Below are positions 1-40,487 of a stretch of DNA of 40,487 nucleotides, piece by piece. How positions within the stretch are numbered: position 1 is the stretch's first letter; each line of letters begins with the position of its first letter. The stretch is from a virus, in IMG/VR virus record IMGVR_UViG_3300035199_000136, positions 1-40,487 of that record; one strand, 5' to 3'. The notes beneath the pieces were generated by a model, which did no database searches, was not told where the DNA came from, and saw only the letters and a program-made list of their open reading frames with translations. A program made the translations under genes and the position numbers.

Positions 1-127
1 AAAACATCGTCATCCGGCCTATCTAGATTAGATTGTCTAGGCAGTAGACATAAGCCAGGTAACGCGCTTATGTCTATCCCTAGGTTATCTAAACCTAACA
101 AACAAACTAGCAGAGAGAGAGAGAGAG
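1..127. repeat. Terminal direct repeat, copy A; identical to 40361..40487 (circularisation overlap or short DTR)
   Basis: Bases 1-127 (aaaacatcgtcatccggcc...cagagagagagagagag) recur exactly as the last 127 bases of the window. Confidence 0.95.
45..76 (+). promoter_or_regulatory. Perfect 11-bp stem-loop (tagacataagc / gcttatgtcta, 10-nt loop) that sequesters the ATG of ORF 70..342; second copy at 40405..40436
   Basis: Inverted repeat read directly. It lies 19 nt after the stop of ORF 39619..40386, and its 3' arm contains start codon 70-72. Confidence 0.5.
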
Positions 128-342
128 TTAACGAATTGATTAAAGCATTTACAGTAACGCGCACACTTAAGACTGTTGCGATTGTCTATGCAACATCACG
201 CGAAGACGCTATAGAGCAATTTAAATTCGAGGATCTAAACGGCCGCGTTGATTGCGACTTAAACAAGTACGTTGCAAAACGTAACCACGCGGAGGAGGAT
301 GCAGTTTTAAAGAACTTAAACCGCCAGCGTTTTGACAGCTAA
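70..342 (+). CDS. hypothetical early protein (90 aa)
   Basis: ORF on the early strand with no clear SD. Contains the (AG)8 tract encoding RERER. Confidence 0.55.
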   Translation: MSIPRLSKPNKQTSRERERVNELIKAFTVTRTLKTVAIVYATSREDAIEQFKFEDLNGRVDCDLNKYVAKRNHAEEDAVLKNLNRQRFDS

Positions 343-468
343 CATTAAGCCTGATCTAACAATGCCCATACAAGGCCGTCAGGCGTGCGTACAGGCCGCC
401 GACAGCCGGGAAGGCGTTGAGATACTAGTAAGAGAATTGCAGGACGTTATGTGAACCGATACGGGTCT

Positions 469-515
469 GGCATATGCTCAAAAATATGCCCTTGATATCG
501 AGATGTGTATCTCGG
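469..515 (+). promoter_or_regulatory. Two tandem intergenic hairpins (ggcatat/atatgcc 469-490; cgagat/atctcg 499-514)
   Basis: Inverted repeats seen in the 223-nt gap between ORFs. No T-tract follows. Confidence 0.35.
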
Positions 516-565
516 CTGAATGATTCCAAAAGGATGAAATCAAGCAACAAACCAGGAGTAAAACA

Positions 566-880
566 TTGATTAAATACATAGTCGAAACCACTAGCAGCTA
601 TTCAGATTTGAACGGCAATACCTACCACTTCGCCCGTATCACCAGCACCAAGACCAAACGCAGCTTAGTTATAGATGGTGTAGGTGGCACTCGTAACGCA
701 GTAGCCATGTTATTCGTTTTGAAAGTTGCTAATGACTGGTCTGAACTTTACGAAGTGCAGACATGGCACAAACGTCGAGACTGGCAACGGCTGGCAAAGT
801 TCACCAAGCCAGGTGCGATTTACGAAGGTAACGTGACCGCGAAAATGGTGCGAGCATTGAACAGAAAAGACAACAGCTAA
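566..880 (+). CDS. hypothetical early protein (104 aa), TTG start
   Basis: Preceded by the conserved box accaggagtaaaaca. Confidence 0.7.
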   Translation: MIKYIVETTSSYSDLNGNTYHFARITSTKTKRSLVIDGVGGTRNAVAMLFVLKVANDWSELYEVQTWHKRRDWQRLAKFTKPGAIYEGNVTAKMVRALNRKDNS

Positions 881-904
881 CAAAACAAAACAGGAGTAAA
901 CCAC

Positions 905-1162
905 ATGACTGAACGAACTTACTACCAAAACAAGCCTGACACTATCAAGGCCGGGCTTGCACTCAGTAAAGCGAATCCAAATTTATATGTGATCGCTTTG
1001 CGATGGGGATTTGATGAGGCATACGTTACTGGCAACAAGCGACTGAATATATTTGCACCAAGTGACGCAATGTTCGGAATCTACTGGCTGAACGGCAAGC
1101 AAAAGAAATTTACCGAAAAACAGATCATCGCAGATCAAAACGCAACACCACAAATGTATTAA
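905..1162 (+). CDS. hypothetical early protein (85 aa)
   Basis: Preceded by aacaggagtaaaccac. Confidence 0.75.
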   Translation: MTERTYYQNKPDTIKAGLALSKANPNLYVIALRWGFDEAYVTGNKRLNIFAPSDAMFGIYWLNGKQKKFTEKQIIADQNATPQMY

Positions 1163-1179
1163 CCCAAGGAGTAAATCAA

Positions 1180-1332
1180 ATGAAACCGAGCATAGTTAAC
1201 CCGCTTGGTCTGAAGTTAGAACATCAGCCCGATTGCCCGACTGGAAACTGTTGGACTGATAAATTCGGAAATTTGGAGTGTTACAACATCGCCGTAAATC
1301 ACTGGCTACGCCGTAAATCAGAACAGGAGTAA
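1180..1332 (+). CDS. small hypothetical protein (50 aa, MKPSIVNPLGLKLEHQPDCPTGNCW...), below the ORF-track cutoff
   Basis: ATG 1180 is preceded by caaggagtaaatcaa. Its TAA stop lies inside the SD box of the next gene. Confidence 0.6.
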   Translation: MKPSIVNPLGLKLEHQPDCPTGNCWTDKFGNLECYNIAVNHWLRRKSEQE

Positions 1333-1336
1333 AACA

Positions 1337-1567
1337 TTGAAAACTATATTCGCGACAGGCGTTATACCTGACGGGTACTTTGGCAAAACTGCACAGGTAG
1401 AGTTTGCCTATGATGCTGACAGCGGTAAAACGCTGGCGGTATGGGCTGGCGGTCACTTCGTATACTCAACACCGCCAGCAGTTGACAGCACAGAAGCGTA
1501 CTGGCTGCTAAACAATCATCCGAGCAGCAATGCAACACAAATTAAACCAACAATAAACCAGGAGTAA
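1337..1567 (+). CDS. hypothetical early protein (76 aa), TTG start
   Basis: Preceded by aacaggagtaaaaca. Its stop is embedded in the next SD box. Confidence 0.7.
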   Translation: MKTIFATGVIPDGYFGKTAQVEFAYDADSGKTLAVWAGGHFVYSTPPAVDSTEAYWLLNNHPSSNATQIKPTINQE

Positions 1568-1572
1568 AACAC

Positions 1573-1893
1573 ATGGCTGTAAAAATAAACTTAGGCACGC
1601 TGATACATGGCACGCTACGCAATGAGGATTTATTGCAAGCGTTTGAAAGTGAACTAAGCAGAATACGAGGATTTCAAAAACATCAAAAAATAGTAGGAGA
1701 AGCCAGGGCAGCTATTAGGCGCGGGCATAACGTCGGATTCGATTGGGCCGAAGCAAACGAGAACTTTCATATGACAGAAATTGTCAACGATCTGATGGAC
1801 GCGCTGAACGAGTACGCCCCTGATGGTTACTACTTCGGAAGTATCGAGGGCGATGGTGCAGACTTTGGATTCTGGCAAGACGAGGAGAACTAG
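1573..1893 (+). CDS. hypothetical acidic early protein (106 aa)
   Basis: Preceded by accaggagtaaaacac. Acidic C-terminus GDGADFGFWQDEEN. Confidence 0.75.
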   Translation: MAVKINLGTLIHGTLRNEDLLQAFESELSRIRGFQKHQKIVGEARAAIRRGHNVGFDWAEANENFHMTEIVNDLMDALNEYAPDGYYFGSIEGDGADFGFWQDEEN

Positions 1894-1905
1894 CAACATG
1901 GGTAC

Positions 1906-1953
1906 AGCACGCTAGCATCTGGCTAACGTGCTATGCCGATGCGGTTAGCATCG
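1906..1953 (+). promoter_or_regulatory. Two tandem intergenic hairpins (1906-1932: 10 pairs with one mismatch; 1937-1953: cgatgc/gcatcg)
   Basis: Inverted repeats read directly between ORF 1573..1893 and ORF 1977..2153. Confidence 0.4.
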
Positions 1954-1976
1954 ATGACTAGATAGGAGAACTGGCA

Positions 1977-2153
1977 ATGAGCAAATGGAGAGAACTTAAG
2001 ATGACGATATTGACATATCCACGCGAATGTGGCTGTGTCTGGACGCGAGCACGCGACTTCATCTTTTATTGCGATGAACACGCAACCGATGAAGACAAGA
2101 AGAAAATCTCGGCCGACTACAGTTGGAAATTTGGTGAGATTGTAAGCGAGTAA
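1977..2153 (+). CDS. small Cys/His-containing hypothetical protein (58 aa, MSKWRELKMTILTYPRECGCVW...YCDEH...)
   Basis: ATG is preceded by taggagaactggca. Just below the ORF-track cutoff. Confidence 0.55.
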   Translation: MSKWRELKMTILTYPRECGCVWTRARDFIFYCDEHATDEDKKKISADYSWKFGEIVSE

Positions 2154-2257
2154 TCGTAGGCAATAGTGAAACCGGCGAAGCCACGCAGTAACAGACATGC
2201 TGTGCAAAGACTGGGTAGTAGGCAAGTGGTACACCGCCTGCCGGTCACTATTAAAAC

Positions 2258-2338
2258 GGGGGCGATTGGTTTAGACCAAGTTGAAAACCGCTAGTCGGAC
2301 GACTTGGGACGGCGGTTCGAGTCCGCCCGCCTCCACCA
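2258..2338 (+). tRNA. atypical tRNA-like gene with a canonical acceptor and T-arm, encoded CCA, and a 16-nt anticodon loop; identity undetermined
   Basis: Acceptor gggggcg/cgcctcc (one G.U pair). T-arm ggcgg-ttcgagt-ccgcc, discriminator A, then CCA. D-arm tggt-ttag-acca. The anticodon stem agttg/cgact encloses aaaaccgctagtcgga instead of a 7-nt loop. Confidence 0.45.
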
Positions 2339-2340
2339 AT

Positions 2341-2410
2341 AGAGGATGGCTGTGGAGCCAGTAAGATTCCAAACCTTGCTGAGTAGGTTCGACTCCTACA
2401 TCCTCTGCCA
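2341..2410 (+). tRNA. tRNA-Trp(CCA) candidate, compact (70 nt including CCA)
   Basis: Acceptor agaggat/atcctct. T-arm gtagg-ttcgact-cctac. Anticodon loop ttCCAaa with U33 and A37. Discriminator G, then CCA. Short D-arm and an A.C mismatch at the base of the anticodon stem. Confidence 0.6.
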
Positions 2411-2416
2411 AACCAA

Positions 2417-2528
2417 TTCGGTGACATTCGTGTAAATAGCGAATGTAGCAAAAAGGAAATAAGGACTTACTAGACTAACTGGTGGGCAACTTATGAATAT
2501 GTGGGTGCAACTCCCACCACCGGAACCA
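2417..2528 (+). ncRNA. tRNA-like element or degenerate tRNA remnant within the tRNA array (up to 112 nt)
   Basis: ttcggtg (2417-2423) pairs with caccgga (2518-2524), followed by A-CCA. T-arm-like hairpin gtggg-tgcaact-cccac. 7-bp hairpin at 2424-2446. No canonical cloverleaf. Spacers to the neighbouring tRNAs are 6 nt and 2 nt. Confidence 0.3.
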
Positions 2529-2530
2529 AT

Positions 2531-2605
2531 GGCGAACGTAGTGTAACGGCAGCACGCTAGGTTGTGGCCCTGGTAGCGTGGGTTCAAGTCCCGCCGTTCG
2601 CCCCA
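2531..2605 (+). tRNA. tRNA-His(GTG) with genome-encoded G-1:C73 and CCA
   Basis: G-1, then acceptor gcgaacg/cgttcgc. D-arm gtgt-aacggca-gcac. Anticodon arm ctagg-ttGTGgc-cctgg. T-arm gtggg-ttcaagt-cccgc. Discriminator C, then CCA. Confidence 0.85.
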
Positions 2606-2631
2606 AACAAAACAAAACAGGAGAACTAAGC

Positions 2632-2904
2632 ATGACAGATAAGACACTTTTTGGGCATGACTGGTATCAAGACCCAAACGATAATCGAATACACGACGAG
2701 AACGGTGACGATATTCTCGACAAGCACTCTCTCGGAGAACTACAAAAGGCAGTCAACTCACACGACGCGCTAGTCGAAGCGTTATACACAGCGTTGAACA
2801 CCGAAACAGCCGCACGTATCGGCAGCGAGTCGGGAGCCATGCAGGGTTTCGATTACAAATACCACTACGACAAGATTCGTGCAGCACTCGAGCAGGTGAA
2901 GTAA
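2632..2904 (+). CDS. hypothetical early protein (90 aa)
   Basis: ATG 2632 follows aacaggagaactaagc. The longer track ORF (from 2578) would overlap tRNA-His. Confidence 0.75.
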   Translation: MTDKTLFGHDWYQDPNDNRIHDENGDDILDKHSLGELQKAVNSHDALVEALYTALNTETAARIGSESGAMQGFDYKYHYDKIRAALEQVK

Positions 2905-2968
2905 TGACAGGCAATGTTGCTTTGTGCATACAGCCTGTGTTACTTTGTTAAACAAGAAAGGTTACAAG

Positions 2969-3205
2969 ATGAATGAATTACGAAGGGCAGATATTAGAAA
3001 TATTATCAGTGTGATTGAATCAATCCCTGAGAAGATTCAAAAGGTTCTTGAGGATGAGCAAGAGTATAACGACAACATGCCTGAGAATCTGGAATTTAGC
3101 ACCCACAAAGAAAAGAGCGATTACGCTATTGAATCTCTTGAATCGGCTGAGTTTTACCTCGACATAGAAACGGCTATTGATTCCCTGAGAGATGCTATCG
3201 GATAG
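2969..3205 (+). CDS. hypothetical acidic protein (78 aa)
   Basis: ATG 2969 follows aagaaaggttacaag. An alternative GTG at 2924 lacks an SD. Confidence 0.65.
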   Translation: MNELRRADIRNIISVIESIPEKIQKVLEDEQEYNDNMPENLEFSTHKEKSDYAIESLESAEFYLDIETAIDSLRDAIG

Positions 3206-3231
3206 CCACTAGCAAAAGAAAGAAAGGAAGC

Positions 3232-3705
3232 ATGATGCTCAATAGGACAGAATATAATCAGTTGGCTATGAAGAATCGTGACCGAGTAGCGCAAATGGAA
3301 CAGCACATTGATGATGCTGAGATGCTGTACGGTGCGATTGCTGATAACGATAGTCACCCCCAGGATAAATACTCAAGGCTTCAGCCTGAAGATTTCAGCA
3401 CTGAGAGTTTTGTCGGGGTACATGGTGATGATTTGGCGGTTCTTGAGACTGCCTTGATACGCCTGTTAGACAAAATCCAGCAATGGGGCGCACTTGAATG
3501 GAAACTCCGAGAGAACGCGACATTCTGTTTACAGGAAGCATCGTTCATTGAGGACTTGCATGGAGCGTGCGATCCTGTAAACCAACGTAAAAACGTGGGC
3601 CTGGCTAAGCACAGCAAGACGATTGACGAGTTATACCCGAATGAAGGTATGTGTGAGGCTGGACGGCGTGCAAGGCTGGAAAGCCTGATAAGGAAGATAA
3701 ATTGA
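3232..3705 (+). CDS. hypothetical protein (157 aa)
   Basis: SD aaggaag upstream. Its stop overlaps the next start (TTGA). Confidence 0.8.
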   Translation: MMLNRTEYNQLAMKNRDRVAQMEQHIDDAEMLYGAIADNDSHPQDKYSRLQPEDFSTESFVGVHGDDLAVLETALIRLLDKIQQWGALEWKLRENATFCLQEASFIEDLHGACDPVNQRKNVGLAKHSKTIDELYPNEGMCEAGRRARLESLIRKIN

Positions 3706-3941
3706 TAGCTGGAAACAAATTGGCAGTGACGGTTTGCGATCACATTAGCGACGTGATATTCGATCATGCCATAACAAGTATGTCAGCGGGCACTGAAGGC
3801 ACGTTGGGATACACCCAGTGGTGCGTATGCGATGAATGTCAGCAGTCGCATGAGGACCAGTCCGAGATACCACATTCAGAAGGATGCCAGATCGGACACA
3901 TTCAGAAATTTGCTGACGAGATAAGGAGTCCACAACTGTGA
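3702..3941 (+). CDS. hypothetical Cys-rich protein (79 aa), TTG start
   Basis: Overlap-coupled on both sides (TTGA and GTGA). SD aaggaag. Confidence 0.65.
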   Translation: MIAGNKLAVTVCDHISDVIFDHAITSMSAGTEGTLGYTQWCVCDECQQSHEDQSEIPHSEGCQIGHIQKFADEIRSPQL

Positions 3942-4156
3942 CCACACGTCGTAAACACAGACGTCGTAGGCAATATGGGATGCGGATGACACATAATGTC
4001 GTGACCATACCGCTGACTAAAAAGCCTGGTAACACCTGCCCACGCTGTCAAGGCGGTGGCTGGGTTATGCCAGACCAGGACGGCGACCTGCGCTGCGTGT
4101 ATTGCAGTCGTGGATTAAAAGCGGTGTTGATACCGCTGGAAGGAGAGAATGAATGA
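3938..4156 (+). CDS. small zinc-ribbon protein with a DnaJ-type CxxCxGxG motif (72 aa)
   Basis: CPRCQGGG ... CVYCSRG. GTG start after aaggag. Basic N-terminus. Confidence 0.6.
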   Translation: MTTRRKHRRRRQYGMRMTHNVVTIPLTKKPGNTCPRCQGGGWVMPDQDGDLRCVYCSRGLKAVLIPLEGENE

Positions 4157-4320
4157 GTGATGCCAACAAGATGTTGAACATCCGAAGCGGGCGTGTCCCA
4201 GAGACTCGTGAGAAGCTGAGGATTTTATCTAAGGCTACCGGCCTCTACCAGGCTGCTGCCCTAGAACTTGCGCTCGATATGGCTATTGCACTACTTAATA
4301 AAAAACGAAAGGACTCTTAA
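4153..4320 (+). CDS. ribbon-helix-helix (Arc/CopG-like) DNA-binding protein candidate (55 aa)
   Basis: MSDANKMLNIRSGRVPETREKLRILSKATGLYQAAALELALDMAI fits a strand-helix-helix pattern. ATGA overlap with the upstream gene. Not in the ORF track. Confidence 0.5.
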   Translation: MSDANKMLNIRSGRVPETREKLRILSKATGLYQAAALELALDMAIALLNKKRKDS

Positions 4321-4321
4321 C

Positions 4322-5296
4322 GTGAGAATTACTAACGAAAGGAACCTGCCTTACGCCCTTGTGAAAGCAGTCGAGAACGACAGCTACAACATGGGCGATG
4401 CAGACAAAAGTGTTACTGGCCTCTTACAACCCCCGCGCCAGTCGGCACTCAGGGAGTTGCACGCTGATGAAGTTACAGAGGATGCTTCAGATCGTGTGTA
4501 CGCCCTTTTGGGACAACTTGCACACCTGTTGCTGGAACGTGCTGGCGAGCAGGATCGAAACTCCTTGACTGAAGAGCGTTTGTACGCTGACGTGCAAGGA
4601 TTCAGTGGCGAGCCTGCGTGGAGGATTTCAGGCCAGACCGACAGCTTGACGTTGACGGATGACGATCAGGGCTGGTGCATCACAGATTACAAGCTAATCA
4701 CATCGTACAAGTTCCGACGTGACAAGTTCGATCCCGACACGCCGGTGATGCCCGAAGAGTACGAGCAGCAACTCAACATGTACGCGCACTTGCTGCGTGT
4801 GAACGGCTTTCAGGTCGATGCGTTAAAGATCGTTGCGATGTACAGGGATTGGTCGATAGCCTCTGCTGAACGGGACCAAAGTTACCCGCAGAACGTGGCA
4901 GAGACACATGACGTGGAATTGTGGTCTGAGGATAAAGCCAGGGATTTCATGGAAGATCGTGTACGCGCTCATCAGGAAGCCATATCGACGTACAGGTATA
5001 ACGTGGATGACCTAGTTGAGTGTACCGATGATGAACGCTGGGCAAAGCCTGCCAAGTACGCTCTGAAAACTAACGCTAAGAACGTCAGGGCGCGCAAATT
5101 GTTCGACTCCGAAGAGGCTGCGTTTGAGTGGGCAGAAGACCCTGCCAACAAGATGAAGGTAGGCTGGGTGGTCGAGTATCGGCCTGGTGAGAACGTGCGT
5201 TGCCAGCGGTATTGCAACGTCCAACAGTTTTGCCTCCAATGGCAGAACCTGAAAAATGAGGAAGCTAAACTAACCAGTAAAGAGGTGGCATTGTGA
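4322..5296 (+). CDS. PD-(D/E)XK exonuclease, Cas4/RecB-like
   Basis: Motifs TDSL...ITDYK (D...DxK) and QQLNMY (QxxxY). C-terminal Cys cluster C...CQRYCNVQQFC. GTG 4322 follows gaaagga. Confidence 0.7.
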   Translation: MRITNERNLPYALVKAVENDSYNMGDADKSVTGLLQPPRQSALRELHADEVTEDASDRVYALLGQLAHLLLERAGEQDRNSLTEERLYADVQGFSGEPAWRISGQTDSLTLTDDDQGWCITDYKLITSYKFRRDKFDPDTPVMPEEYEQQLNMYAHLLRVNGFQVDALKIVAMYRDWSIASAERDQSYPQNVAETHDVELWSEDKARDFMEDRVRAHQEAISTYRYNVDDLVECTDDERWAKPAKYALKTNAKNVRARKLFDSEEAAFEWAEDPANKMKVGWVVEYRPGENVRCQRYCNVQQFCLQWQNLKNEEAKLTSKEVAL

Positions 5297-6027
5297 TCGA
5301 TGGACTACAAGTAAAAGAGGAACGACAGAACGGTCAGGTGTACTACCATCCGGTAGTCCTGACAGTCTCTGGTGTCAGCCAGTACAGGGACACAGAGATA
5401 TCGTTCAGTGAACTCGACCTTATGCATGGTGATAACTATGCCTACTGGTCAGTGCCACAGAACTTTGTGTTCGCTAATGGACCAAGAGCAGAAGGAACTA
5501 ACCCAGGCGACGGGAAACTGCACGTAGGTGACGTCGCAGAGTTCAGCCTGAACCTAAACCCGAAGCGTGGCAGCAACGCAAAGCCAGGTAGCTACTACTA
5601 CAACATCGGTCGTGTTGGCCCATCAAACGGTGAGCCACCAATTCCGACGCAACGCCAGCCTGAAAGTTCAGGTTCAACTTGGTCGGGCGCATCGGCATCG
5701 GCATCAGCAGATACTCCAGATGCGAAAGACATCAGGATCGGTAAGGCGCAGGCTGTAAACCTGCTCTTTGCCACACTGAACGCTGACCAGAAGAAAACAG
5801 GAGCAGCGTCTAAGATCATTGCAGCAATGGGCTTTGAGAGCGTCGAGGAAGCTGTGGAAGTTGCTGCTAACGCATGGAACCACCTGCGAAACGGCCTTCC
5901 GCTTGAGATAGCCATAGACGAGGCTCCAGTCGAAGAGGATGAGGCCAACGATCCTGTCGAGGCCGAGGTCGAGGAGAACCCAGATGAGGTCGTGGAGACT
6001 ATACCTGGCTGGGGAGATGAAGACTAG
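5293..6027 (+). CDS. putative ssDNA-binding protein (gp2.5/DUF2815-like?) with an acidic C-terminal tail
   Basis: Lies directly downstream of the exonuclease with a GTGA overlap. Has a Ser/Gly-rich linker and the tail EEDEANDPVEAEVEENPDEVVETIPGWGDED. Confidence 0.4.
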   Translation: MIDGLQVKEERQNGQVYYHPVVLTVSGVSQYRDTEISFSELDLMHGDNYAYWSVPQNFVFANGPRAEGTNPGDGKLHVGDVAEFSLNLNPKRGSNAKPGSYYYNIGRVGPSNGEPPIPTQRQPESSGSTWSGASASASADTPDAKDIRIGKAQAVNLLFATLNADQKKTGAASKIIAAMGFESVEEAVEVAANAWNHLRNGLPLEIAIDEAPVEEDEANDPVEAEVEENPDEVVETIPGWGDED

Positions 6028-6034
6028 ATTTTAC

Positions 6035-6183
6035 ACTGGCTGTCAGTGAGTAGAGCGAGCGGTGCCTACGGGAAGGCTATACCCCAACTCCTGCATTCGT
6101 AGAACTCACTGCTGTTGTTAGCCTGTGACATTCAATTGTTTACAGTGGAAGGCGCGTGTAAGCCGTGCCTGCTGACAGCCAGT
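6035..6183 (+). promoter_or_regulatory. Structured intergenic element closed by a 12-bp long-range stem (actggctgtcag / ctgacagccagt)
   Basis: 6035-6046 is complementary to 6172-6183. There is also an internal pairing cagtgag/ctcactg. The element sits in a 240-nt non-coding gap. Confidence 0.4.
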
Positions 6184-6267
6184 TCCAGTAAATAAAACTG
6201 TCTTGGAATGCAAGGCATAAATGCGAACTTGAAAAAAGTTTGGAATGAAAACAAGAAGGAGAAAACG

Positions 6268-6435
6268 ATGACTATTAACGCCTATTGCTCACCGCCAGCG
6301 AACCGCTTAAAGGAATATCAGCACGAAGGCTGTCCGGGCATAGTTTACAAATACAGCGGTGATATTGCAGAGATAGAGAATCGAGAGTTGGTTCCCTGTT
6401 CCTGCCCCTGTCACGCAAAGAAGGAGACACGATGA
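6268..6435 (+). CDS. small Cys/His-rich protein (55 aa)
   Basis: Strong SD aaggagaaaacg before ATG 6268. Contains ...CPG...CSCPCH. Confidence 0.7.
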   Translation: MTINAYCSPPANRLKEYQHEGCPGIVYKYSGDIAEIENRELVPCSCPCHAKKETR

Positions 6436-6749
6436 CCGACTGCACTTGCAAGACTTGCAGCGACTATAACGACAGCCAATCTTATGGGACAGCCGATAGG
6501 TTAGCTAAATGTAACCCTGCCCCTCTCTATCACAAGAATTATCTACCAGTTTTCTGTGACAAAGTAGATGTTTTTTACGTCAAAACCAGCAACAAATATG
6601 GTGGGATGAGAGTTTGTAGTGTTAAGTCTAAAAGCTATAACAGTCTTAGAAAGCACAGAAAGAAGGTTCCTCACTACCGAAGGAATAAAAAACTCACTTT
6701 CCTTGAAAGGCTGTTAAGACGCAAAGAATTTTCAAGGAGAACACAATGA
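6432..6749 (+). CDS. hypothetical protein with a Cys-rich N-terminus and a basic C-terminus (105 aa)
   Basis: ATGA overlap coupling on both sides. Confidence 0.75.
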   Translation: MTDCTCKTCSDYNDSQSYGTADRLAKCNPAPLYHKNYLPVFCDKVDVFYVKTSNKYGGMRVCSVKSKSYNSLRKHRKKVPHYRRNKKLTFLERLLRRKEFSRRTQ

Positions 6750-7033
6750 CCGAGTTTAACGGCAGCGATTATCAATCAGAGCGAGACAGGCCAAGGCTCA
6801 CCAGTCAGCACGAGCGAGTATTCGAGGTGATGAAAGACTCGTTCCCTCGCACCCTGGGACAGATAGCATCTTCAACCGGCGATCCTGAATCATCTATCTC
6901 AGCGCAGCTTAGACACATGCGTAAGCCACGCTTCGGCGGTCACACCGTCGTGAAGGAACACGTAGGAAGCGGGCTGTACACGTACAGGCTCATACAGAGG
7001 ATGCCAGACAAGCAGCTAGCAATGGAGTTATAG
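6746..7033 (+). CDS. winged-helix DNA-binding protein candidate (95 aa)
   Basis: RTLGQIASSTGDPESSISAQLRHMRK...GSGLYTYRL resembles an HTH plus wing. Confidence 0.5.
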   Translation: MTEFNGSDYQSERDRPRLTSQHERVFEVMKDSFPRTLGQIASSTGDPESSISAQLRHMRKPRFGGHTVVKEHVGSGLYTYRLIQRMPDKQLAMEL

Positions 7034-7035
7034 GC

Positions 7036-7605
7036 ATGGAACCCTATTACCAAGACGATGCTGTGACCATCTACAACGCTGACTGCCGTGACGTACTACC
7101 AACGCTAGGCACGGTTGACCTTGTGCTGACCGACCCGCCATATCCGACAGCCCACCTTGAATACGGGAATGTCGGATTAGATGAAGTCGCAGCATTAGAG
7201 ATTCCGCAAGTGTGGTTCTGGGCAGGGAACACACAATTCCCTTACGACCACACATCTGTCAGTGTGTGGGATAAGCAGGTAGGCGTGGCAAAGTTTGAAT
7301 TGATTTACTCCCTCAACTGGAAGGGTATTCATGACATATTCAAACGCTACTTCATAAATTCAACGGTCGCTGCTAACTTCACAGGTGATGACTTCAATGA
7401 ACACCCCTCACAGAAACCGATTCGCCTTATGCGTGACGTTCTGTTGCGGTGTCCTGAAGGCACAATCCTCGACCCGTTTATGGGTAGCGGTACGACCCTG
7501 CGAGCAGCGAAGGATTTGAACCGCAAGGCTATCGGGATAGAGATTGAAGAACGTTACTGTGAGATTGCCGCCCAGCGTATGAGCCAACTGGTGATGGAAC
7601 TATGA
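7036..7605 (+). CDS. DNA N6-adenine/N4-cytosine methyltransferase, beta class (MT1, 189 aa)
   Basis: Motif IV is TDPPY. Also HPSQKP and motif I DPFMGSGTT, in the order IV then I. Confidence 0.8.
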   Translation: MEPYYQDDAVTIYNADCRDVLPTLGTVDLVLTDPPYPTAHLEYGNVGLDEVAALEIPQVWFWAGNTQFPYDHTSVSVWDKQVGVAKFELIYSLNWKGIHDIFKRYFINSTVAANFTGDDFNEHPSQKPIRLMRDVLLRCPEGTILDPFMGSGTTLRAAKDLNRKAIGIEIEERYCEIAAQRMSQLVMEL

Positions 7606-8150
7606 TTCCCTGCGCCCCATGCCTGCACCTGACCGACGAGATGAGCGAGGATGACCGATTCGACTATGCGAGCGTTCACACTGGTGACAAGCAGTGCGAT
7701 ACATGCCCGTTCAGGTGGGACTGGATGCCACTGATAGGACTGTCTTATGACAGGGCAACACTGGCTAATGCGCGAATGTTATGGTTGTCTTTTCAGTCAT
7801 TGTTTCCAAAAGCTGGCGAACGACCGTGCCTCACTATGCCTGATGACCCAGAGCCTCAATGGTGGCCTGTCAACACCGTCAGAATAAAACGTGTTGCCGC
7901 AGGTCTGACACTGTTTGAGCGGGTCAAGTCAGCAGTAGCCGTAGAGGACATAGCTGAACGGTTGACCGAGTTACGTGGGAACAGTGTCCTGAAAGGTAAG
8001 TGCCCACTCCACAACGAACAGAACGGGGAAGCCTTTGCTGTTTATAAAGATACCCAGACATGGCGATGCTTTGGGAGTTGTAATGTCGGTGGTGACGTCA
8101 TCGCCCTGATTCAAGAATGTATGGAAAGAGATATCGAATGGCAGAAGTAA
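7602..8150 (+). CDS. stand-alone DnaG-type CHC2 zinc-finger protein (primase Zn-binding domain only)
   Basis: CPLHNEQNGEAFAVYKDTQTWRCFGSCNVGGDVIALI matches the zf-CHC2 pattern. I saw no TOPRIM or RNA-polymerase domain. Confidence 0.7.
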   Translation: MIPCAPCLHLTDEMSEDDRFDYASVHTGDKQCDTCPFRWDWMPLIGLSYDRATLANARMLWLSFQSLFPKAGERPCLTMPDDPEPQWWPVNTVRIKRVAAGLTLFERVKSAVAVEDIAERLTELRGNSVLKGKCPLHNEQNGEAFAVYKDTQTWRCFGSCNVGGDVIALIQECMERDIEWQK

Positions 8151-8773
8151 TACAGCCCTACTACCAAGATGAATCAGTCACGATTTATAACGCTGATTGC
8201 CGTGATGTTTTGCCTATGCTGGGTAAGGTTGATCTTGTGCTGACTGATCCACCGTATGGGATTGCTAGTGTTTGGAAGGGCGGTGGCGGGCATGGTTGGG
8301 GCAAGTCTAAAAATCAGGGGGTGTTGCGTAATAAATGGGACTCTGCTACCCCGTCCAATGAACTAATTATGGATTGCATTGCGCTTGGAAAAAACGCTAT
8401 TGTTTGGGGTGGTAACTATTACTCGTTGCCTGTATCTCGCGGGTGGCTGATATGGAATAAACCGGAAAGAGGTTTCACTTTGGCAGAAGCGGAACTTGCA
8501 TGGACTAACCGAGATAATGTTATGCGGGTGTATGACGCTAACCGCTCAGATATTGGAAGGGAACACCCCACCCAAAAACCAATAAGCCTTATGAAGTGGT
8601 GTATAGGTTTCTTCCCCGACGCACAACACATTCTTGACCCGTTTATGGGCAGCGGTACGACACTTCGAGCAGCCAAAGATTTGAACCGTAAGGCAATAGG
8701 TATTGAGATAGAGGAACGGTACTGCGAGATAGCAGCGAAGCGTATGAGTCAGTTAGTTATGGAGTTAAAGTAA
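8138..8773 (+). CDS. DNA N6-adenine/N4-cytosine methyltransferase, beta class (MT2, paralogue of MT1)
   Basis: TDPPY, HPTQKP and DPFMGSGTT motifs. Its N- and C-termini are near-identical to MT1 at the protein level while the central region differs. Start taken at ATG 8138 (alternative 8117). Confidence 0.85.
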   Translation: MAEVIQPYYQDESVTIYNADCRDVLPMLGKVDLVLTDPPYGIASVWKGGGGHGWGKSKNQGVLRNKWDSATPSNELIMDCIALGKNAIVWGGNYYSLPVSRGWLIWNKPERGFTLAEAELAWTNRDNVMRVYDANRSDIGREHPTQKPISLMKWCIGFFPDAQHILDPFMGSGTTLRAAKDLNRKAIGIEIEERYCEIAAKRMSQLVMELK

Positions 8774-10186
8774 ATGGCAGAAGTAAGTGCAACAGATGCA
8801 GCCCGTGCGTTAGCTGACTTTGCTGGCGTGGAACATAACGCAAACTGGGAGTCGCCTGGTGATGGAATGCCGGGCAAGAAGTTCAACTTAGACGAGCCGA
8901 AGTACGCCATGGATGCGGTAGGCGACCACCTGTTTGTCTGGGATGACAAGTTCACTAAAGAAATGATAATGATTAAGGTTGCCCAGCCTGTGCGTAGCGG
9001 GATAGATTTCTGGTGCGTCGTGACCGTAAAGATAAAGCAACCCAACAGGCAGCCGGTCAACATCTTCACAAAGAAACGATGGAACCTGACCAGCGTATCG
9101 AACGGCACGTCCATAGTCACAGCGTTGAACAAGCGTGAGCCAGACCGGAACTGGGACGGAAGGCTCGCCCTCGTTGAGCAGTACATCAACGACAGGGTAG
9201 AGATCGGCGACCCGCTGGTAGAGTTGTCTGAAGTAAGCGACCCGCCGCCTATCTCTTACACGGTGTACCCGTTTCTGGAAGAGAAGGCCAGCAACATGAT
9301 CGGTGCTGACGGTGGATCTTCAAAGTCCATAGCAGCCATTGCCCTGTGTGTCGCATACAGCTACGGCATCGAAACGATCCCCGGCATTCAAATGCCCATC
9401 GGACAGAAGCCGTCCCTGTATCTCGACTACGAATCCAACTCCAAGAGACAGGCGTTTCGTACACGCCAGATAATGAACGGCGTAGACGGGGCAGACCTCA
9501 AGGGACAGATTTATTACAAGCGAATGTACTCGCCAATCGTTGATGCGAGCGCAGAGTTATATGACCTCATCAAGTCTCGTGACATCGGGCTGGTAGTGAT
9601 CGACTCAGGAGCGCGCGCTGTAGGCGGGGGCACTAACGAGGAAAGCGTGGTGATCCCGTACTTCAATGCGATCTCAAGCTGGGACGTCACAACGCTCACC
9701 ATTGTCCACAAGTCCAAAGAAGCCCTGCAACGTGGTGGCAACAGTGGACCGTCAGGCGTGAAGCAATGGTGGAATCAGGCACGGAATTACTGGGAGTTGC
9801 TGAAAGACCAGACGCCAGGCGAGACTGAAATCTACGTGGCGTTCAGGCATGACAAGGCAAACAACGACGCCCGCCACGACCCGATGAACTACCGTATCGA
9901 CTTTGCTGACGGCATCAAGTATTACTTAGACACCGACGTGAGGTCGCAGGAGATAAGGAACGAACTCCCGAAGCATCAACAGGTCATGCTGTGGCTGCGT
10001 GAGAACGGAGAGCCTGCAACGGTAGCACAGATAGCTGAAGGCACCGGCATGTCAATCAACCACGTTGGCAACGAACTGAGGAAACTGGAAGGCCGGTACT
10101 TCTTCGGCAGTAGCGACAAGCGTGACAGAAGATGGGGACTGATCGAAGGAAGTCAGGAAACGCTCGACGAATGGGAAACTTACTAG
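8774..10186 (+). CDS. RecA-fold replicative helicase candidate (AAA_25 / RepA-DnaB-like) with a C-terminal wHTH
   Basis: Walker A-like GADGGSSKS, Walker B LVVIDSG, and TIVHKSKE. C-terminus has ATVAQIAEGTGMSINHVGNELRKLE. Confidence 0.65.
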   Translation: MAEVSATDAARALADFAGVEHNANWESPGDGMPGKKFNLDEPKYAMDAVGDHLFVWDDKFTKEMIMIKVAQPVRSGIDFWCVVTVKIKQPNRQPVNIFTKKRWNLTSVSNGTSIVTALNKREPDRNWDGRLALVEQYINDRVEIGDPLVELSEVSDPPPISYTVYPFLEEKASNMIGADGGSSKSIAAIALCVAYSYGIETIPGIQMPIGQKPSLYLDYESNSKRQAFRTRQIMNGVDGADLKGQIYYKRMYSPIVDASAELYDLIKSRDIGLVVIDSGARAVGGGTNEESVVIPYFNAISSWDVTTLTIVHKSKEALQRGGNSGPSGVKQWWNQARNYWELLKDQTPGETEIYVAFRHDKANNDARHDPMNYRIDFADGIKYYLDTDVRSQEIRNELPKHQQVMLWLRENGEPATVAQIAEGTGMSINHVGNELRKLEGRYFFGSSDKRDRRWGLIEGSQETLDEWETY

Positions 10187-10201
10187 AACAAAGGAGAAAC
10201 A

Positions 10202-10429
10202 ATGAGTATCGGAAGTGACTTCAGACCGGCACGCAAAATACAGCGGGACATACAAGACGTCGATCCGCACACGAAACAGTACGCCGAGATGCTGCACCTG
10301 TTCGATGCCGTGCAGAACTCTGCTCGCAGGGCAAACCCTGAATACGAAGGCTGCATTCATGGACCAAACAAGAACTGCGGGGAAGTGGTGATCCTGGTAT
10401 GCGATGGGTGCATAGACATAGAAGAATAA
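10202..10429 (+). CDS. hypothetical protein (75 aa)
   Basis: SD aaaggagaaaca before the ATG. Confidence 0.7.
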   Translation: MSIGSDFRPARKIQRDIQDVDPHTKQYAEMLHLFDAVQNSARRANPEYEGCIHGPNKNCGEVVILVCDGCIDIEE

Positions 10430-10441
10430 GAGAGGATTGGA

Positions 10442-11008
10442 ATGAAAGTAATCGTCGCATGTGAGTTCAGCGGAATAGTCAGGGATGCCTTTACAGAAGC
10501 AGGCCATGATGCTGTTTCCTGCGACCTGCTACCAACCGAAAGCCCAGGGAAACACATACAGGATGACATTCGCAATGTTGACCTGAGTAAGTACGACCTG
10601 ATGGTAGCGCACCCACCCTGCACCCACCTGGCAGTTAGTGGTGCGAGGTGGTTCCCCGAAAAAAGAAAAGAGCAGCAAGAGGCTCTGGAGTTTGTTCAGT
10701 GGCTACTGGACGCTCCCGTACCTCGTATCGCTTTAGAGAATCCGGTCAGCATTATCAGCAGTCGTATCCGAAAGCCCGATCAGATCATCCAGCCCTGGCA
10801 ATTTGGACATGGCGAAACAAAAGCAATCTGTTTGTGGCTTAAAAATTTATGGCCTTTAGTTTCAACTGAATTATCAGAAGGTCGTGAGGCAAGAGTACAT
10901 CTCATGCCGCCTTCACCGGACCGCTGGAAGGAACGCAGCAAATTCTATACAGGCATAGCAAAGGCTATGGCAACACAATGGGGGGCAGAATGGTTCAACT
11001 ACAACTAG
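10442..11008 (+). CDS. short C5-cytosine methyltransferase-like protein (188 aa)
   Basis: Motif I-like VACEFSG, motif IV AHPPC and motif VI ALENP. Too short to hold a TRD or motifs IX-X. Confidence 0.5.
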   Translation: MKVIVACEFSGIVRDAFTEAGHDAVSCDLLPTESPGKHIQDDIRNVDLSKYDLMVAHPPCTHLAVSGARWFPEKRKEQQEALEFVQWLLDAPVPRIALENPVSIISSRIRKPDQIIQPWQFGHGETKAICLWLKNLWPLVSTELSEGREARVHLMPPSPDRWKERSKFYTGIAKAMATQWGAEWFNYN

Positions 11009-11021
11009 CAAAAGAGAATAG

Positions 11022-11432
11022 ATGCCTAAAATAAAAATCACAGTCCCTGGACTTGCTGCACCCAAGTCACTACGGGTAACAAGGCACGGAGCCTACAATA
11101 ACAAGCGTGTTCGTTCGTGGATGGACATAGTTCGAGACACAGCGTTCGCACAGAGGCCGCCGAAGGCTCCCAAGGGTGTCCCAGTATCATTGATGCTCGA
11201 CGTGTGGCTCCCATGGCCTAAGAAAACTGCGAAGAAGGTAATTTCAGCAGACCCTTATGCCTTACACACGAAAAAGCCTGACTCAGACAACCTGCTCAAG
11301 CCTGTCGTGGACGGGCTGACGGAGGCAGGACTCTGGGAAGATGACAACCAGATCGCTACCATGTTCGTCGAAAAGAAATACTGTCCTCGTGGTGAAGAGG
11401 GCATCGAGGTTGTGATTAACTGGGAAAAATAG
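11022..11432 (+). CDS. rusA: RusA-family Holliday junction resolvase
   Basis: PDSDNLLKPVVDGLTEAGLWEDDNQI matches the RusA core (E. coli [26 protein letters not shown]). Confidence 0.85.
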   Translation: MPKIKITVPGLAAPKSLRVTRHGAYNNKRVRSWMDIVRDTAFAQRPPKAPKGVPVSLMLDVWLPWPKKTAKKVISADPYALHTKKPDSDNLLKPVVDGLTEAGLWEDDNQIATMFVEKKYCPRGEEGIEVVINWEK

Positions 11433-11487
11433 CAACGCCCCCACTGAAGAAAGGAGAAGACAGTGAGAGCGTTGCCAAGAGGAAGTT

Positions 11488-11546
11488 ATGGGCAGCAAGG
11501 AGAATCGGTTGCCGCCCATGAAATAAGAAACCGCTAGGGTTTTTTG
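11488..11546. terminator. Tandem hairpins where + and - transcription units converge (candidate bidirectional terminator)
   Basis: 11488-11519: stem atgggcagcaa/ttgccgcccat with 10 of 11 positions paired. 11525-11545: A/T-rich stem aagaaacc/ggtttttt. Confidence 0.4.
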
Positions 11547-11707
11547 CCGTCCTTCTTTTTACAGTTGCAGTTTTCAGTCTTAGCCTTCAGTTCTGCATTT
11601 TCACGATTCAATGCTTTCATCTGAAGTTCAAGCCCTGCAATGACAAGCACCTTGTCGCCAATCATCGACTGCATATCTTCATTTATCTGCGATACATCCG
11701 TTGCCAT
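11534..11707 (-). CDS. small coiled-coil protein with a Cys/Lys-rich C-terminus (57 aa)
   Basis: MATDVSQINEDMQSMIGDKVLVIAGLELQMKALNRENAELKAKTENCNCKKKDGKKP. SD gaagaggtag upstream. Not in the ORF track. Confidence 0.5.
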   Translation of the reverse strand: MATDVSQINEDMQSMIGDKVLVIAGLELQMKALNRENAELKAKTENCNCKKKDGKKP

Positions 11708-11904
11708 AAACTACCTCTTCATTTGTTCTTGAATAAGTCAACGTAACCTATGATAACTCAGAGTAGCTTTTTATTCCCACTTTCTGGGAAACTCGCGAAG
11801 CAGTGAGGCCAACGACTTACAGGTTTGATGCAGCATGTACACCAAATATCCACACTTGTGGTGGGTAAACCATCGGCGATGAGACATAAATTAGGGGATT
11901 GGTA

Positions 11905-12192
11905 TTATTTCTTCTGGGACTTGCGGGGTGCAGTCCTCTTGATTAGGCCAAGATGCTTGCTGCCACCAAGCCTTGTCCATTCGGCACTGGTCATCTTGCC
12001 ATCGCCCTGGCTGATCGCATTTATAGCAAAGTTCGCCACTCGCTCCTGTTCTTCTGGCGTGTCCAGATGCATGAAGAGTGACTCAGCAAGTTTGTAAACC
12101 TTCAGTTGGGTCTTCGACTTATCGATGTAATTCTTTGCATCCTTTGTGGCTGATAGTGCCACAGGTAAAAACGAACCTAGTATCTTAAACAT
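11905..12192 (-). CDS. hypothetical protein (95 aa) with a hydrophobic N-terminus
   Basis: ORF with MFKILGSFLPVALSAT at the N-terminus. Divergent from the YqaA-like gene. Confidence 0.55.
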   Translation of the reverse strand: MFKILGSFLPVALSATKDAKNYIDKSKTQLKVYKLAESLFMHLDTPEEQERVANFAINAISQGDGKMTSAEWTRLGGSKHLGLIKRTAPRKSQKK

Positions 12193-12243
12193 TATTCGGC
12201 CTCCCTAGCATAGTTTACTAAAAGAAAGTAAGTTAGTTACATA

Positions 12244-12807
12244 TTGGATAAATCGAACTACCGACATCACTGGCTGGCCCAGCATCAGAAATTCTTACGC
12301 GTTACTCCGCTACTTATAAGCGTAGCCTTCATAGCAACAGGTCTTGTTCTCTGGACCACCGGAACATTCAACATTGAAACTGTTGGGTACGCCAGTATCT
12401 GGTTCATCGCCTTCATAGGTGCTGCTCTTATTTTCCTGCCGGTTTCTGCTCTGGCAACCGTCTGCGTGGCAGTGGCCGTTGATCTGAACCCCTTTATAGT
12501 TGCTGTCGTTGCTGCGTCTGCCGAATCCATAGGTGAACTGACAGGCTATCTTGCTGGCATGGGTGGCAAGTCCTTCTTTGAACACAACCGCTTCTACCTG
12601 CGGTTCAAGAACCTCTTCGAGAAATACTCATTCCTCTGTTTACTCATTGGCAGTGCCATCCCGAACCCACTCTTCGATGTCCTTGGAATAGCTGCTGGCA
12701 GCGTACTCTATCCTGTCAAAAGATTTATTCTGCTGGTCTTCATCGGCAAGGTGGTCAAGTTCAGCTGGATAGGACTAGGCTGCTATTACGGGATGACCTG
12801 GTTCTAA
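12244..12807 (+). CDS. YqaA/DedA-family (VTT-domain) multi-pass membrane protein
   Basis: ASAESIGELTGYLAG and KYSFLCLLIGSAIPNPLFDVLGIAAG...FIGKVVKF align by eye with E. coli YqaA (ATMGNSLGGLTN; RYGAVTLLLSWMPVVGDLLCLLAG...LGKALRY). TTG start. Confidence 0.6.
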   Translation: MDKSNYRHHWLAQHQKFLRVTPLLISVAFIATGLVLWTTGTFNIETVGYASIWFIAFIGAALIFLPVSALATVCVAVAVDLNPFIVAVVAASAESIGELTGYLAGMGGKSFFEHNRFYLRFKNLFEKYSFLCLLIGSAIPNPLFDVLGIAAGSVLYPVKRFILLVFIGKVVKFSWIGLGCYYGMTWF

Positions 12808-12899
12808 TATTGAACACGTTCCAAGTGCCCTCTATATAACCTTCTGGCTGTATAAGCTGCAAGGATGGCGACCAGTGTAAAAGTAAATAAGCGTTTCAT
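12804..12899 (-). CDS. possible 31-aa single-TM peptide translationally coupled to tatC (MKRLFTFTLVAILAAYTARRLYRGHLERVQY)
   Basis: ATGA overlap with the tatC stop. Hydrophobic core followed by a basic tail. Very short. Confidence 0.3.
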   Translation of the reverse strand: MKRLFTFTLVAILAAYTARRLYRGHLERVQY

Positions 12900-13771
12900 C
12901 GTTTCCTAATCTTCCTGTATATCCAGCGGACCTTTACTACAGGGTAGCCTATACCAAACCGTATCTTTCGCAAAACCCAGCCTATTCCAGCCCTGATCTT
13001 CTTGACGAACATGTAGTCGCCCTGTTCAGGCCATGCCACCCACGACAGGAATAAACCCACCTCGTAAAGCATGATGATCGGGACAGCGAGGAGCGTCTGA
13101 TTTACGATGTCGAACGTGGGGGTAATAATGGCTGAGAGGATAAATGCTGATACCGGAACGTACTTCCGCAGTCCACGTAAGCGCAGGTACGAGACTATCC
13201 GCATCTTGGCTAACAGATACATCGTGATAGGCAGTTCAAATACGACGCCCAGCCAGAAGACCATTGCTGAGAGTAAGTCAATGTATTCTGAGAGGACTAT
13301 TACTGGTGTGGCAACGCCTGTACCGAAGTTAAGAAGGAACTTCAGTCCAGTTGGGAGCATTATGAAATATGCAAATGAAGCCCCCAGTAAAAAGGACAGG
13401 ACGGTTGCTGGAAAAAAGATAACCAGGAACCGCCGTTGCTGAGGAGGAACCAGCGAACTAAATAACGTATAGACACTGACCACTATGACAGGGAGTGCGG
13501 CGATAACTCCCCCTCTGATGGCAAGCTGGATAGTTGCCCCCATCATCGACGTAGGCGAGGTAAATATGGGAAGGTTGCCCTCGAAAGGCGAGAGGTTATC
13601 CCCCGCTGGAGCAAGCAAGAACCCGAAAACCGCCTCACGAAAATACCACGTAGCACCCGCACCGGCTCCGAAAGTAAGAAGAATCCAGAACAGTCGTATT
13701 CTTATACGTCGGCCTAACACGCGTGACGCATGACGGCCTACTTCGCCTATGCCCCTATAAGGAGCGAGCAA
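12896..13771 (-). CDS. tatC: TatC, the twin-arginine translocase core subunit homologue, with a cationic repeat tail
   Basis: PPQQRRFLVIFFPATVLSFLLGASFAYFIMLP and VVFELPITMYLL...AIITPTFDIVNQTLLAVPIIMLYEVGLFLS align with E. coli TatC (HERRLVVPLL...GMAFAYFVVFP; VSFEVPVAIVLL...[29 protein letters not shown]). TTG start. Confidence 0.85.
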   Translation of the reverse strand: MLAPYRGIGEVGRHASRVLGRRIRIRLFWILLTFGAGAGATWYFREAVFGFLLAPAGDNLSPFEGNLPIFTSPTSMMGATIQLAIRGGVIAALPVIVVSVYTLFSSLVPPQQRRFLVIFFPATVLSFLLGASFAYFIMLPTGLKFLLNFGTGVATPVIVLSEYIDLLSAMVFWLGVVFELPITMYLLAKMRIVSYLRLRGLRKYVPVSAFILSAIITPTFDIVNQTLLAVPIIMLYEVGLFLSWVAWPEQGDYMFVKKIRAGIGWVLRKIRFGIGYPVVKVRWIYRKIRKR

Positions 13772-13894
13772 TTAAGTTTCTTTCTTGCTCTTCTTGGATT
13801 GCCCTCGTCGTAAAGCTGTCGCCATCCAGCCACCACCACCAAGCAATACCACAGTTCCCATAGCCACGATGCCTACTAAGACCCATTCGTTCAT
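13772..13894 (-). CDS. 40-aa single-TM protein (MNEWVLVGIVAMGTVVLLGGGGWMATALRRGQSKKSKKET)
   Basis: SD aaggat upstream. Its stop abuts the tatC start. Not in the ORF track. Confidence 0.5.
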   Translation of the reverse strand: MNEWVLVGIVAMGTVVLLGGGGWMATALRRGQSKKSKKET

Positions 13895-13896
13895 TT

Positions 13897-14175
13897 TTAA
13901 CTATCCTTACTTTGCGTTATCGTTTGCTCATCATTAGCGAGAGCATCTAACTTATTCTTTGCAACTAAGTTACTCAGTCGCAACCGTCTTACTTGCTTTG
14001 TGACGTCACGCATACCAGCCTTTGCCGTGACTGCTGCCCAGGTGTTCACGAACACGATCCCACGAGCAGCACTGGTAGCTGAATCAACTGCACCGCCAAC
14101 CAAAAAGTCGAAAAGTTTCACAACGACGAAACTCGCCGCCATTGACCCTAGTGTATAGCCCAGCAACCAGCCCAT
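13897..14175 (-). CDS. two-TM small membrane protein (holin-like topology), 92 aa
   Basis: Two hydrophobic segments followed by a charged C-terminus. TAATG overlap with the upstream gene. Confidence 0.45.
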   Translation of the reverse strand: MGWLLGYTLGSMAASFVVVKLFDFLVGGAVDSATSAARGIVFVNTWAAVTAKAGMRDVTKQVRRLRLSNLVAKNKLDALANDEQTITQSKDS

Positions 14176-14528
14176 TATTCATCCTTCTTCTTCTTTGGTC
14201 CCTCAAGAGATTCCAGAAGTCCATCAACCACCGCCAATCCTTGAGATATGTAAGATGATAACATGGCTTGCGCTGGTCGTATGCCTGCGGCTTTCGCTCG
14301 ATCTTTGAGTTCAGTAAGCGATTCAACAAGTTCAGTAGGGCTTATCGGCTTAATCTCATCCTCGACGGTCAGCACCGGCTCCTCTTCAACGATCACCTCG
14401 TTTTCTACTGGAGCCTCTTCTTCTACGGCTACTCCCACGGTTGCTTCTGCAACCTCTTTTACAGCACCAGCATCTTCGACGTCTGGTTTCTCTGCTGCCT
14501 GCTCTGGTTTAAAGTCCTGAATTTCCAT
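14175..14528 (-). CDS. highly acidic hypothetical protein (117 aa)
   Basis: E/V-rich N-terminal half and an amphipathic C-terminus ending in KKKKDE. Confidence 0.7.
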   Translation of the reverse strand: MEIQDFKPEQAAEKPDVEDAGAVKEVAEATVGVAVEEEAPVENEVIVEEEPVLTVEDEIKPISPTELVESLTELKDRAKAAGIRPAQAMLSSYISQGLAVVDGLLESLEGPKKKKDE

Positions 14529-14539
14529 ATTCCCCTTCT

Positions 14540-14659
14540 TTAGTATTTCCTTTTACGCCTGGTGTTAGTCATCTTCCTGCCAGTACGCTTGGCTGCCTTC
14601 TTTGCAGCGGCCTTGCCCTTGGCTGTATATGGATAATGCCGACGTCCTACTTTGGGCAT
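14540..14659 (-). CDS. hyper-basic 39-aa protein (MPKVGRRHYPYTAKGKAAAKKAAKRTGRKMTNTRRKRKY)
   Basis: SD ggag upstream (aaaccggagtaagtt ATG). Not in the ORF track. Confidence 0.5.
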   Translation of the reverse strand: MPKVGRRHYPYTAKGKAAAKKAAKRTGRKMTNTRRKRKY

Positions 14660-14662
14660 AAC

Positions 14663-15016
14663 TTACTCCGGTTTAGTGAACTTGTCTTTCGTAGCCTTGA
14701 CTGCCTTGTACCAACTGCCTGTCTTGCCTAGCTTGCCATTCGTTATATCGTGGAACAGCATGTCCAACTGGTCGGGGATGCTTGGGTAACTACCGTCAAC
14801 TTGAGAGTCAGTCCTGAAGCTGGCGTAGTCTGCTGACTGCCCACCGTTTGCTTTAAGTTCGTTACGAACATCTCTTGCAGCACTAGCCGTTGCCCACTGG
14901 TCTATCGTGGCATTGAACTCAGATGAACTTAGTGTTTCACTGACACCGTTTACTACCCTCGTCAGCGACGAGTGCTTTGCTTTTAGAGCCGTAACATGCT
15001 CTGCCTTAGTTGCCAT
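14663..15016 (-). CDS. hypothetical late protein (117 aa)
   Basis: TAATG coupling to the upstream gene. Confidence 0.75.
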   Translation of the reverse strand: MATKAEHVTALKAKHSSLTRVVNGVSETLSSSEFNATIDQWATASAARDVRNELKANGGQSADYASFRTDSQVDGSYPSIPDQLDMLFHDITNGKLGKTGSWYKAVKATKDKFTKPE

Positions 15017-15564
15017 TAACCTACTCCGTACATCTTGATTGTGCCAGCGTCTATGTTACCGCTGCTCATCTTAAATTGAACCCTTGTGATAGCAGTCGTG
15101 ATGTTGATGTAGCCAGATACAAATGTCTGCACTGATGTGTCGCCACCTTGATAACAGTTAGAAGTAGAAATAAAGTGCTTCACGTATGCACTTGATGGGT
15201 CATATAGCGTCAGAATCCCAGAAGTAGACTGATCGGCTTCTCCAGCCCCCACATCCTTTGCCAGCGTTTGAAAGACACCGTTGGTGTCGCCAGCGGTTGC
15301 TTGGTCATCACCAGTGGAATAAGCCACCGTAGGCGACCCGCCAGATTCATCGTTATGCGCCTGAAAATAAGTGGTTATCATGGGGTGGTCGTAGTCGGAA
15401 TCACTCCCTGTTTCTACCTGAAACTGAAACTCAGTATTGTCAGTCGCTGGGTGAATCCCTACGTAGTGAAACTCATATACCGGGTACGTGTCGTCAATCC
15501 CAGAGGTAAACCCAAGGGTGGCACTGGTAGATGCGGTATCCGTGTCGATTAGTGTTAAAGCCAT
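15016..15564 (-). CDS. virion/tail-fibre-associated protein, paralogue B (182 aa)
   Basis: Shares SGIDxTY...NTxFQFQV...YVKH...GYINxTTAIxxxxFKMxSGNxDxGxIKMYG with the upstream gene. Confidence 0.6.
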   Translation of the reverse strand: MALTLIDTDTASTSATLGFTSGIDDTYPVYEFHYVGIHPATDNTEFQFQVETGSDSDYDHPMITTYFQAHNDESGGSPTVAYSTGDDQATAGDTNGVFQTLAKDVGAGEADQSTSGILTLYDPSSAYVKHFISTSNCYQGGDTSVQTFVSGYINITTAITRVQFKMSSGNIDAGTIKMYGVG

Positions 15565-16226
15565 TATTTCGCTATCCCGTACATTTTGATTACTCCATCT
15601 AAGTTGCCACTAGCCATCTTAAAACGAATGTCATCTATGGCAGTGGTGTCGTTTATGTACCCTGCCACCCAAGTATTATATGCAGCGTTCTGCTGTGCAT
15701 TTTCAGAAAACTGTGCCATCCAATGTTTTACATAAGTCCCGCTGGATGGGGCAAACAGCCACATCCTGCCCGAAATGGATTCATCTGCACCGTTGCCGAC
15801 ATAATGCTCAAGAGGTATAAAACTTGTTGATTGCTTGGCATCCCTGCTTGCATCATAATACAGGCTTGTGCCTGTTCCCTCCGAAGGCTCATCCTGATAC
15901 GCAGCAAAATGGGTACTCGTAATGGCAGAGTCGTTGTAATCAGCACCATCAGTCGCATTGACCTGAAACTGGAACTGCGTGTTATCAGTCGCAGCGTTGA
16001 GGTTGATGAAGTCGAAAATGAACACGTCATAGGTCGAGTCGATACCCGAACTAATATCAATGCTAGTAGCGTTTGATGCAGTAGATGTAGATATCAGCGT
16101 ATGAGCCTCAGTTACGCCAGCGAACTCAAGGCCACTTATCTTCTCTATATTATCGTCAGTTCTACCTATAATTTTTTCGATATCAGCAATCGCAATGCCG
16201 CTTACTTTTTCTACTGCGTTAGCCAT
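15564..16226 (-). CDS. virion/tail-fibre-associated protein, paralogue A (220 aa)
   Basis: Same motif set as paralogue B, plus a 40-aa N-terminal extension with (V/I)EK(V/I)SG repeats. Confidence 0.6.
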   Translation of the reverse strand: MANAVEKVSGIAIADIEKIIGRTDDNIEKISGLEFAGVTEAHTLISTSTASNATSIDISSGIDSTYDVFIFDFINLNAATDNTQFQFQVNATDGADYNDSAITSTHFAAYQDEPSEGTGTSLYYDASRDAKQSTSFIPLEHYVGNGADESISGRMWLFAPSSGTYVKHWMAQFSENAQQNAAYNTWVAGYINDTTAIDDIRFKMASGNLDGVIKMYGIAK

Positions 16227-18685
16227 TATGCATGCTCTATCACTGTAAAGTCAGGGTTAAAAAATACTGTGTTAGCGTCGGAAGCCCAACCGATTACTTG
16301 CACGAAATCACCATCCGTATCTGGAACTGCTCCCTCTGGCACATTCTTACCGCTCGTTTCAGCTTCAGGAACATACAGAGTTTCTCCTACAGTATAGGTT
16401 GGGAAGTTCGTATCAGCACGAAGGAAACCTTGTAATAAGAACGTACCTGTACCATCAGCGGATACGTCAGCAACACACAAAGCAACACACATTATGTCCG
16501 CACTAATTAGTCCTGTGCCGCCTGTATTTGAAACTGCTTTCCACATCTTAGTATCGGCAGCTTTCAGATAGACACATTCTCCATCTTCTAAATCTTCACC
16601 CGCTGTAAACTGCGCCGTAATTCCTGAATAAACAGTATCGGCTGGTGTGGAATCCACAAGAATGGATTTATCAAGTGACACTTCCTGTGCAAACGTAACT
16701 CCACCACCGTCGGCTATTGTCATAGCCAAGTCACCGTCACTGTAATCAATCGTCCGAATCTGCATACTGCCTGTACTGGTAAGAGTATTGGAGCCTAAGT
16801 CAACGGCAGCAGCAAACGTAGTTCCACCGCCATCGGCTATGGTTATTGCGTTATCTCCATCCGTGTAACCAATGCTTGCGGTTTGCACTTCGTCTTCGAC
16901 AACTATGTTTCCAACTCTAATGTCAGCATAGTCATCTATGTCTACGTTGCCAGTGGTAGTCCCTGCCTCGTCATTCGTAAAGGCAAAGGCAAACTGATCG
17001 TCAGATTCGTCCCAGAGAATCGCACGGTTCGCTATGTCAGACGCAGAGCCATTGCCCCTGGTAAAGATAATTCCAAGGTCAACCGCAGGAGAAGCAGTAG
17101 TGCCCTGTGCCAGTTTTATGAGTGGGTCTGTAACAGTAAGGTTAGTAGTGTCAACCGTAGTTGTAGTTCCAGAAACAGTCAGGGTCCCGCTAACGGTCAG
17201 ATTGTCAGTAATCGCTACGTTACCATCAGTCACTTCAAGGGCGTTTTGCCCATCAGTTCCTATGATTACCAGCTTCTCGTCTGAAGAATCCCACAGCATG
17301 TGGTCGCCACTGGTAGCAGAATAAAAGTAAACGTCTTCCCCAGAACCCGCACTGCCAAATGCAATACTGCTGCCATCAGAGGTAATAGTGTCTAAAGCTA
17401 TTCCACCCACATTAGTAATGTCATTATCGTTGAAGGATGTAGCACCTAACGACACAGAACCTGTAGCTGTTAAGTTATCAGAACCTATATCTATATTCCC
17501 AAAGCCAGAGGAGATTGACCCACCACCCAAAGCACCTACGGAGGTCACATTTGTCTGTGCGGCTGTCTGAAGCGTTCCTGCAAGTTGTGTAGCAGTTAAG
17601 CGTCCGGTGGATGGGTTGTAGTTTAATGTCCCGTCAGATTCCAGACCAATGTTTCCACCGTCTACATCACCATCTGATGTGAAGACAATAGCGTTATCTT
17701 CGTTTGTGCTTTCGTTGTCAGTAATGGTTACAGTAGTTGCCACCGCCGCTGTGTCAGCAGCAATAGTTCCGCTAACAGTTAGGTCGCCTGTAATAGCGAC
17801 CGTATTAGTTCCCCCTGCCGTACTGATTGCAATTACATCGGCTGACCCATCAGTAATGCTTAAAGCATCAGCCAGTCCGTTCGTTAGAACAATTTCGTTT
17901 TCAGTTGAGCCTCCTGTAAACGCAAGGTCCACGTTGGCTCCAAAAGCAACAGAAACAGTGCCGTCGCCACCATAGGTCAGTGTGCCTGATGAGTGAGTGA
18001 GGGTGACATCGCCGCCGTCAAAGTTGACAACGCCACCTGATCCTAAGTGCAGGTCGTTGAACCCAAGAGCAGAGGTTCCTAAGTCCAGCCCAGCATCAGC
18101 TTCAGGCCACAAAGCCGCTCCGCTTAGATGCAACTCCTCAACGAGCGTTCCTGCTGTCATTGCCCAGAAGTTGAACTGCCCGTCTTCTGAGCCGTCTGAT
18201 ACGTCTGCACCTTCCCACGCAATACGTGCGGCAATCCATTCCTGCTTATCGGTGTGGTCGTTTGAAAGAGTAAAGTCGATATAGCCAAGGTCGCCGTCAC
18301 TTGGAGTGTCTGCTGTCTCAACTCCAGAGGATTCCGTTGAGGGTCTAAACCCGAACGTGGCTACGAGCGAGGCTGCTTCCGACGTGGTTGAATAGGCAGA
18401 TAAAGCAGGCTGGGCTGTGGTGATATTACGAGCCTGAATCTCTGTGACCTGGAATCTGTCTCGTGCCAGTATGCGAATTGTCTCAGTGCCCTTGACTAGC
18501 TGAACGTCATAGCGCCCAGGAGTCGTGACAGTAAAATCCCACTCTCCTGTAGAAGAATCAGTTGTATCGGTTGCAATCGCAGGGGTGACAGTTCCCTCTC
18601 GGTACAAAGTAGCCGTTTCACTTGTAATAGCGTTACCGCTGCTATTTAGAAACGTCCCACTAAGACGGATATCTTCTTGAGCCAT
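16226..18685 (-). CDS. tail fibre / tailspike protein (819 aa)
   Basis: Gly/Thr/Asp-rich repetitive segments (e.g. ITIADGGGTTFAAAVDLGSN / MTIADGGGVTFAQEVSL). Position in the tail module. Confidence 0.7.
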   Translation of the reverse strand: MAQEDIRLSGTFLNSSGNAITSETATLYREGTVTPAIATDTTDSSTGEWDFTVTTPGRYDVQLVKGTETIRILARDRFQVTEIQARNITTAQPALSAYSTTSEAASLVATFGFRPSTESSGVETADTPSDGDLGYIDFTLSNDHTDKQEWIAARIAWEGADVSDGSEDGQFNFWAMTAGTLVEELHLSGAALWPEADAGLDLGTSALGFNDLHLGSGGVVNFDGGDVTLTHSSGTLTYGGDGTVSVAFGANVDLAFTGGSTENEIVLTNGLADALSITDGSADVIAISTAGGTNTVAITGDLTVSGTIAADTAAVATTVTITDNESTNEDNAIVFTSDGDVDGGNIGLESDGTLNYNPSTGRLTATQLAGTLQTAAQTNVTSVGALGGGSISSGFGNIDIGSDNLTATGSVSLGATSFNDNDITNVGGIALDTITSDGSSIAFGSAGSGEDVYFYSATSGDHMLWDSSDEKLVIIGTDGQNALEVTDGNVAITDNLTVSGTLTVSGTTTTVDTTNLTVTDPLIKLAQGTTASPAVDLGIIFTRGNGSASDIANRAILWDESDDQFAFAFTNDEAGTTTGNVDIDDYADIRVGNIVVEDEVQTASIGYTDGDNAITIADGGGTTFAAAVDLGSNTLTSTGSMQIRTIDYSDGDLAMTIADGGGVTFAQEVSLDKSILVDSTPADTVYSGITAQFTAGEDLEDGECVYLKAADTKMWKAVSNTGGTGLISADIMCVALCVADVSADGTGTFLLQGFLRADTNFPTYTVGETLYVPEAETSGKNVPEGAVPDTDGDFVQVIGWASDANTVFFNPDFTVIEHA

Positions 18686-18690
18686 GATAC

Positions 18691-19137
18691 TTAAATTCCT
18701 TGTGGGCCTTTACCACGTATTCCTGCAAGGGCTTCACGTACAGCCTCGTCAGGGTTATTGATAGCCTCTTCTTCTTGTATAAATTCTACACGCAATCCGT
18801 CCGCTTCAAGAGCCGCACGCATCAACGCATCGTGCGCCCTCTGGCCTGTTGTACGGTTATGATAATAGACTGACTGGACATTAATGCCCATATAAGGGCT
18901 GCGAATAAGGAAGTCAACGACTGATCCACCACGGGTGTACCTGCCGCCAAACTGCTTGGACTGGAACGAAAAATCTCCCGCCTCTTCAAGCCTGCCAGTC
19001 CTGATAATTGCACGATATACCCAGTATTCAGGCTGGGAGCCACCACGTTCAAGCCACCATTCAGGAACTTCCTCGACGGGAGCCCCTGTAATAGTGCGTG
19101 TTGTTGCTGGACGTTTTGACCTGAACGATTGAACCAT
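18691..19137 (-). CDS. Vsr/DUF559-like (restriction-endonuclease fold) small protein candidate
   Basis: The pattern E..W.Y....R...F.FQ....G....VDF....GINVQSVYYH...D..R...L...G..V..I resembles DUF559/Vsr. The acidic catalytic positions appear substituted. Confidence 0.35.
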   Translation of the reverse strand: MVQSFRSKRPATTRTITGAPVEEVPEWWLERGGSQPEYWVYRAIIRTGRLEEAGDFSFQSKQFGGRYTRGGSVVDFLIRSPYMGINVQSVYYHNRTTGQRAHDALMRAALEADGLRVEFIQEEEAINNPDEAVREALAGIRGKGPQGI

Positions 19138-21053
19138 TACCTGCTCCTCGACTGCCTGGGTTCAACGAAACTCGTGCGGAATACCCCAACCTCTGCCTCG
19201 CCACCGGCCTCTTCAAGGCTCTGAAGGTCAGTCATGTCAACATAGTAGTTCTGGCTCTCTGTCGTGTCATTACGATATGTGACCTCGATCAATGTGCCCG
19301 AACCAAGGGCTGACTTCAGATCGGCAATCTGCTGCTTGGTGCTGCGACCGTCAGGGCTTGCCTCTGTCACGTCAATGTCAGCAGCAATTCCCCACAAAAG
19401 GGCAACCACTGAACGCCACACCAATGTCAGCTTGATAAGTTGCGGAGTGCTTGTCGTGGTCGCGCCACGAGCGAATGACACTTTGAACTTTATAGCCCTG
19501 AAGACCTCGCCAACAGGGGAACTGTTCACAACTATACGGAACTTATGCTGCCCTGAACTCGTAATCAGCCCGTCGGTCAGATCGGAGTCATCAAGCGTCG
19601 TATACGATTCAGAGTAGTCCGTCGCATATTCAATCTTGACTGTCTCAGATGTACTTGGGTTGATCGTTTCTACCAGCACATCGAGCGCAACCTTGGTCTG
19701 GTTACGAATGTTGAAGTCGTTCCACGGTGTCTCAAGCGTTCCACTCGCAGCATACTCAGACCCTGTAACCTGAAGCGGGTTCACCGCATCTACCGGCAAG
19801 TCCTGGTAGTACACCGTCTGGTTGGAAGCCCACCACATGCGGTATTGATTGTAAGAATTGGATATTTCCCCAGCCGTAATTGGCTTCTCGGTATTAGAGT
19901 CACTGAGCCATTTCCACTCCCAGCCTCGCTCGTCAAATCCAAGTATCTGGGAAAAACCACGATATACGCCTATGATTGCGCCGTGGTGAGAGCCAACTCC
20001 ACGAGTTACATAAGAAGGCGTGCTAATACCCGAAGCAACAGACGCATCAAGAAGCACCATCAGGTCATTATGCGTTCCAAGCACCTCGGTAATGACGCCA
20101 CGCTTGTCAGAAGGCAATCCGTGGTCACGGTCTGGGCCTACAGGGACAACGACGGTCTGGTCACTACCAGCCTGGAACCTGTAAATAGAGTTCCCCGCAG
20201 GAAAATAAATTGATCCTCGCCAGACAGAAGTGCCTTTACCGGCGTCAGGATGAAACGGCAACTGCAAGTCTGTTGGCACGAACCGCTGGTTTATATCGTC
20301 ATGAACATACAGCCCGACCTTGGTTGCCGCATAGATATGCTCTTCCCTGTCAGGACCACGGGCGATCAGCAGCTTGACAATGTAATCATCGGGCAGTTGC
20401 AACAGCGCGTCAGTTGACCATGCAGCCGACAGGTCATCCGTGTAGTACAGTTGACCGGCTTCTGAAATTCCCCATAGCAGGTCTTTCCAGAAAACGATGT
20501 ACTTGATGTCGGTCGTATTTCTAGCCCACGAATCAGATGCCGTGGCGTAATCCACTTCTGAGCCGGTAGCAATCGCAAGGGTTTCCGTTCCCCCGACCAG
20601 CCCCTTTGCTGCATCTGTAGGGTTATTCAAAAGAGTGCGAACTGACGAACCCCATGTATCAGAAACGTTGTTATAGACATGAACTTCCGTTGCGAAGCTG
20701 GCATACATTTCGTTTTTGAAATCTGTAAGCGTGTGAACCGTGTCAGTAGGGCTGTTAGACGTGGCAGTTGCCAGCCTTGGCAGAATGATCCGGTCTTTAT
20801 ACCGTGTCTGAATATCTCCCCACCACACACGGTCTGCGTCCTTGGTTGGGTCCATGATCTCAACACCAACCCCGCCACGTATATCCCCTATGTTCCACTC
20901 AGATGCGTGCGGGTTGTCTGATGACGAGGACTCGCCAATAATAATGCGGCCTGGCTGCTGAGATGCGTCAAACAGGCGTACCTTGCCTTTAGCCCAGTAC
21001 GACTTGTTATCGACAATAATCGTGTTTCGCTGCACGGCACGGTCGTTAGCCAT
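19137..21053 (-). CDS. large tail structural protein (nozzle or baseplate-like), 638 aa
   Basis: Size and position in the tail module. No motif recognised. Confidence 0.45.
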   Translation of the reverse strand: MANDRAVQRNTIIVDNKSYWAKGKVRLFDASQQPGRIIIGESSSSDNPHASEWNIGDIRGGVGVEIMDPTKDADRVWWGDIQTRYKDRIILPRLATATSNSPTDTVHTLTDFKNEMYASFATEVHVYNNVSDTWGSSVRTLLNNPTDAAKGLVGGTETLAIATGSEVDYATASDSWARNTTDIKYIVFWKDLLWGISEAGQLYYTDDLSAAWSTDALLQLPDDYIVKLLIARGPDREEHIYAATKVGLYVHDDINQRFVPTDLQLPFHPDAGKGTSVWRGSIYFPAGNSIYRFQAGSDQTVVVPVGPDRDHGLPSDKRGVITEVLGTHNDLMVLLDASVASGISTPSYVTRGVGSHHGAIIGVYRGFSQILGFDERGWEWKWLSDSNTEKPITAGEISNSYNQYRMWWASNQTVYYQDLPVDAVNPLQVTGSEYAASGTLETPWNDFNIRNQTKVALDVLVETINPSTSETVKIEYATDYSESYTTLDDSDLTDGLITSSGQHKFRIVVNSSPVGEVFRAIKFKVSFARGATTTSTPQLIKLTLVWRSVVALLWGIAADIDVTEASPDGRSTKQQIADLKSALGSGTLIEVTYRNDTTESQNYYVDMTDLQSLEEAGGEAEVGVFRTSFVEPRQSRSR

Positions 21054-21381
21054 TTTTCATTTCCTGACCGAAGACTGTGACGGTTACTTCGCTGCCTGCA
21101 CTTGCCCGTGCTGCAAGGTTGCCTGACGAATTATTCATAAAGAACGGCCCTTCGATGCGAGCGGATTGATTTGCCGTTAAAGCTACATCATAGGCGATAG
21201 CAGTTGTCTGGTCATAAGTGGTGCCATCGTCATCAAAGAAAAGCCGGTACGTGGGAGTATTTCCTGCGTGTTCCGACACCATGATGATGTCGATACGGTA
21301 CTCAAATCCGCGAGTAGGAGAGAAGACGCTTGTTGCGGTAGTGTTTGTAAGGCGGGTCTGTCCCAAGATTTTCCACGTCAA
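21046..21381 (-). CDS. hypothetical structural protein (111 aa), TTG start
   Basis: Strong SD taggagggtgtc directly before the TTG. Confidence 0.7.
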   Translation of the reverse strand: MTWKILGQTRLTNTTATSVFSPTRGFEYRIDIIMVSEHAGNTPTYRLFFDDDGTTYDQTTAIAYDVALTANQSARIEGPFFMNNSSGNLAARASAGSEVTVTVFGQEMKNG

Positions 21382-21390
21382 GACACCCTC

Positions 21391-22536
21391 CTAATCGTCA
21401 ATCCAGACAGTCCCGCTTGGTATCTGCTGTCCTGTCAGGGCGTTCAACGCAAATGCCTCGTATCGGTCTGCCTCAAGATAAGCAGCATCCCTGTTTCCAT
21501 CACGACGATCACCCCTTGCACGAAGCAGCGTGGCTAACGCCTTGTTAATAATGTATTCAGATTCTACGTCACATGAAGTGGCGTCAGCAGATAACTCGGT
21601 GGGCTTCTTTACCCCCAGTAACTTGATAAGCGCATAAGAAGACCCTGAAGGAGCGTTGTTGTAATTAAGGCTGAAAGTCCTTGCGTCCTTATCGACAGTC
21701 CATGCGTTACGGTGAACAGACACCCAGTCTTCTGAGTTAGCGACTGTGCCCCTGATTGCGTCTACCTGGTAAGTGACCGCACCGATGTCAACATCGTACT
21801 CAAAGCCAACTGAAATAATCGCCGAGTCAGACAGCGGGTTGGCAAGTGCCAGTCTTACATATGTCCATGTACCGGCTGTAATAGCGGGTAAACTTAGTAG
21901 TTCTGTCTCAGTAGCAGCGTTAGCCGTAGTCGAGAGAACGAGTTTCACCTGACCTGAAGTGAGCGTGACTGTGGACTTGAACCAGAACTCAGCGTGCGTG
22001 AACTTCGAGAGGTCAAGGCTCACCTTCTGGGAAGCGATGATGTCTCCCGCAGTGGCAGACCCAGTTAACACGAACTTGTTAGATGCAGCACCCTCACGCC
22101 GGTCTTCCGTTTCAGCGGAGACTGTTACACCAGTACCTGAAGACTCAGACCATGCGCTATCACAGTTCTCAATGACCTTTTCGGTTTGATTCAGGCGAAC
22201 TTGGATATTGTTGATGCCAACCACCGAGGTCGGAATGGAAAAGTTGTTTATCGCAGAAGATGTATGTATAGAGATATCACGAAGCGGCGGGGCACCTCTT
22301 CTTGGGATCGCACGTATTGCACGGTTTATAGCATTGTGAACCCTCGTAGGGTCTAAGTCCCTGTGCCAGAGTTCGTAGGTATCCCCGTCAGCTACGGTAG
22401 CCGCCAGAACATCACCACGCAGCGTTCCCGTGGTAGTAGAGCCAACATAGTCATTGATTAGCCTGATTTCCTCGTCATTGGTTCCCGACGTCCCGCGCCA
22501 GTACCAGCCGTTGATGTAGTCATCCGTGGCGTCCAA
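21391..22536 (-). CDS. hypothetical structural protein (381 aa); start uncertain
   Basis: The TTG start lacks an SD. The reading frame stays open for 44 codons upstream, up to the TAG of the preceding gene. Confidence 0.7.
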   Translation of the reverse strand: MDATDDYINGWYWRGTSGTNDEEIRLINDYVGSTTTGTLRGDVLAATVADGDTYELWHRDLDPTRVHNAINRAIRAIPRRGAPPLRDISIHTSSAINNFSIPTSVVGINNIQVRLNQTEKVIENCDSAWSESSGTGVTVSAETEDRREGAASNKFVLTGSATAGDIIASQKVSLDLSKFTHAEFWFKSTVTLTSGQVKLVLSTTANAATETELLSLPAITAGTWTYVRLALANPLSDSAIISVGFEYDVDIGAVTYQVDAIRGTVANSEDWVSVHRNAWTVDKDARTFSLNYNNAPSGSSYALIKLLGVKKPTELSADATSCDVESEYIINKALATLLRARGDRRDGNRDAAYLEADRYEAFALNALTGQQIPSGTVWIDD

Positions 22537-22668
22537 CTCGGAGTCAACAAATTTATCGTCTGCGCCAGAAGATGTGGCAGTATGCGACTCATAGCCCCCA
22601 TATTGGTACCCAATAGATGCGGCTAATTCTTCCCTGGTTTGCGCTATCAGAACTGCTATGACGCACCT

Positions 22669-23412
22669 CTATGCCGTATGAACTTTAGACTTGTGCCTGT
22701 AGTATGCCGTTTTTCGTGATGTTGCCTTTGTCGCATCGTTTGTCCATTCACAGTCAGGACACGTTCCAGAATATGCTGAAAACGAAGTTTCTGGTACTTC
22801 ATTAACAGCAGCCGGGACTTGTGCAGCAGCGTCTGCTGCGGCAGGAACAAGTTGCGATAGGGTCAGTTCCCTTATTCGACGTTCCTGTTCTTCCCGTTCC
22901 TGGTCACGATTCTCGTAAATTGCGCTCCATTCCTGCTGATGACGATTTTGGGCATGAGTCCTCACGTCAAGCAATGTACGCAGGTTGGACTTGTCACATG
23001 TGCCTAAACCAAGCCTCTTGTGAAACTCACGGTCAGGGTGTTCCTCGTGAAGCAGGCAGAGATATTCGCCTGAGACAACTTCAGGGGCGTCGGAGCGACG
23101 GGTTGTAAAAACACGCTTGCCGGTGTCCGGGTCTGTCTTAGCAAGCTGTGTGGCAAGCATGTTGTTGTTAACAATAGATGCTTCGCCGTTACGAATGTCA
23201 TACACAACAGATTTCCCAGCCGATGACGCCTCTTCGATAATCATTGCATACGGGTCGTTAGCTGTAGGAGTGTGGGCAAACTGCCCTTCCTTCACGTCCG
23301 TATCGTCAATGACATCCTGCGCTTCTAACGCAAGTTCGTGAACAGAAGTTCCTTCAAGAGCCTCGTTGCTCATATCTGCCATCGTTGCCAGTTGTTCTTT
23401 TGTGACTGCCAT
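22669..23412 (-). CDS. hypothetical structural-module protein with a C-terminal C2H2-like zinc finger (247 aa)
   Basis: CPDCEWTNDATKATSRKTAYYRHKSKVH. ATG overlaps the upstream stop. Confidence 0.7.
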   Translation of the reverse strand: MAVTKEQLATMADMSNEALEGTSVHELALEAQDVIDDTDVKEGQFAHTPTANDPYAMIIEEASSAGKSVVYDIRNGEASIVNNNMLATQLAKTDPDTGKRVFTTRRSDAPEVVSGEYLCLLHEEHPDREFHKRLGLGTCDKSNLRTLLDVRTHAQNRHQQEWSAIYENRDQEREEQERRIRELTLSQLVPAAADAAAQVPAAVNEVPETSFSAYSGTCPDCEWTNDATKATSRKTAYYRHKSKVHTA

Positions 23413-23798
23413 TATTGCTTTCCTTCTAGGGCTGCACGTTTTGCACGTTCATCGTGATATGCCTCTGCCCATTGTTCAGGTGTCCCTGTTGGTGATACAT
23501 CATACGCGTCTTCAGAGAATCCTCTCAAGCGCATTTCATTTGCCAGATCACGAAGACTACCTACTGTTTCATAAGCCGCACCAGAGTTCGGGTCGCCCCC
23601 AATGATATTGATTGGTCGAGAACCTTCAAACCATTCAGACTTTCCCAGAGGCTCTTTATACGTTGCTATTCTATCGTTTCTAACAACTCTTAGTTCCTGC
23701 CATCGGTAGGAACCATGCCCAGGTTTGTCTGCGTCGTACTCGCGCAACAGAAACGCAGGCTCGTCATTTCTAACAGAGGCCACAATCGCTTCAATCAT
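23412..23798 (-). CDS. hypothetical protein (128 aa)
   Basis: ORF in the late operon. Confidence 0.75.
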   Translation of the reverse strand: MIEAIVASVRNDEPAFLLREYDADKPGHGSYRWQELRVVRNDRIATYKEPLGKSEWFEGSRPINIIGGDPNSGAAYETVGSLRDLANEMRLRGFSEDAYDVSPTGTPEQWAEAYHDERAKRAALEGKQ

Positions 23799-23826
23799 TC
23801 AATTCCTCTAGCCTAAACATTGCCCC

Positions 23827-23840
23827 CGCCCCGAAGGGCG
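23827..23840 (-). promoter_or_regulatory. GC stem with a UUCG tetraloop (cgccc-uucg-gggcg on the transcript) downstream of the 248-aa gene
   Basis: Read directly from the sequence. No T-tract follows. Confidence 0.45.
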
Positions 23841-23853
23841 AGAGCTTTGTTTA

Positions 23854-24600
23854 CTAGGCGTTCCAGTCACGGTTTGCCTTGACGAGAATGTAATCTACGT
23901 CAAGAGTCTCAATAGCCGCTCCCTTTGCTTCAACACCGACACAAAGGCCAAGGTTGACAGAGGTAGAAGCAGCACCTTCAACGGTCTTTTTCAAGTCACC
24001 GTCAATGTACCAACGAGTGTCACCGTTAGGGGCAACCTCAAGTTTGAGGATTTGCCACTCACCGGCAACAGCATCATCGTCCAGGTCTAATGACGTGGAA
24101 GCTGTAACAGCAGAGGCGGTGCCCCCGTTGTAAACAGCGTGCCAATCTTCGTCATCACTAAGTTCCGCTGACAGGAAGAAACCAACAAAGTCCGAAGCAG
24201 TGTTCGTAATCGTTGCAGTAGCACCCGTAAGGATGTCCGTTTCGATTGAAAGCGTTTCAGGCGCAATGTCTGAAAAGCCAATGAATACCTCTTTAGTATC
24301 GAGGTTTTCCATTTGAACACGAGTTTCAAGAGTAAGGGTTCCACTAAGGGCAACATCAAATGCTGCCTGAGTGCCAACCATCGTAGTGTGGTTGTCTTCG
24401 TTAGTCGTGGTGATTCGACCAGCACCGGAAAGAATCCCGGCAATGGTTGGAACACCGGCGTCTGTTTCAGCATTACCCTGACCACCGACACAGAAAGGTC
24501 CAAGTGATCGGAGTTCAGCCGTGTTAGCGACAGCATCTTCACCATAAAAGTCGTAGAAAAGTCGGATACGTCCCGGCTCTCCTTGTGCATTAATAGCCAT
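23854..24600 (-). CDS. capsid-associated protein (decoration or head-fibre candidate; beta-sandwich composition), 248 aa
   Basis: Immediately downstream of the major capsid gene. SD gaggtaaacaaac. Confidence 0.4.
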   Translation of the reverse strand: MAINAQGEPGRIRLFYDFYGEDAVANTAELRSLGPFCVGGQGNAETDAGVPTIAGILSGAGRITTTNEDNHTTMVGTQAAFDVALSGTLTLETRVQMENLDTKEVFIGFSDIAPETLSIETDILTGATATITNTASDFVGFFLSAELSDDEDWHAVYNGGTASAVTASTSLDLDDDAVAGEWQILKLEVAPNGDTRWYIDGDLKKTVEGAASTSVNLGLCVGVEAKGAAIETLDVDYILVKANRDWNA

Positions 24601-24658
24601 GTTTGTTTACCTCGTCCCCTTACCGATAAGGCGGGTTTGGGACTAATGATTTACTGTC

Positions 24659-25543
24659 CTAAGATGTAGGAGCAGTTGCGTCCGATTTGATTTCGTAGAG
24701 CCAGTTGCCTGAAGAGCGTTCTCCGTAAGCAAACTCGTCCCTGTGAAGAACCTCAGTAGCACCGCCACCAAGTTTCTCGTTACGAATAGTCTTGACCCAA
24801 GGCATTCGAGCCTGAACCAAAATAATCGCACCGTTTGCACCAGATGCAAATACTCCACCTATAGCGTCATCCGCACTGTCAATGCTGATGTTGTCATCAA
24901 CGTGTGCCTGTGCGTTTGCTATAGGAAGGTTAAACGAGTTCTTGAACACGTCGGCTGTAACGCCGCTGGAGATGTCGTAAGTGCCGACACCCGCTACGAG
25001 TTGGTCAAACAGGTCTTTCATCTGGAAGGAGTGAAGCACGAATGCAACAGGCCCGTCCCAAGGCTCACTCGTGTTGCCGCGAATGCGATAAGCAGCGGCT
25101 GCAATGTGACCAGCAGTAAGAGTAGTGCCCGCACCACAAAGAGAAGTGGATGCGCCGTCAAGGACAGTTAGACCGTCCTTGTCTTTCTGTCGTTCAATCG
25201 CATGTTGACCAAGTGAGCCAACTTTCGCAAAAACATTCTTCGAGATGTTTCGGGCTGTTCGGTCTGTTACAACCGTGTGAACCGAAATAATACTCGGAGT
25301 TACTGAGATTGCGCTGTCAGAGAGTTCCTGTGGGTTATCTTCCTCAGTAGTCTCTGTGATTGTTTGTGCAGTCAACTTGGCAAGGTCAATCTCTCGCCAG
25401 TTGTTACCCACGCCTGCTCCAAGCGTTTGCTTGTCAACGACCTGGGTCATTACACCTTTATACTCACGAACCTGTCGAGCCGCACTCACCACCGTTGGGA
25501 GGGAATCGCTCAGACTATCCGTGATAGTAATTCCGGTTGCCAT
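24659..25543 (-). CDS. major capsid protein (HK97-fold candidate), 294 aa
   Basis: Position after the scaffold, appropriate size, and flanking stabilising hairpins. Confidence 0.7.
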   Translation of the reverse strand: MATGITITDSLSDSLPTVVSAARQVREYKGVMTQVVDKQTLGAGVGNNWREIDLAKLTAQTITETTEEDNPQELSDSAISVTPSIISVHTVVTDRTARNISKNVFAKVGSLGQHAIERQKDKDGLTVLDGASTSLCGAGTTLTAGHIAAAAYRIRGNTSEPWDGPVAFVLHSFQMKDLFDQLVAGVGTYDISSGVTADVFKNSFNLPIANAQAHVDDNISIDSADDAIGGVFASGANGAIILVQARMPWVKTIRNEKLGGGATEVLHRDEFAYGERSSGNWLYEIKSDATAPTS

Positions 25544-25562
25544 TTTTTATTTTCCCTTGAAA

Positions 25563-26510
25563 CTAGCCAAGGTTGATTCCCATTGAGCGCATGATCTTGT
25601 TCGCACGGGCATGATCGTTAGAATTGCCCTCTGCGTACACCGTGTTCAACCATTGCTGGTCAGTCACAGTACCACCACGCCCAACGCCACCGTCGAATGT
25701 ATTAGATTCGCCACCGGCAGGAACTTCTGCTCGCCTGGTTTCCGTTTGTTGTTTTCGTAAATTCTCAGCTTCGCCGAGAACCCTTGCCGCCTCTACCAGC
25801 AGAGCGGGATCTGAATACCCTTGGAGCAATGCTCGTTGCGCTTCAGGAACTCCGTGCTGCCTCATCATCTCGTTAACCGAAGCGTTCTTAGAAGTTGTCT
25901 CAGCAGCTTGGTTCGCATACTGAAGCTGCTGTTCGAGAACCTGTGACTTCTGTTCAGCCTGATACGAAGCCTTGGCTGCATTGGCCTGCTGTGTCGCTAG
26001 CCTTTTAGCTGCCGCATCATCGTAGCCTTCTGAAACCAACTGGGTTTCCAGTGATTGTGCATAGCCACGAACTTCCGCATCCAGTACCTGATCTGCGTAA
26101 GTCGTTTGAAGTTGCGATACCTGCTCTCGCAGGCCTTGCACTTCAGATTCTCTTTCAGCATCACGCTGCCTGATGGTTGACTCCCGCTTCGACCACTCTT
26201 CCTGGGTTCTCATTCTCCCAGATTCAGCGGTTTGTTCGGGTAGTTCCCCAGTGTCAGCCGATACTTCTACTTCGGTTGTCTCTGAGGTTTCTTGGGTTAC
26301 GGGTGTACTATCGTCGGAGATTGCTTCGTCGCCAGGACTCTCAACTTCTTCCGTCGCTACTGTGTCCGTTCCTGCTTCTTCCGTTACTTCATCTTTCACT
26401 TCGTCCCAATTATCTGGAACAACAGGTTCGTCCCCTGTAGGGAGGGAATCGTCGATTGCCGGGGAGGATTCATTCTCAGAGGAAGTCTCAACCGTGTTTG
26501 GTGTGACCAT
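25563..26510 (-). CDS. scaffolding protein candidate (315 aa)
   Basis: Acidic N-terminus and a Q/E/A-rich predicted coiled coil, directly upstream of the capsid gene. Confidence 0.6.
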   Translation of the reverse strand: MVTPNTVETSSENESSPAIDDSLPTGDEPVVPDNWDEVKDEVTEEAGTDTVATEEVESPGDEAISDDSTPVTQETSETTEVEVSADTGELPEQTAESGRMRTQEEWSKRESTIRQRDAERESEVQGLREQVSQLQTTYADQVLDAEVRGYAQSLETQLVSEGYDDAAAKRLATQQANAAKASYQAEQKSQVLEQQLQYANQAAETTSKNASVNEMMRQHGVPEAQRALLQGYSDPALLVEAARVLGEAENLRKQQTETRRAEVPAGGESNTFDGGVGRGGTVTDQQWLNTVYAEGNSNDHARANKIMRSMGINLG

Positions 26511-26579
26511 AAAAGTCCTCGTAAAAATATGTAAAGCCTATACAGGCTCCCCCTGAAACCTTATTCAGTTGTAAAAGCA

Positions 26580-26608
26580 ATAGTACCGTTTTCTATCTTA
26601 GGTTGCAA
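26580..26608 (-). promoter_or_regulatory. candidate sigma70-type promoter upstream of scaffold and capsid (TTGCAA-17 nt-TACTAT)
   Basis: Hexamers and spacing read on the minus strand in the 101-nt gap. Each hexamer matches its consensus at only 4 of 6 positions. Confidence 0.25.
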
Positions 26609-26611
26609 TTA

Positions 26612-29600
26612 CTACTGACCGCCAAGTTGTCGCCCAACCCAGGTAGGCTTAGTTGGCTCTGTTGTTGGGATTACATTATCAGCGGCAGCAGGAGCCATAG
26701 TTGCAGGAGTAGAGTGTGCCTCTCTCGCTTTCTGAGATTGAAGAATGCGTTTAGCAGTAGTTGAACCTTTAAGTAGTTCCATAATGCCGGGTGCGTGAAC
26801 TCCTTGGTTCGTGTTACGCATCACGTATTCTTTCTGCTCTTTAGGAAGGCTTACAAGCAACTTGGTTACGAGCTTATTCCACACATCAGGCATGAAGAAA
26901 TCACCAACAATAGCGCTGTCAAAAGTAAGGTTATACGCCTCTAATGCGTCAATATTGGCATCTGTTTCTTCTTCTTTATTCTCGTCAAAATCCATGCGTG
27001 CGCCTGCTGCTAGTCCGACTTTCTGGTTACGAGCGTTTGACTGCGCTTCGTAGTACAAGTCCAATGCGTTACGCCGTGGATCCTTTGGGAACCTCTTATT
27101 GGTAACTATTCCAGCAAGTGGCCCTCTACCAGCAAGACCGTCGATAATGTTCTTTTCCTGACGCAGCCTGGTGTCATCAATTTTCTTAGCTTCTGAGTAG
27201 TACGTTGAAACTTTATCCCCGCCTGCTGCACGTTCTTCGGTGATTGGATCAAGCATCGCAGCTTGACTCCTGCGAGTTTCCCTTTTCTGGTAAGGCTCAG
27301 TATCTTGATACTTCATGCCCCATGTCAGATCAGAAGCGTTATTCAAGTAGTCAAATGCGCCAGCGGGAAAACTGCGCCCACCGACGAAATCAGATATACC
27401 ACGAGCAGCCTTGCCTTGCAATGTGTCATTTGGCCCACCACTAAAGAATGCTGCATTAGCAGTCAGCGGAATGAAGTTCCCGGTAATGATATTTGCCACC
27501 AAGCCCCAGCCTTCACCCATTGGATTACCACCGACATCCTTGCCAAGCAGTAAGTTTATTGGAAGACCTGGAGCAAACGCTAATTGACCACGAATCCAGT
27601 TTACGAAGTTATTACTGCCAAACTCCTTAGTTTCCATGAACCCTTCAGGATCGTTCGCCGCCTTTGCAAGCAAACGCATGTCAGACAATATCTTTGACCC
27701 AGGCCCAACAAGCTGCCCTGCAACTTCCCACAACAAGTATCGAGGGTGAAGGGGGTTTAGTCGTTCCTTAACTCCTTGCCTTATCTTTTGCGGAGAGTCA
27801 CCATCTTCAACCCCCTTAAGAATAGTAATCCCTGCGCCAAGCATCATCATGCCAGTAATCATTTTGAACATTGACTTACGTGCCAAGTCGCCCTTGATCC
27901 CGCCCTGCAACATTGATGAATAGAAAGCAGCCGTGGCTCGACGGTACTGCGATGCAAGCAATATGGCAGATTCTCTTGTTCTGGTTGCTTGGTTTACACC
28001 GATACGAGATGAAGACATTAGCCCTCGTGTATTGTTGATGTAATCATCTATATCTTTCAAAGCCGCAGTATCAAAAGTTCCGTCTGCATTTTTAGCAAGG
28101 CTTTCCAGCCCTTCTGCCATGCTTAATCCAGCCTCGTCAAACGCTGCTTCTGTTGCAATGCGGAACGGTTCAAGTAAGCGTCTTGGGAATGCTTTGGCTC
28201 GTTGCGCTGCGCCTCTAACTGAGAGTGCTTCATTCCATAAATCAGTTGCACCTAGCACACCTTCAGGGTTGAAAGCCTCAGTAAATTCACCGCCACCCAA
28301 CTTCAACGTGCTGTGACGATTTGCCAACTCGCGCGAACGCTGAATACGTGCAGCATTAGATTTAGTGGCTAACTCTGGGCTGACTATTCCTTTTGCAAGT
28401 CCGTCTGCAAAAGCAGCAAGTGCCTTAAGGTAAGCCTTCTTGTGACCAAATGCGGCAATTATCAACTGAATAGTTGCGATAGATGCGTCACCAGCCAGGG
28501 AGAAGTACCTGCTCACACTGTTTGTCTTGGCTACACCAGAAGTCACTGAGCCTACTTCAGTCTTGGCTTGGTTCTTCAATGCTTCTTTTAGGTCAGATGC
28601 TATCTGTTGACCTTCTCTGCCACGAATAAGAATGTTGTGATTCTGGAAGGGAAGTTTTGTTGCATCTTCAAATGTAGACCCTGCTGGAACTGTCTCGAAG
28701 TTTTCCTTTACATACTTCACAAGTGCATCTTCTGCATTTGCATTATAGGCAGCACGTAGTTGGTCACGAACCCGCTGGTCATACGGAACAACGGTATAAC
28801 CGCCCTCCGTTACCTCTTTCATTGTTTCTATGTCACGGGCTTTGCTTGCCGTGCCACCAATATTGCGCCTGGTAGTACCAGCATCTGGTATCTCACGAAT
28901 GGCTATTATGTCGCCAGCCTCGTTGTACTTTGCAGCAATGCCACGGCTGAAGAACAACAGGTTTTCTGTTTCGCTAATTTTTCCAACATCAGCCCCCGCG
29001 CGAACTCTTAGTTCACGCGCTGCGTTACTGAGTTGACGAAGACGGTCAACATACTCTCGCTGTTCAGGGTTCAACTGACGCAAAATCGCAGGGAGTTCTG
29101 CATCGTTCAGTGTCTTCCCTTTCAGGACACCAGCAGTGTCATCTGTAAACCGCCCAAACTCGTCAAGTTTCCCAAACAGTCCTTCTCGTGTCCCTAACTC
29201 GTTTACATAAGACATTGCTCGTTCAACTAAGTTTCGCCCCTCGTCTTTCAACGGATTCAAAATATGACCAAGTCGCTGCCCAATTCGTTGAGCCTTAAGT
29301 GAAGGGTCAGCCTTTCCTAATCGAAGGAACTCACCGACCTTGCGAGGAGTAAATTTGGGCAGGGTAATGTTCTTGCCAATAATAGGTATCCTGAATCCAA
29401 ACGAACCTTCACGGAAAGTAATATCTAACTGCTCGCCAAAATCCGTTAGGTCAGGCAGACCGCCAGGCAGAGGAGAAACCCGCACATCAGCAGGGGCGGG
29501 TGGAACAGTTGGTGGAGGTGTCGTGGCGGCATCAGCCTGCCTTGCAGCAGTAACTGGAATTTCACCCGCCGGTCTACCAGTACCCACGTCATCTATGATC

Positions 29601-32020
29601 GCCTGCTGCTCTGGTGTCAGCCGCCCTCCTGCTGCTAAAACCCTGCGAGCCTCATCAAGTTCAGCCGCCCTAGCAGCAGCCAACGGATCAGTTGGAGCAA
29701 CTCGTTGAACCGGCGTTACCTCTTCAGCCACTTCCCTAGGAGCAGCGTCAGCTTGCCTAGCAGCAACGGGTGGTAGTTGTCCAGCATCTATTGTTGCGGT
29801 ATCTACCAACTCGCGTTTAGTAATATCGTCTATGCGAGATACAAGCCGGTCCTTGATTGCTGCATTTGCACGAATCCACCGAGAGTAAATCTCCTGAAGT
29901 TCGCCTACCTGCCTACCCATATGTTGCAACATGCCTTCAACTTGTGAGAGCGTCAGATGCTCAATGTTTTCTGTAGTGCCAGCCAAGAAATCAATCGTCA
30001 TTCTCTGGGCGGTATTTTCGTCCACAACACCTAATAATTTCTGGGTAAGTTCTTTTTGGTCGGCATTGACCAGCCTCAGTTCTGTTTCAAATAACTCTTT
30101 CCGCTGAAAATCAGGGACTTGTGCGGTTAGTTCGTCAATCTGCTTAAACGCTTCGTCGGGCGATATGAACCCCGGCATTTCAGTCAACCGCTCAAACTCA
30201 TTCCGTACACTTTGTAATTCAGTGTCAGAAAGTGAGCGAAGTTCTCCCCCAGCCCCCCTAGCAGCAACGTCAGCTTGCCTAGCTGGAGTGGTTGGCTGGC
30301 GAACGCCACTGATATCTACGTCGCCGTGAACTTGGATTTCGTTCAAAAAGTCGCCCGATACACGGTCAGTAATGAGCGGAGCATCGGGTAACGTGCGAGA
30401 TGGAACGGCGATTACTTCAACGGATTCAGGCGTTATAAGTCGTGCCTGTGCATCGTCCATAAGTATGATGGGGTCTTGGCGTAAGCCCGGAATTGGCTCC
30501 CCGCCTGTAAACTGCCCTCTTCGGACTGTTTCCCTGCGTGTCAGATAGGCTCGATAGACTTCTACTCGTGACAGGTTTCCTCTTGTGCGCCAGTCTGCTC
30601 CATATATCTTAGAAACTATTTCATCAGCTTCCCCGATTGCTTCAGCAGTTACACCTGCACGTTGAGCGTCTTCGGAGATTATCCGGTTCATAATTACGAT
30701 AGCTTCATCGTCGCTTCCTGCGCGGGCGACTTCACCTATTCTTATGAGTTCTGTGGCTATATCGTCTGCGTCGGTAGCACTAGACGTAAAACTCACAGTC
30801 TCGTTTGCTTGAGTACCACCCAGCCCGCCACCCTCGCCGGTACTGGCACGCAATACGTTACTGTTTCGCACTCGTTGAGAATCTGACGTAACGTGGAAGA
30901 CTGTCTCAGGAAGGTCTTGCTTTGTTCTTATTCGCCCTCTGATAACTCTTCCCTCGTGAAATCTAAAAGGACCTTCCCCCGCTCCCGCTATAGAGATTGA
31001 CGATTCACGACCTTTTGCTGCGTCTTCTGCACTAATGAACACCCTCAATGGACCTTTATCTATATCTTCGGGAATAAAGCGTCCTTGAGTACGCAGTTGC
31101 GGCACAGGATCAAGCACGTTGCCTACGCCAGTGCGACCGATTGCTGCTGCGGCTTGTTCTCCCTTTCGCAAGGCTGCACCAGCACCAGCCTTTGTTCCGC
31201 TTACAGCAGCACGGGCAGGCGCAGTGACAAGTTGTGGAGTACCAACCACAGGAAGGACGTTCAGTGGGTCTAGTAAAGCCGCACCTAGTTCAGCACGATT
31301 AAGATCCCAAAGCCCCTCGCCTGTCACGGGATCACGCTCACCCTGAAGGATTCGCCCCAGCCCCTCAATTGGATTAGATGCTCCTGCGGGGCTTCCCAAT
31401 ATGGTCATATCACTGGCTGCGGGAAGAGACTCCCTGAAAGCGCGAGGGATTGAAGATATTGCCCGCTCAAACGGATTTGTCGCAGCAGCCTGTTCTGCGG
31501 CTAATTTTTCTGCAAATGCACGGTCAAAGGGAGTCTCACGTACAGGTAGCACTTGTCGTGCCATCGCTCCCACCCCGCCACCAAAATCAAAAACAGGAGC
31601 AAGGTCTTCAAGCATCTCAAGGTGTGCGCGTCCAAACGCACCCATGCCTATACCTACTTGTTTTGCAACAGGTCCGATACCGCGCCCTATTGTCTGTCCT
31701 ATGATATTTGTACTTCTCGGAGGAACCGGACGCTGGACATCTACAGACTGTGTGGGCTGCGCTGTCTGAGGTTGCCTGAATCCACCCTGCTCAAAATCTT
31801 GAAAAACCCGTGTAGGCTGCGCTATCTGTGTAGGCTGCGCTACTTGCGGAATTGGTCGGGTCGCATTGAACTCTTGCTCGCTTTGAGCGATGAACTCGGT
31901 GAACTTCTGCGGAGCGGTGGGATCGTCACGCTTCAGACGATATGCGTTCCCTGTTAGATTACGGGCAACGCTGTCAATCTGGTCAAAAAAGTCGTTCCCA
32001 GGAAAAGGAGGCTGTGTCAT
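26612..32020 (-). CDS. giant virion-internal/ejection (tape-measure-like) protein, 1802 aa
   Basis: Uninterrupted ORF between portal and scaffold. Internal AARQADAA and AQPTQ repeats. Hydrophobic helices in the C-terminal half (e.g. MFKMITGMMMLGAGITIL). Confidence 0.5.
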   Translation of the reverse strand: MTQPPFPGNDFFDQIDSVARNLTGNAYRLKRDDPTAPQKFTEFIAQSEQEFNATRPIPQVAQPTQIAQPTRVFQDFEQGGFRQPQTAQPTQSVDVQRPVPPRSTNIIGQTIGRGIGPVAKQVGIGMGAFGRAHLEMLEDLAPVFDFGGGVGAMARQVLPVRETPFDRAFAEKLAAEQAAATNPFERAISSIPRAFRESLPAASDMTILGSPAGASNPIEGLGRILQGERDPVTGEGLWDLNRAELGAALLDPLNVLPVVGTPQLVTAPARAAVSGTKAGAGAALRKGEQAAAAIGRTGVGNVLDPVPQLRTQGRFIPEDIDKGPLRVFISAEDAAKGRESSISIAGAGEGPFRFHEGRVIRGRIRTKQDLPETVFHVTSDSQRVRNSNVLRASTGEGGGLGGTQANETVSFTSSATDADDIATELIRIGEVARAGSDDEAIVIMNRIISEDAQRAGVTAEAIGEADEIVSKIYGADWRTRGNLSRVEVYRAYLTRRETVRRGQFTGGEPIPGLRQDPIILMDDAQARLITPESVEVIAVPSRTLPDAPLITDRVSGDFLNEIQVHGDVDISGVRQPTTPARQADVAARGAGGELRSLSDTELQSVRNEFERLTEMPGFISPDEAFKQIDELTAQVPDFQRKELFETELRLVNADQKELTQKLLGVVDENTAQRMTIDFLAGTTENIEHLTLSQVEGMLQHMGRQVGELQEIYSRWIRANAAIKDRLVSRIDDITKRELVDTATIDAGQLPPVAARQADAAPREVAEEVTPVQRVAPTDPLAAARAAELDEARRVLAAGGRLTPEQQAIIDDVGTGRPAGEIPVTAARQADAATTPPPTVPPAPADVRVSPLPGGLPDLTDFGEQLDITFREGSFGFRIPIIGKNITLPKFTPRKVGEFLRLGKADPSLKAQRIGQRLGHILNPLKDEGRNLVERAMSYVNELGTREGLFGKLDEFGRFTDDTAGVLKGKTLNDAELPAILRQLNPEQREYVDRLRQLSNAARELRVRAGADVGKISETENLLFFSRGIAAKYNEAGDIIAIREIPDAGTTRRNIGGTASKARDIETMKEVTEGGYTVVPYDQRVRDQLRAAYNANAEDALVKYVKENFETVPAGSTFEDATKLPFQNHNILIRGREGQQIASDLKEALKNQAKTEVGSVTSGVAKTNSVSRYFSLAGDASIATIQLIIAAFGHKKAYLKALAAFADGLAKGIVSPELATKSNAARIQRSRELANRHSTLKLGGGEFTEAFNPEGVLGATDLWNEALSVRGAAQRAKAFPRRLLEPFRIATEAAFDEAGLSMAEGLESLAKNADGTFDTAALKDIDDYINNTRGLMSSSRIGVNQATRTRESAILLASQYRRATAAFYSSMLQGGIKGDLARKSMFKMITGMMMLGAGITILKGVEDGDSPQKIRQGVKERLNPLHPRYLLWEVAGQLVGPGSKILSDMRLLAKAANDPEGFMETKEFGSNNFVNWIRGQLAFAPGLPINLLLGKDVGGNPMGEGWGLVANIITGNFIPLTANAAFFSGGPNDTLQGKAARGISDFVGGRSFPAGAFDYLNNASDLTWGMKYQDTEPYQKRETRRSQAAMLDPITEERAAGGDKVSTYYSEAKKIDDTRLRQEKNIIDGLAGRGPLAGIVTNKRFPKDPRRNALDLYYEAQSNARNQKVGLAAGARMDFDENKEEETDANIDALEAYNLTFDSAIVGDFFMPDVWNKLVTKLLVSLPKEQKEYVMRNTNQGVHAPGIMELLKGSTTAKRILQSQKAREAHSTPATMAPAAADNVIPTTEPTKPTWVGRQLGGQ

Positions 32021-32029
32021 TCAGTTCTC

Positions 32030-32362
32030 CTACTGGTTGAATAAGAACCTAGCCGGTGATGCGAAGCGGGAAATACCTGTTCCCATTTGAGAAACAGGGG
32101 CACGTCTGGCACGCCTGCCAAGATTGAAGTCATTGTTTAGAAAATCTGTAAAAGTTGGAGCATCTTGCCCTTGCTGGATTGCACGACCAGTTGCTCCAAG
32201 AAACTCGTTCTGGGCTTGGCTTGCCATGTTTGTAAAGAACGGGCGATTATAGTCGGTTACGAGGCGAGGCTGACGAAACCTGTCCAGAAATGTCTGGAAT
32301 ATCAGGTCACGGCCTTCACGACCTTCTTCAAATATGCCTAGCGGGTTGAATTGCTGTACCAT
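32030..32362 (-). CDS. hypothetical head-module protein (110 aa)
   Basis: Its ATG immediately follows, in frame, the TAG of the upstream gene. Shares an FxxFLN motif with that gene. Confidence 0.65.
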   Translation of the reverse strand: MVQQFNPLGIFEEGREGRDLIFQTFLDRFRQPRLVTDYNRPFFTNMASQAQNEFLGATGRAIQQGQDAPTFTDFLNNDFNLGRRARRAPVSQMGTGISRFASPARFLFNQ

Positions 32363-33382
32363 CTATCGACCGCCAAATATCCTCTTATTCAGAAACTCGG
32401 CAAAAGATAAAGCGCTGGGTTTCGCCTGTCCAGCGTACTGATCGAACCAGTTTCTCCCGCCACCGAATAACTCGGCGCCAACCCCAAGTCGTGACCGTGC
32501 CGCTTGCCGTGCAAGGCTTTCCAAAGTTTGTGCCTGCTGTGCGGTTTGCGGATTTAGTACGTCCTGCTGTGCGGCAGTGAGTCCCAAATAAGGGTCTTCA
32601 AACCCTCCCACGTCCTGACCTGCACCGGGACTTATCCCTCTGGACGCCGCAAGGGCTTGTGCAAACTGCTGCCTTCCAGCCTCGCTTGCTGCGCTTCCGT
32701 AAAGTGGTTGATTCTGAACAAACGAAGCAAATGCTGGTTGAGTCGTGGTTCCTGTAACTTCAGGATCAAAATTTTCTGCCGTGGCTGGGTCAAATATATT
32801 CTGGAACAGAAACCTGTTAAACGTAGGATCATAGGCTCTTTCAAGTGCCCGTCCAGTTAGACCACGAGTGGGAAGACCACGATCCTCAAGCCCTCTGTAA
32901 AACTGCGCCCTCTGAAACTCTAGTTCGTCTGGCGCAAGCGATTCTGTAGGTAAAGAAAGCGGACCTGGGCGTGCCTCTTCGGCAGTAGGTAGAGGCAAAC
33001 CAGTCATGGCCTCAGGACTTGAAAACATTCCCTGACCAGTATCTGAAACAGCCCCTCCACCTACATCCCGACCAACAAAAAAATCAGTCATAAGGGTAGA
33101 ACCAAGACCACTCATCGTGCCGACTACCTTGACACTATGTGCGCCACCTGGCGTCCGCGCAAGCATCTTCGCTCCAGCAGCACCCCGTGCAGTATTTTCA
33201 GTAACAGGCTCACCGATATTGGCAATTACTGCCTGACGCCCATTTTGCTGTGCAAATTCCTCTGCTTGTTGCAAAGCATCACGAACGGCTGTGCGACCTT
33301 CCCTCTCCTGACCTCTTGCAAATACAAGTTCACCCTTCTCTGGTTGTCCGGGGAATCTGAGCCAAAAGGTAAAAACTTGCAT
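32363..33382 (-). CDS. hypothetical head-module protein (339 aa)
   Basis: ORF directly downstream of portal. Confidence 0.8.
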   Translation of the reverse strand: MQVFTFWLRFPGQPEKGELVFARGQEREGRTAVRDALQQAEEFAQQNGRQAVIANIGEPVTENTARGAAGAKMLARTPGGAHSVKVVGTMSGLGSTLMTDFFVGRDVGGGAVSDTGQGMFSSPEAMTGLPLPTAEEARPGPLSLPTESLAPDELEFQRAQFYRGLEDRGLPTRGLTGRALERAYDPTFNRFLFQNIFDPATAENFDPEVTGTTTQPAFASFVQNQPLYGSAASEAGRQQFAQALAASRGISPGAGQDVGGFEDPYLGLTAAQQDVLNPQTAQQAQTLESLARQAARSRLGVGAELFGGGRNWFDQYAGQAKPSALSFAEFLNKRIFGGR

Positions 33383-33395
33383 GACGTACTCTCTT

Positions 33396-35354
33396 TTATA
33401 TGTTCGGTTCTAACCCTGCTGCTTCAGCAGTGTTCCTTGGCGCTGTAGTGTTATATCCCGCATCAGGAGAGGGCGCAGCACTGACTCCCATTGTGCCAGC
33501 CTGCGCCAGCAATCTCGGGTCTGCACTTACTGTAGCAGGATTTGCCATGTCCTGTACACCCGCCCCACCGCCGGGTTGAGCAGCCCCGTTCATACCGGCT
33601 GCTGCTGCCATCGGGTTCGCATTAACAGCCTGTTCAAACTGGTATTGCATTGCCGCTTCTTCCATTGCCTCACGTTCGATTTCCCTCTGGATATCCATTT
33701 CAAGAAGCTGGATAACCTCTTCAGGTTCCCCCGAAAGACGGGCTGCGTGCCACTGTGTAAGCAACTCGTATTTCGCGCTTGACGCACGTATTCTAGCCCC
33801 TGACATACGCCGTTTTTCAAGGTCGTAATCCTGAACTTTAGCGATTTTAGTGGCTGCATATTGCTTCGACACGAGTGCTGTGCCGGTACTTGGATCGACC
33901 TGCGATGCGACCTGTGCGGCCTGCCAGAGCGCAAAATCGTCCTGTGGCTGTGTCTGCCTTAGTTCTACAGATAACAGGTTATGTCCCTTGATATCGTCGG
34001 GGGCGATAACCTTGTTGAACGGCTGGTCTGTGTGGGTCTTGCCCCGTACCTCGATATCCTTGTAGCGTCCGGTTTCGTACTGTCTGCCAAGGTTGTCGAG
34101 AATACCTGCAAGCATGGATTCCACTGCTTTAAGGAAGGGGGCAACTACTTCGTTATCTGCCTGTGACAGGATTTGAAGTGCCGCACCGGATACAGGGGAT
34201 GTAAGTCTTCCAAGTGCAGGATCAGACAGACCGGCATTTGACTCGTCGAGCCTCAACTCGCCTTCTAGCTGTCCCGCATCTGACGTCAGTTGCGAAATGG
34301 GGAGAAGCCCTATGTCCTCGTCGTTATCCGTGGACAGTCCGAGTTCAGCACCGGAGGCAAATGCGTCCTGATCCAGTTCCTTGGTGCCGTCCCTTGACTT
34401 GACAATCAGGGTGCCCTGCACGGCTCTTGCCGTAAGTGCCATTCGGTACGATGCAAGCCGGTTTACCTGCGGAATGACGTGTCGGAGCGCAGCAAAGATG
34501 CTGTCACCGACGTCTTCTATGCCGGGGATTTCGCGAATGCCGTCGATAGTATCTTTCAGGCTGTAGTTCATTACGCCGGGGTTGTTGCCGATCAGCCGAA
34601 TCACGATAGGGAAATTAACGGCAAAGGTGTCGGTCGGCTTCTTTGCGTACTGCCCGTCGATAATGACGCAGTTCATGCGTTTGCCGTCTTCTGTCCAGTA
34701 ATAGTCCACTACACGGGCGAGTTCGTCATCATCGTCTTCGGGGTGCTGGACATTGTTTTCTATCCCGAACTTGAATTTCGGGTATTCGTCACGGATATCC
34801 TGTTTTGCACGCTGGGTTATGATCGCTGCCCAGAGCGGTTCCCCACGGCCTTTTTCGTAAACGAGGTTTCGCGGGTCAACCGGCACGATATCCGGTACTG
34901 TCTCTCCCTGTGCGTCTTTAATAAGTACCGCACGGGTGCCGATCCATCCTCCACGAACGACTGCGTTCCATGCGCTTTCGCCCTGCACTGTGGAGTTCAT
35001 GCCGCCTGACTGCAATCGTTCGTCTGCCATTTCGAGGACGCCGACACACCATCTTTCGTAGGCGTTGTTCTTATCTCGGAACTCTTCGTTGTCGGCATCG
35101 TCAAGCACTCGGATAATGCGTTCTGCGTATCCGACTCCGTTGGACACTTTGCGTGCAAGGACTTTCGCGAAGTTGGTGGTAACGGCATCTTTTATCGTGA
35201 TGCCCTCGGTGGGCATTGGGACGAACGGGGTATTCTTCCAGCCCCATTCGTAGTCAGAATCCATGAATGCGGTACGTTTCTCGAAGACCTGTTCCTTGCG
35301 GTCTACCTTGTTGAGGATACGCTCTATTGCAACCTGGTCTCTCTTTGATGCCAT
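33396..35354 (-). CDS. portal protein (652 aa)
   Basis: Size, and position immediately downstream of TerL with a TAATG overlap. Confidence 0.75.
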   Translation of the reverse strand: MASKRDQVAIERILNKVDRKEQVFEKRTAFMDSDYEWGWKNTPFVPMPTEGITIKDAVTTNFAKVLARKVSNGVGYAERIIRVLDDADNEEFRDKNNAYERWCVGVLEMADERLQSGGMNSTVQGESAWNAVVRGGWIGTRAVLIKDAQGETVPDIVPVDPRNLVYEKGRGEPLWAAIITQRAKQDIRDEYPKFKFGIENNVQHPEDDDDELARVVDYYWTEDGKRMNCVIIDGQYAKKPTDTFAVNFPIVIRLIGNNPGVMNYSLKDTIDGIREIPGIEDVGDSIFAALRHVIPQVNRLASYRMALTARAVQGTLIVKSRDGTKELDQDAFASGAELGLSTDNDEDIGLLPISQLTSDAGQLEGELRLDESNAGLSDPALGRLTSPVSGAALQILSQADNEVVAPFLKAVESMLAGILDNLGRQYETGRYKDIEVRGKTHTDQPFNKVIAPDDIKGHNLLSVELRQTQPQDDFALWQAAQVASQVDPSTGTALVSKQYAATKIAKVQDYDLEKRRMSGARIRASSAKYELLTQWHAARLSGEPEEVIQLLEMDIQREIEREAMEEAAMQYQFEQAVNANPMAAAAGMNGAAQPGGGAGVQDMANPATVSADPRLLAQAGTMGVSAAPSPDAGYNTTAPRNTAEAAGLEPNI

Positions 35355-36862
35355 TACCTGCTATTTCCCATTCGCCGTATGCGTTCTTCTCGTGTAATAA
35401 CCTTGATTTTTTTAGACTGGTTGTATGCTTCTTTACGCATCTGCCATGCCAGTCCTACTGCCATCGGGTAGTCATCATGCGTGCCGACCATGCCTTCAAT
35501 CCGACCGTCTTTGTCAGGGTTCCTGATGACGGACGTGAACTGGTTAAGCCCCGCCTTGCTTGGGATTATAACCAACCTGTCCCTGACTGCCTCTATCAAT
35601 TCGCCCCATAAAACGGTACGAGTTCGCCCATCTGTCCTCCACCCGATCTTGCCTGACAGCTTTCCCTGGGGGTTTCTTCGTTCGTAAAGTCTTGGATACT
35701 TGAGTTCCTGCGCCTTCTTGAGGGTCAGTTCTCCCCAGTCGTTATCCTCGATGGCCCAGACAGGGTTGTTGTAATCGTTGAGCAGGTTGACAGATTCCAT
35801 TGCGAAATGCTCAGGTGCCATCGTGTTCGAGTAGACGTCGGCAACAACGTATCCTGTCTCGACGTCAATAATAGCAGTAACGGAATAATCGGCTCCGACT
35901 CCGTGCGAGGTATCGCTGCCTGCTGCGTATTTTTTCGCGACAACAGGCTTCTGGTACACGTTAATCACGTTATTGCGTATTTCGACCGGCTTTTTCGTGT
36001 CGAGGTGCATCGACTCAATGGCGTCAACATCGAACGCAGCCATGACCCTTGACGGTCGCAGTGCCTCTTCCACGGAGGTCGGATGTTCCTGTTCCATGTA
36101 GAGTTCGGGCGACATTCCGTCGGTAACGGGTGCTTCCCTCTGTACTCTTTCGTACCACTTTTCGTCACGGTCAGGCCGTGACTGCCAGCCGTAGAACACT
36201 GCCTTGAACCCGTTTTCGGGTGATCTCCGGTGTATCTCCTTGAACAGCGTCCCTGCTTTTTTCTTGTTAACAGTGGAGCACTGGATCAGTTGCCCGCCTG
36301 CGTCGATTGTCGGCTTGATCGCAGCGTAGTTAAGTTCCAGGTTATCGTGGAAGTCTGCCTCGTCCTGAATAACAAGCGTGGCATTTTCTCCACGTCCTGC
36401 TTTCTCAGTGGACGGCAGTGCGGTGATCTTTGACATCCGTGACGGGAACTCCATCGTGGTGTCGTTATCCCTGCCAATGGGTATTTTTAGATGCGGCGGC
36501 AGGTTTTCGTAGACGATTCTTGCCTTGTTGAGAAACCCGACGGACTCAAGTTGTCCCTGTGAGAACGCGAGTACGTTTGCGCCTTCCCTGTACATTGCTG
36601 TCCAGAGTGCGAATGTTGCGAGTACCCATGAGAAGCCAAGCTGCCTTGACTTGAGGACGTTTATGAGTCTTTCGTTTTCGAGGATTTCGACAAATCCCGT
36701 TATATGGTCCCATTTCTCGAACGGTATAACGCCGCCCCTGGTGGTTGCGGTGGGTGGTTCGAGCAGTTTCACGAAATCGAGGAAGTCAAAGAAGGATCGT
36801 GCTGCGAGTGCCCGTTCTATGTCCTGTATGGTGACTTTCGTGGGGCCTGGTGTTGTTGTCAT
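35354..36862 (-). CDS. terL: terminase large subunit
   Basis: KSRQLGFSW (Walker A region), LVIQDEADF (Walker B), and a C-terminal nuclease region with GSDTSHGVGADYSV. Confidence 0.85.
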   Translation of the reverse strand: MTTTPGPTKVTIQDIERALAARSFFDFLDFVKLLEPPTATTRGGVIPFEKWDHITGFVEILENERLINVLKSRQLGFSWVLATFALWTAMYREGANVLAFSQGQLESVGFLNKARIVYENLPPHLKIPIGRDNDTTMEFPSRMSKITALPSTEKAGRGENATLVIQDEADFHDNLELNYAAIKPTIDAGGQLIQCSTVNKKKAGTLFKEIHRRSPENGFKAVFYGWQSRPDRDEKWYERVQREAPVTDGMSPELYMEQEHPTSVEEALRPSRVMAAFDVDAIESMHLDTKKPVEIRNNVINVYQKPVVAKKYAAGSDTSHGVGADYSVTAIIDVETGYVVADVYSNTMAPEHFAMESVNLLNDYNNPVWAIEDNDWGELTLKKAQELKYPRLYERRNPQGKLSGKIGWRTDGRTRTVLWGELIEAVRDRLVIIPSKAGLNQFTSVIRNPDKDGRIEGMVGTHDDYPMAVGLAWQMRKEAYNQSKKIKVITREERIRRMGNSR

Positions 36863-37353
36863 GTTGAAGACTCGTCTGCTGGCAGTATCTCTTCGACGGT
36901 TACTTTGCCTTCGATTTGTGGCATTTCCCTGAGTGATCGTAACTGGTCGAGGGTGAACTCTTCAAGTTGGGCTATGTCGTGTGTAACGGTAGTTTCGATG
37001 TGATCCACGAACATCCTGAGAGTTTTTCCCAGTAATTCCAGTGCCCTGATGCGGTCGCTGTCCCTTGTAGCGTTTTCTGCCAGTTCATAGAGTCCGTTTA
37101 GCACGTAGAGCCTGTCGATCTTCTCTTCTGCGTGGTGCAGGTTGTGTAATCTCGTGATTTCGGCCTGCACAGACTCGTATTTAAGGAGCCTGCTTCCCAT
37201 GGCAGCGGCTGACGGCCCTGTCGAGTATCCTGCTGCTTCAGCAGACGCCCTTACCTTGCCGGTATTGACGTATTCCCTTGCGAACACCTTCTGCTTAAAG
37301 GCGTTTTCCTCGTCCCTGGTAGCAAACAGGTGCTTCTTTTCGGCGGTATTCAA
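36859..37353 (-). CDS. terS: terminase small subunit (Terminase_2-like)
   Basis: FAREYVNTGKVRASAEAAGYSTGPSAAAMGSRLLKYESVQAEI fits the TerS HTH pattern. ATGA overlap with terL. Confidence 0.75.
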   Translation of the reverse strand: MNTAEKKHLFATRDEENAFKQKVFAREYVNTGKVRASAEAAGYSTGPSAAAMGSRLLKYESVQAEITRLHNLHHAEEKIDRLYVLNGLYELAENATRDSDRIRALELLGKTLRMFVDHIETTVTHDIAQLEEFTLDQLRSLREMPQIEGKVTVEEILPADESST

Positions 37354-37550
37354 TGCCTTGCGTCTTCCTCGTCGTGCAAAACAGCGCTATTTACGATATT
37401 CAACAAGCACTGGACGCACACGTAGTTGTTTTCCCCGTCAATCAGGAACGTGAAAATCTCTTCAATCTTGCAAAAAACACAGGTTTTTGTCTGCATAGAA
37501 AAATAATACACGATACACTGCTCTAAAGACCGGGGGTCGAGGAACCTCAC
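37350..37550 (-). CDS. small ClpX-type C4 zinc-finger protein; start uncertain (GTG 37550 or ATG 37496)
   Basis: KTCVFCKIEEIFTFLIDGENNYVCVQCLLNIVNSAV parallels the E. coli ClpX N-domain [36 protein letters not shown]. Confidence 0.55.
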   Translation of the reverse strand: MRFLDPRSLEQCIVYYFSMQTKTCVFCKIEEIFTFLIDGENNYVCVQCLLNIVNSAVLHDEEDARH

Positions 37551-37882
37551 CAGCTAGAGGTAACTCCCCCTGGTCTTGCACAAAACCCCAGCCCTCGGAT
37601 AACATGCAATAACGCGGCTGGTTGCCTTACGAAACCAGCGGGGAAATAAGGGCCACATACGCGTTATACGCTAAAAGCCAGTCACATAGCTGGGGATCAT
37701 AAAGCAATCCAACCACAGCAGCAGACGGAACAAGCCTCAGAAGAGGCAGTCTCTCTCACCCAGCAAGAGTAATGCAACACAAAACTGCCAAAACCAGCTA
37801 AAGGGGGGTAGGGGGGTTATTTAACCAAACCACGTTGCCGCTTATCATCTTCGCGAAAACTGCTAACAGTAAACTTTATTAG

Positions 37883-37891
37883 CTATCCACA
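37883..37891 (+). promoter_or_regulatory. DnaA-box-like 9-mer CTATCCACA (one mismatch)
   Basis: Compared with the consensus TTATCCACA. Confidence 0.35.
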
Positions 37892-38039
37892 CCGAAGCCC
37901 CAAAGCGAGAGGTGTGTATAGCGAGAATACCAGCTAACCAATCCTCTCCTGGGCTGACTTTAACAAGCAAACAGCCGTCCTGATACTAAGTCGCAAGTAA
38001 ACCAACTCCTTATTGATACACAGTCCCAGTTAACAACAA

Positions 38040-38048
38040 ATATCCACA
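38040..38048 (+). promoter_or_regulatory. DnaA-box-like 9-mer ATATCCACA (one mismatch)
   Basis: Compared with the consensus TTATCCACA. Confidence 0.35.
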
Positions 38049-38090
38049 TGTTAACTGCCAAAATGTCACCTTTTGTACACACATTTACCC

Positions 38091-38120
38091 TGTGGATAAC
38101 GTGTGGACAACTGTGGATAA
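38091..38120 (-). promoter_or_regulatory. Three phased DnaA boxes or iterons: TGTGGATAA-cg-TGTGGACAA-c-TGTGGATAA
   Basis: Two perfect reverse complements of TTATCCACA (38091-38099 and 38112-38120) and one single-mismatch copy (38102-38110). Start-to-start spacing is 11 and 10 bp. Confidence 0.7.
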
Positions 38121-38220
38121 GCACTGTCGCCTGGTTCCAGAAAACAGAAAATTGGTATGCGATATTTATGGGTTCACCACCATAATCATAACCAACCAAC
38201 ACAAGACATACCGCCACCTA

Positions 38221-38416
38221 CCAAACACACACCACGCATACACCAGTTACTCGCCACCAGCCAACTGCCTGCTCACACGCCAACCAGCCACCCAAGCAGC
38301 CAACCAAGACAACCAAGCCAGCAAGCCAAGCCAGCCAACACGCACGCCTTCCACAGCAAGCCAAGCCAGCCAAGCCAGGCCAGCCACAGCCAGCAAGCCA
38401 GCAAGCCAGCAAGGCC
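38221..38416 (+). repeat. Strand-asymmetric C/A-rich degenerate repeat tract (GCCAGC / CAAGCC units)
   Basis: About 200 bp composed almost entirely of C and A on the + strand, with roughly nine CCAGC cores all in the same orientation. Confidence 0.85.
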
Positions 38417-38538
38417 ACTCATTAACCATTCGCGAAACAATCAGTTAGTTATTAACCAGCTACTTGATAATCATTTACTTCATAACGTAATCAGGTTAGC
38501 CAGATATATCCCTGGACTATTCGCGTTATTGAATAGCG

Positions 38539-38609
38539 CCAGCCAGCCTACATATTAAGGCCAGATAACAGCCAGCCAGCCAGCCAGAGACAGCCAGCAA
38601 ACCAGCAAG
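38539..38609 (+). repeat. Second GCCAGC-type repeat cluster (ccagccagcc ... gccagccagccagccagagacagccagcaaaccagcaag)
   Basis: Read directly. Same orientation as the main tract. A third, smaller cluster lies at 38709-38731. Confidence 0.8.
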
Positions 38610-39235
38610 TGGGCACTGGCCTGGTTGCGTATTCTGGTAGGCAAGTTAATGTAGCGTCACCCTACAAACTGCCAGCATTAACAGCGTCGCCCCTGGTATC
38701 CATTGGTAGCCAGCCAACAATGCCAGCCAGCGCCGGAGATATCCGAATTATTAGCCCAAACGTGATCACAAATTGATTGAAATTAGTTTTTCTCCAGTTC
38801 AAATTGGGGGTTGCAATACTGAAAAGATGTGTATACAGTGTTAGGTATTCGAGGCACTGAGCCAACCGGATGAAGTAGTCAAGACACTTCTAATGTCAAC
38901 CGGCAAGTAAGAACGGCCACACCTTTTACCGATATTCAACAGGTAAGAAGACTTAGCAAGTCAACGATGCGTCAGAGTACCGCAATAGGTAACAGGCGCT
39001 CAGCTACCATTTACCGCCAGCTACTCTACAGGTATTCGATGCGTAGGTATCGCCCACAATCAAAAAGGGCAACAATACATAACCAACACCACAGATGCAG
39101 CCATAAGACATCCAAGATAAAGGAGCATAAACACACAATTGAAACGATGATCGATAGAAGCACGCCAGTTATCACTAGCTGACGTGTTTCCTTTGACTAT
39201 CGTTCGTAGTCAATAACTAACCAGGAGTATAAACA

Positions 39236-39529
39236 ATGACAGATTGGATAATTAGACATTTTAATGCAATGGATAATCCGACAAGTATAGAAGCGCCGAC
39301 AGTCAAGATATTCCAATATCTAGGAGATGCAATTGAAGCGCACGAAGAGCGGTACGGCACGAAACTAGCAAACGATTACATCCTTGGCGCGGCATGGTTA
39401 GAAATTGCAAAACAGGTACGTGTGTTATTGAATGGAGAGCTTGGAAGGCTGGATGGTGGCACGTTAGACAAAGCGTTATATTCACTAGCGCAAGTAGCCG
39501 GTTTCAATAATGCTGATCTTGATAACTAA
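39236..39529 (+). CDS. hypothetical early protein (97 aa), first gene of the early arm
   Basis: Preceded by the conserved box accaggagtataaaca. Confidence 0.8.
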   Translation: MTDWIIRHFNAMDNPTSIEAPTVKIFQYLGDAIEAHEERYGTKLANDYILGAAWLEIAKQVRVLLNGELGRLDGGTLDKALYSLAQVAGFNNADLDN

Positions 39530-39573
39530 GTTATCCAAGTCTGCACGTTAGCCTAGTTGTTAGCGTGCATCAC

Positions 39574-39588
39574 TGGCTAACTTAGCCA
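39574..39588. promoter_or_regulatory. Perfect 15-bp palindrome tggctaa-c-ttagcca (operator candidate)
   Basis: Read directly in the 89-nt gap before ORF 39619. The adjacent inverted repeat is tgcacg/cgtgca (39542-39569). Confidence 0.3.
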
Positions 39589-39618
39589 ACTAGCAAACTA
39601 GATCGAGAGAATCACATC

Positions 39619-40386
39619 ATGATCACAACCGATGTTAAACAGCATCGTGCGAACATACGACAGGCACGTCGCGAGTTAGGCCAACTATTCGAGTATTCCA
39701 CTGTCGTAGTTTGGGAAGGCCCATCTCCCATCAACGGCGCGCCGATAGTCGCTGTTATCACTAACCTTAAAAACGGTTCGGAAAATGGCAAAACCGATGA
39801 TATGGCCCAATTATATATTTTGCCGCGAGATACTCGGCCAGTCGACGCTGTAGACAACGGCCAGGATGCCGCGGTTTGTGGAGCTTGTCCACTACGGCCG
39901 ATAGCAGCGAAGATAGCCAGGCTACAGGGAAACATCGTTGATGCTTGCTACGTCAATAAAGGTTGGATCGGCCCATTATGGGATTCCATTCCCACATTAC
40001 CGAGAGTACATCCCGAAATTATTGGCGATTTTCTAGAATCTACAGGTTTGGAATTCCGGGAAGGTACATGGGGCGATCCGGCCATGGTTCCGATGTGGGT
40101 CAGACGTGAACTTAACCGCGGCCGCGGCACGTCATACACTCACCAATGGGCCACTGATTGGATTGACCCGGATGTTAAAGATTTCAGCATGGCCAGCGTG
40201 CAATCTATCGACGAGAAAAACGCGGCTAACGAACTAGGATTCCGAACGTACCGCATAACATCCGGGAACCTGGAGCCTGATGAAATCCTATGCCCTGAAA
40301 TCACTAGCAATGCGACATGCAAGGCATGTGGTTTATGCTCCGGTAATAGGGTCCAGGCGAAAAACATCGTCATCCGGCCTATCTAG
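39619..40386 (+). CDS. hypothetical early protein with Cys clusters (255 aa)
   Basis: SD gagaga upstream. Contains CGAC...C and CPEITSNATCKACGLC. The ORF ends inside the terminal repeat. Confidence 0.8.
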   Translation: MITTDVKQHRANIRQARRELGQLFEYSTVVVWEGPSPINGAPIVAVITNLKNGSENGKTDDMAQLYILPRDTRPVDAVDNGQDAAVCGACPLRPIAAKIARLQGNIVDACYVNKGWIGPLWDSIPTLPRVHPEIIGDFLESTGLEFREGTWGDPAMVPMWVRRELNRGRGTSYTHQWATDWIDPDVKDFSMASVQSIDEKNAANELGFRTYRITSGNLEPDEILCPEITSNATCKACGLCSGNRVQAKNIVIRPI

Positions 40387-40487
40387 ATTAGATTGTCTAG
40401 GCAGTAGACATAAGCCAGGTAACGCGCTTATGTCTATCCCTAGGTTATCTAAACCTAACAAACAAACTAGCAGAGAGAGAGAGAGAG
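40361..40487. repeat. Terminal direct repeat, copy B (identical to 1..127)
   Basis: Exact 127-bp identity with the start of the window. Confidence 0.95.

Follow-up and report, generated by a model that had tools for sequence, protein, structure and literature searches.

A phage-borne TatC-like protein lacking a recognisable twin-arginine binding site in a late-operon membrane cassette

A five-gene membrane cassette closing the late operon

The window analysed here is the whole 40,487-nucleotide stretch of IMG/VR record IMGVR_UViG_3300035199_000136, which represents the complete, circular 40.4 kb genome of a tailed phage, the contig being closed by an exact terminal overlap of 127 nt. Its structural (late) operon is closed by a cassette of five translationally coupled late genes in the order A-B-C-TatC-like-D, and a gene for a VTT-domain protein converges on the cassette from the opposite strand. 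The features are as follows:

14175..14528, minus strand: protein A, 117 aa, the first cassette gene
13897..14175, minus strand: protein B, 92 aa, starting MGWLLG
13772..13894, minus strand: protein C, 40 aa, directly upstream of tatC
12896..13771, minus strand: TatC-like protein, 291 aa, TTG start, match to Pfam PF00902
12804..12899, minus strand: protein D, 31 aa, a single-TM peptide
12244..12807, plus strand: VTT/YqaA-like protein, 187 aa, TTG start, match to Pfam PF09335

A TAATG overlap joins the stop of the 117-aa ORF (A) to the start of the 92-aa ORF (B), the stop of B is followed after 2 nt by the ATG of the 40-aa ORF (C), the TAA stop of C abuts the TTG of tatC, and the tatC stop shares an ATGA overlap with the 31-aa ORF (D). 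A first-pass annotation, made from the sequence without database searches, had described tatC as the distal gene of the late operon, coupled to small membrane proteins. We confirmed its distal position, the abutting stop of the 40-aa ORF (from the junction sequence) and the ATGA overlap with the 31-aa ORF; the coupling as such also stands, but the TAATG overlap assigned to the 92-aa gene and tatC is in fact the A/B junction. Among relatives, the A-B-C-TatC order is found down to ~40% TatC identity, and the cassette always comes after the tail-fibre genes and is always last in the late operon. The small cassette ORFs are conserved and under purifying selection, the 40-aa ORF included (dN/dS 0.06-0.34), and they are real genes.

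The phage is very prevalent and abundant in marine metagenomes. A TatC identical to the window copy (P0022) was found on 102 metagenomic contigs; contigs bearing it fall between 20 and 50 kb in 73 of 103 index blocks, and the four displayed are 40-43 kb long. Protein B is present in identical form on 265 contigs; these come from records of Tara, Station ALOHA-type, JGI and NCBI origin, MN693976.1 among the last, and the cassette gene order is repeated on many independent assemblies, IMG/VR viral contigs among them. That the segment is a host fragment misassembled into a phage contig, a chimera that the first-pass annotation wanted checked and whose sole support is the prior oddity of a phage tatC, is excluded because the contig closes by its 127-nt overlap and the same synteny and identical proteins recur on these independent contigs; GC content is moreover uniform through the region.

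A TatC fold with a replaced signal-recognition site

The ORF at 12896-13771 is a genuine TatC homologue, and Pfam, PDB and fold evidence agree on this. Against PF00902 it scored 148 bits (E 4.3e-43; cut-off 25.1), the match spanning profile positions 6-208 of 208, and a phmmer search of the PDB matched it to Aquifex TatC 4B4A (E 1e-31). On the NCBIfam equivalog TIGR00945 it fell just short of the cut-off (125.5 bits, cut-off 132.7). The AlphaFold2 model (pLDDT 88.4, pTM 0.78) places the protein in the six-TM glove fold of TatC: Foldseek gave a target-normalised TM-score (TMt) of 0.75 to 4b4a, 9e01 and 9dzz, and the top seven PDB matches are all TatC (E ~1e-9; TMt 0.71-0.75 for the top six). 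The likeness to TatC over TM4-TM6 first drawn by eye is reproduced in the computed alignment, and the predicted fold matches solved TatC structures. The gene is under purifying selection (dN/dS = 0.11-0.15). Residues 71-242 also matched PHROG 36238, a family of unknown function (E 1.9e-18), and a figure legend of Rahlff et al. (2023, Nat Commun) annotates TatC (PF00902) in a circular marine virus genome, a prior automated annotation; both entries do no more than list the hit. Full-text literature searches found no analysis of phage TatC residues, partners or function.

The window protein is a member of a large, old and monophyletic clade of phage-borne TatC-like proteins, the closest cellular relatives of which are TatCs of Chloroflexota (Dehalococcoidia/SAR202). 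The best cellular matches share 31-46% identity with the phage protein. An unbiased HMMER search ranked P0155 highest among the canonical representatives, and P0155 clusters with a Dehalococcoidia TatC. These are not the marks of an auxiliary metabolic gene in the sense of a recent, functional host-derived copy, given the 31-46% cellular identity, the lost binding residues and the monophyly of the clade. A recent pick-up of tatC from a host was likewise rejected, the clade being ancient and monophyletic.

Residues V18, R22, L103, P109 and Q112 of the window protein correspond to E. coli positions H12, E15, F94, Y100 and E103, so that all five twin-arginine-binding residues are replaced (H12V, E15R, F94L, Y100P and E103Q). 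In cryo-EM of TatBC with substrate, exactly this set of residues binds the arginine pair and the consensus Phe of the signal, and E. coli TatC E103A is binding-negative and transport-inactive (PMC13323110); TatC is also inactivated by F94S and by E103G/K (PMC3712464). We surveyed these positions in an alignment of Salmonella TatC with the best 150 representatives of clusters made at 50% identity. In the canonical group, defined by acidic E15 and E103 (77 representatives), His occupies H12 in 76 and F94 is aromatic in all 77. Among the 39 representatives closest to the window protein, nearly all of phage type, R or K predominates at E15 and L at F94, and the E103 position varies (Q, Y, F, L, R, W); E15 is retained in the canonical P0155 and the intermediate P0156. 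The cytoplasmic site that recognises the twin arginines is thus lost from the phage protein.

The intramembrane residues of TM5/6 that dock TatA/TatB and the buried Glu are, by contrast with that site, retained in the window protein, where E179, T217, D221 and Q225 correspond to E. coli E170, T208, D211 and Q215. Across the phage clade, P48, Y126, D211 and E227 are kept, T208 is T or S, and E170 may be replaced by Q, as it may in canonical TatCs. Q215 is kept in the sub-clade of the window protein and varies in distant members. The periplasmic cap with its conserved loop is retained as well, and the loop motif LLAPAxGxLS is common to the phage protein and the Chloroflexota TatCs.

The phage proteins have in addition features of their own. 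Residues 247-291 of the window protein form an extra C-terminal extension, a strongly basic (net +11) and amphipathic helix (hydrophobic moment 0.5-0.58); in the phage clade this extension is 40-90 aa long, basic and W/R-rich, whereas the canonical tail has a median of 12 aa. The N-terminal cytoplasmic segment carries a net charge of +6 but is neutral in canonical TatC, and a PExGNY/W-K motif is conserved in the phage proteins. Compared with canonical TatC, especially that of Dehalococcoidia/SAR202, the phage protein therefore shares the glove fold, equivalents of P48/Y126/E170/T208/D211/Q215/E227 and LLAPAxGxLS, and differs in the five replaced residues, the basic N-terminus, the PExGNY/W-K motif, the long basic tail, the sub-cut-off TIGR00945 score and the setting in a phage late operon. 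The small single-TM gene immediately upstream is placed as tatA/tatB are in canonical tatC operons, but the partners are not recognisable as PF02416.

Small partner proteins, lysis genes and the VTT neighbour

In protein C an acidic residue (E3) comes before a hydrophobic stretch of ~15 residues, on which follow four glycines (GGGG) and a basic tail; the predicted topology is N-out/C-in and dN/dS is 0.06-0.12. An acidic residue (E/D) precedes the TM helix in 11 of 11 aligned orthologues, and in most of them 14-15 hydrophobic residues lead into a run of Gly. According to PMC9527704, TatA assembly is driven by a polar residue that lies ahead of the short TM helix of TatA/B and hydrogen-bonds with TatC; a mechanistic comparison of TatA with holins has also been drawn there. 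Protein C may accordingly be described as resembling a minimal TatA/TatB-like build: it is similar in its place upstream of tatC, its acidic residue, short helix, Gly hinge and basic segment, and differs in its size (30-63 aa, without an amphipathic helix of TatA length) and in a helix of 14-15 residues against 12. With an HMM of the Chloroflexota TatA/B N-terminus, the best match among 3,483 phage-locus ORFs was the protein C orthologue of the related locus L014 (MFGMGPQELLIIVG; E 0.036), whose N-terminus FGMGPQELLII carries the FGxGPxELLII motif as in Chloroflexota TatA/B; the window protein C scored E 8.7. Alignment of protein C to TatA/B by hhalign gave no alignment, reverse HMM searches were negative, and neither B nor C matched PF02416 (TatA_B_E) in Pfam even at E<=1. 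For neither B nor C, then, could homology to TatA/B be demonstrated.

The first-pass annotation had called protein B a 2-TM protein. The TM scan picked out one strong TM helix near the N-terminus and a second, weaker hydrophobic segment rich in Ala, Gly and Thr, and the protein ends in a basic helix; the 2-TM label is uncertain because the second segment is weak. W3, F22, D23, R38, W46 and M55 are invariant in family alignments (dN/dS = 0.11-0.14). The AlphaFold2 model of protein B is of low confidence and uninformative (pLDDT 57; helices 3-27, 35-53 and 58-90), and hhalign of its family alignment against that of TatA/B gave no signal. In size, TM content, charge and position, protein B would fit a holin-like build.

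Protein A is strongly acidic (net charge -17, pI 4.2); its N-terminal half is acidic and disordered, and a conserved helix at the C-terminus ends in G-KKKK. Orthologues in the corresponding position that share this C-terminal motif were found in related loci (L001-3, L014, L015, L019, L024, L026, L108, L110 and L111); they are usually acidic, with exceptions in L014 (net +1) and L110 (net 0). Its dN/dS is 0.16-0.34, and searches of Pfam, PHROG and PADLOC returned no match. The single-TM peptide D (MKRLFTFTLVAILAAYTARRLYRGHLERVQY) is conserved in L001, L006 and L114; elsewhere its place is taken by another small membrane ORF, as in the relatives L018 (72 aa) and L026.

The cassette occupies the place where lysis genes would be expected, as had been noted on first inspection, and no recognisable lysis cassette was seen elsewhere in the genome. 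Pfam searches of all 50 ORFs found no endolysin, holin or spanin family, no lysozyme, amidase, peptidase or transglycosylase family and no secreted enzyme, and lysis families are absent among the PHROG matches listed for these ORFs; a further 28 low-ranking PHROG families concern the twelve ORFs that already had ties to known families. No lipobox candidate lies on a plausible gene, the one regex match being a 48-aa ORF on the non-coding strand. The earlier statement that no phage protein carries a twin-arginine signal also held over the ORFs of the genome. On the coding strands the only membrane proteins are those of the cassette and the VTT protein, the cassette supplying the only late ones. 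Many ORFs, including one for an 1802-aa protein, are without annotation, and an endolysin too diverged for recognition could be among them. The cassette resembles holin and lysis cassettes (for example class II holins and pinholins that follow the tail-fibre genes, as in T7) in its terminal late-operon place, in its translationally coupled small membrane proteins, and in protein B (73-92 aa), where a strong hydrophobic segment is joined by a weak one and the C-terminus carries many charges. It differs in having no endolysin or spanin, no Pfam holin match and none among the PHROG matches listed. To our knowledge and in the literature searched, no described lysis cassette contains a 6-TM translocase homologue.

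The convergent gene had been read as encoding a YqaA/DedA-like protein. Its homology was borne out by PF09335 (VTT_dom; 42 bits, cut-off 33.9, E 1.6e-10, residues 66-173) and by the JGI name of a 92%-identical homologue, 'membrane protein YqaA with SNARE-associated domain'. The protein has the four hydrophobic segments of the DedA/VTT superfamily (dN/dS 0.09-0.13), and the best 120 of its 647 homologues are phage-clade proteins with 76-92% identity. It differs from YqaA-like members of the superfamily in being phage-encoded, in matching no NCBIfam model, and in its restriction to one sub-lineage and to a convergent early strand. In E. coli, DedA mutants are impaired in the export of Tat-dependent amidases. 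The phage gene is the last of the opposite (early/replication) transcription unit; it is present in L001, L006-9 and L114-L123, which form one sub-lineage, and was not seen within ~3.5 kb downstream of tatC in the more distant cassette-bearing relatives whose flanks were inspected (L002, L003, L014, L015 and L017-L019). We therefore regard the VTT protein as an accessory neighbour rather than a core partner. As a guess, it might serve membrane or PMF homeostasis in the infected cell.

Possible roles of the cassette

Loss of the recognition residues together with retention of the same tiny membrane partners suggests a repurposed export machine. Our preferred reading, to which we assign a probability of about 0.4, is that the cassette is a Tat-derived, signal-independent egress module that permeabilises the membrane, possibly in a host without peptidoglycan; the assignment to lysis draws on position, elimination and architecture. 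The TatC-like protein would oligomerise in the host membrane and serve as a nucleation platform for short-helix partners, namely protein C, protein B and/or host TatA/TatB. Without gating by a twin-arginine signal peptide, assembly would be set by late-gene dosage and not by cargo, and for this reason the transient membrane weakening normal to Tat could become a scheduled, lethal permeabilisation. Such a module would be equivalent to a holin and could suffice alone if the host has no peptidoglycan.

As to the host, SAR202 genomes have been reported to have no peptidoglycan-synthesis genes (PMC6306507). The affinities of the TatC sequence hint that the host is possibly a peptidoglycan-less SAR202 Chloroflexota. 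On one SAR202 genome fragment (L033) a TatA/B-like gene immediately precedes a canonical tatC, and Tat components would therefore be at hand for co-option. A Chloroflexota host nevertheless conflicts with the tail-fibre-like proteins of the phage, which resemble those of Pelagibacter podophages, and an ancient origin of the gene in Chloroflexota does not fix the present host. Further points weigh against an egress module: TatA/B homology of B and C is not demonstrable, with the L014 orthologue marginal at E 0.036; the model of protein B is of low confidence; a highly diverged endolysin could escape recognition; Q215 and E170 are not strictly conserved in the wider clade; and a TatC scaffold seems elaborate if a simple holin, perhaps protein B, would do.

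The cassette might instead form a private, phage-specific Tat-like translocon of altered signal specificity that exports a folded phage protein without an RR motif late in infection. The TatC fold and its partner-docking residues are retained, the small partners are dedicated and co-conserved, including the usually acidic, soluble protein A coupled to B, and the cytoplasmic face is strongly basic (N-terminus +6, tail +11), opposite in charge to the acidic patch that binds RR, so that an acidic ligand could bind there. Protein C, with or without B, would then fill the TatA/B role, and candidate cargoes are protein A, an envelope- or S-layer-degrading factor or a virion-associated factor. We nevertheless consider such a translocon unlikely: no cargo candidate with a conserved targeting motif was identified, the genome encodes no secreted enzyme, protein A is near neutral in L014 and L110, and a new specificity predicts a re-fixed consensus at the recognition-site positions, which vary across the clade, as at E103.

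Rather less probable is a poison or decoy, named as the alternative in the first-pass annotation, in which the TatC-like protein enters host TatA/B/C assemblies or titrates their subunits and so stops host Tat export. Loss of the cargo site with retention of the periplasmic cap and the TM5/6 docking residues is what a dominant-negative subunit would be expected to show, and the LLAPAxGxLS loop is common to the closest cellular relatives. Superinfection exclusion, receptor removal and prevention of progeny loss on debris are possible purposes of such a block. A simple decoy, however, needs neither three to four co-conserved partners nor a novel C-terminal helix. Exclusion functions are usually early or constitutive, which makes the late operon an odd place, no PADLOC model matched, and the gain from blocking Tat minutes before lysis is hard to see.

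The first-pass annotation had favoured a boost to host Tat export, for example of amidases, and phages do carry host-derived auxiliary genes. In that case the phage would supply a working TatC for host RR substrates such as amidases, phosphatases or respiratory enzymes, in keeping with the strong TatC homology, the purifying selection and the DedA-superfamily gene nearby. We find this improbable, because all five RR-recognition residues, near-invariant in canonical TatC, are replaced, and E103A by itself inactivates E. coli TatC. The TIGR00945 score is below the equivalog cut-off, the clade is old, monophyletic and 31-46% identical to cellular TatCs, the late operon holds phage-specific partners and no canonical tatA (PF02416 absent), and VTT seems to be absent from most cassette-bearing lineages. 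There is also a hint that amidase export would fit poorly with a peptidoglycan-less Chloroflexota host.

Returning to the egress module, we put forward more doubtfully an unrecognised class of phage egress in which a TatC platform, the TatA/B-like C, the holin-like B and A as an acidic regulator or ligand would together bring about programmed membrane rupture. If true, an endolysin would be unneeded where the host is a peptidoglycan-less SAR202 Chloroflexota, and the cassette would represent a natural uncoupling of Tat receptor function from Tat membrane destabilisation.

The TatC-like protein and its twin-arginine recognition site

We focused on a five-gene cassette in the window and on the gene that converges with it:

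14175-14528, (-): A, 117-aa ORF
13897-14175, (-): B, 92-aa ORF
13772-13894, (-): C, 40-aa ORF
12896-13771, (-): TatC-like gene, 291 aa
12804-12899, (-): D, 31-aa ORF
12244-12807, (+): VTT/YqaA-like gene (hereafter VTT)

The 291-aa product gave a full-length match to the Pfam TatC profile (148 bits, E = 4.3e-43) and also matched Aquifex TatC (4B4A, E = 1e-31). Its AlphaFold2 model (pLDDT 88.4) superposed exclusively on TatC structures, seven solved chains in all. These results bear out the TatC homology proposed by eye in the first-pass annotation. A HMMER search of 1.84 billion cluster representatives recovered 8,352 relatives, the best 150 of which were aligned with Salmonella TatC (sharing E. 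coli numbering over the residues discussed). These 150 fell into two kinds, canonical TatCs (n = 77) and phage-type proteins, that differ at the twin-arginine (RR) recognition site.

Residues at the RR site (E. coli TatC numbering) among the best 150 representatives and in the window
Residue; canonical (n = 77); phage-type; window
H12; His in 76/77; various; V
E15; E or D in all (group definition); mostly R or K; R
F94; F or Y in 77/77; mostly L; L
Y100; T, Y or other; mostly P, T or S; P
E103; E in all (group definition); Q, Y, F, L, R, W and others; Q

The window residues at this site are V18, R22, L103, P109 and Q112. The 39 closest representatives were almost all phage-type, with E15 kept in P0155 (canonical) and P0156 (intermediate). 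In a 2026 cryo-EM study of TatBC with substrate, H12, E15, F94, Y100 and E103 bind the two arginines and the consensus Phe, and E103A was the binding-negative, transport-inactive control (PMC13323110); random mutagenesis likewise showed that F94S and E103G/K inactivate TatC (PMC3712464). P48, Y126, E170, T208, D211 and E227 were kept in the window protein, as were the periplasmic loop LLAPAxGxLSP and, in the window's sub-clade, Q215. With the RR-site residues replaced and P48, E170, T208, D211 and others retained, scaffold and partner-docking features have been kept and the cargo sensor has been lost. The C-terminal tail also differed, from a median of 12 aa in canonical TatCs to 40-90 aa in the phage type, where the motif AWLAxPExGNYLW-K is conserved and the end is rich in W and R; in the window protein, residues 253-274 form an additional, basic amphipathic helix at the C-terminus (pLDDT ~85). 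All five cassette genes and VTT are under purifying selection (dN/dS 0.06-0.34).

We then examined the origin of this protein. A pattern-limited scan of 185,579 species genomes detected 564 cellular TatC relatives, and the best 80 of these were almost all from Chloroflexota (Dehalococcoidia, SAR202 and Anaerolineae; 31-44% identity). The fourteen inspected were all canonical, with H12, E15, F94 and E103 intact and short tails. TatA/B-like genes lay near most inspected cellular tatC genes, just upstream in 14 of the first 16 loci listed, and a SAR202 fragment (L033) had one directly upstream of its canonical tatC. P0155, the highest-ranked canonical representative of the unbiased HMMER search (46% identical), adjoins a PF02416 gene and clusters with a Lake Baikal Dehalococcoidia TatC. 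In a neighbour-joining tree built without bootstrap, phage-type proteins were monophyletic and sister to a Chloroflexota-dominated group. The phage TatC-like clade diverged and neofunctionalised long ago and was not captured recently. Two short-tailed, apparently intermediate forms were also observed: P0156 (locus L111) keeps E15 and F94 and has L at E103, with A-, B- and C-like small genes still upstream, and P0146 (L112, a short contig) has G at E15 and Q at E103, with a C-like gene alone evident. These proteins may represent stages in the transition from canonical TatC to the phage type.

A conserved late cassette in a complete phage genome

The window ends (1-127 and 40361-40487) share an exact 127-nt overlap, so the genome is complete, either circular or with terminal redundancy, and its unique sequence amounts to 40,360 bp. 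The genome (GC ~50%) encodes TerS, TerL, a capsid protein, fibre-like proteins, a DnaB-like helicase, a primase zinc finger and RusA; its (+)-strand genes extend to ~12.8 kb and its (-)-strand genes span 11.5-37.5 kb. An identical copy of the TatC-like protein (P0022) was present on 102 contigs (20-50 kb in 73 of 103 index blocks; the four shown are 40-43 kb) and an identical copy of B on 265, including MN693976.1 in NCBI (40,564 nt) and contigs from Tara and 'LUOE20' samples; IMG/VR viral contigs have the same synteny. Given the end overlap, these independent contigs and the shared synteny, a misassembled host fragment within a phage contig, which the first-pass annotation had asked to have checked, can be dismissed. 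The early region further contains a tRNA-His (GTG; 2532-2605, (+)), partly overlapped by a mechanical ORF at 2578-2904, and three DNA methyltransferase genes lie on the (+) strand at 7036-7605, 8117-8773 and 10442-11008 (two N6_N4_Mtase, one matching phrog_757). No DNA polymerase family was found among the Pfam matches of the whole proteome.

The cassette genes are tightly coupled. A and B overlap at TAATG (a junction placed slightly off in the first-pass annotation), the B stop is followed after 2 nt by C, the C stop abuts the TTG start of tatC, and tatC overlaps D at ATGA. The order A-B-C-TatC-like recurs in relatives down to ~40% TatC identity, often with an extra small membrane ORF next, and in every relative examined the cassette follows the tail-fibre genes and closes the late operon. 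Directly upstream of A, a 39-aa ORF (14540-14659, (-)) with 16 Lys/Arg, no acidic residue and a pI of 11.9 was called as a gene in 8 of the 10 close relatives shown. Other small genes were found beside tatC in two relatives: in L018, a 72-aa 2-TM ORF (6705-6923, (+)) overlaps the tatC stop, and in L019 the TatC-like gene is followed on the same strand by a 207-aa predicted lipoprotein (6893-7516, (+); LAVATVSC) that has a coiled-coil-like C-terminal part and is spanin-like.

Protein A, which is soluble and has a conserved C-terminal helix ending G-KKKK, is as a rule strongly acidic (net -17 here), though not in all lineages, which weakened the idea that it is a charge-swapped ligand. In its proportions B (MGWLLG...) resembles a holin; its AlphaFold2 model is of low confidence. 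It comprises one strong and one weak hydrophobic segment, so that its first-pass description as a 2-TM protein was an overcall. C has an acidic residue before its TM helix in 11/11 orthologues, followed in most by a hydrophobic stretch of 14-15 residues, a run of Gly and a basic tail. This build resembles the TatA/TatB design, in which the polar residue forms the hydrogen bond to TatC on which TatA assembly depends (PMC9527704). The L014 orthologue of C starts MFGMGPQELLII, resembling Chloroflexota TatA/B, and was the top match among 3,483 ORFs searched with a Chloroflexota TatA/B HMM, at a marginal E of 0.036; hhalign and reverse HMM searches gave no significant signal of TatA/B homology for B or C. 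On these marginal and negative scores, the reading of C as a degenerate TatA/B is no more than suggestive.

VTT exceeded the Pfam VTT_dom threshold (42 vs 33.9 bits) and a 92%-identical homologue is named YqaA-like by JGI, in agreement with the family first proposed. It lies on the strand opposite the cassette, at the end of the early genes, and is confined to the sub-lineage with TatC identity of at least ~79%; it was not seen downstream of tatC in loci L002, L003, L014, L015 and L017-L019. Two small (-) ORFs between RusA and VTT, 11534-11707 (57 aa) and 11905-12192 (95 aa, with a hydrophobic N-terminus and no family match), are missing from close relative L001, where VTT abuts RusA.

No muralytic, holin or spanin family was found when all 50 ORFs of the complete genome were compared with Pfam, nor among the PHROG matches listed for them. 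Scans of all ORFs for a lipobox yielded no candidate on a plausible gene, and those for an RR signal yielded none (spurious matches only in both), the latter upholding the first-pass statement that the phage has no RR-signal protein. The only membrane proteins on the coding strands were those of the cassette and VTT, and PADLOC defence models matched no cassette protein. An 1802-aa ORF in the structural operon (26612-32020, (-)) had no Pfam or PHROG match and could contain hidden enzymatic domains, a muralytic one included. In the search for cultured-phage relatives, neither blastn of the region against 50,697 phage records nor a portal-sized ORF gave a match. We rejected the tblastn TatC matches as phage relatives because all were on mislabelled bacterial contigs: the INPHARED matches (H1-H14; L011) are canonical TatCs on apparent bacterial chromosomal fragments or whole-genome contigs filed as phage, and L011 (MT837203.1, 'Bacteriophage sp.') by eye also has NrdD/NrdG- and CCA-adding-enzyme-like genes. 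Single-protein scans with P0166 and P0173 for more divergent viral loci found none.

Host affinity

The Chloroflexota affinity of the TatC-like protein hints at a Chloroflexota host, and we put SAR202/Dehalococcoidia at roughly even odds. A GC content of ~50% would be compatible with SAR202. This hint conflicts with a fibre-like module shared with pelagiphages: tandem phrog_14820 paralogues (15016-15564 and 15564-16226, (-)) show 44-49% identity to hypothetical proteins that the Pelagibacter podophages HTVC010P, HTVC019P and HTVC034P carry in triplicate, and relative L110 also has three copies. SAR11 genomes are low in GC, and a SAR11 host, which this similarity suggested, is unlikely given the ~50% GC and the Chloroflexota affinity of TatC. 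Peptidoglycan-synthesis genes are reported absent from SAR202 genomes (PMC6306507). Our full-text literature search found no study of SAR202 phages carrying TatC.

A possible egress module derived from Tat

We consider a Tat-derived egress module the best explanation of the cassette, with a probability of roughly 0.4. The TatC-like protein would still oligomerise and recruit short-helix partners (C, B and host TatA/B); without signal gating, this assembly would weaken the membrane irreversibly at the end of infection as the equivalent of a holin, and in a wall-less host nothing further would be required for egress. Published work has argued that TatA-type proteins weaken membranes in a way mechanistically akin to holins (PMC9527704). 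A categorically new egress mechanism is a realistic possibility, though less likely than not. Among the alternatives, a private translocon with altered specificity is unlikely, and a dominant-negative decoy of host Tat is quite unlikely. The main idea of the first-pass annotation, a functional auxiliary TatC boosting host export, is improbable because the binding site is ablated, the divergence is old and the partners are phage-specific.

PF00902 was already auto-tagged in marine viral genomes, as a figure legend indicates (PMC10564846), and PHROG 36238 is an existing 'unknown function' entry for such genes; our full-text search found no study or analysis of phage-encoded TatC function. New here are a distinct viral TatC-like clade with an erased signal-recognition site, the fixed set of partner proteins that accompanies it, and its hold on the lysis position in genomes without recognisable lysis genes. 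The phage type accounts for ~40 of the 150 top-ranked representatives of clusters at 50% identity and, at 90%, for hundreds of clusters. Current annotation labels such genes 'TatC', with a risk that they are wrongly scored as auxiliary metabolic genes. They form a large natural family that has lost the cargo site of TatC, while purifying selection has maintained the fold, the oligomerisation loop and the site that docks TatA/B; nature thus offers a separation-of-function variant for probing roles of TatC beyond signal binding. The phage group is among the more prevalent uncultured marine ones, and surveys that include Tara and Station ALOHA-type ones yielded identical cassette proteins on 100-265 contigs. 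It is possibly a first handle on SAR202/Dehalococcoidia phages, and its cassette in place of recognisable lysis genes points to an undescribed route of exit from the cell.
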